Assembly (NCBI GenBank): GCA_020053375.1
Contig: JAGVNG010000017.1
Span: forward strand, 26,780-90,779
From: Nanobdellota archaeon
GTDB lineage: Archaea > Nanobdellota > Nanobdellia > Pacearchaeales > GW2011-AR1
Direction: 5' to 3'
DNA length: 64,000 bases
Shown here: positions 1 through 64,000 of the stretch, piece after piece
Numbering within the stretch: the stretch's first letter is position 1
Layout of the letters: every line of letters begins with the position of its first letter
Notes under the pieces: model-generated
Database searches by the model: none
Told to the model about the DNA's origin: nothing
What the model saw: only the letters and a program-made list of their open reading frames with translations
Translations under genes and position numbers: made by a program

Positions 1-1
1 G

Positions 2-1168
2 GCTGATAAGATTACTGGAGTATTTGTTCCGACAATTTTGGTAATGGCTATTCTTACTTTTGCAAATTGGTGGTATTTCTCGCAGGATTTAAGCAGGGCA
101 CTTGGAGTTGGAGTTGCAGTGCTTGTTATTGCTTGTCCCTGCGCCCTTGGACTCGCAACACCTACTGCATTGATGGTTGGAAGTGGAATGGGAGCCAAAA
201 GAGGGATATTAATTAGGAAGGGAGAAGCCATTCAGACAATGAAGGAAGTCAAGACGGTGATATTTGACAAGACGGGAACAATAACAAAAGGAAAACCAGA
301 AGTGAGAGAGATATATTCAAAGGCAAAAGAAAACTATATGATGGAAATTGCTGCAAGCCTGGAAAAATTGAGTGAACATCCTCTTTCAAAGGCTATTGTT
401 AATAAAGCTAACTTGAAGAAATACAAAAAAGTAACTGGATTTAGGGTATTAAGGGGAAGAGGAGTTGAGGGAAAAATTGGCAAGAATGAAGTAATAATTG
501 GAAACACAAATTTAATGAAGGAGAAGAAAATCTCTGTAAAAGAATTTGAGAATAAGATACAGAGCTTTGAGGAGAATGGATACACCACAATAATTGTTTC
601 TGAAAACCATAAGGCTATAGGAATTATGGGAATTGCAGATGCTGTGAAGGAAGATTCCCTAAATGCAATTTTTGAATTGAAGGAATTGGGATTTAGGGTT
701 GTTATGCTTACAGGCGATAATGAAAGGACTGCAAAGGCAATAGCAGAGCAGGTCGGAATAAACGAAGTGATTGCAAATGTGCTTCCGGAAGACAAGGCAA
801 AGAAAGTTGAAGCGCTTCAGCTTGAAGGAATGGTTGCATTTGTGGGGGATGGAATAAATGATGCGCCTGCGTTGAAACAGAGCAATGTCGGAATCGCAAT
901 GGGTTCTGGAAGTGATATAGCCATCGAATCTGGGGATATTGTCCTTGCGAATGGAAGCTTGTCCGGAGTTGTGTCTGCGATAAAATTATCAAAGGCAACA
1001 TTTTCAAAGATAAAACAGAATCTTTTCTGGGCTTTTGCATATAATATTATCGCGATTCCTATCGCGATTGGAGGGCTCCTACATCCAGTCATAGCTGAGA
1101 TTGCGATGGCCCTTTCAAGCATAACTGTTGTGACAAATGCAAATCTGCTGAGAAGAAAGAAGATTTGA
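2..1168 (+). CDS. P-type heavy-metal-translocating ATPase, C-terminal part (5' end lies upstream of window)
   Basis: Reading frame is open from window start; DKTGTIT phosphorylation motif, GDGINDAP hinge motif, C-terminal transmembrane helices. Confidence 0.85.
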   Translation, partial: ADKITGVFVPTILVMAILTFANWWYFSQDLSRALGVGVAVLVIACPCALGLATPTALMVGSGMGAKRGILIRKGEAIQTMKEVKTVIFDKTGTITKGKPEVREIYSKAKENYMMEIAASLEKLSEHPLSKAIVNKANLKKYKKVTGFRVLRGRGVEGKIGKNEVIIGNTNLMKEKKISVKEFENKIQSFEENGYTTIIVSENHKAIGIMGIADAVKEDSLNAIFELKELGFRVVMLTGDNERTAKAIAEQVGINEVIANVLPEDKAKKVEALQLEGMVAFVGDGINDAPALKQSNVGIAMGSGSDIAIESGDIVLANGSLSGVVSAIKLSKATFSKIKQNLFWAFAYNIIAIPIAIGGLLHPVIAEIAMALSSITVVTNANLLRRKKI

Positions 1169-1171
1169 TAT

Positions 1172-1648
1172 TCACTTTATTTTATTTCCTTTCTTGATAT
1201 TTTCAGAACCAATTAACCATTGGTGATTTTCAGGAGCAAATGCCTTCTTAATTTCTTTGGATTTTTCTAAATTAAAAGATGATAATGGTTTAATATGGTC
1301 TATGTGCCAATTTTTAATATCCTTGGGAAATGGTTTTAGGTGATTTATTATAACACCAAAGTCTATTCCATATTTTTTGGATGAAGAAGTTTTTCCATTT
1401 TTTGTATATCGCTTAAATGCTTGATATAAAAGATTTCTCAATCTAATAGCAATTTCAAATTGAGTATCTTTCTCTCTCCTATTTTTATGATAAATTTTAT
1501 ACCAGTTATTTCTTTTTCTTTTGAACTCAGGATTATCTTTTATGAGATAATATCTTTTCAGAGAGTTTATTCTTGCCCCTTTCAGATATTTTTCCCGTTG
1601 CTCTTCTGCAACAATTCTATTACAACTTTTACAGTACCATGAAGTCAT
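1172..1648 (-). CDS. HNH-family endonuclease with N-terminal CxxC zinc finger
   Basis: N-terminal CKSC; C-terminal HIDHIKPL...NHQWL...ENIKKGNK resembles the H-N-H catalytic motif; free-standing 158 aa ORF. Confidence 0.5.
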   Translation of the reverse strand: MTSWYCKSCNRIVAEEQREKYLKGARINSLKRYYLIKDNPEFKRKRNNWYKIYHKNRREKDTQFEIAIRLRNLLYQAFKRYTKNGKTSSSKKYGIDFGVIINHLKPFPKDIKNWHIDHIKPLSSFNLEKSKEIKKAFAPENHQWLIGSENIKKGNKIK

Positions 1649-1821
1649 CGACCTTTCTTTATTTTTACCCCTCTTGCAGGGCTTGTTCGTACATAATTAA
1701 TAACACTAAATTACTTTAATATTTTACTGTTTAGTAGTCAATAAAGTATTTAAACAACTTTTATTTTAGGGTTCTCGGTTATACAATAAATGGTAACTTT
1801 TATAAAGAAGCATACAATAGA

Positions 1822-2271
1822 TTGTATATGAAATGCCCACACTGCAACAGCGAAAAACTAAGAGTTACGGATAAAAGAGCCTCTCCTGAAGGCATAAGGA
1901 GGCGAAGAGAGTGCCTGAAATGCAAAAAAAGGTTCACCACATATGAGAAAATAGAGAGGGAAAATCTTTATGTGGTAAAAAAGGATGGGAGAAGAGAAAA
2001 GTTTGACAGACAAAAGATGTCAAACGGAATTTACAGGGCTTTTGAAAAGCGTCCTGTATCGAAAGAAGACATAGACAAAATGATAAACGAAATTGAGGAG
2101 CAACTGGGAAGAAGAGGGAAGAAAGAAGTGAAGAGTTCTGCTATAGGCGAGCTGATTATGAAAAAGATAAAGAGGCTTGATAATGTTGCTTACATAAGAT
2201 TTGCTTCTGTATACAGGGATTTTCAGGACATAAGTGATTTCAAGAAAGAATTGAAGGAGTTGAAGGAATAG
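1822..2271 (+). CDS. nrdR: NrdR-like transcriptional repressor of ribonucleotide reductase genes
   Basis: N-terminal zinc ribbon CPHCNS...RRRRECLKCKKRFTTYEK followed by ATP-cone-like region; stop is 1 nt before RNR start. Confidence 0.7.
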   Translation: MYMKCPHCNSEKLRVTDKRASPEGIRRRRECLKCKKRFTTYEKIERENLYVVKKDGRREKFDRQKMSNGIYRAFEKRPVSKEDIDKMINEIEEQLGRRGKKEVKSSAIGELIMKKIKRLDNVAYIRFASVYRDFQDISDFKKELKELKE

Positions 2272-2272
2272 G

Positions 2273-5200
2273 ATGGTTAAGGAAAATAGGGAAAATTTCC
2301 CAACTCATTCTCCTATAATCTTAAAAAGTTATGATGCTCGAAGACATATTGCTGTTCAAGAGGCATACTCTTTGTTAAATATCCAACAGGATTCTAATTT
2401 ATCGCCCCAGAAGCTTAAAAACGCTGCTGAGGAAGGCACAATACAAATTTATGAGTTTAATGGAGAACAATACTTTGATAGACTAGACGTAGGAAGAGTT
2501 TACCATCAAACTCCAAAAACAAGCGATGGATTAACCATAGATAGATATTTTTCGAAGCCGGATGAAAATCCCTTCGAAAGTGTTGGAAAATATGAAAAAA
2601 GAAATCTAAAAATTGCAAAAACTGACGGAACAGTGGTCTTTGAGATGAAAGATGCAGAGTTTCCAGAATCCTGGAGAGAGGATTCTTTAAGTATTATAGC
2701 CCAAAAATACTTTTTTAAGCCTGATAAGGCAGAATGGAAGGAAAAATTAAAACAAAGGATAGGTAGGGAGCATGAATTTTCACCTGTTCATTTGATTAAT
2801 CGTGTTACTAATTTTATTGCTGACGCTGGACAGAATCTGGGATATTTTGCAACGGAAGAAGATAAGAGGGCTTTTGCTGATGAGTTAAAATGGCTACAGA
2901 TTAATCAGAGGTTTGCATTTAATTCTCCGGTACAATTTAATGCAGGAATTTTCAATGAATATAAAATTTCAGGGAGCCAATCATTGGGATACTGGAGAAA
3001 TCCTAAAACTGGAGAAGTGCAAAAAAATGAGGCTGGAGAATTTGTAAATCCTCAGTGTCATGCTTGTTTCATTAAGGGTCCAAATGATGATTTGGAAAGT
3101 ATTTTAGAACATGTAAAAGATGAGGGAGCGGTATTTTCATTGGGTTCTGGTATAGGTCAGGAAATAGGAGTTCTAAGGGCAGAGGGAGAACTTCTTTCTG
3201 GCGGAGGGAAGGCATCTGGATCTATGAGCTTTATGAAGGGATATGATTTTTGGGCTGGAGTAATAAAGTCTGGAGGAAAAAGCAGAAGAGCTGCAAGGAT
3301 GACTACTATGAGATATCATCACCCAGATATTATGAAATTTATAAGAAGTAAAGTAAGAGAGGAAAAGAAGGCAAAGGTTTTAGTGGAGAATGGTTATGAA
3401 GGAGGAATGGACGGCGAAGCAATTACTACTGTTGCTTTCCAGAATACAAATATCTCTGTCAGATTGGATGACGACTTCTTTAAAAAATTAAAAGAGGGGG
3501 GAGATGTTGAGCTATTTTATGTTAAATCTGGAAAAGTAGCTGGAAAGGTTTCAGCAGAAAGATTACTCAAAGAATCTGCATTTGGTTCATGGAGAGTTGG
3601 TGATCCCAACATCCAATATGAATCTTCAATTCAGGGGATGCACACTTCTTCAAATTCGGGGAATATCAACTCCAGCAATCCATGCTCAGAATATATGTTT
3701 TTGGATGACACCTCTTGTAATCTATTATCGCATAACCTTGGTAAATATGCTGACGAAAAGGGAAAATTTGATATTGAAGGATTCAGAAAGGGGGTTTATG
3801 TTTCATCAATTGCTTCAGATATTCTTAACGACAGTGCGTCTTATCCAATAAAAAGTATTGCAACAATTAGCCCTGAATTTAGAACAATAGGAGTGGGTTA
3901 TGCAAATCTTGGAGGATTGTTAATGAGAAAAGGAATCGCATATGACTCTGAAAGAGGAAGGGCATTGGCTGCTGCAATTACCTCCTTAATGACTGGAACG
4001 GTTTATGAGGCTTCTGCAGATATGGCTGAAAAATTAGGCACATTTACCCACTTTGAATTTAACAAAAAACCTGCAACTGAGGTTATGAAAAAACATGAAA
4101 AAAACCTTGAAAAAATTCTTTGGCAAGATGTAGACATTCTTGGTTTAAAGGAGGCAGCATATAATTCATGGGAAAAAGTTAATAGAAGAATAAGTGAGGT
4201 TGGAATTAGAAATGCTCAGGCAACTGTATTGGCACCAACAGGAACAATAGCCTATTATATGGGTTGTCAAGATTCTACAGGGGTTGAACCATCACCTTCC
4301 TTAAAGATATTTAAAAATTTAGCTGGAGGTGGTTCAATAGAAGTTGTGAATGAGGAAGTTTCAAATGCTCTTAACAATCTTGGATATTCTGAGCAGCAAA
4401 GAAAAGAAATTATGGAGTTTGTTGATAAAAATGGGGTTGTTGTAGGCGCCCCACAAATGCAATCAAGTCATTATAAAATATTTGATACTGCTTTTGGAAA
4501 TGTCAGAGGGGAAGGGACTATTCCTTTTGAAGGGCATATAAGAATGCTTGGAGCAACGCAACCCTTTATTTCAGGAGCAATTTCAAAAACAAATAATCTT
4601 CCAGAAAGAGCAACTGTCAAAGAAATTTATGATGGTTATATTCTTGGGCATGAATTGGGGCTGAAAGCATTAGCAGTTTTTAGGAATAACAGCAAGATAA
4701 CGAGTGCATTGACTTTTGGAGATAAAAGTTTGGTAAAGCTTAAGAGAGGAGAAAAAGATGATTTGATAACCGAAAGAGGAGCATTTGAAAAAGAAGTTAG
4801 GATAGGAGGTTCTTCTATTCATATGATTGTAAGTGAATATAAGGATGGAAGACCTGGACAAATTGCTTTCTTATCCCATAAATCTGGATCAACTCTTAAA
4901 GCATTATTGGAAACACAAGGGATTTTAGCATCAAAGGCTCTTAAACGAGGTGTTCATTTAAGAGATATAATTGGGGCATGGGAAAGTCAATCTTTTGAAC
5001 CAGGAGGTTTTGTTCAGGGAGATAATTATATAAAAAAGGCTGGCTCACCTTTGGATTATGCTGCAAAAGTATTGAAATTGCATTATCTCGGTGATTTAGA
5101 TGCTGCAGAAAAGAGAGAAGAGGTTAATATAGAAGAATTGCAGGGATTCAAGAATGGAGCGTTTTTACATTATGCAAGAGAAGGAATTGATGATTGGGAT

Positions 5201-5410
5201 GTTGACCATGTATTAAAAGACCCTATCCTTGGAGGTTTTGTGCAAGCAGATGAGAATTTGTTAAAAATACTTAAGAAAAAAAATGGTTCTCAGCAAACCC
5301 ATAATTCAAATGAACCTCCCTGTACCTTATGTGGAAATCTTATGAAGCAAACTCTTCCTGGATGTTTTAAATGTACTGTTTGTGGTGATAAAGTTGGTGG
5401 ATGTGGTTAG
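2273..5410 (+). CDS. Ribonucleotide reductase, probably class II (adenosylcobalamin-dependent), with C-terminal CxxC zinc-ribbon tail
   Basis: 1045 aa; active-site NPCSEYMF...CNLLSHNLG block typical of the RNR large subunit (NPC rather than NLC suggests class II); C-terminal CTLCG...CFKCTVCG. Confidence 0.7.
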   Translation: MVKENRENFPTHSPIILKSYDARRHIAVQEAYSLLNIQQDSNLSPQKLKNAAEEGTIQIYEFNGEQYFDRLDVGRVYHQTPKTSDGLTIDRYFSKPDENPFESVGKYEKRNLKIAKTDGTVVFEMKDAEFPESWREDSLSIIAQKYFFKPDKAEWKEKLKQRIGREHEFSPVHLINRVTNFIADAGQNLGYFATEEDKRAFADELKWLQINQRFAFNSPVQFNAGIFNEYKISGSQSLGYWRNPKTGEVQKNEAGEFVNPQCHACFIKGPNDDLESILEHVKDEGAVFSLGSGIGQEIGVLRAEGELLSGGGKASGSMSFMKGYDFWAGVIKSGGKSRRAARMTTMRYHHPDIMKFIRSKVREEKKAKVLVENGYEGGMDGEAITTVAFQNTNISVRLDDDFFKKLKEGGDVELFYVKSGKVAGKVSAERLLKESAFGSWRVGDPNIQYESSIQGMHTSSNSGNINSSNPCSEYMFLDDTSCNLLSHNLGKYADEKGKFDIEGFRKGVYVSSIASDILNDSASYPIKSIATISPEFRTIGVGYANLGGLLMRKGIAYDSERGRALAAAITSLMTGTVYEASADMAEKLGTFTHFEFNKKPATEVMKKHEKNLEKILWQDVDILGLKEAAYNSWEKVNRRISEVGIRNAQATVLAPTGTIAYYMGCQDSTGVEPSPSLKIFKNLAGGGSIEVVNEEVSNALNNLGYSEQQRKEIMEFVDKNGVVVGAPQMQSSHYKIFDTAFGNVRGEGTIPFEGHIRMLGATQPFISGAISKTNNLPERATVKEIYDGYILGHELGLKALAVFRNNSKITSALTFGDKSLVKLKRGEKDDLITERGAFEKEVRIGGSSIHMIVSEYKDGRPGQIAFLSHKSGSTLKALLETQGILASKALKRGVHLRDIIGAWESQSFEPGGFVQGDNYIKKAGSPLDYAAKVLKLHYLGDLDAAEKREEVNIEELQGFKNGAFLHYAREGIDDWDVDHVLKDPILGGFVQADENLLKILKKKNGSQQTHNSNEPPCTLCGNLMKQTLPGCFKCTVCGDKVGGCG

Positions 5411-5451
5411 CAACACAAATTCTTATAAAATAAGTTTCCTAACATTGTAAA

Positions 5452-5877
5452 ATGCAAGAAATTACTCTGAAAGTAAAGAAAATTCATCCAGATGCGAAGC
5501 TTCCGGTCTATGCACATCTCGGAGAGGATGCGGCGATGGACGTCACATCAATAAGCAGAGAAATAAAGGATAAATATGTTGAATACAGGACAGGATTGTC
5601 CTTGGAAGTTCCAAAAGGACATGTTTGTCTGATATTTCCAAGAAGCAGTATTACAAATAAAGATTTAATGTTGAAAAACTCTGTCGGAGTTCTTGATTCA
5701 GGATATAGAGGAGAGTTAATTTTCAGGTTTCAAAAATTTGGAGAGGAAATTTATGAAGTTGGTGATAGAATAGGACAAATTATGATTCTTCCGTATCCTA
5801 TTGTAAAAGTTGAGGAAGTTTTAGAGCTTGGAGAAAGCAAGAGAGGAGAAGGCGGCTGGGGGCATACAGGAAAGTAA
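5452..5877 (+). CDS. dut: dUTP diphosphatase (dUTPase/dCTP deaminase superfamily)
   Basis: 141 aa; GVLDSGYRGEL and GDRIGQIMILP motifs of the dUTPase family. Confidence 0.65.
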   Translation: MQEITLKVKKIHPDAKLPVYAHLGEDAAMDVTSISREIKDKYVEYRTGLSLEVPKGHVCLIFPRSSITNKDLMLKNSVGVLDSGYRGELIFRFQKFGEEIYEVGDRIGQIMILPYPIVKVEEVLELGESKRGEGGWGHTGK

Positions 5878-5908
5878 CTTTTATAAACAGGCTTAATTCT
5901 AAAATAAA

Positions 5909-6223
5909 ATGGCAGTTACAGAATTAACAAACCGGCAATTTGATGAATTCACTAAAAAGGGAGTTGCAATTGTGGATTTCTTTGCAGATTGGTGCATGCC
6001 CTGCCTCATGATGGCTCCTATAATGGATGATTTGAGCAATAAGTTAGGCAAAAAAATCAAGTTCGGCAAGATAGATGTTGATGAAAACCATATAATCGCC
6101 GAAAAATTCCATGTTCATTCAATACCTAACTTTGTTCTTTTCAAGGACGGAAAGGCTGTTGAGAGGTTTGTAGGCTCGATGCCTGCTGAGGATTTTGAGG
6201 AAAAGTTGAAGAAGTTTATATAA
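5909..6223 (+). CDS. Thioredoxin
   Basis: 104 aa, WCMPC active-site CxxC motif, thioredoxin-fold length and pattern. Confidence 0.8.
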   Translation: MAVTELTNRQFDEFTKKGVAIVDFFADWCMPCLMMAPIMDDLSNKLGKKIKFGKIDVDENHIIAEKFHVHSIPNFVLFKDGKAVERFVGSMPAEDFEEKLKKFI

Positions 6224-6227
6224 AAAG

Positions 6228-6301
6228 TGGCCCCGATGGGATTTGAACCCACGACACCTGGATTAAAAGTCCAGTGCTCTACCAGACTGAGCTACGGAGC
6301 C
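6228..6301 (-). tRNA. tRNA-Lys (anticodon UUU)
   Basis: Reverse complement folds as GGCTCCG acceptor / GCTC D-stem / CTGGA-CTTTTAA-TCCAG anticodon arm (TTT) / GTGGG-TTCAAAT T-arm; CCA not encoded. Confidence 0.8.
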
Positions 6302-6446
6302 GTAATCCAGTATAAGTTTCATCATTTAAAAAAGCTTTTGTAGGACTTTAATTATATAGGGGAATTTCCCAAGAAATCTCTCCGTTTCTTCAAAACCTCT
6401 TCTCAAACCAAAATTTAGAAAGATTTAAAAACCAAATTTTGGTTTC

Positions 6447-6456
6447 TTTTATTATT
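6447..6456 (+). promoter_or_regulatory. TATA-box-like element upstream of rpoH
   Basis: ttttattatt ~30 nt upstream of the first ATG of rpoH. Confidence 0.2.
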
Positions 6457-6485
6457 AACCAGTTATTAAAGTCATTAACAATTGG

Positions 6486-6722
6486 TTGAAAGCTAAACAC
6501 TTTCCTGCCCAAAAAATGCACATACTCCAGCCAAAACATTCTAAGTTAAACGAAAAAGAGACTAAAGAAGTATTACTAAACTTTAACGTTTCCAAGTCAC
6601 AGCTTCCAAAAATATACTCTACAGACCCTGCTCTGTCCGAGGGATGCATTAGTGGAGACATAATAAAAATAGAAAGAAAAGAAGGAGAAAAGACCTATGT
6701 TTACTATAGGGTTGTAATATAA
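6486..6722 (+). CDS. rpoH: DNA-directed RNA polymerase subunit H (Rpo5); probable true start at 6516
   Basis: C-terminal ...SQLPKIYSTDPAL...GDIIKIERK...YYRVV matches the RpoH/RPB5 C-domain; directly upstream of rpoB. Confidence 0.8.
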   Translation: MKAKHFPAQKMHILQPKHSKLNEKETKEVLLNFNVSKSQLPKIYSTDPALSEGCISGDIIKIERKEGEKTYVYYRVVI

Positions 6723-6763
6723 TTAATATGAAAATTTCAAGTTTCCAAGGAAGTAACTAAACA

Positions 6764-9700
6764 ATGGAAAAAGGACACAAGCATCTTGTTATGAAGAAAT
6801 ATCTCGAAGAGCATTCGCTGGTAGAGTCAAATGTCATTTCTTTCAACAATTTTATTGAAACAAGAATGCAGAAAATCGTCGAGGAAATAGCAGAAACCAT
6901 AAACAACGAGGACTTTGAAATCAAGCTCGGAAAAATAACCATAGGAAAGCCAAAAATAACAGAAGCTGACGGAAGCTCTTCTTTGATAACGCCAACCGAA
7001 GCAAGATTGAGGAGCCTTACATATGCCGCTCCTGTTTACCTTGAAATCAGCGTGAAGAAGGATGACCAGGTTGATTCAGAGACAGTTGAAATTGGGAAGA
7101 TTCCTGTTATGGTGAAAAGCAAGATATGCAATACTCACGAGATGTCAAAAGATGAATTGATTAAAAATTACAATGACCCTCTTGACCCGGGCGGATATTT
7201 TATAATAAAAGGAAATGAAAGGGTGATGGTAATGGCAGAGGACCTTGCCGAAAATCAGTCTTTTGTGGAAACGGACTCAAGGGGCAATTTGATTCTCAAA
7301 ATGTTTTCTCTTAAGGGAACATACAGGATTCCCGTTACAATATTTGAGGACAAGGAAGGCTTGTTCAATCTTTCTTTCAGTCGGTTCAAGGACTTGCCAG
7401 TAGTTGTTATACTCAAGGCGCTCGGACTTACAAAAGAATCAGACATTGCAAAATACATAGGAAAGGAAACGGACAGTGTCGTTGTTAACCTTTATGAATT
7501 TGTCAACATAGCTGAGAAGGAAGATGCCATGATTTACATTGCAGAGAAAACAAATCTTCAAGGAACAAAAAAAGAAATTCTTGACCGGGTCAAGCAAAGG
7601 ATTGACTCCTATCTTTTCCCCCATATTGGCCAGAAAAAGGAAGACAGGATGAAAAAAGCAATAACACTCTGCAAATTAATAAAGCAATTTTTGACTGCAA
7701 AGGAAAATCCCCAATTAAGAACAGACAAGGATCATTATGCAAATAAAAGGGTTAGACTATCAGGTGACCTTTTAGCAACTTTGTTTAGGGTTAATCTTGG
7801 AATTCTTATCAGGGATATACAATATTCCCTTCAGAAATCATCAAAGAGAAGGAAATTCTTTTCAATAAAAATAATAGCAAAATCAACCCTATTCTCGCAC
7901 AGGATTGAATCTGCAATAGCGACGGGAAGCTGGACAGGAGAAAGAAGCGGAATAACCCAAAATATGGACAAGACAAATTATCTTGCAATAATTTCCCAGC
8001 TTCAGAGAGTATCAAGCATGCTTCCTAGCGATCAGGAAAACTTCATGGCAAGAACTCTTCACCCAACACATTATGGAAGATTCTGTCCGATAGAGACGCC
8101 TGAAGGAACAGAAATTGGGCTTAGGAAAAATCTTGCAATTCTCAGCCAGGTGTCAACCAGAATAAATCTCGACGAGGAAAAATTCCTGAAAGACATGGAA
8201 TCAATGGGGCTGGACAAGGAAGGAATAGAGGGAAGAGAGGTATTCTTTAACGGAATATTCATGGGAAGCGTAAAAAATCATATTGATTTTGTGAAAAAAA
8301 TGAGGGAAATGCGAAGAGAGGGAAAACTGCCTTATGCATTAAACATAAGGGATGATGAAAACTTTCAAAATGTTCTTGTTTCAACAGAGCCAGGAAGAGT
8401 ATTGAGGCCTGTCATCATAGTTGAAAATGGGATATCCAAGTTAAAAATAGAGCATCTTGTGCAGCTTGAACAGGGAGAGCTTAAGTGGGACAACCTTATT
8501 GAAAAAGGAATAATAGAATACTTGGATGCAGCAGAAGAGGAAAATTGCCTTGTTGCGATGCATGAGGAAGGAATTACTTCTGAGCACACTCATCTTGAGA
8601 TAGATGCAACAGATGTGTTCGGAGTTGTCACAAGCCTTGTTCCATACGGGAATCATGACCAAAGCTCCAGATTGAACAGGGGAAGCAAGACGCAAAAACA
8701 GGCATTAGGATTATATGCTGCAAACTATTTAACAAGACTCGATACAGATGTAAGCATTCTTCAGTATCCGCAGAAGCCGATTGTAAGAAGCTTTGTATAT
8801 GACACTCTTAATATTTATCCGGCAGGACAAAACCTTACCGTCGCGATAATGACGTACGAGGGATACAATATGGAAGATGCTTTGGTATTCAACAAGGGAA
8901 GCCTTGACAGGGGAGTTGGAAGAAGCTTTTACTTCAGGCCTTATTCAGCTGTTGAAATGAATTATGCCGGTGGCTTGAAAGATGAGATTGCAATACCTGA
9001 AAAAGACGCATCTGGATACAAGACAGAAGCAAACTATAGATTCCTTGAGTCAGACGGAATAATTTATCCAGAAGCAGATGTCGGCGAGGGAGAAGTTTTG
9101 ATTGGAAAGATGTCCCCCCCAAAATTCCTCTCAGAGGCAAGGGAAATCTCCATCAGAACAAAGAAAGAGTCAAGCATTGAGATGAGGCAGGAAGAAAAAG
9201 GAACCGTTGACGCTGTTTTCGTGGCAGAGGATTCAGAGGGCAACAAGATAGTTCATGTGAAAACAAGGGACCAAAGAATTCCTGAGATAGGAGACAAATT
9301 TGCAACCTCGCACGGACAGAAGGGGGTAATAGGAGCAATAATTCCGGAGGAAGATGTTCCTTTCACCTCAAGAGGCATAAGACCTGACGTCATGTTCAAT
9401 CCGCACGGACTTCCAAGCAGAATGACTGTTGGATATTTGCTTGAACTTCTCGCAGGAAAAACTGGAGCTGCCAAAGGAGAAATAATGGATGGAACTTCCT
9501 TCTCGGGGGAAAGCAAGAAGGATTTGGAAGCGCAGCTTGCGGAATTAGGATTTAGATCTGATGGAAAAGAAACGATGTATAATGGAGTAAGCGGAAAGAG
9601 AATGGAAGTCAAGATTTTCGTTGGAAACTTATATTACCTAAAATTGAAGTATATGGTAAGCAACAAAATACACGGAAGAGCGGCAGGAAAGATTGCCTTG

Positions 9701-10021
9701 CTTACACGACAGCCTATAGAGGGAAGGTCACGAGGAGGAGCATTGAGGCTTGGAGAAATGGAGCAGCAAGCGCTTGTAGCGCATGGAGCATCTCTTCTTC
9801 TTAAGGAAAGATATGATTCTGACAAAGTAGTGCTTCACATATGCACAAAGTGCGGGACAATTGCAATAGAAGACAACATACGAAACAGGATATCTTGCCC
9901 AATATGCAACAGCGAAGAAGTTGAACCAGTAGAGGTATCATATGCATTCAAGCTTCTGCTTGAGGAATTGCAGGGACTTCATATTCACACATCACTTAAA
10001 TTGAAGAATAAGTACGAATAA
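6764..10021 (+). CDS. rpoB: DNA-directed RNA polymerase subunit B (unsplit B'/B'')
   Basis: 1085 aa with RNAP second-largest-subunit blocks (GDKFATSHGQKGV, C-terminal CxxC...CxxC zinc ribbon). Confidence 0.95.
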   Translation: MEKGHKHLVMKKYLEEHSLVESNVISFNNFIETRMQKIVEEIAETINNEDFEIKLGKITIGKPKITEADGSSSLITPTEARLRSLTYAAPVYLEISVKKDDQVDSETVEIGKIPVMVKSKICNTHEMSKDELIKNYNDPLDPGGYFIIKGNERVMVMAEDLAENQSFVETDSRGNLILKMFSLKGTYRIPVTIFEDKEGLFNLSFSRFKDLPVVVILKALGLTKESDIAKYIGKETDSVVVNLYEFVNIAEKEDAMIYIAEKTNLQGTKKEILDRVKQRIDSYLFPHIGQKKEDRMKKAITLCKLIKQFLTAKENPQLRTDKDHYANKRVRLSGDLLATLFRVNLGILIRDIQYSLQKSSKRRKFFSIKIIAKSTLFSHRIESAIATGSWTGERSGITQNMDKTNYLAIISQLQRVSSMLPSDQENFMARTLHPTHYGRFCPIETPEGTEIGLRKNLAILSQVSTRINLDEEKFLKDMESMGLDKEGIEGREVFFNGIFMGSVKNHIDFVKKMREMRREGKLPYALNIRDDENFQNVLVSTEPGRVLRPVIIVENGISKLKIEHLVQLEQGELKWDNLIEKGIIEYLDAAEEENCLVAMHEEGITSEHTHLEIDATDVFGVVTSLVPYGNHDQSSRLNRGSKTQKQALGLYAANYLTRLDTDVSILQYPQKPIVRSFVYDTLNIYPAGQNLTVAIMTYEGYNMEDALVFNKGSLDRGVGRSFYFRPYSAVEMNYAGGLKDEIAIPEKDASGYKTEANYRFLESDGIIYPEADVGEGEVLIGKMSPPKFLSEAREISIRTKKESSIEMRQEEKGTVDAVFVAEDSEGNKIVHVKTRDQRIPEIGDKFATSHGQKGVIGAIIPEEDVPFTSRGIRPDVMFNPHGLPSRMTVGYLLELLAGKTGAAKGEIMDGTSFSGESKKDLEAQLAELGFRSDGKETMYNGVSGKRMEVKIFVGNLYYLKLKYMVSNKIHGRAAGKIALLTRQPIEGRSRGGALRLGEMEQQALVAHGASLLLKERYDSDKVVLHICTKCGTIAIEDNIRNRISCPICNSEEVEPVEVSYAFKLLLEELQGLHIHTSLKLKNKYE

Positions 10022-10022
10022 G

Positions 10023-10298
10023 ATGACAGAAGCATACCCCATAATCTTGGAAGCTGGAAATGAAAAAACTTATGAAGAGGTAACTGTGTTCCTTAGAGGC
10101 TTAACTGAAAAGTCTAAGCAGATGGATGGAAAAAAATATTACTTTTTAGATGGTTATACAGTACCTCCAATCAGAACAGACAAGGGTAAAAAGACAATAG
10201 AGCTAACTTTAAGTGTTGATTCAGAAATAATAAGTTTAATCAAACATACTTTAAACATAAAAAATAATAGGGATATCACCAATATATTCAAAAGTTAA
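10023..10298 (+). CDS. Hypothetical 91-aa protein encoded between rpoB and rpoA
   Basis: ATG 2 nt after the rpoB stop and 12 nt before the rpoA start; no recognisable motif. Confidence 0.45.
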   Translation: MTEAYPIILEAGNEKTYEEVTVFLRGLTEKSKQMDGKKYYFLDGYTVPPIRTDKGKKTIELTLSVDSEIISLIKHTLNIKNNRDITNIFKS

Positions 10299-10310
10299 AA
10301 AAACAAAAAA

Positions 10311-13300
10311 ATGAGAACAAAACCAATAAGAAAAAAAATAGGAGAAATAGGATTTGCATTGTTCAATCCGGAGCAAATCAAGAGAATTTCGGTAGCTAAG
10401 ATAGTAACTCCTGAGCTTTATGATATAGACGGATATCCTGTAGACGGAGGACTTATGGACTTAAGGCTTGGAGCAATAGACCCTGGAGTAAGATGCAGAA
10501 CATGCGGAGGAAGGCTGAAGGAGTGCCTCGGACATCTTGGAAGCATTGATTTAGCAAGGGCAGTCATGCATATAAAATATATCCCCTTAATGGAGCTTGG
10601 ATTGAGATGCTTCTGCTATGAATGCAAGAAATTATTGGTTGATGACAAAGACCTTTACAAATTGCCTGCAAGCCAGAGAGCAAAGAAAGCAAAGGATGCA
10701 AAGAAATGCCCTCACTGCGGCTCACCGCATGAAAAAATCAAGCTCGACAAGCCAACCAACTTTTACAGAGGAAAGACAAGAATATTCCCAACTGAAATAA
10801 GGGAAATGCTGGCCGCAATATCCGACGAGGAACTGGTGAAAGTAGGAGTCAATCCAAAGACTGCAAGACCAGAATGGGCTGTGCTTACAGTTTTCCTTGT
10901 TCCACCAGTCACAATAAGACCAAGCATCATACTTGAAACAGGAGAGAGAAGCGAGGACGATTTGACGCACAAACTTTCTGATATAATTAGAGCAAACCAA
11001 AGACTATGGGAAAATCTTAACGCAGGTGCTCCTGAAGTTATAATAGAAGACTTGTGGGATCTTCTTCAATTCCACATCACAACATTCTTTGACAACACCG
11101 TTGCAAGAATTCCTCCTGCAAGGCACAGAAGCGGACAGCCTCTGAAAACAATAACGGAGAGAATAAAAGGAAAGGAAGGAAGAATAAGAAAGAATCTTGC
11201 CGGAAAGAGAGTCAATTATTCAGGAAGAACGGTTGTTTCTCCCGACCCATCAATAGACATAAATGAAGTTGGAATACCTTTTGAAATAGCTAGAGTAGTA
11301 ACAGTCGCTGAAACCGTAAATGATCTTAACATAGAACATCTGAAAAAAATTGTTGAAAAAGGCGGAGAGTATCCCGGAGCGAATTATGTAATAAGGCCTG
11401 ATGGAAAAAGAAAAAAGATAACACCTGAGTTGAAAGAAGAGATAATAAATGAGATAGTTCCAGGCTACATAATCGAAAGGCATCTTCAGAACGGCGACAT
11501 TGTCCTGTTCAACAGACATCCAAGCCTTCACAGGGGAAGCCTGATGGCTCATTATGTAAAGGTGCTTCCTGGAAGGACGTTCAGGCTGCATCCTGCCGTT
11601 GCGTTCCCTTATAATGCCGACTTCGATGGAGACGAGATGAATATACACTCTCCACAGACAGAAGAAGCAAAGGCGGAAACAAGAGTTCTTCTTGATGTAA
11701 AGAGAAATCTCATTTCTCCAAAAAACAATACCAATCTTATAGGTTGTGTGACAGACTCCATAACTGGAAATTATCTGCTGGGACTTGGTGAGTTTTCAAA
11801 AGAATATGCAAATCAATTGTTATATAGAACAGGAATAGATTACCAATTTTCAAAAAAGATGGTGCTTGGTACAGAAATATTTTCAAAGATACTTCCAAAG
11901 ATAGACTTTTCAAATGATGTGATAAAGATAAAGGATGGGGAAGTCATAAGGGGAATAATTGACAAGACAACTTTTGGAGTTGAGGATGGGGAACTTGTAA
12001 AAGAAATAGATAGGGTAAAGGGGAGAAATGTGGCATTTGAAAGCATTCAGAAGGCATTTAATCTTGGAAAAAACTTCTTGACTGACAAAGGAATATCTCT
12101 TTCTCTGAATGATTTGGATTTGGAAGACAATATAATAAAGATGGCCGACGAAATAATAGAAAAGGCGGAAAAGAGAACAGTTGAAATAATAGGGGAATAC
12201 AATAAAAGAACTCTTGAAATAATTCCTGGGAAGACATTGGAGCAGTCACGAGAAATAAGAATCCTTAAGGTTCTGAACGAGATAAGAACAAAGATAGGAG
12301 AAATAGTCAAGAAAGAATTTCCAAAGGATAATCCAGTTACACATATGATTAACTCTGGGGGCGGAGGAAACATATTGAACATAACACAAATGGCATGCTG
12401 TGTCGGACAGCAGGACCTTGAGGGAAAGAGAATAGACATTGGATATTCAAACAGGACATTGTCATTTTTCAAAAAAGGAGATTTGTCGCCAAGGTCAAAG
12501 GGATTCATAAGAACTCCTTACATAAGGGGATTGAAGCCTGATGAATTTTTCTTCGGTGCAATGACAGGAAGAGCGACGCTGATGGATACTGCGTTAAGAA
12601 CTCCTAAATCCGGTTATCTTTATAGAAGACTTGCAAATGCATTGCAGGACTTGCGAGTTGAATACGGTGGAACAGTAAGGGACAGCAACAACAACATAAT
12701 CCAGTTCAAGTACGGAGATGACGGAAAGGACGTAATAAAGAAGCATACTGACGGAGACATAGAACCTGGAGAGGCAATAGGGATAGTAACCGCACAATCA
12801 TTCGGAGAACCTTCAACGCAAATGGTATTGAGAACATTCCACTTCGCTGGAGTTACCGAGATGCAGGTTACACAGGGACTTCCAAGGCTTATAGAAATAT
12901 TTGACACAAGAAAGAAGCCAACCTCGCCAAAGATGGAGATATACTTCAAGAAGGAATTCAACAATGAAAAGGATGCAAGGACTTTTGCAGAAAAAATAAA
13001 AGAAGTCAACATAGAAGAAATTGCATCAGAAATAAATCTTAATTTCAGCGACAAGAAAATAGAAATAACTCTTGACAAGGAAGCATTAAGACACACGCAT
13101 ACTTCTGTCAAGAAAGTTGCTGAAAGATTGAACAAAATAGGATTTAAGGTCAAGGAAAAAGAAGATGGAATAACTCTGAATGCAGGAGACATGAACTTCA
13201 AGGAAATCTACAAGCTGAAGGAGAAGCTGAAAAAGACAATGATATCCGGGGTGAAGGATGTCAAACAGGTCATAATAGTAAAGAGAGACGCCAATTTTGT

Positions 13301-13802
13301 CATAATTACCCTTGGTTCAAATCTTGAGAAGATTCTTGAATTCAAAGAGATAAATCCCGAGAAATTAATTTCAAATGACCTTTATGAAATGCAAGAAGTT
13401 TTCGGAATAGAAGCTGCAAGGCAGCTGATAATAAATGAGATATATGAAGTATTGAATACCCAGGGACTTGACATAGACATGAGGCACCTTAAACTAGTTG
13501 CGGATGCCATGACAAACACTGGAGGCGTCAAGGGAGTTACCAGAATGGGAATAATTGCGCAGAAGTCATCCATACTTGCAAGAGCAACATTCGAGACACC
13601 TGTAAAACAGTTTGTGAATGCAACTGTGAAGGGAAGCAGAGATAAATTGACAAGCGTCATAGAAAATATAATTCTTAATCAGCCTGTGCCAATAGGAACT
13701 GGGCTTCCAGGGCTTCTTGTGAAGGTTATAGGTTCTTTGACAAAGGATGAATCGGAGAAAAAGGAAGCCAAGAAGAAGGTAGTAGAAGCTGTGGCGGATT
13801 AA
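10311..13802 (+). CDS. rpoA: DNA-directed RNA polymerase subunit A, A'/A'' fused in one 1163-aa polypeptide
   Basis: Zinc-binding N-terminus, NADFDGDEMN catalytic motif near aa 440, and the A''-type GEPSTQMVLRTFHFAGV block near aa 830, all in one ORF. Confidence 0.9.
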   Translation: MRTKPIRKKIGEIGFALFNPEQIKRISVAKIVTPELYDIDGYPVDGGLMDLRLGAIDPGVRCRTCGGRLKECLGHLGSIDLARAVMHIKYIPLMELGLRCFCYECKKLLVDDKDLYKLPASQRAKKAKDAKKCPHCGSPHEKIKLDKPTNFYRGKTRIFPTEIREMLAAISDEELVKVGVNPKTARPEWAVLTVFLVPPVTIRPSIILETGERSEDDLTHKLSDIIRANQRLWENLNAGAPEVIIEDLWDLLQFHITTFFDNTVARIPPARHRSGQPLKTITERIKGKEGRIRKNLAGKRVNYSGRTVVSPDPSIDINEVGIPFEIARVVTVAETVNDLNIEHLKKIVEKGGEYPGANYVIRPDGKRKKITPELKEEIINEIVPGYIIERHLQNGDIVLFNRHPSLHRGSLMAHYVKVLPGRTFRLHPAVAFPYNADFDGDEMNIHSPQTEEAKAETRVLLDVKRNLISPKNNTNLIGCVTDSITGNYLLGLGEFSKEYANQLLYRTGIDYQFSKKMVLGTEIFSKILPKIDFSNDVIKIKDGEVIRGIIDKTTFGVEDGELVKEIDRVKGRNVAFESIQKAFNLGKNFLTDKGISLSLNDLDLEDNIIKMADEIIEKAEKRTVEIIGEYNKRTLEIIPGKTLEQSREIRILKVLNEIRTKIGEIVKKEFPKDNPVTHMINSGGGGNILNITQMACCVGQQDLEGKRIDIGYSNRTLSFFKKGDLSPRSKGFIRTPYIRGLKPDEFFFGAMTGRATLMDTALRTPKSGYLYRRLANALQDLRVEYGGTVRDSNNNIIQFKYGDDGKDVIKKHTDGDIEPGEAIGIVTAQSFGEPSTQMVLRTFHFAGVTEMQVTQGLPRLIEIFDTRKKPTSPKMEIYFKKEFNNEKDARTFAEKIKEVNIEEIASEINLNFSDKKIEITLDKEALRHTHTSVKKVAERLNKIGFKVKEKEDGITLNAGDMNFKEIYKLKEKLKKTMISGVKDVKQVIIVKRDANFVIITLGSNLEKILEFKEINPEKLISNDLYEMQEVFGIEAARQLIINEIYEVLNTQGLDIDMRHLKLVADAMTNTGGVKGVTRMGIIAQKSSILARATFETPVKQFVNATVKGSRDKLTSVIENIILNQPVPIGTGLPGLLVKVIGSLTKDESEKKEAKKKVVEAVAD

Positions 13803-13933
13803 AGAGAGGAATTGATAATTTAATTAAAAAGAAGTGACGATAAATATAAATAGGAGTATTACTTATGATTATTGTTGGCTTTGGTTGGGTGGCAATCGGT
13901 CACTCACTGAGGAAACCCAACTTCCCAACGCTA

Positions 13934-14671
13934 TTATTTCTTTGAATAAAAATAAATTGATTGAACCTCTTTTTTGTTATTTTGAGTCAAAACCCGATGT
14001 TCTTTTGATAAAATTATCTTCCATCCCGTATCTAAAGTTTCTTTTGCCCATTGTACAGATTTTTGCCCACGATTTGCCTTAACCCAATATGAACAAGTAC
14101 AAATAATTAAATCAGATATTTGAAGCATTTCAGATTGAGACATTTCAATATTTATTATTTTTTCAATTAAATTATTATTTGTAACATATTCTGTTCCTTT
14201 TTCATAAAATGTTTTAAACCAACTAGATACTTCTCCCCAGTTATTCATAGTATCAGAAAAGAGAATTCCAAGTTCTTTCTTATTATTCTGTCTTGAAATA
14301 TCTTCTGTGTTTAAGCAAATTCTTTCAAATAAACATTCATAAGCAAATTGAATTTTATTTCTAATTTTTGGAGAATCATCTTTATCAACTTTGCATATGC
14401 AAATTCTTATTGGTTGGGTTTCAATAAATTTGTAAAAGTCATTTAAGAATTCTTTTCTTTTTTCTATTGAAACATTTGAAAACCATCTTTTTCCCTGCAT
14501 AATCATCTTCATATCAATTTTTCTTGTTGAAGTTTCAAAGTGTTTATTTAATATATTTTTAAATTCTTTAATCATATTTTCATAGTTTCCATCATGAATA
14601 GAATAACTACCAACTACTAAATCTCTTTCTTCTTTTGTTATTCCACTTTCATCAATATACCATAAAATCAT
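13934..14671 (-). CDS. DUF3800-like protein
   Basis: N-terminal MILWYIDESG characteristic of DUF3800 family members; 245 aa; opposite strand inside the otherwise co-directional RNAP/ribosomal cluster. Confidence 0.45.
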   Translation of the reverse strand: MILWYIDESGITKEERDLVVGSYSIHDGNYENMIKEFKNILNKHFETSTRKIDMKMIMQGKRWFSNVSIEKRKEFLNDFYKFIETQPIRICICKVDKDDSPKIRNKIQFAYECLFERICLNTEDISRQNNKKELGILFSDTMNNWGEVSSWFKTFYEKGTEYVTNNNLIEKIINIEMSQSEMLQISDLIICTCSYWVKANRGQKSVQWAKETLDTGWKIILSKEHRVLTQNNKKEVQSIYFYSKK

Positions 14672-14733
14672 AACTAAGTAAAGATGAATTAATATATAAA
14701 TTATTATAATTTACAATAGTTTAAATTAACTAA

Positions 14734-14743
14734 CATTTATAAA
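14734..14743 (+). promoter_or_regulatory. TATA-box-like element upstream of nusA
   Basis: tttataaaat ~33 nt upstream of the ATG. Confidence 0.2.
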
Positions 14744-14775
14744 ATAAATATTCATAGGAATTTTACGGCAATAAC

Positions 14776-15192
14776 ATGACAAGCACAATAAATATGCAGG
14801 ATATTAGATATCTGAACCTGTTTGAAAAAATGACACGTGTTCAGACAAGATACTGCTTCAAATACAACGAGTTTATTATTTTCTGTGTTCCAAAGCATCT
14901 TGTCAGCGCTGCAATCGGCGAGCAGGGGATGAATATCAAAAGAATGAGCGAGATATTGAGAAGAAGAATAAAAGTCATTCCAACCCCAGACGGCGTCGCG
15001 CATCTCAGGCAATTCATAGAGGCAATAATCAGCCCATTAAGATTTAAGGACCTGAGCGTAAATGACAACGAGATAATTCTCACGGCAGGGAGCCAGAGCA
15101 AGGCCGCGTTGATTGGAAGAAACAAGAGAAGGCTTCTTGAAATGCAAAAGATAATGAAGGATTATTTCAACAGAGATTTCAGGATAATTTAA
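14776..15192 (+). CDS. nusA: Archaeal NusA-like transcription termination factor (KH domains)
   Basis: 138 aa with KH-like ...AAIGEQGMNIKRM... motif; conserved position after rpoA. Confidence 0.75.
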   Translation: MTSTINMQDIRYLNLFEKMTRVQTRYCFKYNEFIIFCVPKHLVSAAIGEQGMNIKRMSEILRRRIKVIPTPDGVAHLRQFIEAIISPLRFKDLSVNDNEIILTAGSQSKAALIGRNKRRLLEMQKIMKDYFNRDFRII

Positions 15193-15232
15193 TCACATAT
15201 AATTTTTTATACTCCTTCTAATAATAGTTTTA

Positions 15233-15685
15233 ATGCCCAAAACATTAGACGATTTTTATTTTAACACTTTAAGAAATAAATTTCAAGAAAGAAAAAGAGA
15301 AATATCATCATCTTACAGAAGGAGAAAAAAAGCTGAAACATTAATATGGAACGGTTTTGAAAATGAAACTAATAGACTTTTGGCTGTTTTTCACTCGGCT
15401 TTTCAAGATTTAACAACAAAATTATTTGAAGCTGGTGATGATGTGTATATAGAAAAATTTACAGAAACATATAATCCTAAAACTGGCAAAATAAGTGTAG
15501 ATATAACTAATGTTAGATACAAAGGAAAAATTTATCCGATAAACGGAAATAAATGGGAGGGGTATTGCCCTCATAAATTATTGGAATCGTTTATATTTGA
15601 AAAAGATAAGAGAGTAAGAAAATTCAAAAAGGACTTTTTTGTGGAAACCATTAATGAGCCTAAGAATGAATGTAAACATCTATAA
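15233..15685 (+). CDS. Hypothetical protein between nusA and rps12 (not L30e)
   Basis: 150 aa ORF; no similarity to L30e, which usually occupies this position. Confidence 0.45.
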   Translation: MPKTLDDFYFNTLRNKFQERKREISSSYRRRKKAETLIWNGFENETNRLLAVFHSAFQDLTTKLFEAGDDVYIEKFTETYNPKTGKISVDITNVRYKGKIYPINGNKWEGYCPHKLLESFIFEKDKRVRKFKKDFFVETINEPKNECKHL

Positions 15686-15791
15686 ATTCCCTCTAAAAAC
15701 CTTTATAGACAAAAAATCAGGAAGTATTTTTAGCTATAAATTTCTTACAAGAAACTTTATAAACCGATTTCTCAATTAATAATATTATACG

Positions 15792-16214
15792 ATGGGATTA
15801 CGAAACGCAGCAAAATTGATGAAAGTGAGGAGAAAATTCAGATGGAAAGACAAGAGTTACAAAGTGAAAACTCTCGGACTTTATGCAAAATCAGACCCGC
15901 TTGAGGGAGCAAATCAGGCCAAGGGAATAGTTCTGCAAAAAGTTCAGAAGGAAGCAAGACAGCCAAACTCTGGAATGAGGAAATGCTGCAAGGTTCAGCT
16001 CACAAAAAACGGAAAAACAGTAACTGCATTCATTCCCGGAAATCTTGCGCAGAAATTCATAGATGAGCACGATGAAGTTTTAATAGAGAGAATTGGCGGA
16101 AGACAGGGAAGAATAAAGGGAGACATTCCTGGAATCAGATTCCAAGTTATTCAAGTAAATGACCAGCCCCTAAGAAGATTGTGGAAGGGCTGGATAGAGA
16201 AGGGTAGAAGATGA
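15792..16214 (+). CDS. rps12: 30S ribosomal protein S12 (uS12)
   Basis: [20 protein letters not shown] block diagnostic of uS12. Confidence 0.9.
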
Positions 16215-16277
16215 TAATTGTAAATAATTGTTCCTGCGATGGTCTGACGCAGACACATCGGAAGGGTAGAAGATAAA

Positions 16278-16517
16278 ATGGTCGACACTTTAGATGCTGT
16301 GCTTGATGAAGAAAATGTAGATGTCGCAATCCACTTTAAGACTAAGGACGAAAGATATTCTAAACTGCTGAGTTGGGAGGAGATTGAACCTATTAAGAAA
16401 ATTTATGAGATAGTTGAGGTTGATGACAGCAAAGGGTATAGAATAACTGATTTTTTAACAAAGACGGGAAAAATAACTTACGAGGAAAGATACAGACTAA
16501 ATGGAGAGGCAATATAA
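16278..16517 (+). CDS. Hypothetical 79-aa protein
   Basis: ORF between rps12 and rps7, preceded by a 14-nt copy of the rps12 3' end. Confidence 0.4.
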   Translation: MVDTLDAVLDEENVDVAIHFKTKDERYSKLLSWEEIEPIKKIYEIVEVDDSKGYRITDFLTKTGKITYEERYRLNGEAI

Positions 16518-16878
16518 AATGGAAAAAGATATACCAGAAATTATTATAGAACCAGAAGGTTTGTTAGAGAAAAATTTACATGGCACTTTTGTTTTGATTC
16601 AAGGTCAAGATGAAAAATATCATATCTATATGGGAGTTTTAGGAATAAAACATTCAGATTTATATAAAGACTTTTTACTTGTTACTAATTTACAAAATAA
16701 AATAGAACAGTATAAACCTATTGGTGGGGGATTAATAAATTATTTTACAGAAGAACTTTTCGGAAAAAATGAAATTGAAGTAGAAGGTTTTAGTAGAATG
16801 TATGGTAAATTTAATTCAGAAATTACAAAGAAGTTGTTAGAAAATAAATTTAAAGGATTTAAAGTTGTTATAAGATAA
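16501..16878 (+). CDS. Hypothetical 125-aa protein
   Basis: ORF overlapping the previous one by 17 nt; ends 5 nt before rps7. Confidence 0.45.
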   Translation: MERQYKMEKDIPEIIIEPEGLLEKNLHGTFVLIQGQDEKYHIYMGVLGIKHSDLYKDFLLVTNLQNKIEQYKPIGGGLINYFTEELFGKNEIEVEGFSRMYGKFNSEITKKLLENKFKGFKVVIR

Positions 16879-16883
16879 AGAAA

Positions 16884-17501
16884 ATGACAGACGAAGATAA
16901 AAAACCAATGGAATTCAAGATATTTGACATGTATGATGTAAGCGAGATTAAGATAGAGGACCCTGGACTAAGAGCGGTCATAAACTTACAGCCAAAGCTC
17001 ATTTTAAAAAGCCAGGGAAGAAATGTAGTGAAGCATGGGCAGACAAAAGTCAATATTGTTGAAAGGCTTATGAATAGGCTCGGAGTTGCAGGACACAGGG
17101 GAAAGAAGCATAAGATAATAATGGGAAGAAGCACGGGAAAATATTCAAAAAATATGGGAATAATTCTTGAAGCGCTAAAAATTGTCGAGGAAAAAACAAA
17201 GAAGAATCCAATAGCCGTTCTTGTCAAAGCAATAGAAAATTCAGCCCCAAGGGATGAAATTACTGTTATAGAGTATGGTGGAGCAAGATATCCTCAGGCA
17301 GTTGATGTTTCTCCAATAAGAAGGGTTAATCTTGCGCTAAGAAACCTTGTTCACGGGGCTGGTGATAGAGCATTCGGAAAAAAGAAGACAATTGTTCAGG
17401 GGCTTTCGGAAGAAATAATTCTTGCCTTCGAGGGAAACGGGGAAAGCTTGGCAATAAAGAAGAGAAATGAAGCAGAGAAACAAGCAGACTCAGCACGATA
17501 A
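16884..17501 (+). CDS. rps7: 30S ribosomal protein S7 (uS7)
   Basis: NPIAVLVKAIENSAPRDEITVIEYGGARYPQAVDVSPIRRVNLALRNL matches the uS7 signature region. Confidence 0.9.
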   Translation: MTDEDKKPMEFKIFDMYDVSEIKIEDPGLRAVINLQPKLILKSQGRNVVKHGQTKVNIVERLMNRLGVAGHRGKKHKIIMGRSTGKYSKNMGIILEALKIVEEKTKKNPIAVLVKAIENSAPRDEITVIEYGGARYPQAVDVSPIRRVNLALRNLVHGAGDRAFGKKKTIVQGLSEEIILAFEGNGESLAIKKRNEAEKQADSAR

Positions 17502-17518
17502 TTAAATTAATTTTATAA

Positions 17519-17764
17519 TTAAGAATACTCTTCTATTTCTTTCCTTATATCATTCAATTTTCTTGGATTCAAGCTAATATGGATTTCTCCCGTGCTCATT
17601 TTTGAAATTAAATAGCCTTCTTTAATCAAATTTTTTATCTCTTCTTTAACCTCTTTTAGAAGTTGAGGAGGAAAACTTTTCATAGCATTTCTGATTTCAG
17701 TATGCCTTCCGCCAATATATCTATGCCTGAAAAGTTTCTTTAGAATAGCTTTCCTGATAGACAT
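17519..17764 (-). CDS. Hypothetical small protein, possible winged-helix
   Basis: 81-aa ORF, basic N-terminus. Confidence 0.35.
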   Translation of the reverse strand: MSIRKAILKKLFRHRYIGGRHTEIRNAMKSFPPQLLKEVKEEIKNLIKEGYLISKMSTGEIHISLNPRKLNDIRKEIEEYS

Positions 17765-17878
17765 AGATGCTCATATAATCATAATTTTTTATAACTTGCT
17801 ATCTCAGACTTATTTCACCAAAGGTAATTTAAAATCCAAAATAGTAAAATATTTAAACAGTTAAAAATTATATAATAG

Positions 17879-18223
17879 ATGGAAAAATCATCCTTTACAT
17901 TGGTGTTTGGAGAGTCACCCTTCGTGAAAGTATTGGATTTTTTTCTTACATTTGAAGATTTTGATTACCCACTTTCATTCATAGCTAAGGAAACCGAAAC
18001 AAAATGGGAAACAGTCGGAAAGGTAGTTGAATTGCTCATTAAAAGGGGACTTATAAAAAAAACACGAAAATTGGGAAAGTCCTGGCTTTATGGACTTAAT
18101 AAAGAAAGCATGTTGACAAAATTATTAATAGATATAGACATAAAAGTTTCTGATTTTTACATAAACGAAGAACTTAAAAGACAAAAGATTGGCTTTGTTA
18201 AGCAAGCCAACAACATGCGTTAA
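17879..18223 (+). CDS. Winged-helix DNA-binding protein
   Basis: ...ETKWETVGKVVELLIKRGLIKKTRKLGKSWLYGL... recognition-helix/wing pattern. Confidence 0.45.
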   Translation: MEKSSFTLVFGESPFVKVLDFFLTFEDFDYPLSFIAKETETKWETVGKVVELLIKRGLIKKTRKLGKSWLYGLNKESMLTKLLIDIDIKVSDFYINEELKRQKIGFVKQANNMR

Positions 18224-18234
18224 TTATTTTTGTC

Positions 18235-18462
18235 TTATTTAGAATGATGCACAAATGATTCTTCAGGGATGTCTGGCAAATTCAATAGTTTGGAAATACA
18301 TTCTAAGCTGGTCTTTGATTCACCATGAAGAGCGATTTCATCCACATTCGCCTTATCCTTAGGGATAGCTATTCTATTTGTTTTAACAAAAACTCCGTTA
18401 ATTAAATAATCTACACTTTTTTCACCCATCCCAACTGCATTCTCACCATAATTTTTAAGCAA
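18235..18462 (-). CDS. Small protein with possible AbrB/MazE-type swapped-hairpin motif
   Basis: GVFVKTNRIAIPKDKANVDEIALHGE resembles the AbrB-type ...tIPke...gd.v motif; no adjacent toxin gene. Confidence 0.3.
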   Translation of the reverse strand: MLKNYGENAVGMGEKSVDYLINGVFVKTNRIAIPKDKANVDEIALHGESKTSLECISKLLNLPDIPEESFVHHSK

Positions 18463-18567
18463 ATAATTAGCAACATTAGGTATTATCCCTATAAACTACT
18501 GAAAAAATTCCCCTACCTAAATTTGTTTTTTCCATAACCTACTCTTAATGATACTTTATTTAAGGAT

Positions 18568-18915
18568 TTGTATGATCCAACATTTATCTCTTGTTTATTT
18601 CTGAAAACTCAACCAACAGCTTTAAAAACATTTTTTCTATCGCATTTTATGCGCAACAATAACAAATTTCCAATAAAAACCATGATAGCTGGCTTGGCTT
18701 GTGAAGCAGCTACAATATATTTTGATATTGGGAACAGAGAATGGTTTAAGGCAATTAGGCCAGACATCTGGCTGACTCATCCATTGTATGGATATTTCCT
18801 ATCTTCATTAGGAAGATATGGTGCTGAAAAATTTAATTTGTTAAAGAATAAAAAAGACTTGGTTTCAAGGATTGTTGGAGGAACAGGGATAATCCTTAAG
18901 GAAGGGGGGATATAA
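18568..18915 (+). CDS. Hypothetical protein
   Basis: 115-aa ORF. Confidence 0.35.
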   Translation: MYDPTFISCLFLKTQPTALKTFFLSHFMRNNNKFPIKTMIAGLACEAATIYFDIGNREWFKAIRPDIWLTHPLYGYFLSSLGRYGAEKFNLLKNKKDLVSRIVGGTGIILKEGGI

Positions 18916-18969
18916 TTAAATGCGCTAACTTTAACGCGTTTGACCCAGAAGACATGATAGGGGGAGCAT

Positions 18970-19326
18970 TTGGAATTCTTCTTGAAAATTATCAGGAGCT
19001 TAGGAAAAAATCAGACATTAGTCGATAAAAAGGTTTTTAATGAGAATTGTATTAAACCTTTTATGAAAAGAATATTTAAGAGCAAACTTCTCTCAACATT
19101 TATATTTTCACTTATAGCTTCCGTATTGCTTATAATTCACGGACTTTTTTTTGATTTGGACTTATCCCAAATACAAAGGCTTACAATAGAGGGATTTATA
19201 GTAACTTTTGTCCTAACCTTCACTGCATTAGTCATTTTTGAAAGAATATTTAGCCTTGAAGAACATGAGGAAATAATAAAGATAAAGACAAGATTAGGCA
19301 AATTAGAAGGGAAAAGACACAGGTAA
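18970..19326 (+). CDS. Hypothetical membrane protein
   Basis: Two predicted hydrophobic helices. Confidence 0.4.
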   Translation: MEFFLKIIRSLGKNQTLVDKKVFNENCIKPFMKRIFKSKLLSTFIFSLIASVLLIIHGLFFDLDLSQIQRLTIEGFIVTFVLTFTALVIFERIFSLEEHEEIIKIKTRLGKLEGKRHR

Positions 19327-19459
19327 AACTTTAAAAATAAACTTTTTCTTCATTTATGATGACTGGCTGGAACTAAAGATTCTGCTAAGTCATTTTAATA
19401 AATTAAAATGGCAGACAAAGAAAACAGGAAATTTTCAAGTTTCCAATAAAACACTGAAA

Positions 19460-21646
19460 ATGGAAAAAGAAACACAATTTGACAAGATAAGAAGAATCAG
19501 CGCGGACCAGAAGCATATTCGCAATATTGCAACATCCGCGCACATTCATCACGGAAAAACCGCATTGACAGACAATCTCCTTGCTGCATCAGGACATATG
19601 GCCGCAAAATCTGCAGGAGACTTGGATGCAGGAATGGCAACATGGCAGCACTTGGACGAGCAGGAAAGGCTGATGACAGTTGACGCTGCAAATGTCTCAA
19701 TGGTTCACGATTTCCACGGAAAAGAATATCTGATTAATCTAATTGACACGCCAGGACACGTTGACTTCAGCGGAAATGTAACGAGAGCAATGAGAGCGAT
19801 AGACGGAACAATTGTGCTTGTATGCGCTGTCGAGGGAATAATGCCCCAGACAGAAACAGTGATAAAACAAGCATTGAGGGAAAGAGTCAAGCCTATTTTA
19901 TTCATAAACAAAGTTGACAGATTAATCAAGGAGCTTAAACTCACCCCCGAGAAAATGCAGGAGAGATTTGTAAGGATTTTTGAGGAGTTTAACGAACTTG
20001 TCAGCAAGATTGCAGACGGAGAATTCAAGGAAAAATGGCTTGTGGACATAAACGACGGAAGCGTTGCATTCGGCTCTGCAAGGGAAAACTGGGCATTGTC
20101 TGTTCCTTTTATGAAGAAGAAGGGGATAACTTTCAAGGATATATTCACTCTTTATGAAATGGGAGAAAAAGAAAAAAAAGAATGGTGCTGGAAAAACGCC
20201 CCATTGTATGAAGTTCTTCTTGACATGGCTGTAAAGCATCTTCCAGACCCTCTTGAAGCGCAGAAATACAGAATCCCAAAGATATGGCACGGAGATCATG
20301 ACAGCGAATTCGGAAAAAATCTTAGCAACTGCGATCCAAAGGGAAAAATTGCATTTGTAATCACGAGAATTGTCATTGACCCAAGAAGCGGAAAGGAAAT
20401 TTCTGCAGGAAGATTATTCTCGGGAACATTAAGAGTAGGGCAGGATGTTTATCTAAATCTTGCAAAACAAAAACAGAAAATCCAGCAGCTTTTCATCTAC
20501 AATGGCATAAAGCCAGAACAGGTTGATGAAATCGGGTCGGGCAATGTCCTTGCAATAGCCGGAGTAAATGGAGAAGCAGGAGAAACTGTTACAGCAGAAC
20601 CAGAAACACCCTTCGAGGAATTAAAGCATATATTTGAGCCTGTAATAACAAAAGCAATTGAAGTCAAGAAAATGGCAGACCTTCCAAAACTCATTGAAAT
20701 ACTCAGGAAGGTATCAAAAGAAGACCCTTCGGTTAAGGTAACAATAAATGAAGAAACAGGAGAAAGCCTTATTTCCGGAATGGGAGAACTGCATCTTGAA
20801 ATCATAGAAAACAGAATAGTTACTGAAAAAGGGCTGGAGGTAAAAACTTCTTCTCCAATAGTTGTTTATCGGGAAACAGTTGACAAAGAATCTCCAGAGC
20901 TCGAGGGAAGAAGCCCTAACAAGCACAACAGCTTTTACATGAAGGTGGAGCCTCTTGAAACACCTGTATATGATGCAATAAAAAACGGAGACATCCCAGA
21001 GGGAAGAGTCAAAAAGAAGAACAAAGAATTATTTGACAAATTTTCAGAGTTTGGATGGGATGGAGACACCATCAGAAGCATAAAGGATATCTACAAGGGA
21101 AATATTTTCCTTGACCAGACAAGAGGAGAAGTCAGAATTAATGAAATAATTGAAATGGTAGTGGATGCTTTTGAAATGGTCATAGACGCAGGGCCTTTGG
21201 CAAGAGAGCCATGCACACGAATGAAAGTTTCATTGATGGATACAAGAATTCACGAAGACCCTATTCATCGAGGGCCTGCGCAAGTTTATCCTGCAGTAAG
21301 GGAAGCAATAAAAGAATGCATGAAGAAAGCGGGAGCAGGGCTTTTGGAGCCTATTCAGATTCACATAATAGAAATTCCGGACACATTCCTTGGAACAATA
21401 ACAAAGCTTATAGGGGGCAAGAGGGGACAGATGCTTGAAGTAAAGCAGGAGGACACGGGCGTGGAAGTAAAAGCAAAGCTTCCTGTCGCGGAAATGATTG
21501 GATGGAGCAATGATTTGCGTTCCGCAACAGAAGGAAGAGGAAACTCGTCGCTGTCTGACCAGCTGTTTGAAAAGGTTCCTAAAAACTTGCAGGCAGATAT
21601 CATAAAACAAATAAGACAACGAAAGGGACTTGCAGAGAACCAATAG
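19460..21646 (+). CDS. fusA: Elongation factor 2 (aEF-2)
   Basis: GTPase G1 AHIHHGKTALTD, DTPGHVDF, and diphthamide-region HEDPIHRGPAQVYP; 728 aa. Confidence 0.9.
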   Translation: MEKETQFDKIRRISADQKHIRNIATSAHIHHGKTALTDNLLAASGHMAAKSAGDLDAGMATWQHLDEQERLMTVDAANVSMVHDFHGKEYLINLIDTPGHVDFSGNVTRAMRAIDGTIVLVCAVEGIMPQTETVIKQALRERVKPILFINKVDRLIKELKLTPEKMQERFVRIFEEFNELVSKIADGEFKEKWLVDINDGSVAFGSARENWALSVPFMKKKGITFKDIFTLYEMGEKEKKEWCWKNAPLYEVLLDMAVKHLPDPLEAQKYRIPKIWHGDHDSEFGKNLSNCDPKGKIAFVITRIVIDPRSGKEISAGRLFSGTLRVGQDVYLNLAKQKQKIQQLFIYNGIKPEQVDEIGSGNVLAIAGVNGEAGETVTAEPETPFEELKHIFEPVITKAIEVKKMADLPKLIEILRKVSKEDPSVKVTINEETGESLISGMGELHLEIIENRIVTEKGLEVKTSSPIVVYRETVDKESPELEGRSPNKHNSFYMKVEPLETPVYDAIKNGDIPEGRVKKKNKELFDKFSEFGWDGDTIRSIKDIYKGNIFLDQTRGEVRINEIIEMVVDAFEMVIDAGPLAREPCTRMKVSLMDTRIHEDPIHRGPAQVYPAVREAIKECMKKAGAGLLEPIQIHIIEIPDTFLGTITKLIGGKRGQMLEVKQEDTGVEVKAKLPVAEMIGWSNDLRSATEGRGNSSLSDQLFEKVPKNLQADIIKQIRQRKGLAENQ

Positions 21647-21676
21647 TTTTAAATATTCTTTGGATTTATTTACCAC

Positions 21677-21952
21677 ATGAAAGAAAAAAAATATTTTTTG
21701 GATGTTGTAATCAACAAAGAGAAACTTAGCGATGGAAAGGATGTATTTGTGGTTGTATGTCCAAGTCTTGATGTCGCAAGCCAGGGGATGAATGTTGAAG
21801 AAGCCATGAAAAACATAAGAGAAGCTGTTGAACTTTACCTTGAAGAAATGCCTGAGGCTTATGAAGAACTTGATATTACAAGAAAGGAAATACCCACATT
21901 TTCTTTTATTGAGGTAAAAAAACATGGCAAAGTTGCCAATATTGTCAGGTAG
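21677..21952 (+). CDS. hicB: HicB-like antitoxin
   Basis: VVCPSLDVASQGMNVEEAMKNIREAVELYLEE matches the HicB/UPF0150 core; overlaps hicA by 29 nt. Confidence 0.7.
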   Translation: MKEKKYFLDVVINKEKLSDGKDVFVVVCPSLDVASQGMNVEEAMKNIREAVELYLEEMPEAYEELDITRKEIPTFSFIEVKKHGKVANIVR

Positions 21953-22151
21953 AGACCTTGCAAAGATTCTTTCCCGATTAGATTATGTGCATATCAGAAC
22001 ACATGGAAGTCATATGATTCTTGTTAAACAAACTGAAAAGGGAAAGAAGACAATTCCTGTTCCAAATCATAAAGAACTTGCTAAAGGAACGCTAAAGGCG
22101 ATAATGAACCAAGTGGGTTTAAAATTAGATGATTTATTAAACCTGTTATAA
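21924..22151 (+). CDS. hicA: HicA mRNA-interferase toxin
   Basis: ...SRLDYVHIRTHGSHMILV...IPVPNHKELAKGTLKAIMNQVGL matches the HicA consensus. Confidence 0.8.
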   Translation: MAKLPILSGRDLAKILSRLDYVHIRTHGSHMILVKQTEKGKKTIPVPNHKELAKGTLKAIMNQVGLKLDDLLNLL

Positions 22152-22255
22152 ATGGGATATCTCAGTAAAAAATAGTAAAATGTTAGGAAAAAATTCATTA
22201 TTAAATAAAATTACAACCGCAGATAAAGTTCTTGGGATATTAATTTCAAAAATTC

Positions 22256-22501
22256 TTGTACACTTTAAGCGGAAAAAAAGAGTTTCGAAAAATATTTCCT
22301 GAAGTTTTCTTTGATACTCGTGATTATTTTCCTGTCTCAGAACAAATAGAGTATGCTTTTAATAGCCTAATGTTGGCGGGACAGCTGGAAGAATATGGGC
22401 TAAAGAAGGCTTTTTATTATGTAACTGACGGTGCAGTAAGATATTATAATAGAATATTGCATAGTCAATTAGGGAAAGATTTTGAGAAGCTGTTAAACTA
22501 A
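22256..22501 (+). CDS. Hypothetical protein
   Basis: 81-aa ORF. Confidence 0.35.
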   Translation: MYTLSGKKEFRKIFPEVFFDTRDYFPVSEQIEYAFNSLMLAGQLEEYGLKKAFYYVTDGAVRYYNRILHSQLGKDFEKLLN

Positions 22502-23197
22502 ATCTATTACTTTGATTCTTTCAGAAAATGCCTCTCTTAATATTTCTTGGGTGCTGTTATAATTCACCTGTATTGAAAGCCTGTGATTGTCATAACCGGT
22601 GCTTGGGTGAGCTGTGAATGAGAAATCATCAAGACCTCCCTCATTTTTTCTTTGTCCAGTAAAACTTCTATCAAATAATATTGATTCAAGCTTACCCTCT
22701 CCATTTGGCTTATTAAAACTTCTGTGATTTACGAAAGGATGGACAGTTCCAAATTCTATTCCCATCCCAAGAGAATCAAGAAATTCTTTTCTTGCCTTTG
22801 TTATTCTGTTATCATCAATTATCTCTTTGTCATTTATGCCAAGATATCTTCCTAAAGCCAGTCTTATGTCATTAGAATGTTTTGTTCCAGGAATAAAAAG
22901 TCCGTACACTTTTTGTGTTTTAGCATCTTCAAAATAAACACCTTTAATTACTCTTTCAAGGGGCAATCCTGTTAAATCCGCTTTCTCCTGACATGTGCTC
23001 GTTTTTTCAGAGTGTGTTGCAATATGAAAATGAATTCCTCTCTTAAGAGAAATATCTAAGATATAATCCAGCTCAAAATCCTTTAAAAAATCATTCCTAA
23101 ATTCCTGTTCTCTCCAGTCCTGATAACGATAGTCCGGCTCATCAGGCTCCACACAGCTAACAATTCCCTCGCAGTGTATTAATTTGCCTTTTTGCAT
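22493..23197 (-). CDS. YbaK/ProX-like aminoacyl-tRNA deacylase domain protein (tentative)
   Basis: HSEKTSTCQEKADLTGLPLERVIKGVYFEDAKTQKVYGLFIPGTKHSNDIRLALGRYLG resembles the YbaK editing-domain core. Confidence 0.35.
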   Translation of the reverse strand: MQKGKLIHCEGIVSCVEPDEPDYRYQDWREQEFRNDFLKDFELDYILDISLKRGIHFHIATHSEKTSTCQEKADLTGLPLERVIKGVYFEDAKTQKVYGLFIPGTKHSNDIRLALGRYLGINDKEIIDDNRITKARKEFLDSLGMGIEFGTVHPFVNHRSFNKPNGEGKLESILFDRSFTGQRKNEGGLDDFSFTAHPSTGYDNHRLSIQVNYNSTQEILREAFSERIKVIDLV

Positions 23198-23400
23198 GAG
23201 ATTTTGGAAAAGAAATTGTTTTAAATATGTTTGGATTAATCCCTGCTCGCTGTCGATTAAAATTCTTCAAACTTTTTGTTTTTTGCTACAAAAAGTTTAT
23301 AAACCTATTTTTTTATTAAGTAGTATTAAAATTCACTGCGGAATTTTTACCCTTCTCTTTAAGGGAAAGGTAGTGTAGGAAAACCGCAGGTTTTCAAACA

Positions 23401-24684
23401 ATGGCAAGAGAAAAACCAAATATGAACATCGTGTTCGTCGGGCACGTTGACGCTGGAAAGTCAACCATAATCGGAAGATTGCTTTTCGACACTGGCGCTG
23501 TTTCTGAAATGGAAATGAAGAAGTTGAGAGAGGAAGCGGAAAAGCACGGAAAAGTCGGATTCGAATTTGCATACGTAATGGACAAGATTAAAGAGGAAAG
23601 AGAAAGAGGGGTTACAATTGATCTTTCTTACAGAAAGGTAATGACATCAAAATATCAGGTGACAATAATCGACGCGCCTGGGCACAGAGACTTTGTAAAA
23701 AACATGATAACTGGGGCTTCACAGGCTGATGCAGCCTTTTTGGTTATCGCTGCGCAATCTGGAGTTCAACCACAAACAAAGGAACACCTATGGCTATTAA
23801 GGACAATGGGAGTAAGAAATGTTTGTGTTGCCATCAATAAGATGGACGAAATAAAATACGATGAGGCAAAATTCAACAAAGTTAAAGAAGATGTTTCTAT
23901 TCTTTTGAAAACAGTCGGATTAAAACTTGAGAATATTACATTCATTGCGTGCTCTGGATTAAAGGGAGATAATGTTGCTAAAAAAAGCACAACTATGTCA
24001 TGGTACAAGGGACCAACAATATTGGAGCAGTTTGACTTGTTCCCTCAGCCAGAACTGCCTACAAATCTTCCATTGAGAATGCCTGTGCAAGATGTTTATG
24101 AAATAACCGGTATCGGGACAGTCCCTGTAGGAAAGATTGAGACAGGAACAATGAAGCCCGGACTAAAAATAAAAATACTTCCTGGAAGAACAGGAGACGG
24201 TGTTGATGGTGAAATTAAAACGATAGAAATGCATCATGAAGCGCTTCCCGAGGCAAGGGCAGGAGATAATGTTGGATTGAACATAAGAGGAATTGGAAAG
24301 AAGGACATCGCAAGGGGAGATGTGATTTGCGACGCTGCATTCCCTGTTCCTGTTGTAAAAGAATTTATCGCACAGATAGCTGTAATTGACCACCCTACTG
24401 TTTTGGCCAAGGGATACACCCCCGTATTCCACATTCACACAGCGCAGGTTCCTTGCCAGTTTATTGAATTAATAGAGCAGATAGATTCAAAGACAGGACA
24501 AGTCATAAAGAAAAACCCTGATTTCTTGAGAAACGGGGATGTTGCAAAGGTAAGGATAAAGCCGCAGGGAAATCTCTGCCTTGAAACACAGAAGGACAAC
24601 CCGCATATGTCAGGATTTGCAGTAAGAGATGCAGGACAAACAGTTGCAGCAGGAATCTGCATTGAAATAACACAGAAGAAGTAA
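23401..24684 (+). CDS. tuf: Elongation factor 1-alpha (aEF-1alpha)
   Basis: [32 protein letters not shown] motifs; 427 aa. Confidence 0.95.
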
Positions 24685-24685
24685 G
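24643..24685. repeat. Direct repeat copy 1: last 43 nt of tuf including stop codon
   Basis: Matches 25437..25479 at 42/43 positions. Confidence 0.9.
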
Positions 24686-24689
24686 AAGG

Positions 24690-24696
24690 TTTTTTG
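24690..24696 (+). terminator. Oligo-T tract after tuf (archaeal terminator-like)
   Basis: TTTTTTG 6 nt after the stop codon. Confidence 0.25.
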
Positions 24697-24775
24697 ATTC
24701 TTAGATTTTTGGATATTTTTAATAACTAACTGTAAAAATAGAAAAGCTTAAATATGTGTAAACACATAAATATTT

Positions 24776-25009
24776 ATGGCAAATATAACATTGTCTGTTC
24801 CGGAAGAATTAATGAAAAAAATGAAATTGTTCAGGGAAATAAGATGGAGTGAGGTAGCTAGACGCTCAATAGAGGAAAGAATTGCTGATTTAGAAACCAT
24901 GAACAAAATCGCTTCTAAGAGCAAGTTGACGAAAGAAGATGTTGAAGAGATTGGGAAAAGGATAAAAAGCAGAATGACTAAAACATTCTATGAACACGAT
25001 AGCAATTGA
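24776..25009 (+). CDS. vapB: VapB-like antitoxin (ribbon-helix-helix/CopG-like)
   Basis: 77 aa, MANITLSVPEELMKKMK...WSEVARRSIEERI pattern; overlaps PIN gene by 20 nt. Confidence 0.55.
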   Translation: MANITLSVPEELMKKMKLFREIRWSEVARRSIEERIADLETMNKIASKSKLTKEDVEEIGKRIKSRMTKTFYEHDSN

Positions 25010-25415
25010 TACAAACGTCATAATTTCTGCTCTTCTTAAGGAAGGAATAACAAGAAAGATATTATTAGATTACAAATTCAATTTCATATTCCCTGAATAT
25101 GGTTTAAAAGAAATTTATTTTTATAGAGACTATGTAATAAAGAAATCTGGAATAAAAGATTCTGAATTTGATGTGTTAATGTTAAGATTATTTAAATATG
25201 TAAAATTAGTTCCTCTGCATATTATTAAAAAATTTAGAAAACGTGCAGATGAAATAATGAAAAAAATAGATAAGAAAGATACGGTATTTATTGCAACATC
25301 TCTAGCTTTTAAATGTCCAATTTGGTCTGATGACAGACATTTCAAATTACGAAAAGAAATTAAAGTATATAATACCCAAGAATTCATAAATCTTATGCTC
25401 GATAAGCCAAGATAA
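24990..25415 (+). CDS. vapC: VapC PIN-domain toxin
   Basis: IAIDTNVIISAL (first acidic residue), later FIATSL and WSDDRHF acidic positions of a PIN domain. Confidence 0.75.
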   Translation: MNTIAIDTNVIISALLKEGITRKILLDYKFNFIFPEYGLKEIYFYRDYVIKKSGIKDSEFDVLMLRLFKYVKLVPLHIIKKFRKRADEIMKKIDKKDTVFIATSLAFKCPIWSDDRHFKLRKEIKVYNTQEFINLMLDKPR

Positions 25416-25436
25416 AAATTATTACCATCTATAAAT

Positions 25437-25479
25437 GTTGCAGCAGGAATCTGCATTGAAATAACGCAGAAGAAGTAAG
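25437..25479. repeat. Direct repeat copy 2 of the tuf 3' terminus
   Basis: gttgcagcaggaatctgcattgaaataacGcagaagaagtaag; single A->G difference (24672 vs 25466) is synonymous in the tuf frame. Confidence 0.9.
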
Positions 25480-25505
25480 TGGACCCTTGGTTCTAAAAAA
25501 TTATT

Positions 25506-25916
25506 TTATAATTTAATATTTAAAGATTCGTAAAGAGTTGCCTGTACTTCATCGATAAAAAAATACTCAAAAAAATTATGATTAAATTGATTTTTATAGA
25601 TATGATATAATTCATGCTTTAAAGTTGCCCTATTTCTACCTAAATCATCCAAAATAATTTTATAATGACCATCTGGTAGTTTTGTAGATGACCCTGTTCC
25701 TAAACTTGCTTTGCCAAATCTTGCTGAAATCTTTTTATTATTTAAATTAAGTTTAGAAGATTCTTCTATCAATATATTCTCTAATTGTTTTTCGTCTTTT
25801 ATTTTTTCTGACAAAAGAATAGATGCACCCCCAAGACCTAATCTCAGCAGATAGAAGGTTAATCCTACCCTCCAAATTCCCTTCCAAATTTTCTCAATTA
25901 ATTCTATTTTTGTCAT
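25506..25916 (-). CDS. Hypothetical protein with HExxH motif (possible zincin-like)
   Basis: HELYH motif near C-terminus; N-terminal hydrophobic segment. Confidence 0.35.
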   Translation of the reverse strand: MTKIELIEKIWKGIWRVGLTFYLLRLGLGGASILLSEKIKDEKQLENILIEESSKLNLNNKKISARFGKASLGTGSSTKLPDGHYKIILDDLGRNRATLKHELYHIYKNQFNHNFFEYFFIDEVQATLYESLNIKL

Positions 25917-25943
25917 TTTAAATTAAATGTGAATTTAGTTCTC

Positions 25944-26669
25944 CTATAAAGTAAAGATATGATTTTGAAACCATAAATGTTCTTTTTCTAGGGGTATTAG
26001 TATCTCTTTTGCAATTCCTTTCATTTCCTTTTTTATTAACTCATTTCTTTCATTTTCACTTAAATTTTTCTTTTTAGCAATAGCTTCCAAAGTATCCCCA
26101 TGTGGAACCTCTAATATATACAAGGCATCTCCTTTATTGTAAGAACGAACTGTTTGAATCAGCTTTTTGTAAACTTCCCATTCTTTTATCGCAAATTCAC
26201 CTGGATTAATATTTCTGCCATAACATAATCCACTTCCCAAGAGACTTTTTGCTATTACCACATCTTTATTTCCAAATAATCTTTCTCCCTCTTCTTGTGT
26301 AACAGACTCAAGACCAGAATCAAGATCAAATTCAACATAATTAAACCCACGACTTCTTGGTTCGTGGGATTCATATGGGCTATCAATTCCTGTTACATTT
26401 GCACCCATATAACTCAAAGTTTCTGCAACAATAGGAGCATAACTATCTCCACTTCCACATCCCAAGTCAAGTATCTTTAATCCTTTTATTGAGCCACCAT
26501 ATAAGTGAACTAATCTAACAATTTGATCTAATGGGCGAAAAATACCTGCATTTGGATTAGAATATCCTTTTACTCTCTTCTCACCCTCTTTTATAGCTGA
26601 AGCTATTTTTTCTATTAAACCATTTTCAAAATTTCGTTTTGAATTTTCTCTTAGTTGATTAATATCCAT
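25944..26669 (-). CDS. Class I SAM-dependent methyltransferase
   Basis: ILDLGCGSGDS motif I and a downstream acidic motif II. Confidence 0.7.
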   Translation of the reverse strand: MDINQLRENSKRNFENGLIEKIASAIKEGEKRVKGYSNPNAGIFRPLDQIVRLVHLYGGSIKGLKILDLGCGSGDSYAPIVAETLSYMGANVTGIDSPYESHEPRSRGFNYVEFDLDSGLESVTQEEGERLFGNKDVVIAKSLLGSGLCYGRNINPGEFAIKEWEVYKKLIQTVRSYNKGDALYILEVPHGDTLEAIAKKKNLSENERNELIKKEMKGIAKEILIPLEKEHLWFQNHIFTL

Positions 26670-26845
26670 ATCCTCCCCTATGCTTCCCCTTTTATAAATC
26701 TTACTATCTGTTATATCTTAATAGTGACAACCTTTTGCTAATAACCATAAACACTATCCCAATAATCCTTAAATATCCAAATTTAATGTATATTTTATGC
26801 TTAAACTAGAATGGGGGTATTTCGTAGAATCATTTTATAAATAAA

Positions 26846-27406
26846 ATGCTTAAACGAGGGATGTCAAAGTCAGAAATTGAAAAAGAACTGCAGGGCAAGG
26901 GGGACTTTGTCCAGATTGATCACCTTGGTGTTTTTCTGAAGGAAGACCTTCCTACAGATATAAGGAAGTTTGCCATGGAAAAAATGGCAGGGATTTACGA
27001 GAAAAAGATGATGTTTGGCGAAGCAGCAAAGATTTACAACAATCTTTCCATAATTTCAATACCTTTCAAGGAGAAAATGAAATATCATGTCAAAGAAGCT
27101 GAATTATGCATAAAAGGCGGACTTTTAAGGGAAGCGGATTATGCAACACAAAAAGCAATAAGCCAGGCAAACACATTCGAGAAAAATGACATAATGTTCA
27201 GCATAAAGCAATTTTATAAAAAACAGGCGGAAGTCTTTGAAAAAGAGATTAGAAGAAATAATGCAGCTAGACTATATGAAAAACTTCTTGAGCTTTCCAC
27301 CACAGAAGCTGAAAAAAGAGAAGTTCGGGAAAAACTCATGGGGCTTTATGAGAAGCTTGGGAAATTCAGAGAATATAATGTATTGAAGGGTATGAATGGG
27401 AATTAA
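26846..27406 (+). CDS. Hypothetical helical protein
   Basis: 186-aa ORF, repetitive helical character. Confidence 0.4.
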   Translation: MLKRGMSKSEIEKELQGKGDFVQIDHLGVFLKEDLPTDIRKFAMEKMAGIYEKKMMFGEAAKIYNNLSIISIPFKEKMKYHVKEAELCIKGGLLREADYATQKAISQANTFEKNDIMFSIKQFYKKQAEVFEKEIRRNNAARLYEKLLELSTTEAEKREVREKLMGLYEKLGKFREYNVLKGMNGN

Positions 27407-27469
27407 GATTCAAGAAATATTATAATTGATGATACATTTCTTTAAAAATGGTGATTTGAATTTCTAATT

Positions 27470-27940
27470 ATGAGTAAATTAGTGTATCTTGCTGGACCTA
27501 TAAAAGGTCTTTCTTACGAAGGCTCTGCCAGCTGGAGGGAGTATGCAAAAAGGGAATTGGCAAAGGGGGGGATAGTATGCCTCTCGCCTATGAGAGCAAA
27601 GGAATTCACCAAACTTCATCACGAACTTTCAGAAAAACTTTCAGAAAGCCAACTTCAAATTATCTCTGACAGAGGCATTGCAACCCGTGACAAGTGGGAC
27701 GTAAGCAGATGTGACATTGTATTGTCTAATCTTCTTGGCTCTGAAAAAATCTCTATCGGAACAATGATAGAATATGGATGGGCAAGCGCCTTTGGAAAAC
27801 CAATAGTTACAGTGATTGAAGAGAGAGGCGAGGGGAAAGAAAATATACACGAGCATGCAATATTAAGAGATTTGAGTGGGTATAGAATTAGCACTCTTGA
27901 AAGCGGCCTTGAAATAGTAAGGGCATTGTTTAATTATTAG
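27470..27940 (+). CDS. Nucleoside 2-deoxyribosyltransferase-like protein
   Basis: N-terminal VYLAGPIKG motif typical of the NDT/LOG-like Rossmann family. Confidence 0.45.
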   Translation: MSKLVYLAGPIKGLSYEGSASWREYAKRELAKGGIVCLSPMRAKEFTKLHHELSEKLSESQLQIISDRGIATRDKWDVSRCDIVLSNLLGSEKISIGTMIEYGWASAFGKPIVTVIEERGEGKENIHEHAILRDLSGYRISTLESGLEIVRALFNY

Positions 27941-27985
27941 GATCAAAATTATCCCCCCTTACCCCAAAATTTATTTAGCAATTGA

Positions 27986-28408
27986 TTATTTATATGCAAA
28001 GAATTTTTCAACAGAATTTTTAACCTTATCCCATAATTGAACAACTTCTGGTCTATAATTCTCTAATTTCCATTCTGGTGTCAACTGAAATTCTATCCCC
28101 GTAAATAATGAACTAACATTTTCCACTGTCTTCAATCTAAAAACATTAAGATCAACGGTTTCTTTTGTAATTATTGCTCCTGTTATCTGAATGTCTGTTG
28201 ATTCTCTTTGAAAGATTTGGTTTCCTGCAAAATATCCTATATTTTTGTTTTCCAGAAGACTGTATCTTATATTACCATGTAAATCTTCTGCTATTCTTAA
28301 AAAGAGATGTTCTACGTCACGCAAGAAAATTTTTCTTGGGAAATTTATGTTTGTTTTGTTGATAAGTTCTTCAAGATTTTTGTTTGATTCTTCCAATGTT
28401 TGCTTCAT
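27986..28408 (-). CDS. Hypothetical protein, tandem paralog A
   Basis: 140 aa; C-terminal QLTPEWKLENYRPE...VEKFFAYK parallels the adjacent ORF. Confidence 0.45.
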   Translation of the reverse strand: MKQTLEESNKNLEELINKTNINFPRKIFLRDVEHLFLRIAEDLHGNIRYSLLENKNIGYFAGNQIFQRESTDIQITGAIITKETVDLNVFRLKTVENVSSLFTGIEFQLTPEWKLENYRPEVVQLWDKVKNSVEKFFAYK

Positions 28409-28410
28409 AA

Positions 28411-28812
28411 TTATTCTGTTTTTTCCTTAAAGTAATTTTCAATGGACGAACGAACATCATTCAATAACTGCTTTTCTTCCTGCTCATATTGTTCTGTCCA
28501 TTTAGAGGGAAATTCAAAATTAATTGAGTTTAATCTGCTGAGATTCTTTTCTGAATTTCCAAATTCAAAAGGGAGGGAAACAGACGGCTTTACATTGCTG
28601 ATTATTTCTCCTTTTACAATTGAAGTTCCCTCTTCCTTAACAAATTCTCCGTGACTTGTAGGATGTCTTATAACTATATTCTGTGAAAAATGATAATGAA
28701 TGTTTGTATGCATTTGAATGGCTGTATAATTAATCAAGCTCTTTGCTTCATCCAAAGCTAAATCTCTTGGAAGAGTTATGATTGTTTCCTCAAGAACTTT
28801 CTCGATTGCCAT
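28411..28812 (-). CDS. Hypothetical protein, tandem paralog B
   Basis: 133 aa; C-terminal EFPSKWTEQYEQEE...IENYFKEK parallels the adjacent ORF; 2-nt intergenic gap. Confidence 0.45.
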   Translation of the reverse strand: MAIEKVLEETIITLPRDLALDEAKSLINYTAIQMHTNIHYHFSQNIVIRHPTSHGEFVKEEGTSIVKGEIISNVKPSVSLPFEFGNSEKNLSRLNSINFEFPSKWTEQYEQEEKQLLNDVRSSIENYFKEKTE

Positions 28813-29197
28813 GAGATAACCCTCCGCACTTTTATTTAAAAAGATTTATGTGGTGTTGTATCTTTTATCAAATTTTGCCCGAAAGTCTTAAAAACCGCGC
28901 AAAATTAGGATATTCAGAGAAATATATTGAATTCAGGTTCACATATTATCGTCACATTCATTTTCCCTCAACCGGGACAAGGGCATTTTTCCCAAGCGGG
29001 GCAGGCTGGGACAAGTTATGCTTATTGTGGTTTGGATAGTGTAAATTTGAAAGAAGACTGAATCCCTTGCGGGACAAGGTAAACTTCAGGAATTAGGTAT
29101 ATTTTTCTACAAAGCCCTAAGGCTTTGTTATTCCCCTAGCAGGGATGCGTTCCTTTTACAAGGACGCGAATTAAACAAAAAACAAAAACTAAAGAAA

Positions 29198-30373
29198 ATG
29201 GCAAAAATAAGTCCTGTATCTATCAAGTATATGATACATGCAAACTTCAGTGCAGAAGGGGCACTCGAAAAGCCTGATGTAATCGGAGCTCTATTCGGCC
29301 AGACAGAAGGACTGCTTGGCTCTGAGCTCGAAATGAGGGAATTGCAGAAAGAAGGAAAAATAGGAAGAATAGAGGTGGAATTGCAGAGAAGCGATAGAAA
29401 AACCACCGGAATAATCAAGATTCCCACGGCTCTTGATCAGTCTGAAACCACTTTAATTGCGGCTGCCGTTGAGACCATCGAAAGAATAGGCCCAAGCGAC
29501 GCGCAGATAGAAGTGGAGAGGATTGAGGACGTAAGAGGAAGCAAGAGAGATTACATTATAGAAAGGGCTAAAAAACTGATGGGAGAAATCAAGGGTTCTG
29601 CCGACTCAAGGGAAATTTCAAATCAGATAAAGGATTCTGCAAAGACATCCGATGTCATCGAGTACGGGAATGAAAAACTTCCTGCAGGCGACTTGTCTGG
29701 AAATGAGATAATTGTAGTTGAAGGAAGAGCAGACGTTCTGAATCTTATCAGAAGCGGAGTAAGAAACGTAATAGCAATGAACGGGACAAAGCTTCCTGAA
29801 TCCATTAAGGAATTAAGCAAGGAGAAAGATATAACCTTGTTTGTTGATGGTGACAGGGGCGGAGAACTGATTGTTAGGAACGTTGTTGACAATGCCAGAA
29901 TAAAAGACATTGTGGTTGCTCCTGATGGAAAAGAAGTTGAAGAGCTGACTGGAAAAGAGATATTAATGAATTTGAGGAGAAGGATTCCTGTTGAGGAATT
30001 TTTTTCCAAGAGGAGATATCCCTCCCGGGCTCCTAATTATGGATATGAAAGGCAATCAAGACATGAAGAACCAAAAGAACATATTACTGAAATAAAGAGC
30101 GGTGATGAAGAAAAGCTAAAGAAAATATTCAAGGAAAATGAAGGAAGCGAAAAGACAGTGATACTTGACAAAAATATGAATGAAATAAAAAAGGTATCAA
30201 CAAAGAGCGCTGCTGGCTCATTGAAAAGACTAGACAAAGTTCCTTATGCACTGGCAATTGATGGCACATTGACAAATCATCTTTTGAAGGATGCAGAGGA
30301 AGCAGGATGTCAGATTATAATAGCAAAGAATTTCGCAACAACTGACACCAAGATAAAATTGATTAGTGTGTAA
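29198..30373 (+). CDS. dnaG: Archaeal DnaG primase (TOPRIM)
   Basis: N-terminal ...KYMIHANFSAEGALEKPDVIGALFGQTEGLLG... diagnostic of archaeal DnaG; TOPRIM EGRADVLNL...DGDRGG. Confidence 0.85.
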   Translation: MAKISPVSIKYMIHANFSAEGALEKPDVIGALFGQTEGLLGSELEMRELQKEGKIGRIEVELQRSDRKTTGIIKIPTALDQSETTLIAAAVETIERIGPSDAQIEVERIEDVRGSKRDYIIERAKKLMGEIKGSADSREISNQIKDSAKTSDVIEYGNEKLPAGDLSGNEIIVVEGRADVLNLIRSGVRNVIAMNGTKLPESIKELSKEKDITLFVDGDRGGELIVRNVVDNARIKDIVVAPDGKEVEELTGKEILMNLRRRIPVEEFFSKRRYPSRAPNYGYERQSRHEEPKEHITEIKSGDEEKLKKIFKENEGSEKTVILDKNMNEIKKVSTKSAAGSLKRLDKVPYALAIDGTLTNHLLKDAEEAGCQIIIAKNFATTDTKIKLISV

Positions 30374-30376
30374 TTA

Positions 30377-30952
30377 TTAACTAAAAAATTTGTTTAAGAT
30401 TTCTCTTGTTAAATCCAACGATTCGTCGCAGAAATCTTTAAGATTTCTTGAGGAACTATCTTTAAAGCAAATATTTTTCACGGTTTTTCCTTTTTTCTTT
30501 ACAGAAGAAACCGCTGGAACAAAATCTCCATCTCCAGAAACAACAATGGAGATATCAAAATTATTATCATAGGCATTTTCAACCATATCAACTGCCATAT
30601 GTATATCGTCTTCTTTTATTATATAATAGAATTTGTCTGTTCCAGTTATATTCCTTTTAAGCAATTTACACAAAACAAGATGTAGATTTGGAATTTTCTT
30701 TAGTTTTTCGAAGAATTCCCTTTGACTTCTATATTTTTCCTGATTATGCTCTTTATCAAGCAACGCATTATAATAATAAATATCCACAACTTTATCTTTT
30801 CCAGCTAAAAATTTGGAGAATCTTTCAAAATCAAAATCCTTTAAACTTTTACCCTTACCATATAATTTTCTTAACCCAAAATAAAAATTATTCCCATCTA
30901 TAAAAACAGCAACCCTCTCCATTTTAAAAGTGCTCATCCCTTGCCGAAGCAA
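30377..30952 (-). CDS. NYN-domain (LabA-like) protein
   Basis: VAVFIDGNNFYFG N-terminal motif and downstream acidic residues of the NYN/LabA fold. Confidence 0.65.
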   Translation of the reverse strand: MLRQGMSTFKMERVAVFIDGNNFYFGLRKLYGKGKSLKDFDFERFSKFLAGKDKVVDIYYYNALLDKEHNQEKYRSQREFFEKLKKIPNLHLVLCKLLKRNITGTDKFYYIIKEDDIHMAVDMVENAYDNNFDISIVVSGDGDFVPAVSSVKKKGKTVKNICFKDSSSRNLKDFCDESLDLTREILNKFFS

Positions 30953-31027
30953 GGATGAGCGTATATGCTTATAACATAACCTTGAAGCTTTTAATACTTT
31001 CGGCGATAATCAATATAAATATAAATC

Positions 31028-31492
31028 TTGGATAGTTGGGATCTCAAAATGCTCAATATAAGAAAAACGAATATTAACGATTTTAAACAATTATATAGTT
31101 TGGGATTGAAAACTCCTGAATTAAAAGTTAATAAAAAAGATTCTTTTATGGACAGGGATGATTTTAAATTAAGAATATTGGATAAAAAACATATTTTTCT
31201 GGTTGCTGAAGAAGATAAAAAAATCGCAGGTTTTATATGTGCAAGTGCAAAGGATATTGAAAGGCCATTAAAAAACAAATATGCATGTCTTGTTTACATC
31301 GCTGTTTTGCCAGAATACAGAAAGAGGGGGATAGCAACCAAATTATATAATGAGTGTGTTAAAAAATTAAAGAGAAGAGGCATAACCCATATTTATGCAT
31401 GGGCTGACATGAAAAGCGGAATAATAAATTTTTTGAAGAAGAGGGGATTTGATGAGGGAAAACCATCGGTATGGATGGATAGAAAACTATAA
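31028..31492 (+). CDS. GNAT-family N-acetyltransferase
   Basis: RKRGIATKLYNECVKKLKRRG acetyl-CoA-binding motif A. Confidence 0.7.
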   Translation: MDSWDLKMLNIRKTNINDFKQLYSLGLKTPELKVNKKDSFMDRDDFKLRILDKKHIFLVAEEDKKIAGFICASAKDIERPLKNKYACLVYIAVLPEYRKRGIATKLYNECVKKLKRRGITHIYAWADMKSGIINFLKKRGFDEGKPSVWMDRKL

Positions 31493-31516
31493 ATACTATT
31501 TTATAATCGTGCCAAG

Positions 31517-31924
31517 ATGAGTATTAAATCTCTGGTTGATAAATATTTTGAACAGATTGAAGTTGAGAATGCAGATTATGTTCCTTTTGATGACGCAAAA
31601 AGCGATGCTGCATCTATTCTCTTAAATGTTCCAATCACAATGCTGAAGGAATATCTTCAGTTAAAAAGGCAAAGAAAAAAACTTCCTGAGGGGGCAGAGT
31701 TTTGGAAAGAAACAGGGCTTTGCAGCAGACTAAAAAGCAGCAAGAAACATATTAAGCAATTTCGCTCGGTAAACCATCTTCATGATTCTTTTGAAAAGTT
31801 TCCTGATTTTCTAGATGGACTGACTGGTGAAGTCCAAGGAGACTATCAAGAGTTGGGAAGCAAGGAAAGGATTAGATTAAGCATAACTGAAATTCCAACA
31901 GAGTTTTATAAGATAATGTTATAA
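31517..31924 (+). CDS. Hypothetical protein
   Basis: 135-aa ORF. Confidence 0.4.
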   Translation: MSIKSLVDKYFEQIEVENADYVPFDDAKSDAASILLNVPITMLKEYLQLKRQRKKLPEGAEFWKETGLCSRLKSSKKHIKQFRSVNHLHDSFEKFPDFLDGLTGEVQGDYQELGSKERIRLSITEIPTEFYKIML

Positions 31925-32083
31925 ATTATATATAATATCACCCCTTGTTTTGACAGGCAGTGACTAATTTTAGTACTATCCAATTAGGGGATTCTGTTGT
32001 CACAGTAAAGTTTATAAACGCCTGCATATGGGTATAGTTTGTAGGAACTAAGTTCCTATGCAATTAAATTTTAAAATAAAAAG

Positions 32084-33256
32084 ATGAATACAAAAAAAAT
32101 TTGTGTTTCATTTCTCGCAATAGCAGCCGTTTTGTTCTTAGTTGCTAATGTAAGCGCTGGACAGATAACCACAGATTACACTGTTAAGGTTAATGACCAG
32201 AATGCATACGCTTACACTGTTGGCGTTCTTGAGAATGAAAGAATAACTGTTGAAGTTTCTTTCACTTCTTTGGTTAACGACACAGATGTAACAGTCGAAG
32301 CAACACTTAATGGAAAGAAGGCAAATGTCAATGCCGAAACTTCTGTTTTCGATATAGAAGCAGGAGCTAGATATACAAAGACATTGGTTCTTCAAGTGCC
32401 TGCTGGACTTAAGAACGAAGTTAGCGATGCTCTTCTCCTTGAGATGAAGGTCTCAGGACAAGATCATAGAACAGATCTTCAGGATGCGACTTTGAAGGTT
32501 CAGAGAGAATCTTACAGCGTGCAGATACAATCAGTAACAGCTGGAACAATGAAATCTGGACAAGTAGTCCCAGTTGATGTGGTTATCAAGAATGTTGGTT
32601 ACAACAACTTGGATGACCTATATGTAGTTGTTAGAATACCTACATTGAATCTTGAAAGAACAGCATACTTCGGAGACTTGGTGGCTATTGAAGACAAAGA
32701 CAACAATGACAACACTGACACTGTATCCGGAAGATTATTCCTTGAAATTCCATACAGCGCAAAGGCAGGAGTATATGCACTTGAAGTCGAAGCTTCAAAC
32801 GGCGATACAACTGTAAATGCAGTTAAGCAGGTAACAGTATCAAATGAGTTTTCAGGTGGAAACGTAGTTGTTTCCGGTGACAGCTTATTGATTGTTAACC
32901 CTACAAACGAGGTACTAGTTTACAGATTAGTCCCTGAGACTGCGCCTGAGCTTTCTGTCAGCCTAAGTCAGAGCGTTGTAGCTATACCCGCTGGTTCAAG
33001 CAGAACAGTAGACCTAACGGTAACAAGTTCTGCGGTGGGAACATACAACTACAAGATTAACGTGTTCTCCCTAAGCGGAGACTTGTTATATGTAGTCAAC
33101 ATGACAAAAAATGTTGAGGGTTCTAGCACAACAAGTTCAATAGTTGTCTTGACAGTTATACTGGCAATAATCTTTATTGTATTATTGGTGGTTTTGATTG
33201 TCTTGATGGGAAAGAAACCTGAAAAATCTGAAGAGTTCGGAGAAAGTTACTACTAA
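32084..33256 (+). CDS. Secreted cell-surface protein with C-terminal membrane anchor (S-layer-like)
   Basis: N-terminal signal peptide, Thr/Val-rich beta-type repeats, C-terminal TM helix VLTVILAIIFIVLLVVLIVLMGKK. Confidence 0.55.
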   Translation: MNTKKICVSFLAIAAVLFLVANVSAGQITTDYTVKVNDQNAYAYTVGVLENERITVEVSFTSLVNDTDVTVEATLNGKKANVNAETSVFDIEAGARYTKTLVLQVPAGLKNEVSDALLLEMKVSGQDHRTDLQDATLKVQRESYSVQIQSVTAGTMKSGQVVPVDVVIKNVGYNNLDDLYVVVRIPTLNLERTAYFGDLVAIEDKDNNDNTDTVSGRLFLEIPYSAKAGVYALEVEASNGDTTVNAVKQVTVSNEFSGGNVVVSGDSLLIVNPTNEVLVYRLVPETAPELSVSLSQSVVAIPAGSSRTVDLTVTSSAVGTYNYKINVFSLSGDLLYVVNMTKNVEGSSTTSSIVVLTVILAIIFIVLLVVLIVLMGKKPEKSEEFGESYY

Positions 33257-33257
33257 A

Positions 33258-33277
33258 TTTTCTTTTTTTCTTTTTTT
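33258..33277 (+). terminator. T-rich tract after the surface-protein gene
   Basis: tttctttttttctttttttc immediately after the stop codon. Confidence 0.3.
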
Positions 33278-33319
33278 CATAATTTAGCTTTCTCCTTTTT
33301 TATATTAAATGCGTAAGCA

Positions 33320-33685
33320 ATGAGAAAACAAAACAAAATGGGAAAGACAAAGACAATTAAGAGATTAGTAGATGCATTGGAATTTGACAGAAAAAAGAGA
33401 ACAGAAATAGCAGCAGAGATAGCAGAAGTTTTAAGAAATTCTTTTGAAAGTAAATCATACATAATAGTAGATGGTGAAAAATTTCCCTTCATATACAGAT
33501 CTTTAACTCCAATTTCTGATATTATGACAGAATTACATCTAATTCAAAGCATACATCTTCCAAGAAGCATAGACCCTAAAGAAGAACACTGTTTTGAAAA
33601 TTTCTTTGCTTTTAATCCTCAAGCATCACATTTATATAAATCTTTAAAAGAAGACAATTTCTACGAAAAAAGAAAGAGAAAATGA
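33320..33685 (+). CDS. Hypothetical protein, first of six-ORF compact cluster
   Basis: 121-aa ORF. Confidence 0.4.
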   Translation: MRKQNKMGKTKTIKRLVDALEFDRKKRTEIAAEIAEVLRNSFESKSYIIVDGEKFPFIYRSLTPISDIMTELHLIQSIHLPRSIDPKEEHCFENFFAFNPQASHLYKSLKEDNFYEKRKRK

Positions 33686-33942
33686 CAGACGAAGAAAAAA
33701 CAAAGGAAACAAAAATTAGTTTGGAAAAAATTGCTTATACAGTTATACATCTTGGACTCATAAAAGATATTAGAGATGAAGATATTAATAAAGAAACTGT
33801 AAAATTAGCCAGCATGATAATGAATAGGGATCCTGATTGCCGTATCGCAGAAGAGCACCTCCCAGATTTATGGGTTTTAGAACAATATCAGAGATATTAT
33901 GAAGCAGCTAAGATTGCATTAGCAAAATACCGAGTAAAGTAA
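33682..33942 (+). CDS. Hypothetical protein (cluster ORF 2)
   Basis: ATGA start/stop overlap with previous ORF. Confidence 0.4.
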   Translation: MTDEEKTKETKISLEKIAYTVIHLGLIKDIRDEDINKETVKLASMIMNRDPDCRIAEEHLPDLWVLEQYQRYYEAAKIALAKYRVK

Positions 33943-33951
33943 ATAGACAAA

Positions 33952-34539
33952 ATGACAGAAGAAACAAATTCAGAGTACGAAAAGGCAGAAGCGGAAATTA
34001 GGAGTAAATACCGTAAAAAAGTCTATGGAATTACTAAGAAAGGTCTAATCACAGGATTAGCAGGATTTCTTGTAGGATTATCTTTTTCTGGGAAGGGAGT
34101 CTATACCTTTAGTGAGTCAAGCAACACTCCAATATTTAGAGAATATGGAATCAATCAACAGTCTCTATCATATCTAAGGAATAAGTTGGGGGAATATAAA
34201 ATTGTGGAGTTTCCGGAATATCTCTCTGCAGAAACAAAGAGGAATCTTGCTTCCTTAAGATTTGTAGGTCCCTCTGATTCAATTGATATTTCAAATCTGG
34301 AAAAAGAAATTAAAACTGCGGAAAAAGACAGTACAAGGATAGTTAACACAAAAGAAGGTAAGGATTGCTCAGAAAAATTTGCAGAGGCAAGTGGTTTTTT
34401 TAAATATGGACTTTTTGGGGGAATTGGACTGGCTATAATTTCAATGATTGGAATAAGGGTCTTCTCTTTATTTAACGTCGCAAAAAGAGATAAAGAAATA
34501 GATGCTCTTGCTGAGAAGTATGTTATTAATAAAAAATGA
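33952..34539 (+). CDS. Hypothetical membrane protein (cluster ORF 3)
   Basis: Two hydrophobic segments; 195 aa. Confidence 0.45.
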   Translation: MTEETNSEYEKAEAEIRSKYRKKVYGITKKGLITGLAGFLVGLSFSGKGVYTFSESSNTPIFREYGINQQSLSYLRNKLGEYKIVEFPEYLSAETKRNLASLRFVGPSDSIDISNLEKEIKTAEKDSTRIVNTKEGKDCSEKFAEASGFFKYGLFGGIGLAIISMIGIRVFSLFNVAKRDKEIDALAEKYVINKK

Positions 34540-34880
34540 CAGAAAAAACAAGATTAGAGATTGAGGTAAAAACGTGCGGTCATCTAAAAATTAATGTGAG
34601 AAGAGAAATTGGTCATCCAGCCGTTTACATTAATTTAGGCAAGGATAAGAGAGGGGAAATGGACATTGGAAATGTTTTTTGTATAAAAGAAGAAGAAGCT
34701 ATATGCGAACTCACAAAAAAACCTTGTATGCTCTATCATAAAGACAAGAATCATGTCGCTAGAATAGATTTTACACAGGTTAAGAGATGTCCTGTTTATG
34801 ATTTAATTATTCAAAAATACACTGTAGAAGGAAAGAAAAGACGGAAAAATTTTTATGCTGAAAAGGTGAATAGTTTTTAA
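34536..34880 (+). CDS. Cys-rich hypothetical protein (cluster ORF 4)
   Basis: Several Cys/His residues (CGH...C...C...C); ATGA overlap with ORF 3. Confidence 0.4.
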   Translation: MTEKTRLEIEVKTCGHLKINVRREIGHPAVYINLGKDKRGEMDIGNVFCIKEEEAICELTKKPCMLYHKDKNHVARIDFTQVKRCPVYDLIIQKYTVEGKKRRKNFYAEKVNSF

Positions 34881-34889
34881 TAATATAAA

Positions 34890-35117
34890 ATGACAGAAAA
34901 CCTAGAAGATAAAGAAAAACCCTCTTACAAAATACAATTAGATGATTTAGTAGCCTTTACAGGCATACAAAATTATGGGAATAGGAACGAGAAATATATC
35001 CCTTTAGTAAATTCTAATAAGCATATGTTAAGATTTGCCGGAGTTTTTATTTTTCAGATTGCAATGACTTATATCTCATTTGCATCAGCTAATTATCTGC
35101 ATAACTTAGTGAAATAA
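34890..35117 (+). CDS. Small membrane protein, tandem paralog 1 (cluster ORF 5)
   Basis: KPSYKIQLDD...FQIAMTY...LVK parallels the next ORF. Confidence 0.4.
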   Translation: MTENLEDKEKPSYKIQLDDLVAFTGIQNYGNRNEKYIPLVNSNKHMLRFAGVFIFQIAMTYISFASANYLHNLVK

Positions 35118-35125
35118 TAAATAAA

Positions 35126-35359
35126 ATGTCAGCCGAATTAGAAAAGAAGGTAAAGCCTTCCTATAAATTAGATGTGGAGGATTTTCATCCTTTTCCTTTT
35201 GGGCATCATAATTACTATAAAAGAAATAAAGACTTAAATGTAAAATTTGACGAGTATCAAAAAATTAGAGTGAGAACATTTGGACTTCTTGCCTTTAATA
35301 TTGCAATGTTTTCTGGAATAATTTATCTTGACAGATATCTAAGCGGGTTGTTTAAATGA
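35126..35359 (+). CDS. Small membrane protein, tandem paralog 2 (cluster ORF 6)
   Basis: KPSYKLDVED...FNIAMFS...LFK parallels the previous ORF. Confidence 0.4.
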   Translation: MSAELEKKVKPSYKLDVEDFHPFPFGHHNYYKRNKDLNVKFDEYQKIRVRTFGLLAFNIAMFSGIIYLDRYLSGLFK

Positions 35360-35377
35360 TTATAATCGAAGCCAAGA

Positions 35378-38239
35378 TTATAGTTTCAAGCTAATAATCT
35401 TCGATATGCCATCGTGCATGCTTATACCATAGATATTAGTTGCATTTGATATTATCTCATCATTGTGGCTTATCACGATATACTGTCCTTTCTGCATATA
35501 TTTGCTTAGCAGGTTTGCAAGCCTTTCCGAGTTCCTCTTGTCAAGGGCAGCATCTATTTCATCAAGGATGTAGAAACAATATGGACTAAGTTCCTGTATC
35601 GCGAAAATAAGAGAGATAGCAACTAAAGTCTGCTCTCCTCCCGACAAGGAAGTAACATCAAGATATTTTCCATGTCCTGTCTTTACAAGAATATTAACGC
35701 CTGCCTCAAAAGGCTCCTTTGGATTTTCCAATTCAAGAGATACCTGTCCTTTTGTGCTTACCTGCGAGAAATTCCTCAAGAAAGTTTCGTTAAGAGCGTT
35801 CAGTGTTTTTATGAAGGTCTTCTTTTTTTTAATGTCTATCTCCTGAATTATTTTTAGTATGCTTTCCTTTTCCTTTGCAATTATCTCTGTCTTTTCCCTT
35901 ACTGAATCATATTCCTTTTTTACGGAATCATATACTTCCAATGCACGCATATTAACTGTTCCTATCTGGGATATCATTTCTTCTGTCTTTGAAAGCCTTT
36001 CAACAAGGATTTCTCGGCTTGACTTGATTATTTCAATTCCATCATAAACCAGCATTTCTATGCTGAAGTTCTCGATTCCAGCATCTGCCTTTGCCTTTTC
36101 TATCTTGAAGTTATTCATAGCCTGCTCAATATTCTGAACTACGTTTTGCTTTGAAGAAATTTGAATCTCACTCTCGCGTATTCTTTTGCTGAGTGTGTCC
36201 CTATCTGCAATCAGCTTCTGGAATTTTCTGGTTAATTCTTCTTCCTGCTCTTTCTTCTTCTCAAGTGTCTCCTGTTTGCCCTCAATATCCTCTTTTAATC
36301 CGTAAATTTCGTCGTTCAAATCTTCTTCATCTCTTGCTATCTGCTTCAATGCTATTTTTGCACGTTCAAGCTCTCTCTGCTTGAAAGAGATTTCAGAGCT
36401 TATGTTTTCTTCGCTTCGCATGGAAATTTCCTGGACTTCGACCCTTACAATCTCGTATTTCTGCTCAACATTTGCAGAGTCATCAAAGCTTTTTTCAAGC
36501 CTTTTCCTTATGTCTTCCAATTCTGATATTTCTCCTTTAAGATTGTCCAATTTTTCCTGAATTTTTTTGAGAGCAGTCTTCTTTTCATCCACCCCTGAAA
36601 TTTTTATGACATCACCTTCTCTTTTCGAAACTTCTATGTTCATCTGCTCTATATCTTTTGTCAAAACCTCTCGCCTAGAATATATCTCAGCTAGTTCCTT
36701 GTCAGAATCTGCAATTTCACTTTTCAGTTTTTCAACTCTTGGAAATATCTCCTTGTGTATGTGTTCCATGTGGTCTTTTGTTATTTTATTCTTGCATACT
36801 GGACACACATCCATCTTTGATATTTTCTCCATCAGATTATTAGCTTTTTCTATCTCTTTCTCATTGGAGTATGAAACCTTTTCAAGCTCTATCTCCTTTT
36901 TAGCCAGTTCTCCAAGAAGCTTTTTTTTGTTTACAATTGAAATCCTAAGGTTTTCAAGCTTGCCTCTGTCCGCACCCTTATCAAACAATTCATGATAAGA
37001 AGATTCCATCTGTCTGACTAGCAATGCAGACTCATTTGAGTTTGCCTGGAAGAGATTTTTCTTGTCTTCAATTCTTTCTCTTATTGACTTAAGTTCTGAT
37101 TTTATTGTATAGAATTTTTTCCTTTCTTCCTCCAATTTTTCAAGTTCCTTCTTTTTTAAGACAATGTCCCTCTCTTTTTTTGTCTTTGGAGAAGCGCCTG
37201 CAAGATCTTTTATCGACTGCGCGTTCTCGTCTATTGAATGCTTGAGTTCCTGCTTCTGTTTTATAATGGATGAGATTTTGGACTGAAAGTTCTCAAGCCT
37301 TACTCCCATTCCAGCAAGCTCTGCCCTTATATTCGCGATTTCTTGGTTTAGGCTTTCCTGCTGAATTCCTGTTGTTTTTTGAATAACTGCGTTAATATCT
37401 GCAATTTTTGATTCAAAACTTCTTATAGCTGCTTCCAGTTCCATTATCTCTTTCTTTACCTTGTCTATTTCCTTGTTTCTTCCAGCAATTTCCTCATTTA
37501 TATGTTCCAGTTCCTTTTTTCTTTTTGTCAAATCAAAGTGTATTATGCTTGCCTTAAATTTTTTCACATCCGCCTCAAGCTTCTTGAATCTCAGCGCCTG
37601 CTGTCTTTCCTTTTCAAGATTATTTAAGTAAGATGTTCTCTCTCTAAGGATTGCAAGAACTTCTTTCAGTTTTTCTTCTGTTTTTTCAAGTTCGTGCAAC
37701 GACTTCTCCTTTCTGGACTCGTATACAGATATTCCCGCAACTTCCTCTATTATTTTTCTCCTGTCTTCGTTATGCATTCGCACAAAATTCTGGATTTCTC
37801 CCTGAAGGATTATATTAAATCCATTTGGGTCTATTCCAGCCTGTGCAAGAAGAGACAAAATTTCCTGTCTTGTCTTTACTTCATCATTTAATTTGTATAT
37901 GCTTTGTCCGTTTTTTCTTACTATTCTTTTTACGGACACCTCAGCAGAATCGTAAGGGGTGGAAAAGCCCTTGTCAGAGTTGTCAAAAACAACCTCAACC
38001 ATTGCTTCCTTTGCGGGGGAGGCTTCCTTTGTTCCGAAGAAAATAAGATTGCCAGCCTTTGCTGCCCTCATCGATTTACTGCTTAATCTTCCAAGAACAA
38101 AGCACAGCGCATCAGAGACATTGCTTTTGCCAGAGCCATTTGGACCAACAATAACATTTATTCCTTCCGTAAATGGTATTTCTGTCTTTCTTGGAAAACT
38201 TTTGAAGCCATGCATCACCAGTTTCTTGATATAAACCAT
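35378..38239 (-). CDS. smc: SMC-family ATPase with Rad50-like CPVC zinc hook in place of a hinge domain
   Basis: N-terminal FKSF...VIVGPNGSGKSNVSDALCFVLG, Q-loop ILQGEI, C-terminal LSGGEQTLVAISLIFAIQ...FYILDEIDAALD (all SMC-type); at the midpoint KMDVCPVCKNKITKDH; no Gly-rich hinge; 953 aa. Confidence 0.8.
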   Translation of the reverse strand: MVYIKKLVMHGFKSFPRKTEIPFTEGINVIVGPNGSGKSNVSDALCFVLGRLSSKSMRAAKAGNLIFFGTKEASPAKEAMVEVVFDNSDKGFSTPYDSAEVSVKRIVRKNGQSIYKLNDEVKTRQEILSLLAQAGIDPNGFNIILQGEIQNFVRMHNEDRRKIIEEVAGISVYESRKEKSLHELEKTEEKLKEVLAILRERTSYLNNLEKERQQALRFKKLEADVKKFKASIIHFDLTKRKKELEHINEEIAGRNKEIDKVKKEIMELEAAIRSFESKIADINAVIQKTTGIQQESLNQEIANIRAELAGMGVRLENFQSKISSIIKQKQELKHSIDENAQSIKDLAGASPKTKKERDIVLKKKELEKLEEERKKFYTIKSELKSIRERIEDKKNLFQANSNESALLVRQMESSYHELFDKGADRGKLENLRISIVNKKKLLGELAKKEIELEKVSYSNEKEIEKANNLMEKISKMDVCPVCKNKITKDHMEHIHKEIFPRVEKLKSEIADSDKELAEIYSRREVLTKDIEQMNIEVSKREGDVIKISGVDEKKTALKKIQEKLDNLKGEISELEDIRKRLEKSFDDSANVEQKYEIVRVEVQEISMRSEENISSEISFKQRELERAKIALKQIARDEEDLNDEIYGLKEDIEGKQETLEKKKEQEEELTRKFQKLIADRDTLSKRIRESEIQISSKQNVVQNIEQAMNNFKIEKAKADAGIENFSIEMLVYDGIEIIKSSREILVERLSKTEEMISQIGTVNMRALEVYDSVKKEYDSVREKTEIIAKEKESILKIIQEIDIKKKKTFIKTLNALNETFLRNFSQVSTKGQVSLELENPKEPFEAGVNILVKTGHGKYLDVTSLSGGEQTLVAISLIFAIQELSPYCFYILDEIDAALDKRNSERLANLLSKYMQKGQYIVISHNDEIISNATNIYGISMHDGISKIISLKL

Positions 38240-38303
38240 TACAGGAAAGAATTAAAAGGTATTTTTAAAGAATTCTGTGGCAAATTTTCTTGGTAGATTG
38301 TTT

Positions 38304-38510
38304 TTAATTTATCAGGGAATAAAAATTGCAAAAAAATTCTGAAGGAGAAAGAGAGTATTTAATTTCATCTATGATAGTTTCATCATCCTCATTTTCAATG
38401 TCATTTAGCATATTCTCCAAACTTACTGTGTCCTTTGAAGGAGTATTCAAAATAACATGCCCTATTTCATGTAATAATAGCCTTTTATAAGTGAAATCCC
38501 TATCTGTCAA
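38304..38510 (-). CDS. ImmA/IrrE-like metallopeptidase fragment
   Basis: 68 aa containing LLLHEIGHVIL (HExxH); too short for a full peptidase. Confidence 0.3.
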   Translation of the reverse strand: MTDRDFTYKRLLLHEIGHVILNTPSKDTVSLENMLNDIENEDDETIIDEIKYSLSPSEFFCNFYSLIN

Positions 38511-38597
38511 AATATAAAATTGGTTCTCCGAAGAATAGGTTAATCCTATAAGAAAGGGTTCTGTGAAATCTTCGGTTGATAAAATTGATAAAAAAAT

Positions 38598-38744
38598 TTA
38601 ATATTTCTTCCTTGGTTCTTTATCCCATCTTGCTGATTTACACTTTGGGCAGATTAAAGGTTTTTCCTTGCTAGAACGGGGTTGCCAAATATAACTGCAG
38701 TTATTACACTTATATCCTTTAACTTTAATTTCTACTTCTGGCAT
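38598..38744 (-). CDS. Small zinc-ribbon protein (48 aa, below ORF-track cutoff)
   Basis: Hand translation MPEVEIKVKGYKCNNCSYIWQPRSSKEKPLICPKCKSARWDKEPRKKY: CxxC...CxxC. Confidence 0.3.
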   Translation of the reverse strand: MPEVEIKVKGYKCNNCSYIWQPRSSKEKPLICPKCKSARWDKEPRKKY

Positions 38745-38838
38745 GAAGTTTATAATAGTTCTAACTATTTAAATGTTACTATACAAAGTTATACTTTACA
38801 ATAGAAATGTTTATATAGTAGGTATTACTATATAAAGT

Positions 38839-39735
38839 ATGAATAAACAAAGTAATAAAGGATATAAAAACATAAGTTATCATAAACCAAAAGAATGTCC
38901 TTATTGTAAGAACAAGAACATTGTTAAGTTTGGATATAGATATAATTGCACGAAGAAAAAGCAACGTTGGAAATGTAAAGATTGTTTTAAACTCTGGGTT
39001 ATAGAAGATGGTTTTTGGAAGATGAAAAAGACAAGAGAGTTGATAACTCAATGTTTAAATTTGTATATGAACGGAATGTCTTTAAGGAAAGTTGCAAGGC
39101 ATATCAATCAATTTTCAGAAGTAAAGACGACTTATAGAAGCGTTCATAATTGGTTAATGAAGTATAGTTTTATGCTTAATCCTTTTTCTCAAACAATAGA
39201 TTATGATTTATCAAGAGTTTATCATGTTGATGAGATTTTTGTTAAGTGTAAGGGTGAACAACATTACTTTTGGGATATTATAGACAGAGATACAAGAGTT
39301 TTAGTTGCTAATCACTACTCAACTAAAAGAGATGGCAGGAGTGCAAGAACATTATTCTTGAAAGTCAAAAATCCACCAATGAGATTATTTTCTGATGGCT
39401 TGCAAGGATATAGAAAAGCATTTAGAAAAGTTTGGGGGCAGAAAACAAGAAGGCAGGATAGATTAATCTACACAAGATTAAAGCAAAGCCAAGATAGAAG
39501 AAATAACATAGTTGAAAGAATACAAGGAACAATCAGAGAAAGAGTAAAGGTTATGCGGGGATTTAAGGCAATTTGGAGTGCTAAAGCATTTCTTGAATTG
39601 TTTGCAGTCTATTATAACTTCTTGCGTTATCACGAAGGTATAGATAGCACACCAATAGAAAAAGCAGGAATTAACCTTAATCTCGAAGGCAACCAATGGC
39701 TAAATCTGATTTATAGGAGTAAGGGAATATTTTAA
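38839..39735 (+). mobile_element. IS6-family transposase gene with N-terminal zinc finger (IS ends not resolved)
   Basis: CPYCKN...CTKKKQRWKCKDC zinc finger, DDE-type core, C-terminal RNNIVERIQGTIRERVKVMRGFKAIWSAKAFLELF block characteristic of IS6/IS26-family transposases. Confidence 0.7.
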
Positions 39736-40182
39736 CTAAAATAATGAACCCTTAAAAACCGAATCCAATTTAATCAGAGAATCAAAATCAACTTTAAATA
39801 TAGAGCCCATATTAACATTGAGATTTATAGCAATATTCTTTCTCTCTTTAGATTTTGTAGGACTTTCTATCAATTCAATGCCCTCAGAAGTGCATTTTAT
39901 ATCTTTTCTAATTCCTGAAAGGTCTTTGTAAGAGTAAGTTATCAATCCTTTTTGCTCAAGAAATTCCATAGATTGTTTTACTCTTTCTTTATCAAAATCA
40001 CTAGCCTCAATAATCTTTAGTTGATTGGTCTTTTTTTCTTTGTAAATATATGCTAAGATTTTTATTGAATCTTCTATTATAGCCATATAATTTGATAATG
40101 GGTATTGTTTATAAGTTTTATTAAGATTCTCTTTATTGGTCTTTTCCGAAATATGTTTTAGTTTCAATCTTGTCTGCAACAA
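39736..40182 (-). CDS. Winged-helix protein (probable true start near 40086)
   Basis: ...KTNQLKIIEASDFDKERVKQSMEFLEQKGLITYSYKD... wHTH-like; stop codon abuts the transposase stop. Confidence 0.4.
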   Translation of the reverse strand: MLQTRLKLKHISEKTNKENLNKTYKQYPLSNYMAIIEDSIKILAYIYKEKKTNQLKIIEASDFDKERVKQSMEFLEQKGLITYSYKDLSGIRKDIKCTSEGIELIESPTKSKERKNIAINLNVNMGSIFKVDFDSLIKLDSVFKGSLF

Positions 40183-40789
40183 GCTCTAAACCATATTTAT
40201 CTAAATCATCACAGATGTCTTGAAAGTTTTCTTTAATAAACTTTAACGCCTCTTCAGAATTTATTTCTCCCTTTGGAAATTCTAGATGTTTCATTACTTC
40301 TAGAGCATAATTCTCTATATCTTCATCCTTTAGGTCTTCCCATTCATCTTCTTCTTCATTAATTTCATTTTCGTCAGGTCCGGACTCATAAGAATCTTTT
40401 GCATCTTCAAACCAGTTGGTTTTTATTTCAAAAAAGTGATTAACACCATTTAATGGGCAACTTAATATAAGAAAAGGAATTTCCCCTATATTTTGCTCTA
40501 AAATTCTTTCCGACTTAAAATTTTCTGGCTCAGTAACATCCTCATTTTTTACTTCCAAAGCACATAGATAAAACATTTTTACACCCATCTCTTTTGCTTG
40601 CTCTAAGAAAATTGCTAAATCCTCATCCCACTCTATTGCATTTTCTATATTCAACTTTCTTCTTGCAATATCGTAAAATTCTTCTAACATATCCTGTTCT
40701 TTATTTTTAATCTCAAATAATTTTATGCTATTCAATTTACAAAAATCTATTATCTTCTGTTTAACTGATTTTAAATTTTCATCACTCAT
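40133..40789 (-). CDS. Acidic hypothetical protein
   Basis: 218 aa, Asp/Glu-rich (DENEINEEEDEWEDLKDEDIENY); 8-nt overlap with upstream gene. Confidence 0.45.
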   Translation of the reverse strand: MSDENLKSVKQKIIDFCKLNSIKLFEIKNKEQDMLEEFYDIARRKLNIENAIEWDEDLAIFLEQAKEMGVKMFYLCALEVKNEDVTEPENFKSERILEQNIGEIPFLILSCPLNGVNHFFEIKTNWFEDAKDSYESGPDENEINEEEDEWEDLKDEDIENYALEVMKHLEFPKGEINSEEALKFIKENFQDICDDLDKYGLELVADKIETKTYFGKDQ

Positions 40790-41666
40790 CTTTTTTCTCC
40801 AAATCTTCTTCGTAGAGAGTTATTTCTTGCTTACAATGTGGGCAGTCTGTTTCAATACCTTCCTTTAAGTTATCTTCTTCATCTAATTCTAAGGTAATAA
40901 CTTTGCCACATTCAGGGCATACAAAATCTGTTTCTTCCTCTTCACCTTCTTCTGTTTTGTATTTTTTTAATTTCGGCACCTTACCTTTTACAGAAGAAAC
41001 TTTTTGTTCAATCGTATCATATAAGTCCTTTATGCTTGTATCTTCATTTGCCATATCTTTATCTGGGAGATTATCATCTGCAGTATCAATATTAATCTCC
41101 TTCCAACCAACTCTCTTTTTCTCAATAGTTTCCTTCAAACTTTTTTCCCTTTTTGTTAATTTGCTACTTCCTGTCTTTACTTCAACAAAAATGACTCGGT
41201 CAATTTTATCTTCATGCAAACCTTGAAAAACAATATAATCCACTGGTTGTCCTAAAAAGTGCATATCAGAAGGCTCATAAGGTAACTTTTTTAAGAAAGG
41301 GATAAATCTCTCAATGAATTTTCCGACTAAACTCCTTCTTGAACTAGAAACTGATTTTGACCTTATGATTTTTTCAGAGTCTTTGAATAATCTTTTTAAT
41401 TCTTCTATGTCTGAAATGTATTTAACCTGCCATTCTTTTGCCAATTTTTCTAAATGAGTTTTATTCTCCTCTTTAATCTTTTCTAATAGAGAATTACCTT
41501 TCTCTATTTTTACTTCATAATCCTTCTCAAGATTAGCTATTTTCTTTTCCCATTGAGCATTTAATACAGATTCTCTATCTCCAAATTTCTGTTTTTGTGT
41601 TAAATATCTCCCAATGAAATATCCTATAATCAAGGAAATAATGATAATAATTATCCATTCAATCAT
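40782..41666 (-). CDS. Membrane-anchored coiled-coil protein with PD-(D/E)xK nuclease-like domain and C-terminal zinc ribbon (RmuC-like architecture)
   Basis: N-terminal TM helix IIIIIISLIIGYFIG, long Lys/Glu coiled coil, VDYIVFQG...IDRVIFVEVKTGSSKLTKRE (D...E-V-K core), C-terminal CPECG...CPHCK. Confidence 0.5.
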   Translation of the reverse strand: MIEWIIIIIISLIIGYFIGRYLTQKQKFGDRESVLNAQWEKKIANLEKDYEVKIEKGNSLLEKIKEENKTHLEKLAKEWQVKYISDIEELKRLFKDSEKIIRSKSVSSSRRSLVGKFIERFIPFLKKLPYEPSDMHFLGQPVDYIVFQGLHEDKIDRVIFVEVKTGSSKLTKREKSLKETIEKKRVGWKEINIDTADDNLPDKDMANEDTSIKDLYDTIEQKVSSVKGKVPKLKKYKTEEGEEEETDFVCPECGKVITLELDEEDNLKEGIETDCPHCKQEITLYEEDLEKKDE

Positions 41667-41716
41667 AATTTTAACAAAGAAAGCTGTTATAAAAATTTAT
41701 CTAAAATAATTATTTT

Positions 41717-42016
41717 TCATTCCAAATACTTTTTTCTTGCGATTTTCTTCCTAGTCTTTTTACCCTTCCTTAATTCAGCTTTATCTAACTGAATATATAC
41801 AAAAACAAAAAAGGCTATTCCAATAAAGTAAATAACAAGTGGAATCATAAGTCCTACTTCTTCAGGTGGAAAAAGAAGAAAAGATATAATCAGAGAGGGT
41901 ATTATCCCAAATATGATCCAAATTATACATGACATAATAATAAATTCACTCCAACCCCAAGGATTATCAGAAACATAGCTATTATAATATATTGGATTAG
42001 GGTGATTCCATCCCAT
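41717..42016 (-). CDS. Small membrane protein (2 TM)
   Basis: Two hydrophobic helices, basic C-terminus. Confidence 0.4.
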   Translation of the reverse strand: MGWNHPNPIYYNSYVSDNPWGWSEFIIMSCIIWIIFGIIPSLIISFLLFPPEEVGLMIPLVIYFIGIAFFVFVYIQLDKAELRKGKKTRKKIARKKYLE

Positions 42017-42084
42017 CTTGTTCTAATTAGTTCATTGTTTTTATTTGTTTAGGTCTTTTAGAGAATTAGAAAGTTTTAAATTAA

Positions 42085-42378
42085 TCAACCGATAACTTCA
42101 CAGAACCTAAGAAAGTTATCTTTAAGAGGATTGCCTTCAAGTGAAACAAAATTAATTTTTTTATTTTTTAGGTAAAATTTCTCCTGCTGAGATTTTATTA
42201 TTTCCTCAGCCTGTTCATAGTTTATTACATTGCCAGAAAATTTGGTTGTGATGAAATTTAAAACTAGAGAAGATTCTGCATAGATACATAGAGCTAATAA
42301 TGATTTGAGTACTAATTTTTTGATGTTCTTTCTAACTTTTGTCATATATTTTGTATCAAACCCTCTATATTTAAGCAT
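42085..42378 (-). CDS. Hypothetical small protein with hydrophobic N-terminal segment
   Basis: 97-aa ORF. Confidence 0.35.
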   Translation of the reverse strand: MLKYRGFDTKYMTKVRKNIKKLVLKSLLALCIYAESSLVLNFITTKFSGNVINYEQAEEIIKSQQEKFYLKNKKINFVSLEGNPLKDNFLRFCEVIG

Positions 42379-42408
42379 TTATGAAATAAACATTGATAGA
42401 AGGAGCAT

Positions 42409-43080
42409 TTATGCTATTTTTGCCTGTTCTAACTTTGCGGAGGCATTTTTCCAGGTGGCCCATGTTTTTCTGAACAAGCCTTCATCTTTGTATTTATGGG
42501 CGTGCTTTTCCAGGAATTTAATAGTGTATGGGTCAGAGGCATAACCTGAGCCTATCTCATGTCCGTATTTCTCTTTCAAAAGGGTCATTTCCTTCTCACG
42601 AACATCTTTTGCTATTATTGATGCTGCCGAGACTGCGACATGATTTACGTCTGCCTTGTGCTCGCAAACAACTTCAAGATTTGACAAGTCATTTATTTTT
42701 GTCTGCAGAAAATCCCTCCACTTGTTTATTCCTGTTGACGGGCAATCGAGAACAACTTTTATTCTATCATATCCCTTGTTTATCCTGTTTATTATTTCCG
42801 CGCATGCTATTGCTTCTACTTCATTTAGTTTTGTTCCACTTAAATTATTGCTTTCAATTTCGTCGGGATAAACAATAACAACCTCAAAGTTCTCTGCTTT
42901 CTCTCTTATGACATCAGCCAAAAAAGCTCTTCGTTTTGGAGTAAGCTGTTTGCTGTCTTTAACCCCAATCTTTTTGAATTCTTTTTCCATCTCATCATTA
43001 ATAAGGCATCCCGCAAGAACCATTGGACCAATCACAGGCCCTCTCCCTGCATCATCTATCCCGAGAATTAATTGAGACAT
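42409..43080 (-). CDS. rnhB: Ribonuclease HII
   Basis: LGIDDAGRGPVIGPMVLAG N-terminal motif and length (223 aa). Confidence 0.9.
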   Translation of the reverse strand: MSQLILGIDDAGRGPVIGPMVLAGCLINDEMEKEFKKIGVKDSKQLTPKRRAFLADVIREKAENFEVVIVYPDEIESNNLSGTKLNEVEAIACAEIINRINKGYDRIKVVLDCPSTGINKWRDFLQTKINDLSNLEVVCEHKADVNHVAVSAASIIAKDVREKEMTLLKEKYGHEIGSGYASDPYTIKFLEKHAHKYKDEGLFRKTWATWKNASAKLEQAKIA

Positions 43081-43160
43081 AAGCTAAAGAAAAATTCATT
43101 CATTTTTAAGCATTTCTAACTTCTTGAGAATGGTTTTATATTTATAAAAAAATAGCAATA

Positions 43161-43241
43161 CGCCCAGTGCAGGAATCGAACCTGCGAACCCCGAAGGGTC
43201 AAGGTTAGCAACCTTGTGCAATACCACTTTGCGAACTGGGC
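43161..43241 (-). tRNA. tRNA-Ser (anticodon GCU), class II with long variable arm
   Basis: Reverse complement: GCCCAGT acceptor, CAAGG-TTGCTAA-CCTTG anticodon arm, 14-nt variable arm with CCC/GGG stem, GCAGG-TTCGATT-CCTGC T-arm. Confidence 0.8.
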
Positions 43242-43303
43242 ATATAATGGCCTAAATTTTCTATCATATAAATCTTTATAAATTATTTGATTTAAATATT
43301 AGA

Positions 43304-43612
43304 ATGACCACAGTAGAAGCAAAAGTTGAATTATCTGAAGAACAAAAGCAGGAGAATCTTAAAGTAAGAGATCGTTTTGCTGAATGGAAAAAAGGCACTT
43401 TGACATCAATTCAGCAACATAAAAATCAGATATCAGAGCTTGAAGAAGAAATAAAGGATATGAGGCCTATTCTTAAGGATTGCACAACAAAAGCAGTTTG
43501 CAATTTATGTGATATTTACAGCATGAAATACAATAGTGATGAAATCCATGATGATGGTTTACATCATGTATACAATTGTTTAATATGCGGATCAAGACAA
43601 AGTTATACCTAA
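43304..43612 (+). CDS. Hypothetical Cys-containing protein
   Basis: 102 aa; CNLC...CLICG. Confidence 0.4.
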   Translation: MTTVEAKVELSEEQKQENLKVRDRFAEWKKGTLTSIQQHKNQISELEEEIKDMRPILKDCTTKAVCNLCDIYSMKYNSDEIHDDGLHHVYNCLICGSRQSYT

Positions 43613-43675
43613 TCTTCTTTCTAATATTTTCTTATCCAGAAACCTTTAAAAGCGACTGAACATAAAATTCATTAT

Positions 43676-43750
43676 AGCAGCGTGGAGGAGCCTGGAGTCC
43701 TCACCGGGCCCATAACCCGGGGATCGGTAGTTCAAATCTACCCGCTGCTA
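43676..43750 (+). tRNA. Initiator tRNA-Met (anticodon CAU)
   Basis: AGCAGCG acceptor with A1:U72, anticodon stem with three consecutive G:C pairs (CCGGG-CCCATAA-CCCGG), GGTAG-TTCAAAT-CTACC T-arm: archaeal initiator features. Confidence 0.8.
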
Positions 43751-43841
43751 CTTTTATTTTTGGCTAAAAATCAAACATTTTTTAAATTGCTTCTGACTTA
43801 ATATTACATAAAAAGAGGTTTTGTTAACTGATTAAATTAAA

Positions 43842-45680
43842 ATGGCAGATGAAGATGACGAGGAGAATTTTATTCCCCTGACTAAGGAAAAAAGGGCGAA
43901 TATACTCTATAGCTTCAAGGTCTACCTTGGTTTCCTGAAAAACTATAAGGTTTTGTCTGGAATTATCCTTCTTCTTGTATTCTTTCTAGAGGCTAGGCAT
44001 ATTGCGGAAAGTTATTTATTTAAGGTCTTAGTGGATGACGGGACTTCGTTTGCGGCAGGAACGCTTCTTCGGGATGAATTTTTAAGCATATTGCTGATGT
44101 TGCTTGGTGTTTTCGCAATAATCGTTTTTTCAGGTTTTGTAGGAAGATGGATTGAGCAGCATCTCGTTAATGTTCTTGAATCAAAGCTTATAATTGATTT
44201 GAAGAAGAAATACTTTGACCATCTCATTGAACTGGATTATGGATTCCATGTTACAAACAAAACGGGGAATGTAATCTCAAGGCTGTCCAGAGGAAGCGAT
44301 GCGATGGAAAAAATAACAGATGTCATGACTTATAACATTGCTTCTGTTGTCTTCAGCTTCATTGGGGTTATGGCAAGTCTGATTTACTTTGATCTTACAT
44401 CTGCAATAGTCACTTTAGGCGTAGTTTCAGTGTTCGTTACTTTTAGTTATTATATGCAGAAAATTGCGCAGGAGTCAAATGTGCTTGCAAATGACGCGGA
44501 AGACATTGAAAAAGGAAATATCTCAGATATTTTCACAAACGTGGAATCAGTAAAGTATTATGGGAAGGAAAAAGTCGTCGAGAAGAAATTTGAGAACATT
44601 ATCAATGCAACAAAAGACGCTTTCATGAAAAATTGGGGATATTACAGATGGCTTGATTCAGCAAACAGCATAATTATCGGAATAGGAACATTCCTTCTTT
44701 TATTCTTCCCAATCATGAGGTTCTTGAATGGTGAGCTTGACCTTGGAACAATAGTCTTCATTTATTCAGTCTATGGGTTGCTTGTTGAGCCTTTATATGA
44801 ATTTATCTACGGATTGAGGAGTGTTTATAGTGCAATGGCAGACTTCCAGTCTCTCTTTGAATATGGAAAAATTGAGAAAAAGATTATAGATAAGCCAGGC
44901 GCGCAGAAAATGGTAATAGATGAAGGGGAGGTTGAATTTAAGAATGTATCATTTAATTATGGAAAGAGAAAAATATTTGACAATTTCAATTTGAAAATAC
45001 CAAAGAACAACAAGGTTGCATTGGTTGGACATTCAGGTTCAGGAAAAACAACTTTAGTCAAACTCCTCTACAGATTTTATAATATAAACGCAGGAGAGAT
45101 ACTCATTGATGGAAAAGATATAAGAGATTTCAAACAGGATTCATTGAGAAGCGAGATGTCCATTGTCCCTCAAGAATGCATTTTATTTGATGACACTATC
45201 TACAATAATATCTTGTTCTCAAATCCTTCCGCTTCCAAGGAAGAGGTTATGCGGGCAATAAAATTCGCACAATTGGACAAAGTGATAGACCGATTTGCCA
45301 AGAAGGAATATACAATCGTTGGGGAAAGGGGAATCAAACTATCTGGTGGAGAGAAACAAAGAGTTTCAATTGCTAGAGCAATACTTGCAGACAAGAGGAT
45401 ATTAGTATTGGACGAAGCAACAAGTGCTTTGGACAGCGAGACTGAATTTGAGATACAGAAGGACCTTGCCAAGCTGATGAAGGGAAGAACCTCAATAATT
45501 ATTGCCCATAGATTATCCACAATTATGGAAGCAGATAAGATTATAGTTTTAAAAAACGGAGAGATTGTACAGCAGGGAAAACATTCCCAACTTATAAACC
45601 AACCAGGCGATTACAAGAAATTCTGGAATCTTCAAAAAGGTGGATATTTGAAGAAAAAGACCTTGACTGAAAATATTTAA
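43842..45680 (+). CDS. ABC exporter, fused permease/ATPase (MsbA-like)
   Basis: N-terminal 6-TM region; Walker A GHSGSGKTT, signature LSGGEKQRVSIARA, Walker B ILVLDEATSALD. Confidence 0.85.
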   Translation: MADEDDEENFIPLTKEKRANILYSFKVYLGFLKNYKVLSGIILLLVFFLEARHIAESYLFKVLVDDGTSFAAGTLLRDEFLSILLMLLGVFAIIVFSGFVGRWIEQHLVNVLESKLIIDLKKKYFDHLIELDYGFHVTNKTGNVISRLSRGSDAMEKITDVMTYNIASVVFSFIGVMASLIYFDLTSAIVTLGVVSVFVTFSYYMQKIAQESNVLANDAEDIEKGNISDIFTNVESVKYYGKEKVVEKKFENIINATKDAFMKNWGYYRWLDSANSIIIGIGTFLLLFFPIMRFLNGELDLGTIVFIYSVYGLLVEPLYEFIYGLRSVYSAMADFQSLFEYGKIEKKIIDKPGAQKMVIDEGEVEFKNVSFNYGKRKIFDNFNLKIPKNNKVALVGHSGSGKTTLVKLLYRFYNINAGEILIDGKDIRDFKQDSLRSEMSIVPQECILFDDTIYNNILFSNPSASKEEVMRAIKFAQLDKVIDRFAKKEYTIVGERGIKLSGGEKQRVSIARAILADKRILVLDEATSALDSETEFEIQKDLAKLMKGRTSIIIAHRLSTIMEADKIIVLKNGEIVQQGKHSQLINQPGDYKKFWNLQKGGYLKKKTLTENI

Positions 45681-45721
45681 AAATACATTTTCAATAATAT
45701 ATTAAGTAAAAAAGAGGAAAT

Positions 45722-46879
45722 ATGAAATTTGACTTCATTGTTATAGGCGCTACGGGGATGCAGGGAAGGATAGTAACGCGGGATTTGGTTGAAAATGGAT
45801 ATTCTGTTCTTATGTGCGGACGTGACCAGAGCAGGATAGAGCACTTTTTGAGAAAATATGGAAATAAGGTTGCTTTCGTCTATCTTGACTTAACAAATCA
45901 GAAATCAGCCGAAAAAGTGATAAGAAACTCAGGAGCAAAAGTTGCGGTAAACTGCGCTGAGGGAGACTGGAACTTTGAGGCATTGGAAATGTTCGCGAAT
46001 TGTGGGATTCATTCTATTGATTTAGGTTCTGATATTCCAATACTGAAAAAACAGCTGGCTATGAATCATGAATTAAAGAAAAAGGGACTAATACATATAA
46101 CAGGATGCGGCTCTGTTCCTGGAATTGGGAATGTTATGCTTAATTACGCAGACAAGAGATTTGATACAATTGATACAGTAAAAGTCGGCTTTGCATGGAC
46201 TTCAAATATGCCAAAATTTGTGGTGCCTTTTTCAATGGAAAGCATCCTGGAAGAATTTACAATGAATGCGCCTTATCTGCACCATAGCAAAACAATTAGA
46301 GTAAAGCCAACAGATTCTATAGTGAGAGTTTATCACAAAGGTGTTGGAAGAGAAGACCAATTTAATGTAGGACATCATCCTGAAACATACACATTTTATC
46401 AATTTTGCAAGAAGAAAGGAGTGAAAAATATTGAATTTTATGCGGGCTTCCCTGATCATTCGATGAAATTTATAGAGATGCTTGTTGAACTGGGTTTTGC
46501 AGACAAAAAGCCAGTTTATTTTAAGGGAATGAAAATAGTACCAGATGAATTTCTTACTGAAATGCTGAAAAAGCTGAAATTTCCAAGGGGATATACTGAA
46601 ACAGAGAATCTTTGGATTTACATAGAGGGAAAGCATAAAGGAAAAAAGAAGGAAATAATGATGGAATGCATTGTTCCTCCATTGAAAGGATGGGAAGATG
46701 CTGGCTGCAATATAGACACAGGCATGCCTGCAAGCATAATGGCACAGATGATTTTCAAGGGAATAATCAACAAGCCGGGAAGTTATTCACCAGAGGACAT
46801 TGTTCCTGTTGAGCCGTTTTTCGCAGAATTAAGAAAACGAAATATGCTTGTGTATGAGAATGGGAAGGTTATTAATTAA
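45722..46879 (+). CDS. Saccharopine dehydrogenase-like NAD(P)-binding oxidoreductase
   Basis: N-terminal Rossmann FIVIGATGMQGRIV; ~385 aa typical of the saccharopine/carboxynorspermidine dehydrogenase family. Confidence 0.5.
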   Translation: MKFDFIVIGATGMQGRIVTRDLVENGYSVLMCGRDQSRIEHFLRKYGNKVAFVYLDLTNQKSAEKVIRNSGAKVAVNCAEGDWNFEALEMFANCGIHSIDLGSDIPILKKQLAMNHELKKKGLIHITGCGSVPGIGNVMLNYADKRFDTIDTVKVGFAWTSNMPKFVVPFSMESILEEFTMNAPYLHHSKTIRVKPTDSIVRVYHKGVGREDQFNVGHHPETYTFYQFCKKKGVKNIEFYAGFPDHSMKFIEMLVELGFADKKPVYFKGMKIVPDEFLTEMLKKLKFPRGYTETENLWIYIEGKHKGKKKEIMMECIVPPLKGWEDAGCNIDTGMPASIMAQMIFKGIINKPGSYSPEDIVPVEPFFAELRKRNMLVYENGKVIN

Positions 46880-46987
46880 GAAGAGTGCAGTTTAATGAAT
46901 GACGAATAAGAATTCTAACGTTAGAATTAATTTAGCAGCTGGTTTTATTAGTTAACAATCTTTTAAATATCAATAAACCAAACAGGA

Positions 46988-47818
46988 TTATTTTTTAATA
47001 TCACTCGTCTTCTTTGAGTTAAGATAAAGCTTATCCAAAATTCCCTTTAAAATTTTCCTATGCTCCTCATTTCCCAAGCCCTTCCAGTCAAGAAGAACAA
47101 AATCAATTTCTTCCTCTGTTTTTTGTATTGCTTCCTTGACCATCTCCTCTGTCAGCGGAAAAACATATTGGGATATAACATGAGAGATTGCAATATTTGA
47201 AGATGCCTGAATCTTATTGAAATTGGGGCAGTAATGAGGACCTCCAATCGCTATTACAACTTCATTGTAAGGATTTGGCTTGAACTCTTCTATGGCTTCT
47301 GATATTGCCTTCGCAACCACAAAACCTGCTTTGTTATCCCTCCATTCATTTTCTGTCGAGCCTATTTCTGCAAAAAGGCACGGCTTGTCTATTAAAGGAC
47401 CATGATGAGTTGCTTCCATTGTCAAATCATAATCACGAAGATGATATTTTTCAGCATTCTCAATCAGTTTTTCAAACAATTGCTTCTGAAACATTGCAGA
47501 TGTCCTGCATAACTTGCCTTTTTCTCCGCCAAACCTTGCCTCTCTGAAATTTCCGGGTGCATGGACTGTAAGAGACTTTTCTCCTTTTTCGGACTCGTGC
47601 TTTGAGGCAAAGATTATGAAGTCATATTGATTTATCCGGTCTAAGTCAAGGCTGCGGGTCTGGATTATTTCATCTTCAACCAGATAAAAATCAAATGAAG
47701 GAGTTTTTTTTAATGATGAGAAGAGAGGGTTTTCTCTGAACTGGCTTAACTGGGTGGTTATGTTTATTCCAGCCCTGTCTTTCTTGCTTGCAACTACAAG
47801 ATATTTTTCATATGACAT
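46988..47818 (-). CDS. dtdA: Archaeal-type D-aminoacyl-tRNA deacylase (DtdA)
   Basis: EATHHGP, IGGPHYCP and DWKG blocks match the archaeal DTD family; 276 aa. Confidence 0.8.
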   Translation of the reverse strand: MSYEKYLVVASKKDRAGINITTQLSQFRENPLFSSLKKTPSFDFYLVEDEIIQTRSLDLDRINQYDFIIFASKHESEKGEKSLTVHAPGNFREARFGGEKGKLCRTSAMFQKQLFEKLIENAEKYHLRDYDLTMEATHHGPLIDKPCLFAEIGSTENEWRDNKAGFVVAKAISEAIEEFKPNPYNEVVIAIGGPHYCPNFNKIQASSNIAISHVISQYVFPLTEEMVKEAIQKTEEEIDFVLLDWKGLGNEEHRKILKGILDKLYLNSKKTSDIKK

Positions 47819-47966
47819 GGAGTTAGAAAAATATCTTAGGTTTTAAAGTTTATTGGGATAAGATAGTAATTAAATAAGGATCTTAAAAAATTAGTATGAT
47901 AATCATTTTTACAGACTGTTATATCTCAACATTAAATTATTTAAAGCATTTGTCCCTAAATATAAA

Positions 47967-48209
47967 ATGCAGGAAATGCTAAAAATATTCATTGGAATCG
48001 CAGTTTTGCTTCTTGGCATTCCAATCGGCTCTTATCTTGCCAAAAAGACAAAGGAAGAATTAAAACAGGGAAGAAAGTGGTTCAAGAGAATAGTCGAGGT
48101 AAGCCTGATAGGTTCGGTGATTTCACTGATAATAAAAAACGACTTCTTATTTTTTAGCCTTTTGTTTATTGCCGTTGTTACGAGCAGAAGTCTGAAGCAG
48201 AGAAGATAA
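47967..48209 (+). CDS. Small membrane protein
   Basis: 80 aa, two hydrophobic segments. Confidence 0.35.
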   Translation: MQEMLKIFIGIAVLLLGIPIGSYLAKKTKEELKQGRKWFKRIVEVSLIGSVISLIIKNDFLFFSLLFIAVVTSRSLKQRR

Positions 48210-48527
48210 ATCATAAGGTTTTCTTTCTATTGTGCCTTCAAGGGATTTTACTTGCGGGGGAAGTCTGCTTAGAAGAGTAACGCCCGGTCTTTTTCTTAGA
48301 TAGGTTAGTTCAGTTTTGATAAAATTTTCATCTAGAGAATGCATTTTAGAGCAGCCATTTTTAAGATGCCCCTTATATGCAATGATATAAACAGGCTGGT
48401 TTTTCCTTGAACTTTCCATTGAGTTATCTATTTCTATATATACGAAAGCTTGCATTAGTGATAAAATTTTTATCGGTTTAAAAACCTTGTCATATAAGAA
48501 AGAGTTTTTAAATTTGATTTTCCTGAG

Positions 48528-51350
48528 GTGAAAGAAGTTAAAATGCACGATTTCAAGAAGATTGAAGAAGATATAAGGAAATTTTGGGAGAAGGATAAGA
48601 CATATGAAAAAGTAAAAAAGAAAAATTCCAGGGGAAAAAAATTCTATTTTATGGATGGTCCCCCGTATGCAACAGGACATATTCATATGGGAACAGCATT
48701 AAACAAAGTTCTGAAAGATATTGCAATGCGTTCCCAGAGATTGATGGGCAAGGATGTATTTGATCGGGCAGGGTATGATACCCATGGTTTGCCAATAGAA
48801 AATAAGGTGGAAAAAAAGCTGGACTTCAAGAAAAAGGAAGATATAGAAAAATACGGCGTCAAGAAATTCATAAAAGAATGCAAGAATTTTGCAACGGAAT
48901 TCATAGGCGTAATGAATGATGAATTCAGAAATCTTGGAGTTTGGATGGACTTTGACAATCCATATCTCACTTTGACAAATGATTATGTAGAATCAATATG
49001 GGACACTTTCAAAAAGGCGGATGAGAAGGGGCTTCTATATCTCGGAAAATATCCCGTCCATGCATGCCCGCATTGCGAAACAGCTGTAGCCTATAATGAA
49101 ATAGAATATACAAAGCAGTCAGATGCTGCTGTTTATGTGAAATTCAAAATAAAAAGAGAGAAAAACAAATACCTTATAATCTGGACAACAACTCCATGGA
49201 CCCTGCCAAGCAATGCAGGGGTTATGGTCAATCCAAAGTTTGAATATGCACAAGTGGAAATAAACGGAGAAGAATGGATAATTGCAAGGGAAAGGGTAAA
49301 GAGCTTAATGGAAAAATTAAATGCGAAATACAAAGTAAAAAAGGAATTTAAGGGAAAAGAATTGGAAGGGATAAGATATGAAAATCCTTTGGCTAAGCAC
49401 TTGAAGCTTTCTGAACTGAAGAATGCATATAGGGTGATTATGAATGAGAGATATGTCAATCTAGAAGATGGAACTGGATTGGTTCATACTGCTCCTGGTT
49501 GCGGTAAGGAAGACTTTGATGCCGGACAAAAAGCAGGTTTGCCAATCATAGCCATTGTAAATATTGATGGAACCTTCGCAGAACAGGGAGGAAAATATTA
49601 CGGGAAAAAAGCGAGAATTGTTGATGAAGAAATAATTAATGACTTAAAAAAAGACAACGCCTTTGTTTACAAGGAGAATTATAATCATGATTATCCGATA
49701 TGCTGGAGATGCAAGTCTCCTCTTTTGATGATATCCGTTCCTCAATGGTTCTTCAAGATAAGCGAAATACAAAAAAATATTCTTAAATCAAATGAAGAAG
49801 TCACATGGCTTCCCCCATATATGAAGCTTAGGATGAAAGCGTGGCTTGAGGGAATTTCTGACTGGCCGATATCTAGAAATAGGTATTGGGGAACTCCTCT
49901 TCCAATATGGATGTGCAATAAATGCGATGGAAAAGAAGTGATAGGATCTATAAAAGAACTGGAAAAGAAATCCGAGAAAAAAATATTGGAAGTTCACAAG
50001 CCCGAGATAGATGAAGTAAAAATTAAATGCAAATGCGGAGGAGAAATGAAAAGGGTCTCCGAAGTCCTCGATGTATGGTTTGATTCTGGAGTTTCAAGCT
50101 GGGCTGCATTGGGATATCCAAAAGACGAGAAGCTTTTCAAGAAATTCTGGCCTGCCGATTTGAATATAGAAGGAAAAGATCAGTTCAGAGGCTGGTGGAA
50201 TTCACAATTGATATTATCCGAGATAAGATTTGGAAAAAAACCATTTAATAATATTGTTGTTCATGGAATGGTGCTTGACATAGGAAAAATAAAGATGTCA
50301 AAATCCCTTGGAAATATAATTTCTTCACATGAACTTATAGAAAAGTATGGAAGAGACAGTTTAAGATATTATTTTGCAAAAGTATCCAAGGGAGAAGACT
50401 TTGCATTCAACGAAAAAGATTTTGAAGAAATCCAAAGGATGTTCAGAGTTTTGGTTAACACAGATAATTTTGTCAATCAATTGGAAAAAGGAAAAAATTC
50501 TTTGGCAATAGAAGATAAATGGATAATTTCACGATTTAATTCCTTAATTAGGGAACTTGAAAAAAATTATAATGAGTTCAAATATCCGGAAACTGTCCAA
50601 CAAATTGAGAAATTTTTAATTGAAGACTTGAGCAAGACTTATATCAAAATAATAAGAGACAGGTCTGAAGAAACACATGGTTTGCTGAATGAAATAAGAA
50701 AAAACTTATTGATAATGCTATCTCCTGTAATACCTTATCTGACAGACCATCTTTACAGAAATTTCTCTAAGGAATCAGTGCATCTTTCCTCCTGGCCAAA
50801 ACCAAACACAAAAAAAATAAATAAAAAACTTGAAGAAGAATTTGCAAGTGCATTGTCTCTGATTGAAAAGGGATTGGCTGAAAGAGACAAACTTCAGATT
50901 GGGCTGAAATGGCCTCTTCAATCAATAGACATAACTGCCGGTTTTGATTTGAAAAAAGAATTGTTTGATATGATTAAATCCCAATTAAACGTCAAGGAAG
51001 TTCATTTTAACAAGACCGAAAAATCAGACGCGGTCTCAATTAAATTCAATACCAAAATAACTCCAGAGCTAGAAGCAGAGGGTTATGCAAGAGAGCTGTC
51101 AAGACAGATACAGGCTGAGAGGAAGAAGGCTGGGCTGGTTAAGAGGGAGCAGATTATATTGGAAATAAAATCCGATGATTTGAGACTGCTTGCACATATA
51201 CCAAAAAAATTTGTTGAAGAGAGAGTTAATGCTAAGAGAACTTCTTGGAGTGTAAAAGTGGATATAAATGGAGTAAGAAATTATCAGCATAAGGCGGAAT
51301 TTAAAATTAAAGATAAGAGTTTTCAGGTGTTTTTCAACAAGGCAAAATAA
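48528..51350 (+). CDS. ileS: Isoleucyl-tRNA synthetase (true start possibly Met6 at 48543)
   Basis: HIGH-type PYATGHIHMGTALNK, WTTTPWTLPSNAG (IleRS-specific), KMSKSLGN. Confidence 0.9.
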   Translation: MKEVKMHDFKKIEEDIRKFWEKDKTYEKVKKKNSRGKKFYFMDGPPYATGHIHMGTALNKVLKDIAMRSQRLMGKDVFDRAGYDTHGLPIENKVEKKLDFKKKEDIEKYGVKKFIKECKNFATEFIGVMNDEFRNLGVWMDFDNPYLTLTNDYVESIWDTFKKADEKGLLYLGKYPVHACPHCETAVAYNEIEYTKQSDAAVYVKFKIKREKNKYLIIWTTTPWTLPSNAGVMVNPKFEYAQVEINGEEWIIARERVKSLMEKLNAKYKVKKEFKGKELEGIRYENPLAKHLKLSELKNAYRVIMNERYVNLEDGTGLVHTAPGCGKEDFDAGQKAGLPIIAIVNIDGTFAEQGGKYYGKKARIVDEEIINDLKKDNAFVYKENYNHDYPICWRCKSPLLMISVPQWFFKISEIQKNILKSNEEVTWLPPYMKLRMKAWLEGISDWPISRNRYWGTPLPIWMCNKCDGKEVIGSIKELEKKSEKKILEVHKPEIDEVKIKCKCGGEMKRVSEVLDVWFDSGVSSWAALGYPKDEKLFKKFWPADLNIEGKDQFRGWWNSQLILSEIRFGKKPFNNIVVHGMVLDIGKIKMSKSLGNIISSHELIEKYGRDSLRYYFAKVSKGEDFAFNEKDFEEIQRMFRVLVNTDNFVNQLEKGKNSLAIEDKWIISRFNSLIRELEKNYNEFKYPETVQQIEKFLIEDLSKTYIKIIRDRSEETHGLLNEIRKNLLIMLSPVIPYLTDHLYRNFSKESVHLSSWPKPNTKKINKKLEEEFASALSLIEKGLAERDKLQIGLKWPLQSIDITAGFDLKKELFDMIKSQLNVKEVHFNKTEKSDAVSIKFNTKITPELEAEGYARELSRQIQAERKKAGLVKREQIILEIKSDDLRLLAHIPKKFVEERVNAKRTSWSVKVDINGVRNYQHKAEFKIKDKSFQVFFNKAK

Positions 51351-51609
51351 AAAATCACCGACGACAAATTCAAGAAAATATTGGAAAAACACAGCGATTT
51401 CATAAAGCAAAGGACCAACTCAAAAAACCTCCAGTTTGTCACAACTGGCAAGGAAAGATTTAAAAATATAATTCAATTTGAAATAAGAGATAAAAAGGGT
51501 GACATTGCAGTAGTATACTAGAATAACTACCGCTGAGTAATTCAATAATTTCACTCTTAAAATATAATAATATTTAAAAGGAAGAAAAACACTTTAAAAC
51601 TACTGAAAA

Positions 51610-52416
51610 ATGATAATAAAGGAAGAATTTTTAAGCAGACTAAGGAAAATTTTTGATTTGAATTTATATGAAGTAAAGGTATGGGCAGCGCTTCTTTCAA
51701 GGGGAACTTCAACGGCAGGAGAGTTGAGCAATATATCTGATGTTCCAAGATCCAGAACTTATGATATTCTTGAAAGCCTTGAAAAAAAAGGGTTCATAGT
51801 TATGAAGCTTGGCAAACCTATAAAATTTGTCGCGCTCAAACCTGAGGAAGTTGTTGAAAGAGTAAAAAAGAACCTGATGCAGGATGCCAAGGAAAGAACA
51901 CAAAGATTGGAAAAGTTGAAGGGAGATGAAGTTCTTGAGGAATTAACAGGATTATTCACCAAGGGAATAAAGTTTGTGGAGCCTTCAGACCTTTCAGGAA
52001 GCTTGAGAGGAAGACAGAATCTGTATAATCACTTAGATATGATGATAAGAGATGCTGAGAAGACAATAACTATTGTAACAACATCAGAAGGATTGAGCAG
52101 AAAACTTGAGGTGTTGATGCCAAGCCTTGAGAAGTGCAAAAAAAGAGGAGTAAGAGTGAGAATCGCAGCTCCAGTAGACAATAATAATATTAAGGTGGCA
52201 AGAGAATTTAAGAAAGTAGCGGAAGTAAGAAATCTTGACAAGATGAAGGCAAGGTTTGTAATAATTGACGGCAATCAGATAATGTTCATGCTTCTTGACG
52301 ACGAGAAATTCCATCCCAATTATGACATTGGAGTGTGGATTAACACAGAGTTCTTTGCGCAGGCATTGGAGCAGATGTTTGAACTTGCCTGGAATGACAT
52401 GAAGCAAGTGAAGTAA
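51610..52416 (+). CDS. TrmB-family transcriptional regulator
   Basis: N-terminal LNLYEVKVWAALLSRGTSTAGELSNISDVPRSRTYDILESLEKKGFIV wHTH of TrmB type plus C-terminal domain. Confidence 0.65.
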   Translation: MIIKEEFLSRLRKIFDLNLYEVKVWAALLSRGTSTAGELSNISDVPRSRTYDILESLEKKGFIVMKLGKPIKFVALKPEEVVERVKKNLMQDAKERTQRLEKLKGDEVLEELTGLFTKGIKFVEPSDLSGSLRGRQNLYNHLDMMIRDAEKTITIVTTSEGLSRKLEVLMPSLEKCKKRGVRVRIAAPVDNNNIKVAREFKKVAEVRNLDKMKARFVIIDGNQIMFMLLDDEKFHPNYDIGVWINTEFFAQALEQMFELAWNDMKQVK

Positions 52417-52474
52417 GATATACTTTGTTTCTTGATAATCTTTAAAAGTAGATAGAATATGTTAAGTAAATAAG

Positions 52475-52738
52475 ATGGTAGAAGAAAAAATTGATTTGGT
52501 AAAAATGCTAAATGGGACTACAACTTTGGAAGAGGCATTTAAAGTATTAAGACGAAATAAACTTGGAGTTCGTATTGTTAAAGATGTAAGAAGTGATATT
52601 GGAAGAGAAATTTTATTATCGCAAAAAGATTATGTGGTATTAACAGGGGGTTCTTATCCTGGACAAGATTATATACATTCACATGGGGCAAATATAATGT
52701 ATGTCCCAAAGGTAATGGACAAGAAAGCCCCCAAATAA
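52475..52738 (+). CDS. Hypothetical protein
   Basis: 87-aa ORF. Confidence 0.35.
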   Translation: MVEEKIDLVKMLNGTTTLEEAFKVLRRNKLGVRIVKDVRSDIGREILLSQKDYVVLTGGSYPGQDYIHSHGANIMYVPKVMDKKAPK

Positions 52739-52743
52739 AAATT

Positions 52744-53181
52744 TTATTTCTCTTGTAACCTCTTATTAACAACATTAAGCCAGTTTAGCCAAAGAATAAG
52801 AGATGTTGAAGCCTGCTTGAAACCATCGCTGTTATGAGGGATGTAGCGTATATAATTATTATCCGTCAACAATGCATCATCAAAGTTAGGGTCAATATCA
52901 ATAGCGTGTGCATCTCTCTGAACACCCAGAACTTTTACATGAGTTACAAGGCACTTTGATTTTTCATCTGAGCTTTCGTAAAAAATATAAGGCTGATAAG
53001 AAAGAGGTATATCGTGAAAAGTTTTTTCAGCGAGGCATCTTCCTCCTTCCTGAAGTTCCCTTTGAAGAGAATCAGGCAATTCCTGTGCCAGTGCTTTTTT
53101 AACAAAGCTTCCTTGAAGAAACAATCCATAGGAATATCTTGGGGGCTGAAATCCCTCAATCTTGTAAAGAGAGCCACTCAT
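52744..53181 (-). CDS. Hypothetical protein
   Basis: 145-aa ORF. Confidence 0.4.
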   Translation of the reverse strand: MSGSLYKIEGFQPPRYSYGLFLQGSFVKKALAQELPDSLQRELQEGGRCLAEKTFHDIPLSYQPYIFYESSDEKSKCLVTHVKVLGVQRDAHAIDIDPNFDDALLTDNNYIRYIPHNSDGFKQASTSLILWLNWLNVVNKRLQEK

Positions 53182-53258
53182 GAGTAAAGCCCGACCCTCT
53201 TTCTTTTAAAGATTTGGATAATCAAAGATAATAAAAAATAATAAAAAAATAAGATAAC

Positions 53259-53462
53259 TTATTTCTTGAGCAATACCAATATGACGCTCAGCAATGTTGT
53301 TATGATTACTATCCATCCTGCAATCATTGCAACCACATCGCCGCCCAGCCATGTTGGAAGAGTCAATGTTCCACCGACCATTCCAAAACCTACGGCAAGA
53401 GACACAATAACTCCTGTAAGCCATGCGACAAGATTCAAGACAGATGATGTTTCTTTAGCCAT
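53259..53462 (-). CDS. Small membrane protein
   Basis: 67 aa, two hydrophobic helices. Confidence 0.3.
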   Translation of the reverse strand: MAKETSSVLNLVAWLTGVIVSLAVGFGMVGGTLTLPTWLGGDVVAMIAGWIVIITTLLSVILVLLKK

Positions 53463-53555
53463 TTTGAAACCTCCTTTTTGTTTGATTATATCCTTGAATT
53501 CTCATTTTATTCATCGAACAAACCAAAAACGAAAATAAAAAAATAAAAAATTTAA

Positions 53556-53936
53556 TTATTTTTTCTTATGATGCTTCTTGGATTTCTTCTTTCCTGAACT
53601 GCCGCCGCCAACAATCCCTGAAAGTGTTGCCTTGTAATGCGTAGGTGCCTGAGCCGATACTGTCTTCATTGCCCTATCTGCAGCCTGCCTAGATTTTGAC
53701 ATATTCTCTCTTATCTCGTTGTCAAGTCTATGCAATTCATTATTTGTCTTCTTAACAGAAGATGCCAAAGATCTCTCTGATATTTTTCCAAAGAAAAATC
53801 TTTTGCATTCCTTATCGAATTCATCAAGAAGTCCTTGCTTTTCTTCTTCTCTTGCCCTCAAAAGCTCTCCAGCAACATTAAACTCTTTCAAAGTCTTTGC
53901 GAAGAATTCCTCATTCATCATTTTTACTCTAACCAT
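53556..53936 (-). CDS. Hypothetical coiled-coil protein with poly-Lys/His C-terminal tail
   Basis: 126 aa ending GGGSSGKKKSKKHHKKK. Confidence 0.4.
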   Translation of the reverse strand: MVRVKMMNEEFFAKTLKEFNVAGELLRAREEEKQGLLDEFDKECKRFFFGKISERSLASSVKKTNNELHRLDNEIRENMSKSRQAADRAMKTVSAQAPTHYKATLSGIVGGGSSGKKKSKKHHKKK

Positions 53937-54116
53937 CTTTTTTTAACCTCCTTTTGATTGTTTAACAAACAATATGATATTTAAATAGGTTTTGACTAAG
54001 CAAAACCTGTTGGGATTTTTAGTTTTAATATAATATAATTATTGCAGTAAATTTTTTAATCTTTTTATTAAAGATATTTTTATTGGCAAATATTACAGAT
54101 TGCATATAAATTATTC

Positions 54117-55805
54117 CTACATTTTATCCAAAACATCAATTCCAAGCAGACTCATTGAATTCTTCAGTACCTGCCTGAAAGACTGGACGAGAGCGAGCCT
54201 GAAAGTTTCCTGCTGCGAGCCGAGAACCCTGCATCCATGGTAAAACTCATTGAATGTCTGAGCAAGATGATAAGAATAATTTGCCACCAATGAAGGATTC
54301 AAACTTTGCTGAGCAGCCAGAACCACCTCAGGAAACTGGGAAAGTTTTTTTACAAGCTCAAGCTCCTTGTCCTCCAAATCATAAACCTGAAACTTTTCCT
54401 TCACATCTATCTTTTTTATTATGGAGCTTGCTCTTGCATAGCTGTAAAGTATATAGGGACCTGTGTCTCCTTCGAAAGAAACAAACTTTTTCAAGTCAAA
54501 GACAATATTATTTTGGCGATTATTTTTTAAGTCTCCGTAGAAAATCGCCGCGATTGCTATCTTCAATGCCTTTTCATCAAGCCCTCTCTTTGAGACGCTG
54601 GGCTCTCTCTTTTTTATTTCTTTTTTTGCAAGGCCGAGGGTTTCATCGATAATATCTTTTAAGAAAACCATTTTTCCTTTCCTTGTCGAGAATTTTTTGC
54701 CGTCCTTGTCAAGATAAAGCCCGTGGTCAGCATGGACGCAATCTTTTGACCATTTATAACCAAGAATTTCCAGTGTTTTGAAAAGCTGCCTAAAATAAAG
54801 CTTTTGCTCCTGTCCGACTTCGTAAATCATTCGGTCAAATTTGTATCTCTTGTACCTGTCGATTGCCGCGGACAAATCCCTCGTTGCATAAAGGGTTGTT
54901 CCGTCGCTCTTTTCCACCAGCGCGTTTCCAAGCCCGTATTCCTCAAGATTAATCACATAAGCCCCCTGGCTTTTCTTAACAATCTTTTTTTCCTTTAGCT
55001 CCTCAAGCAATGCTTTTGCCTTTTTGTTATAATTTGATTCTCCTTCATAAGCATCAAATTTTATTTTAAGCAATTTGTACATTTTTTTGAAATCCTCCAT
55101 TGTAAATCCCTTGAATAATTTCCACAACATAAGAGTTTTCTTGTCTTCCTCTTCCATCTTCTTGAACTCTTCCCTCGCAATTTTTTCATATTGCTTCTTA
55201 TTTGTCTTCACATAAATCTTCAGCAGGTAATTAATTGGGTCTTTCAAGAGTTCTTTTTCTCTCCCAAATTTGCGGTAACCAGCAAGAAGCCTTCCGAATT
55301 GCGCTCCCCAATCGCCAAGATAATTTATTCTCACTGTCTTGTATCCTGAAAACTCCAGTATATTTGCAATTGAATTCCCAATGATAGTGGATCTAAGGTG
55401 CCCTATTCCAAAAGGCTTTGCTATATTCGGCGAGGAAAACTCGACTATGGCTTTCTTTTTATTTCCAATAGTTGCTCGTCCATAATTCTTTTTTTGTGTT
55501 ATTATATCCCAGACTGTCTGCCTTGCCAGGCTCTTTCTGTTGACAAAAAAATTCACATATGACCCTTCCACCTGAATATCATAGAATTCTGTTTCTAGAA
55601 AATCCCCTATTTTCTCCCTTACCTGAAGTGCTATTTCATGAGGATTCATCTTTAGCTTTTCCGCAAGAGAAAAACATGGAAAAGCGTAGTCTCCCATTTC
55701 CGGAGAAGGTGGAGATTCAATGGTCTTTTCAATCTGCTCACCTGTCAGAACAATCTTCAAATCCTTTAATGGTTTCTTTAGCAGATTTACAACCTCTTTT
55801 TTCAT
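54117..55805 (-). CDS. argS: Arginyl-tRNA synthetase
   Basis: FSSPNIAKPFGIGHLRSTIIGNS (ArgRS HIGH region) and C-terminal DALK-type anticodon-binding domain; 562 aa. Confidence 0.9.
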   Translation of the reverse strand: MKKEVVNLLKKPLKDLKIVLTGEQIEKTIESPPSPEMGDYAFPCFSLAEKLKMNPHEIALQVREKIGDFLETEFYDIQVEGSYVNFFVNRKSLARQTVWDIITQKKNYGRATIGNKKKAIVEFSSPNIAKPFGIGHLRSTIIGNSIANILEFSGYKTVRINYLGDWGAQFGRLLAGYRKFGREKELLKDPINYLLKIYVKTNKKQYEKIAREEFKKMEEEDKKTLMLWKLFKGFTMEDFKKMYKLLKIKFDAYEGESNYNKKAKALLEELKEKKIVKKSQGAYVINLEEYGLGNALVEKSDGTTLYATRDLSAAIDRYKRYKFDRMIYEVGQEQKLYFRQLFKTLEILGYKWSKDCVHADHGLYLDKDGKKFSTRKGKMVFLKDIIDETLGLAKKEIKKREPSVSKRGLDEKALKIAIAAIFYGDLKNNRQNNIVFDLKKFVSFEGDTGPYILYSYARASSIIKKIDVKEKFQVYDLEDKELELVKKLSQFPEVVLAAQQSLNPSLVANYSYHLAQTFNEFYHGCRVLGSQQETFRLALVQSFRQVLKNSMSLLGIDVLDKM

Positions 55806-55894
55806 AATGGAAAAAAGCTAATAGCGTTAATAAATTTAATGGAAAAGAGGCTTCACTAAAATCTTTAAATATTGATTGTTAAGCTATTATATGT

Positions 55895-55966
55895 GCCTGT
55901 GTAGCTTAATGGTTGAGCAATTGCTTCGTAAGCAATAGGTTGGGGGTTCAATTCCCTCCACAGGCT
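55895..55966 (+). tRNA. tRNA-Thr (anticodon CGU)
   Basis: GCCTGTG/CACAGGC acceptor, ATTGC-TTCGTAA-GCAAT anticodon arm, GGGGG-TTCAATT-CCCTC T-arm. Confidence 0.75.
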
Positions 55967-56170
55967 CTTTAAATTGTTAAAGAGACTTCGCGGAAAATTT
56001 CCTGTTTTCCAGCGGGGCTTTGAACGGAGTGAAAAGCATGTATGACGGAATTTATCGAAGCGAACCTAATGCAATCAGCAATTATTTTAATCGTCCTTCA
56101 ACGATGCGTGCATATCATTTATTCAGTAAGCTTTTTAAGTAGTTTAACTTTGTTTTTTATATCAATATAT

Positions 56171-56271
56171 GCGGGTGTGCCGGAGTGGTCAAACGGACAG
56201 CCCTTAAGAGCTAGAGAGCTAAGTGAGGCTGTGGCTTAGTGCCTGCGAAGGTTCGAACCCTTCCATCCGCA
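56171..56271 (+). tRNA. tRNA-Leu (anticodon UAA) with ~17-nt intron after the anticodon loop
   Basis: GCGGGTG acceptor, 3-bp D-stem CCG/CGG, CAGCC-CTTAAGA then a ~17-nt insert before the matching GGCTG strand, long variable arm, GAAGG-TTCGAAC-CCTTC T-arm, CATCCGC-A 3' end. Confidence 0.6.
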
Positions 56272-56323
56272 TGGTTCGTTAGAGACGTGCGCATATATGC
56301 CGCATGTTTACAAAAAAACAAAA

Positions 56324-56877
56324 ATGATTAAAGCAATGTTTGGGACATTGGAGGAGTTTTAATAGAAAATCCAGACATAGAAGGATTATGGGGAAATAGC
56401 ACGAAGTCCAAAGAGATAAGAGATAAATTTGGGTCAGGGCAATTAAGTGCAAAAAAATTTATTTCTAAGGCATCAAAACTATTAAATAAATCAGAAGAAG
56501 AATTCATCTCTTCTTATAAAAAAATTTATTCTGTTTCTGAAAGGATAGAGAATACAATTGAGATATATAAAAATGTTAAAGTGAAAAATTATATTTTTTC
56601 AGACACAAATCCATTAAGAGAAGATTTGATAAAAGAAAAAACAAAAGATATTTTTGAAATTGCCACAAAAATATTCCTGTCACATCAGATAAAAAGGGGA
56701 AAGAACGATATGCAAACTTATGAGTATATAATAAATGAAATTGGCCTTAAACCAGAAGAAATATTATTCATAGATGACCATGAAAAGAATATCGTTTTGG
56801 CACAGAAAGCGGGCATAAATGGGATATTATATGAAAATTCCAAAAAACTAAGACAGGATTTAGATAGATTATTATAA
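56324..56877 (+). pseudogene. HAD-family hydrolase with apparent frameshift after the first four codons
   Basis: ATG att aaa gca (MIKA) at 56324 is in a different frame from the long ORF encoding VWDIGGVLIE (HAD motif I) through IDD...AGI motifs; first in-frame start of the long ORF is GTG at 56581. Confidence 0.5.
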
Positions 56878-56897
56878 CTTTAATTCTTTTATATTCA

Positions 56898-57614
56898 ATG
56901 AACATAAAGAAGATAGACATCTTGATTCTGGTCTTTCTTGTTCTTGCAGTTCTCTCTTTGAATTATTCTCCTATTGATTCTTTTCTTGAGCAGGCTTTTT
57001 CGTCAAGGCAGGAAGTTCTTGTTGAAAGGGTAATAGATGGAGACACTGTTGAATCAGACATAGGAAACATAAGGCTTTTAGGAATTAACACTCCCGAGAG
57101 AGGAGAAATTTATTATGAGGGGGCAAAGAAGTTTCTTGAATCAAGGATTTTTAATAAAACAGTTGAACTTGAATTCGGAAAAGACAAGCGGGACAAATAT
57201 AACAGAACACTTGCTTATCTTTTTCTTGACGGGAAAAACATAAATATTGAGATAGTGAAAAATGGTTTCGCTAATTATTATTTTTATGGCGGAAGAGACA
57301 AATATTCAAGTGATTTGGAGAATGCATGGACAATTTGCGTTAATAATAAAATAAATCTATGCGAACCTTCAGCAAATCAATGTTCATCCTGCATAATTAT
57401 TAAGGATTCCGGCGCTTTAAAAAATATCTGCGGTTTTTCGTGCAACATAACTGGATGGAAAATAAAAGCAGAAGGGAGAAACAACACGATTTTTCAAAGT
57501 GAAATCCTGAACAGCGGAGAAGAAGTTTTATTTAAGCTTGAGCTGATAGGAACAGGAGACACAATCTTTTTGCGGGACAGGGAGGGAAAACTGGCGCTTT
57601 GGAAGAAATATTGA
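56898..57614 (+). CDS. Thermonuclease (SNase-like) family protein with N-terminal signal/anchor and Cys-rich C-terminal domain
   Basis: VERVIDGDTVESDIGNIRLLGINTPE...KDKRDKYNRTLAYLFLDGKNINIEIVKNGFA matches the staphylococcal-nuclease fold. Confidence 0.7.
   Translation: MNIKKIDILILVFLVLAVLSLNYSPIDSFLEQAFSSRQEVLVERVIDGDTVESDIGNIRLLGINTPERGEIYYEGAKKFLESRIFNKTVELEFGKDKRDKYNRTLAYLFLDGKNINIEIVKNGFANYYFYGGRDKYSSDLENAWTICVNNKINLCEPSANQCSSCIIIKDSGALKNICGFSCNITGWKIKAEGRNNTIFQSEILNSGEEVLFKLELIGTGDTIFLRDREGKLALWKKY
57585..57612. repeat. Direct repeat copy 1: last 28 nt of the thermonuclease gene
   Basis: ggaaaactggcgctttggaagaaatatt; matches 58841..58868 except a synonymous third-position a/g. Confidence 0.85.
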
Positions 57615-57634
57615 GAGCAGAAAATTCAGCAGTT

Positions 57635-58123
57635 TTATTTCAGCATATTCTTTATATGTGAGACAAAAAGGGTAGCATTATGCATTGAATCCTCAGCGGG
57701 ATCCTTATTTGCTTGCGGAAAAGTCTTGTATGTGAATTTCCCCCTTTTTGATTTTTCATCCTTCATTATTTGCAGTAAATCTTCTGCCCTTATTAGCATT
57801 TTTTCATAAGCTTCCAGAATATGCTTGTCTAATTTTCCGCTGCCTACAAATATCCTCTTGAATTCATCATATGCTTTATTATGAATGAATGGAGCAGAGA
57901 TTTTTATTCCTGCGTTCAATAAAGCAGCCCTTGCAGAATAAAAGAGGGAATAATAAGAATGGTTTATGACTGAACTGTAAAATGTTGTTTTTGCGGGAAC
58001 AGCCAGATTATTCTTTAAAACGTCTTCTTCGCTTATTCGTTTTAGGGCCTTGGCTGCAAGAAGTTCATTATCTGCCCTCTCCAATAAAAATTTAACCTCT
58101 GAATCCATGTTTAATTGCCTCAT
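57635..58123 (-). CDS. HEPN-domain protein (toxin component of HEPN/MNT pair)
   Basis: ...NHSYYSLFYSARAALLNAGIKISAPFIHNKAYDEF... resembles the HEPN helical core; overlaps the MNT gene by 32 nt. Confidence 0.5.
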   Translation of the reverse strand: MRQLNMDSEVKFLLERADNELLAAKALKRISEEDVLKNNLAVPAKTTFYSSVINHSYYSLFYSARAALLNAGIKISAPFIHNKAYDEFKRIFVGSGKLDKHILEAYEKMLIRAEDLLQIMKDEKSKRGKFTYKTFPQANKDPAEDSMHNATLFVSHIKNMLK

Positions 58124-58718
58124 TTATTATTGCATAATATTGTGAGCCACCATAGAATATAAGATTATGCCTTACAGATTCCTTACTGTAATTTTCTTCT
58201 TCATCCAAGAGCATATCTAAAAATTGCTTGCTTGTAAAAACATAAGGATGAACTGGGGGGATGCTTGTCTCGCTTTCATGGCTTATTTGGGCATAGATGC
58301 TCTTGGGATTAACTTTATCATCACAAATAACAGCAATATCCAAATCAGATTCTTTATTTTGGGTTTTCTTAGCATAACTTCCTGTAAGCAGGAGAATAAA
58401 AAATTTGGTTGGAATTTTGTTTCTTATATTTTCTATAATCTGCAGGGGAATCTGCTTTTGATTCCAAGAAATATACTCATGCAAAAATCCCATATAGCTT
58501 TGTGCAGAAACTGAAGACAGATTAAGAATGTAAAGAATAGACTTGCCTACTTTTTCGGTAACAATAATCTTTTCTTTTTCCAGCCTTTTCAAGGCGCTAT
58601 AAATATATCCCTTTGAGCGATTTTTAGTTATTTTTTGGATTTCAGAATATGTTAATTTCTTCCAAGGTTCTTTTAAAAAAGCCGAATCAATATGGTATTG
58701 TTCTTTTAGTATTTCCAT
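58092..58718 (-). CDS. Minimal nucleotidyltransferase (MNT) with N-terminal winged helix
   Basis: LLLTGSYAKKTQNKESDLDIAVI = GS...D.D Pol-beta-type NTase motif; N-terminal wHTH. Confidence 0.7.
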   Translation of the reverse strand: MEILKEQYHIDSAFLKEPWKKLTYSEIQKITKNRSKGYIYSALKRLEKEKIIVTEKVGKSILYILNLSSVSAQSYMGFLHEYISWNQKQIPLQIIENIRNKIPTKFFILLLTGSYAKKTQNKESDLDIAVICDDKVNPKSIYAQISHESETSIPPVHPYVFTSKQFLDMLLDEEENYSKESVRHNLIFYGGSQYYAIINEAIKHGFRG

Positions 58719-58840
58719 CTTAAAGTCTATATACTTATAAGTCCTATTTTATAGACTATATAGTCCTATATTATAGACTTTAAATAACTTTCGTTCTTAA
58801 GCTTGCTCAAAAAATCTGATTTTTCATAAGTGGGATATGG

Positions 58841-58868
58841 GGGAAACTGGCGCTTTGGAAGAAATATT
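58841..58868. repeat. Direct repeat copy 2 of the thermonuclease 3' terminus
   Basis: gggaaactggcgctttggaagaaatatt followed by TAG; still reads GKLALWKKY-stop. Confidence 0.85.
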
Positions 58869-58959
58869 AGGTGATTTAGAGGTTGAAGAAAAGAGGTATT
58901 AATCTTTAAGTAGCAACTTTAAATAGATTTATAAACATTAAATTAAATATCAAGTTACA

Positions 58960-60723
58960 ATGAAACATGGCAGGCTGATATTAGGCGTATTTATGTTATT
59001 CTTTTTATTAGCCAGTATAAATGCAGCAGTTGATACAGTTATAATTCAATATAATCACCAAAATTATGATTATGCTGTCATCAATAGAACGTATGATTTG
59101 TTTGTGGGGGGAACTGGTTTGCAGAATATAACTAGTTCTCAATTAACATTAATTAGTAACGATGGGAGCATAGCTCAGTACACGTTTGCTCCGGGAAATG
59201 TTGCCGGAATAAGAACTTTTAATGATGGAATTAATAGTTTTAATGTGAATGTTTTAAGCGAAGCTGATGAACTTGCTGATTCTATTGGAAGCGTTGCTAT
59301 TGAGATTACTGATCATTCTTCATCTGTCAAGATAAATAATTTAAATTTGAGTCACAGAATAATAAGAGTAATAAATCTAAGTAAAATTTCCGAATTAAAA
59401 AGCATCAGCGGCAATTTAGACTTGAGCAATATCCTGAAAGGTTTAGATTTTAATCTGGATTTTACCAATGGCTCAAGGTATCCCGCCTATAATTCACTAT
59501 CCATTGATGGAGGTTCCAGCGCTGGAACAGTGATAAATGCGGTATTAACATTTAATGATATTGACTGCAACGGTTTTATCTGCAATTCCAATGATATAAA
59601 TGCTAATCCTGAAAAATTGAATGAAGTCATAGACAAATATGATGCAAATGCGGAGTATATGGCAAATGCAACCGCGATAAAACAGGGGAATGATTTTTCA
59701 TTCTATACAGATGAAGGCTACTCTGATTTAAATGGAACTAACTTGGAAAATGCGCAGGAGATAATCAATGAGAAAATTAAATTCATTGACCCGGATGAGG
59801 TTATTGACGTCCTGCTTCCAATAAAAGATTTCTCAGAATTTAAGCAATTTGTTGATTTTGACATCAGTGTTGATTTTGACAATTTAACAATGGAAGACGG
59901 CACTTATGCCTTGAAAGTTTTATATGAAGACAAATACGGGAATGAGGGAGAAATGCCATTTACAGTTATACTGGACATTACCAATACAATCTCCTCTGAA
60001 CTGGAAGTTAATGGGACAGTAACATTTGCAAATGTTGTGAGCAGCCAAACAACATTGCAAAGAGTTGAAAATCTGCCTGCAGGCATCGCTCTAACGACCA
60101 CATCATTTGGAAACAGCAAGCCTTCCACTTTCATTAGCATTCCCTCAAATGTCGACGCATTGAATTATATCCAGATAGATTCAAGTAATCCAAGCGCAAC
60201 AAGCAGCGGGGCATTTGATTTATATTTCAAAATATTAAAGACTTCAATTCCTTCAAGCGATAAGAACGATGTCAGGCTGTATGTTCAGGAAGGAAATTCA
60301 TGGACCCAACTTCCAACTACCTTAATCAATGAAACACCAACAGAGTATGAGTATAAAGCAGTAATACCTCATTTCAGCAATTTCTTGATAGGTGTTCTTC
60401 AGCCAAGTAGCGGGGGAGGAGGCGGGAGTTCAAGCACAATTTATGAATTTGGAAAAAATGTTAATAATAATCAAACTAATAATACTGCTTCTAATCCAAT
60501 TAATCTTGGGGGCACTCCTCCAGAAGCAGCACCACCAGGATTTTTTGCAACAATAACAGGAGCAATAATCGGAGCATTGGGAACAGGAGGAACAATATTT
60601 GTGGTTGTATTTATTGTTGGCATTGTTGGGGCAATGATTATTCTTAGGGTTGGAAGAAAAACAAATAAAAAAGGGAAGGACAAAAAATTAAATGATAGGG
60701 GTGATAAAGTTGATGAACTATGA
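58960..60723 (+). CDS. Large secreted protein with C-terminal PGF-containing membrane anchor
   Basis: Signal peptide; C-terminal ...APPGFFATITGAIIGALGTGGTIFVVVFIVGIVGAMIILRVGRKTNKK. Confidence 0.55.
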   Translation: MKHGRLILGVFMLFFLLASINAAVDTVIIQYNHQNYDYAVINRTYDLFVGGTGLQNITSSQLTLISNDGSIAQYTFAPGNVAGIRTFNDGINSFNVNVLSEADELADSIGSVAIEITDHSSSVKINNLNLSHRIIRVINLSKISELKSISGNLDLSNILKGLDFNLDFTNGSRYPAYNSLSIDGGSSAGTVINAVLTFNDIDCNGFICNSNDINANPEKLNEVIDKYDANAEYMANATAIKQGNDFSFYTDEGYSDLNGTNLENAQEIINEKIKFIDPDEVIDVLLPIKDFSEFKQFVDFDISVDFDNLTMEDGTYALKVLYEDKYGNEGEMPFTVILDITNTISSELEVNGTVTFANVVSSQTTLQRVENLPAGIALTTTSFGNSKPSTFISIPSNVDALNYIQIDSSNPSATSSGAFDLYFKILKTSIPSSDKNDVRLYVQEGNSWTQLPTTLINETPTEYEYKAVIPHFSNFLIGVLQPSSGGGGGSSSTIYEFGKNVNNNQTNNTASNPINLGGTPPEAAPPGFFATITGAIIGALGTGGTIFVVVFIVGIVGAMIILRVGRKTNKKGKDKKLNDRGDKVDEL

Positions 60724-61949
60724 AAGCCCTCGTTTATCTTATAATTTTTTTGCTGCTCATTTCTACGGTTAGTTCTAAGCATATCTCTCTTCCATACAAA
60801 CAAACTTTAAACAAAGCAAATTTGCTTGAAACTGCAAATGTTAATTTTGAAATTAAAGATTCTAGTGGAAATCCCTTGAAAAATACTCTTATAATAATTC
60901 AGGGAATTTCAAATACTGATTTCAACCAAAATTTACTAACCGACATTAATGGCAAAACCTCTATTGCCTTAAATAAAAATGAAATTTTTGCATATGCAAT
61001 ATACAAATTAGCCTATGAAGAAAAGACAGGGAATTTCTTCACAAATTCAGACAAAAATATCCAGATAACATTAAACAAAGTTCCAAAAGATAAATGGTAT
61101 TTTTATTACGAGAATAATGGGGAAATTGAGTTAAAATTTAAAAGTCTTGATTCGGATACAAATTATTATTCAGGGGATTCTGTCAATGAGGTGCTTGATA
61201 TAAAGAATGTTGCTGGGAAGAATATAGATTTGGTCAAAGAAAAAACTTCCATTGAAACAGTAGATAGTCTAACATTAAAAAGATTGAGATGGTGGGGAGA
61301 CTTAAGACCACAAAATGTTTTAGTAGATTTAACCTTAAAAAAAGACGGATGGCTGAAAGCAACAATTCAGAATGATGCTCTGGAAGTTTGTGCCGGCAAT
61401 GCAATCGGAACATATAAAGGACAAGCTTTTGATGTTTCTGGCAGCGAATTTATATGCAAGGATGATAAAGGAAGTAACATCATTCCAGATTGGATATTAA
61501 AGAACAATTATAAATTCAAATTAGGAGTTGCATATAAGATAGATGGCAACGAAAAGAATTTGGATTTGTTAACGCAGGACTTCTTTATAGACAATGTAGA
61601 ATGGAAACCTGAAATTAGCTCACATCCAATAAAAAATATATTTGCAGATAAACAATGGCTCTATAATATAACGCCAAAATATCCTAATAATTTTGTATAT
61701 TATAAACTGGAAAAAGCGCCGAATAGAATGAGCATAGATAACAAGGGGGGAACATTAACCTGGAGCCCTGTTAAATTTGGCTACTATGATGTTATTGTAA
61801 GAGCATATTATCCATATTTTGATAATGATGATACTAATATTACTTATACTGACCAAAAATTTACCTTGAGTGTATATAACGAAGAGGGTTGTATGCCAAA
61901 ACCACGGAATAAACCACGGAATAAATATTCAGAGGCAATTTGTTTTTAA
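60720..61949 (+). CDS. Secreted hypothetical protein
   Basis: N-terminal signal peptide; ATGA overlap with previous ORF. Confidence 0.5.
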   Translation: MKALVYLIIFLLLISTVSSKHISLPYKQTLNKANLLETANVNFEIKDSSGNPLKNTLIIIQGISNTDFNQNLLTDINGKTSIALNKNEIFAYAIYKLAYEEKTGNFFTNSDKNIQITLNKVPKDKWYFYYENNGEIELKFKSLDSDTNYYSGDSVNEVLDIKNVAGKNIDLVKEKTSIETVDSLTLKRLRWWGDLRPQNVLVDLTLKKDGWLKATIQNDALEVCAGNAIGTYKGQAFDVSGSEFICKDDKGSNIIPDWILKNNYKFKLGVAYKIDGNEKNLDLLTQDFFIDNVEWKPEISSHPIKNIFADKQWLYNITPKYPNNFVYYKLEKAPNRMSIDNKGGTLTWSPVKFGYYDVIVRAYYPYFDNDDTNITYTDQKFTLSVYNEEGCMPKPRNKPRNKYSEAICF

Positions 61950-61950
61950 A

Positions 61951-63015
61951 ATGAAGCTTAAATATCTATTGCCTTTTTTATTTTTGTTTAATACTCAAGA
62001 TATTCGGGCACAATTTAAAGCGGAATCCAATTTACAAGAACTAGATGTAAAAAGCAAATATGTTGATGTTACAGCAAGAGACACTTTTGGATTAAAAGAT
62101 GGATATAACCTAAAAGGAATAATAAAATTAAAGTATGCTAATAATTCTGTTTACTTAAATAGAAATGGATTACTTAATCATTCTTACGGCATTAATATTG
62201 GTTTAGACCTTGCAGAAGGTTATTATAATAATTCTCAACAAAATATTAAAACTGAAAATTCAAGTTCCCAAGATTCTCAGATAGGACAAATAAATACTAA
62301 AACAACTTTATTGAATGAAAATTATACAAATGATTTTGGGATTAAATTTAATTATAACAATTACTTTGTTAGTTATGAAGATGCAAAGAATAGGAATAAA
62401 GTTGATGGGGAGACATTAGTAGAAATTAATGATGAAAAAGATTTAATAAAATATCAATTTAATTTCAATAATTCAAGCCAAATTTATGGACTTGGTTTTG
62501 AATATGGATTTTTTAAGTTTATACAAAACAGGCAGGATGAAAATAAATTTAATAATTATCTTGCAGGAGTCGGTTATTCCGGCCTGAATGTCTATTACGG
62601 GGAAGAGATCGCCGGATTTTTCAATTTTAATGCATTTGATAAGGTTGATTTTAATTTAACCTATGATAAAAATTTTAAGTTAAATATCTCAACATCTGAT
62701 TATTCCAAATTAGCCCAAAAAGATTTTGAAAGAACATTGGAAAATAAGCTCAGATTAGCCCCGAGATTTTATGACTCTGGTCTGGAAACATCAAGAAGCT
62801 ACTTGGAAGACATGTTTTTCACAGATGATTTTAATTTTTCCATAGATAAGAAAAGCATAACAGCCAATCTCAATTTAGGCTACATTTTATTTCATTACTT
62901 AGAAGATAACAAAAATTTTAGATACAGCAAGAAAATAGGTCTTAAATATAAATTTGCTTTGGTAACATATGATTTTAACCAAAAAGAAGCAAAGTTAGGA
63001 GTATTTTTTAATTAA
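61951..63015 (+). CDS. Secreted Asn/Tyr/Phe-rich protein with beta-barrel-like C-terminus
   Basis: Signal peptide MKLKYLLPFLFLF; alternating hydrophobic pattern and terminal ...LGVFFN; ATG 1 nt after previous stop. Confidence 0.45.
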   Translation: MKLKYLLPFLFLFNTQDIRAQFKAESNLQELDVKSKYVDVTARDTFGLKDGYNLKGIIKLKYANNSVYLNRNGLLNHSYGINIGLDLAEGYYNNSQQNIKTENSSSQDSQIGQINTKTTLLNENYTNDFGIKFNYNNYFVSYEDAKNRNKVDGETLVEINDEKDLIKYQFNFNNSSQIYGLGFEYGFFKFIQNRQDENKFNNYLAGVGYSGLNVYYGEEIAGFFNFNAFDKVDFNLTYDKNFKLNISTSDYSKLAQKDFERTLENKLRLAPRFYDSGLETSRSYLEDMFFTDDFNFSIDKKSITANLNLGYILFHYLEDNKNFRYSKKIGLKYKFALVTYDFNQKEAKLGVFFN

Positions 63016-63057
63016 ACTCCGTATGCAGAAACCCTTAAAAACTCACGTTTTATCCTT

Positions 63058-63324
63058 AATGTCGTAGACTAGGTTGGCAGGTTAGCCCTCTGCCGCTTGC
63101 AAACGGGCTTTATGGCAGACTGCAAGGAGTGGCGTGATTAGCGCGTCGATAAGTCTCTATTCCGACGTTGACGTTTTGTCCGCTTTGATCTTGCATATGC
63201 GAAACGGGTCAGGCCTTGATCGGAGCAGCCCTAAACATTTGCGTGGATGCTTAACGGGTAGCAAAGCCGAGAGAGAACAGAGGAAGCTTCTTCGACAATC
63301 TATGAGCAAAACTCCGAGTCTACA
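63058..63324 (+). ncRNA. Signal recognition particle RNA (7S-like), tentative
   Basis: ~50% GC island in a 33% GC genome; GGGTCAGGCC...GGAGCAGCCCTAAAC resembles the SRP RNA helix-8 motif; 5' GTAGACTAGG can pair with 3' CCGAGTCTAC. Confidence 0.45.
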
Positions 63325-63460
63325 AAGAATGCCGAAGCATCGTCATTCTGGAGGAAATCGCCAAAGCGTTGTCAATTTGGAGCAAAACTCCGAGTCTACA
63401 CTTTAAAATATACTTCTAAACATATCAATATTTATATAATTAAAAATAATTAAAAAATAA

Positions 63461-63811
63461 ATGACAAAGAAAAGGCCATTTGCAGACATGTATAAATTTG
63501 AATCAGAATTCTTAGAAGGAAGAGAGGGTAATAGGGTTAGAATTTATATTAATAATTCCTGGCCCCGAAGCCCTGCTGAATTTTCTGAGGGCGCAAAAAA
63601 ACTTGAAATAAGAGAGGGAAAAGTGTTAGAGGCTCTTGACTGGAAAACTCCAAGTTTTTTTCCAAGATGCGGGGGAGGACCTTCTTTAGTGATGCATGTT
63701 GATAAAAAAGGCTGCGGAAATAGCAGAAACATCCGACTGGAACAAGCTGATTACACAGGAAATTATTTATATTATAAAATAGGGCGCATTGAAATAATTT
63801 CATCCAAGTAA
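63461..63811 (+). CDS. Hypothetical protein
   Basis: 116-aa ORF. Confidence 0.35.
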   Translation: MTKKRPFADMYKFESEFLEGREGNRVRIYINNSWPRSPAEFSEGAKKLEIREGKVLEALDWKTPSFFPRCGGGPSLVMHVDKKGCGNSRNIRLEQADYTGNYLYYKIGRIEIISSK

Positions 63812-63872
63812 ATTTATTCATTAAGTTTTCTTATGTCAAAACTTTAATAAACTATTTTTTCCTCTGGATACC

Positions 63873-64000
63873 ATGATAAAGAGGTTGAATAAGAGAGGAC
63901 AATTTTATCTTATCGCAGCAATAATCATTGCGGCCATATTAATGGGATTCATAACCATGTCAAATTATTCTACGAAGTGGGAATCAATAAGCGTGCAGGA
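63873..64000 (+). CDS. Archaeal type IV pilin-like protein, 5' part (runs off window)
   Basis: MIKRLNKRGQFYLIAAIIIAAILMGF = class III signal peptide (KRGQ followed by a hydrophobic stretch). Confidence 0.45.
   Translation, partial: MIKRLNKRGQFYLIAAIIIAAILMGFITMSNYSTKWESISVQ

Follow-up and report, generated by a model that had tools for sequence, protein, structure and literature searches.

An SRP RNA gene of an AT-rich DPANN archaeon with a lineage-private duplication at its 3' end

The interval 63064-63324 on the forward strand of the window, the whole 64,000-nt stretch of DNA analysed here, is a genuine SRP (7S) RNA gene from an AT-rich archaeon of the Pacearchaeota/Woesearchaeota type, within the DPANN. 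The locus belongs to a known RNA family and carries a private duplication at its 3' end, the origin of which is uncertain. In our preferred reading, to which we assign a probability of roughly 0.5, the gene ends at the first copy of a 21-nt segment, and the 76 bp that follow are an insertion private to this lineage, left as a rearrangement scar. A scar formed at the DNA level, and not a part of the conserved RNA, is most likely what the insertion represents.

The SRP RNA gene and its boundaries

The following features define the gene and its putative promoter:

63034-63043 (+): TATA-like box CCTTAAAAAC, a candidate promoter element about 25 nt 5' of the SRP RNA start, conserved in relatives
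63064-63324 (+): SRP (7S) RNA gene, about 261 nt, in a form without helix 6, supported by RF01857, homology and covariation
63064-63070 (+): 5' strand of the terminal helix, GTAGACT, which pairs with 63317-63323
63206-63236 (+): helix 8 core with the SRP54-binding motif, GGGTCAGGCC TTGATC GGAGCAGCCC, aligned to helix 8 of RF01857

An earlier note on this DNA had proposed an SRP RNA from a GC-rich island and a helix-8-like motif, and both observations held. The GC content was 0.42-0.57 over about 63050-63400 and 0.08-0.32 in the flanks, and GGGTCAGGCC...GGAGCAGCCCTAAAC is present at 63206-63236. The Rfam search showed that RF01857 (Archaea_SRP) matched the full length of the gene (63062-63325, model positions 1-317) with 68.3 bits and an E value of 4.1e-15. 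About 50 DPANN homologues were 72-87% identical to it, and among 28 relatives' sequences compensatory double changes were found in 41 of the 81 consensus pairs, a strong covariation that supports the identity of the RNA.

The long helix 5 and the 5'/3' terminal helix were both backed by covariation in these 28 sequences. Six pairs of the terminal helix were invariant, and the seventh covaried (U-A in 12, C-G in 5 and U-G in 6). GGGUCAGGCC...GGAGCAGCCC aligned, at high posterior probability, to helix 8 of the RF01857 model, and the pairs flanking the helix 8 loops (147-150/169-172 and 155-156/163-164) were covarying or invariant. When the 18-mer CAGGCCTTGATCGGAGCA was used as a query, 120 SRP/4.5S loci were retrieved. 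Both Alu-domain hairpins (helices 3 and 4) aligned to the model, and the AGCCC/GGGCU pairing between their loops covaried from C-G to U-A in 6 of the 28 sequences.

The score of 68.3 bits did not reach the RF01857 gathering threshold of 96.5 bits, and the SRP RNAs of five relatives, at 68-85 bits, likewise fell below it. These low scores result from the absence of helix 6 and are a property of the clade, not a peculiarity of the window's locus. Helix 6, a hairpin with a GNAR tetraloop that binds SRP19, occupies 40 model positions just 5' of helix 8; in the window's RNA 1 nt takes their place, and the consensus fold of the 28 relatives contained no separate helix 6 hairpin. In a 2010 review (PMC2905702), helix 6 and SRP19 are treated as occurring together in archaea.

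Compared with RF01857 and its clan CL00003, the window's RNA shares the colinear full-length match, the terminal helix, the covarying helix 5, the helix 8 loops (CAGG/AGCA), the putative Alu hairpins with covarying loop-loop pairing, a putative TATA-type promoter and occurrence once per locus. It differs in its length (about 261 nt against about 300-317 nt), in the loss of about 40 helix 6 positions, in a helix 8 apex that reads CC-UUGAUC-GG where the family has a GGAA tetraloop, and in the UGUNR position of the Alu domain, which reads UGCAA and is partly gapped in the alignment. The family has no counterpart to the 76-nt 3' tail described below. The minimum free energy fold of the whole region was uninformative (z -0.4) and did not reproduce the canonical SRP fold.

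A reading frame also overlaps the gene:

63134-63406 (+): 90-aa ORF over the SRP RNA and tail, spurious, without a Pfam or PHROG family

Its only homologue, P0002, was an ORF across a relative's SRP RNA, and the match covered residues 1-50 and not the tail. Used as a proxy for the tail in protein searches, the frame matched the SRP body alone. This frame is spurious, as the earlier note had held to be almost certain. The same note had named, as what would overturn the SRP assignment, a failing covariance model together with a protein-coding gene supported in relatives; the match does lie under the Rfam threshold, yet no protein-coding explanation emerged.

An A/T box (CTTAAAAA, CTTTAAA or CTTATAAA) was equally spaced 5' of GTAGAC in 17 of the 17 relatives displayed, and the box at about 63034-63043 probably acts as the promoter. 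At the other end, the homology of the closest relatives stopped at 63324, and the gene ends at copy 1 of the 21-mer. The contigs of the near relatives L146, L147, L148 and L150, and that of L121 from the other side, break within the conserved SRP core. Those near relatives that were reached via the upstream protein (P0004-P0006) have contigs that stop inside the core or do not contain the gene, and provide no 3' flank.

The duplicated 3' end and the tail

The 3' end of the gene and the tail that follows it comprise five features:

63304-63324 (+): copy 1 of the 21-mer, the native SRP RNA 3' terminus, homologous in L121 and L024
63325-63353 (+): hairpin unit A, AAGAATGCCGAAGCATCGTCATTCTGGAG, the first unit of a period-29 repeat
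63354-63382 (+): hairpin unit B, GAAATCGCCAAAGCGTTGTCAATTTGGAG, a repeat of unit A whose last 3 nt lie within copy 2
63375-63395 (+): 8-bp hairpin AUUUGGAG-CAAAA-CUCCGAGU, composed of the 3' part of unit B and the beginning of copy 2
63380-63400 (+): copy 2 of the 21-mer, an exact repeat, followed by the AT-rich flank CTTTAAAATA

The 21-mer GAGCAAAACTCCGAGTCTACA occurs twice without any difference, at 63304-63324 and 63380-63400, 76 nt from start to start, as the earlier note had described. With up to 3 mismatches allowed, these two were the only matches in the 64 kb, and 100 dinucleotide-preserving shuffles gave 0. Copy 1 and its upstream context AATCTATG were homologous to L121 (21/21 in the 21-mer) and L024 (20/21). 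The AT-rich flank after copy 2 resembled the flank after the relatives' single copy: following ...GTCTACA, L024 and L076 read CTTTT, and L111, L040, L064 and L121 read CT... In this comparison the ancestral flank now lies 3' of copy 2, and 63325-63400 is a 76-bp, lineage-private insertion between the last base of the gene and that flank.

About 50 relatives lack the insertion. In the closest of them, L121 (93% identity across the 137 nt in common), the identical 21-mer is present once, with unrelated sequence after it. A comparison of relatives for one or two copies had been suggested, and it gave a single copy in L121 and no exact repeat of at least 11 nt at the SRP 3' end in 67 low-GC loci. 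A second copy of a relative's own SRP 3' end was not found within 8 kb. A first crude count had hinted that copies resembling the 3' end are enriched in the relatives' trailers, which the shuffle-based test on 46 relatives did not uphold (2 at p<0.05, with 2.3 expected). In L082, a 51-nt insert bounded by GGTCTACA and GGATCTACA occupies the same position, forming a structural parallel; its similarity to the window's tail was not significant (p = 0.13).

GTAGACT at the 5' end of the gene (63064-63070) is exactly complementary to AGTCTAC in copy 1 (63317-63323) and in copy 2 (63393-63399). The earlier proposal that either copy can pair with the 5' end stands, and only its coordinates need correction: GTAGACTAGG lies at 63064-63073, not at 63063-63072. 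Folding gave similar energies for the 5' end with copy 1 and with copy 2 (-102.4 and -105.4 kcal/mol, respectively), and the predicted pairing probabilities for the two copies flipped with the chosen 3' end.

The 55-nt spacer between the two copies is a diverged tandem repeat of period 29, which the earlier note had missed. Units A and B were identical at 20 of 29 positions in the register listed above and at 22 of 29 in that of TRF, with 0 of 5000 shuffles as good. Unit A folds as.((((((.(((....))).)))))).... with -8.2 kcal/mol (z -2.2), AGAATG (63326-63331) pairing with CATTCT (63344-63349), and the GAATG..CATTC hairpin that had been pointed out is real. Relative to unit A, unit B showed three compensatory double changes and one broken pair (P about 0.0015, Monte Carlo), and its homologous fold was weak alone (+0.4 kcal/mol). 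The hairpin at 63375-63395 reached -8.1 kcal/mol (z -3.1), against just -1.0 kcal/mol for the equivalent context of copy 1 (CUAUGAG). As a whole, the tail had an unexceptional fold (z -1.5) and matched no Rfam family. Its GC content was 0.46, and that of the next 60 nt was 0.08.

Against a divergence of 24-31% between units A and B, the two 21-mers show 0 differences in 21 positions. Were both duplications neutral and of one age, such identity would have a probability of about 0.0004-0.003 (0.69^21 to 0.76^21); the 21-mer was therefore duplicated later than the units, or its copies have been kept identical.

The spacer was not found elsewhere in the 64-kb window, in 150 loci, in IMG/VR or in phage and plasmid collections, and IMG/VR scans for both spacer halves gave 0 hits. 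When the 64-kb window was searched with a covariance model of units A and B, no further copy emerged. The model's hits in L117, in tandem upstream of a DEAD-box helicase gene (E 4e-4 and 0.06), and in L031, inside a tRNA gene, were regarded as borderline or chance. Several candidate identities were rejected. A transposable element, MITE or REP-like repeat had no second copy in the 64 kb by sequence or covariance model; a duplication of 21 bp is also far longer than usual target-site duplications. A C/D-box sRNA was discarded for want of C and D boxes, and a substitute for helix 6 was dropped on sequence grounds.

A run of at least 4 T was present within 40 nt of the gene in 87% of 46 relatives (median 19). 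The window has no such run for 257 nt after the gene, and the sigma-70/intrinsic-terminator scan showed nothing relevant adjoining it. The insertion appears to have pushed away the oligo-T terminator that normally lies within about 20 nt of the gene, and we infer that transcripts therefore probably read through both 21-mer copies. If the 5' end pairs with copy 1, 3' trimming would leave the canonical 261-nt RNA; with copy 2 as its partner, the product would be a 337-nt isoform that has an extra arm. Copy 1 would be favoured co-transcriptionally, and also because copy 2 is predicted to be partly tied up in its own 8-bp hairpin. Since the normal oligo-T terminator is missing, the alternative 3' ends or terminator structure suggested in the earlier note are possible for this tail.

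Origin of the insertion

Downstream of the tail, two reading frames complete the locus:

63461-63811 (+): ORF116, an ORFan specific to the lineage, located between the SRP RNA and the conserved gene that follows, with a match to itself only
63874-64000 (+): beginning of a pilin-like gene, MIKRLNKRGQFYLIAAIII..., which by blastn and tblastx is the conserved gene downstream of the SRP RNA in the clade

The sole match of ORF116 in 5.8 billion proteins was itself, and no Pfam or PHROG hit was obtained. Foreign DNA was considered for ORF116 and rejected, its GC content of 0.373 being ordinary for the genome. By blastn and tblastx, 63836-64000 matched sequence downstream of the SRP RNA in L121, L064, L117, L115, L100, L052, L024 and others, at variable distance, and we read the start of the downstream gene as a putative pilin-like signal peptide. 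The interval from the SRP RNA to this gene is hypervariable across the clade.

For the rearrangement scar that we prefer, att-type recombination at the 3' terminus of the gene is the likeliest mechanism, held at clearly less than even odds, and local template switching or slippage is nearly as likely. In an att-type event, DNA bearing a core like the SRP 3' end would have recombined at the gene's 3' terminus in a Campbell-like manner, and the interior of the integrated DNA would later have been lost. Copy 1 would then be attL-like and copy 2 attR-like. The insertion itself contains the two diverged 29-nt hairpin units in tandem and, after them, an exact copy of the last 18-21 nt of the gene. 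The geometry is consistent with this: a 21/21 direct repeat with sharp borders ends at the last base of the gene, and L121 has the empty site. Phage phiEf11 integrates in bacterial ffs (4.5S RNA) via a 27-nt core (PMC12540744). With this site and those in tRNA and tmRNA genes, the locus shares an exact repeat that holds the 3' terminus and leaves the gene intact (21 bp here, 27 bp for phiEf11), sharp identity borders, an empty site in the closest relative and a hypervariable downstream region.

It differs from such sites in having only 55 bp between the repeats, which counts against the att-type event; an integrated element would have been almost wholly deleted with both junctions left intact. 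No integrase, transposase or other mobile-element gene was found in the window's last 12 kb, and the ten neighbouring proteins contained no integrase or recombinase domain. An attP-like copy of the 21-mer was not found in IMG/VR, a weak negative, as DPANN mobile elements are poorly sampled. The 23 IMG/VR matches to the degenerate pattern AGCAAANNTCNGNGTCTAC lacked SRP-like flanks and were put down to chance. The blastn search of phages and plasmids gave no match to a 21-mer-bearing element or to the spacer, about 50 relatives showed no SRP-targeted integration, and our literature search found no earlier example of an archaeal SRP RNA as an integration target. The earlier suggestion of an integration at the 3' end of the RNA gene is matched by the att-like geometry and the empty site, and not by an integrase, an attP or a recurrence. 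On balance, the evidence tips neither for nor against integration.

A purely local replication error, without foreign DNA and without function, is a possibility we entertain tentatively. Serial slippage or template switching would have led from the native segment to unit A and then to unit B with the 21-mer, followed by divergence, and the identity of the 21-mers would have been kept by short-tract gene conversion or be due to chance recency. In its favour are the tandem-repeat structure within the tail, the weak alignment of unit A to the native SRP 3' segment (p = 0.003), which also fits local serial duplication, and the failure to find mobile-element evidence of any kind. Template switching typically leaves hairpin-forming sequence beside a duplication, and correction at quasi-palindromes can yield paired 'compensatory' changes without selection. 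The locus shares with such micro-duplications its close short direct repeats, the period-29 repeat, hairpin units with paired changes, and GAG microhomology, unit B ending in GGAG and overlapping the start of the 21-mer. It differs in that the repeat is not head to tail. An origin of the spacer by divergence from a copy of the 55 nt 5' of copy 1 was rejected, as the two aligned with a score equal to the shuffle mean; the 20 nt 5' of copy 2 were not significantly similar to native sequence (p = 0.36), and no template for the spacer was detectable in the 64-kb window. The 0 of 21 differences beside 24-31% divergence between the units would need an extra assumption. What hints at selection on the hairpins, and so speaks against a pure scar, is the RNA-like GC content of the tail together with the three compensatory changes between the units. 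Both also favour a lineage-specific working 3' extension, which we consider unlikely: it would offer a second strand for the terminal helix, or its hairpins would replace the oligo-T terminator or guide or protect 3' processing. The GC content of 0.46 is like that of the RNA gene and unlike the intergenic 0.08-0.29, the 21-mer is perfect beside diverged units, and with the usual terminator absent transcription probably extends through the tail. For the 5' end, the predicted energies of pairing with the two copies are similar, and copy 2 folds with the sequence just before it into a stable hairpin. This extension is nonetheless confined to one genome and missing in the closest relative, despite its 93% identical SRP RNA, and in about 50 others; the unit B hairpin is unstable, neither tail nor region folds exceptionally, and Rfam contains no match. 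A wider proposal is rather unlikely, namely that the SRP RNA 3' terminus is an attachment or recombination site for DPANN mobile DNA, preserved as an attL/attR-like pair with arm-type hairpin repeats, or else that the tail is a working 3' extension by which the SRP RNA has two interchangeable closing helices.

We regard it as very unlikely that the duplication was made during the building of the metagenome contig, from a conserved RNA gene of co-occurring populations. The contigs of near relatives break in the SRP core, marking a trouble spot for assemblers, the tail is present in a single contig, and the lengths of the repeat (21 nt) and spacer (55 nt) are common de Bruijn k-mer sizes, the SPAdes default k-mers being 21/33/55. 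A path of repeat, spacer and repeat, however, needs reads over both junctions, so the sequence must exist somewhere, and a tandem repeat that has diverged with its structure preserved and passes without a break into copy 2 is not what a chimeric join would produce. Moreover, assemblies usually end at a k larger than 21, so that a 21-nt repeat should cause them no trouble. Least credible by far are a 90-aa protein encoded at 63134-63406 and a bulge-helix-bulge intron of 76 nt. The frame is open, but it has no family match, it resembles its sole relative only where the RNA is conserved, and substitutions among relatives follow the RNA pairing. Cutting out any 76 nt that start within copy 1 does restore a canonical SRP RNA; cuts at equivalent points of the repeat would nevertheless need a self-complementary 4-mer, since the 4-nt strand of the central helix would face a copy of itself, and the 21-mer has none, and the 4-mers just 5' of the copies (CUAU/UAUG and UUUG/UUGG) are not complementary. 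The permuted and circularised SRP RNA of Thermoproteus is reported to have ends rearranged at the DNA level, with RNA processing deciding the functional molecule, and is said to combine bulge-helix-bulge motifs with a permuted gene order. In contrast, the window's gene is colinear and no such motif can be drawn.

Meaning for DPANN SRP RNA genes

If the insertion is merely a private indel, it has no wider importance. If it is an att scar, SRP RNA would join tRNA and tmRNA as an archaeal integration target, the sole precedent found for SRP RNA being bacterial and dating from 2025, and the locus would give a handle for finding the nearly unknown mobile elements of DPANN archaea. An att site or a functional tail, if true, would also fit the hypervariable stretch, filled with ORFans, that separates the SRP RNA from the pilin-like gene across the clade.

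The helix-6-less SRP RNA genes of this large DPANN clade lie under the Rfam threshold and are missed by standard annotation, and spurious ORFs are called in their place. A transcript whose single 5' strand has two identical 3' strands to pair with also makes the locus a natural test case for how the 3' end of an archaeal SRP RNA is defined when no oligo-T terminator is nearby.

A reduced archaeal SRP RNA

The earlier note had read the island near the end of the window as an SRP RNA gene. At Rfam gathering thresholds, the window yielded tRNAs only, and SRP RNA was not reported. When the region was searched alone with permissive filters, the Archaea_SRP covariance model (RF01857) aligned end to end (positions 1-317) to 63062-63325 with an E-value of 4e-15, but at 68.3 bits against a gathering score of 96.5, so the proposed covariance-model check succeeded in coverage and not in score. 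The alignment places a single base where helix 6 should be, with about 40 model positions directly 5' of helix 8 missing, and the score falls below the gathering threshold because these positions are absent. Among the tRNAs, a 101-nt Rfam match at 56171-56271 (45.5 bits) was not reported by ARAGORN and probably contains an intron, while the tRNA-Met found by ARAGORN at 43676-43751 was not listed by Rfam at its gathering threshold.

Relatives were found by scanning for the helix 8 core CAGGCCTTGATCGGAGCA, with one genome per species. The scan returned 120 loci (these and further contigs of relatives carry L numbers below), 67 of them in AT-rich Pacearchaeota, Woesearchaeota or Nanoarchaeota genomes, and about 50 of these 67 align to the window RNA at 72-87% identity. 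Five relatives tested with RF01857 all scored 68-85 bits at about 263 nt, indicating that the entire clade lies below the curated threshold.

SRP RNAs of about 263 nt without helix 6
Window, 63064-63324
L024, 4084-4346
L052, 139-402
L064, 5130-5393
L082, 1071-1332, minus strand
L119, 3864-4127, minus strand

In an alignment of 28 sequences, compensatory double changes occur in 41 of 81 consensus base pairs; pair 7 of the terminal helix covaries (U-A, C-G, U-G), as does the loop-loop pairing of the Alu domain. An A/T box, CTTAAAAA or variants of it, lies about 25 nt 5' of GTAGAC in all relatives displayed. The 90-aa ORF across the RNA (63134-63406), which the note had considered spurious, has no Pfam or PHROG match, and resembles a single database entry, a 73-aa ORF annotated over a different SRP RNA, only where the RNA is conserved; a protein-coding reading was rejected. 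The full-length model match, the covariation, the conserved A/T box and the spurious ORF make the SRP RNA assignment secure, despite the unmet gathering score and the absent helix 6.

A 2010 review (PMC2905702) counts helix 6 with SRP19, and the GGAA loop, among the standard archaeal features. The window RNA lacks helix 6, and the window and its clade have UUGAUC instead of GGAA at the helix 8 apex and UGCAA at the place of UGUNR. Functionally and evolutionarily, the RNA belongs with archaeal SRP RNA as a reduced variant, and the gene itself is ordinary and would not surprise a specialist. Standard annotation misses the sub-threshold SRP RNAs of this clade, and spurious ORFs are called over them (for example the database protein P0002).

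The duplicated 3' end and the 76-nt insert

The 21-mer GAGCAAAACTCCGAGTCTACA occurs at 63304-63324 (copy 1) and 63380-63400 (copy 2), exactly where the note had placed it. Allowing up to three mismatches, the whole window gave the same two matches only, and 100 shuffles gave none. The GC-rich island was also confirmed, with 0.42-0.57 GC over about 63050-63400 in a 35% GC genome; the 76-nt tail (63325-63400) has a GC of 0.46 versus 0.08 in the next 60 nt. GTAGACT (63064-63070) is perfectly complementary to AGTCTAC in both copies, so the claimed pairing of the 5' end with either copy stands, but its coordinates had been set one base too far left. The AGAATG/CATTCT hairpin noted between the copies is real.

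Homology with the closest relatives ends at 63324, the end of copy 1, and in all relatives the RNA ends in one ...GTCTAC(A) directly followed by AT-rich DNA. Comparison of relatives for one or two copies, as the note had proposed, found one in every case. The exact 21-mer is present in only one metagenome contig, L121 from Hainich groundwater; over the gene's last 137 nt this contig and the window share 93% identity, and it carries the 21-mer once, followed by unrelated sequence. After the single copy, the nearest relatives read CTTTT (L024, L076) or CT.. (L111, L040, L064, L121), and their 3' flank resembles the sequence after copy 2, CTTTAAAA, not the AAGAAT after copy 1. Given this likeness and the end of homology, copy 1 is the native terminus and copy 2 adjoins the old flank. 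Judged by these relatives, 63325-63400 is a 76-bp insertion. No duplicated SRP 3' end was found in the 67 loci, and the trailers of 46 relatives showed no excess of 3'-end-like copies. The 55-nt spacer between the copies was absent from the rest of the window, 150 fetched loci, IMG/VR, and phage and plasmid collections, and a proxy protein search found no trace of it among 5.8 billion predicted proteins. Within the collections searched, the insertion appears private to this genome.

Tandem Repeats Finder (TRF) detected a period-29 repeat in the spacer.

Repeat units of the insert
63325-63353, unit A, AAGAATGCCGAAGCATCGTCATTCTGGAG
63354-63382, unit B, GAAATCGCCAAAGCGTTGTCAATTTGGAG

The units are identical at 20 of 29 positions in the best register and at 22 of 29 in the TRF register (0 of 5000 shuffles as good). 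Unit A forms a hairpin of nine base pairs (-8.2 kcal/mol), relative to which unit B has three compensatory double changes (two G-C to A-U, one A-U to U-A) and one broken pair; at least three such changes have P ~0.0015 under random substitution. The unit B version is unstable alone (+0.4 kcal/mol), and its 3' arm pairs with the 5' half of copy 2 in an 8-bp hairpin, AUUUGGAG-CAAAA-CUCCGAGU (-8.1 kcal/mol, z -3.1), that is impossible in the copy 1 context. The end of unit B and the start of copy 2 overlap by three bases (GAG), so only 18 nt of the gene may have been duplicated, with 3 nt of microhomology making up the rest. Similarity to the native 3' segment is weak for unit A (p = 0.003) and not significant for the 20 nt 5' of copy 2 (p = 0.36), and the 55 nt 5' of copy 1 resemble the spacer only at shuffle level. 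The units differ by 24-31% and the 21-mers at 0 of 21 positions, for which P is ~0.0004-0.003 if all repeats are equally old and neutral, indicating that the 21-mer was duplicated after the units were, or that its identity is maintained.

L117 carries a tandem pair of roughly 30-nt units (2434-2492, minus strand) just 5' of a DEAD-box helicase gene. They resemble the window units, with 22 of 29 positions identical to unit B and the C.A mismatch position shared; their covariance-model E-values (4e-4 and 0.06) are borderline and could reflect chance plus local duplication. Elsewhere in the window, a 22-nt palindromic tandem repeat, TATAGACTTATAAGTCCTATAT (58728-58780, 2.4 copies), is intergenic and 5' of the gene at 58960, and a perfect 12-nt tandem repeat, AAACCACGGAAT (61899-61925), lies in the overlap of a 409-aa gene and a long GTG-started frame at 61870. 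The 354-aa database protein P0003 implies that the true start of the gene downstream of the 409-aa gene would be near 61951.

The downstream interval and the terminator

The conserved neighbour 3' of the SRP RNA across the clade is a gene starting at 63874, whose product, in our reading, has an N-terminal signal of pilin type, MIKRLNKRGQFYLIAAIII (a class III signal peptide, KRGQFYL...); upstream genes are common to the nearest relatives only. The interval between the SRP RNA and the pilin-like gene is about 15-40 nt in L064, L117, L115 and L100 and 0.25-1.5 kb in L121, L070, L052, L031 and L024, and is unalignable even in close relatives. Across these genomes, it is a hot spot of turnover with lineage-specific small ORFs. 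In the window it contains the 76-nt insert and a 116-aa ORF (ORF116, 63461-63811), an ORFan of ordinary GC and composition that matches only itself among 5.8 billion proteins and has no Pfam or PHROG match. A TATA-like box lies at about 63429-63438, 5' of ORF116, and its position suggests a leaderless transcript. The ten neighbouring proteins, up to 64000, contain no integrase, transposase or other mobile-element domain.

A T-run is the usual archaeal termination signal. A run of at least four Ts lies within 40 nt of the RNA end in 87% of 46 relatives (median 19 nt), and the window has none for 257 nt past copy 1 or 181 nt past copy 2, showing that the insert displaces the gene's terminator.

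Trailers of the relatives carry features of their own. In L054, L117 and L111 they contain CTCGGAAG (or CGGAAG), complementary to the RNA's own 3' strand CTTCCGAG; the resulting hairpin takes in the RNA 3' end, with a T-run right behind it in L054 and L111, and the first T-run of L117 lies farther on. The hairpin resembles an intrinsic terminator and would be in competition with the terminal helix. L107, L086 and L082 share a conserved element, ACACTGAAGGGCAATTTCTAAACACCTTGATGAAAT..., about 15-200 nt 3' of their SRP RNA genes, with UGAUGA and CUGA motifs that recall C/D-box sRNAs; the L107 copy is duplicated in tandem (77-nt period, 59-nt exact repeat). Compared with L107 and L086, L082 carries 51 inserted nt exactly at the end of its SRP RNA, flanked by GGTCTACA / GGATCTACA as a short terminal duplication. 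This is a second insertion at the same point; its similarity to the window tail is not significant (p = 0.13).

Origin of the insert

A canonical SRP RNA gene without helix 6 ends at copy 1, and a private 76-bp insert then repeats its terminus. We favour, with a probability of roughly 35-40%, a recombination event between the 3' end of the gene and DNA carrying a core like the SRP 3' end, the interior of which would then have been lost. Several features favour this: the repeat is exact, has sharp borders and stops at the last base of the gene; the nearest relative has the empty site; the perfect core adjoins much older-looking units as if exchange required identity; the interval downstream is a hot spot of turnover; and bacteria offer a precedent for SRP RNA as an att site, since phage phiEf11 integrates in ffs through a core of 27 nt, a case presented as novel in 2025 (PMC12540744). 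The duplicated terminus is similar to attL/attR pairs at tRNA, tmRNA and bacterial ffs genes, but 55 bp is far below element size. The integration at an RNA 3' end suggested earlier gains the exact terminal repeat and the empty site in L121, but integrase, attP and recurrence were all absent in the searches made; since an integrase-bearing element and a matching attP define att sites, the locus is not filed as one. A literature search found no report of SRP RNA as an archaeal integration target.

Local slippage or template switching is an unlikely but serious alternative. It accounts for the internal tandem repeat and the microhomology, and quasi-palindrome correction could yield even the paired changes, but the missing spacer template and the 0/21 divergence are left unaccounted for. 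These paired changes, the RNA-like GC of the tail and the missing terminator would also suit a functional 3' extension, for which the predicted closure energies of the terminal helix are similar (-102.4 kcal/mol with copy 1, -105.4 with copy 2) and which copy the predicted ensemble prefers depends on the 3' end assumed; however, its occurrence in one genome only argues against long-term selection and makes this reading improbable. The 21- and 55-nt lengths are suspicious of an assembly artefact, and metagenome contigs of the nearest relatives stop inside the helix 8 core (L146, L147, L148 and L150 at their 3' ends, L121 at its 5' end), marking an assembly break point, but a chimeric join would not make a repeat that is diverged yet keeps its structure and passes without a break into copy 2, and we regard an artefact as very improbable. 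The Hainich H51 samples contain at least two co-occurring SRP RNA variants. A bulge-helix-bulge intron was rejected, as it would require equivalent positions of the direct repeat to hold a self-complementary 4-mer, and none is present.

Seen in this genome alone among those compared, the tail is an oddity that would mildly intrigue a specialist for its exact terminal duplication, structured tandem units and missing terminator. It is doubtful, though conceivable, that the SRP RNA 3' end serves as a recombination or attachment site in DPANN archaea, or that this SRP RNA has two interchangeable closing helices.
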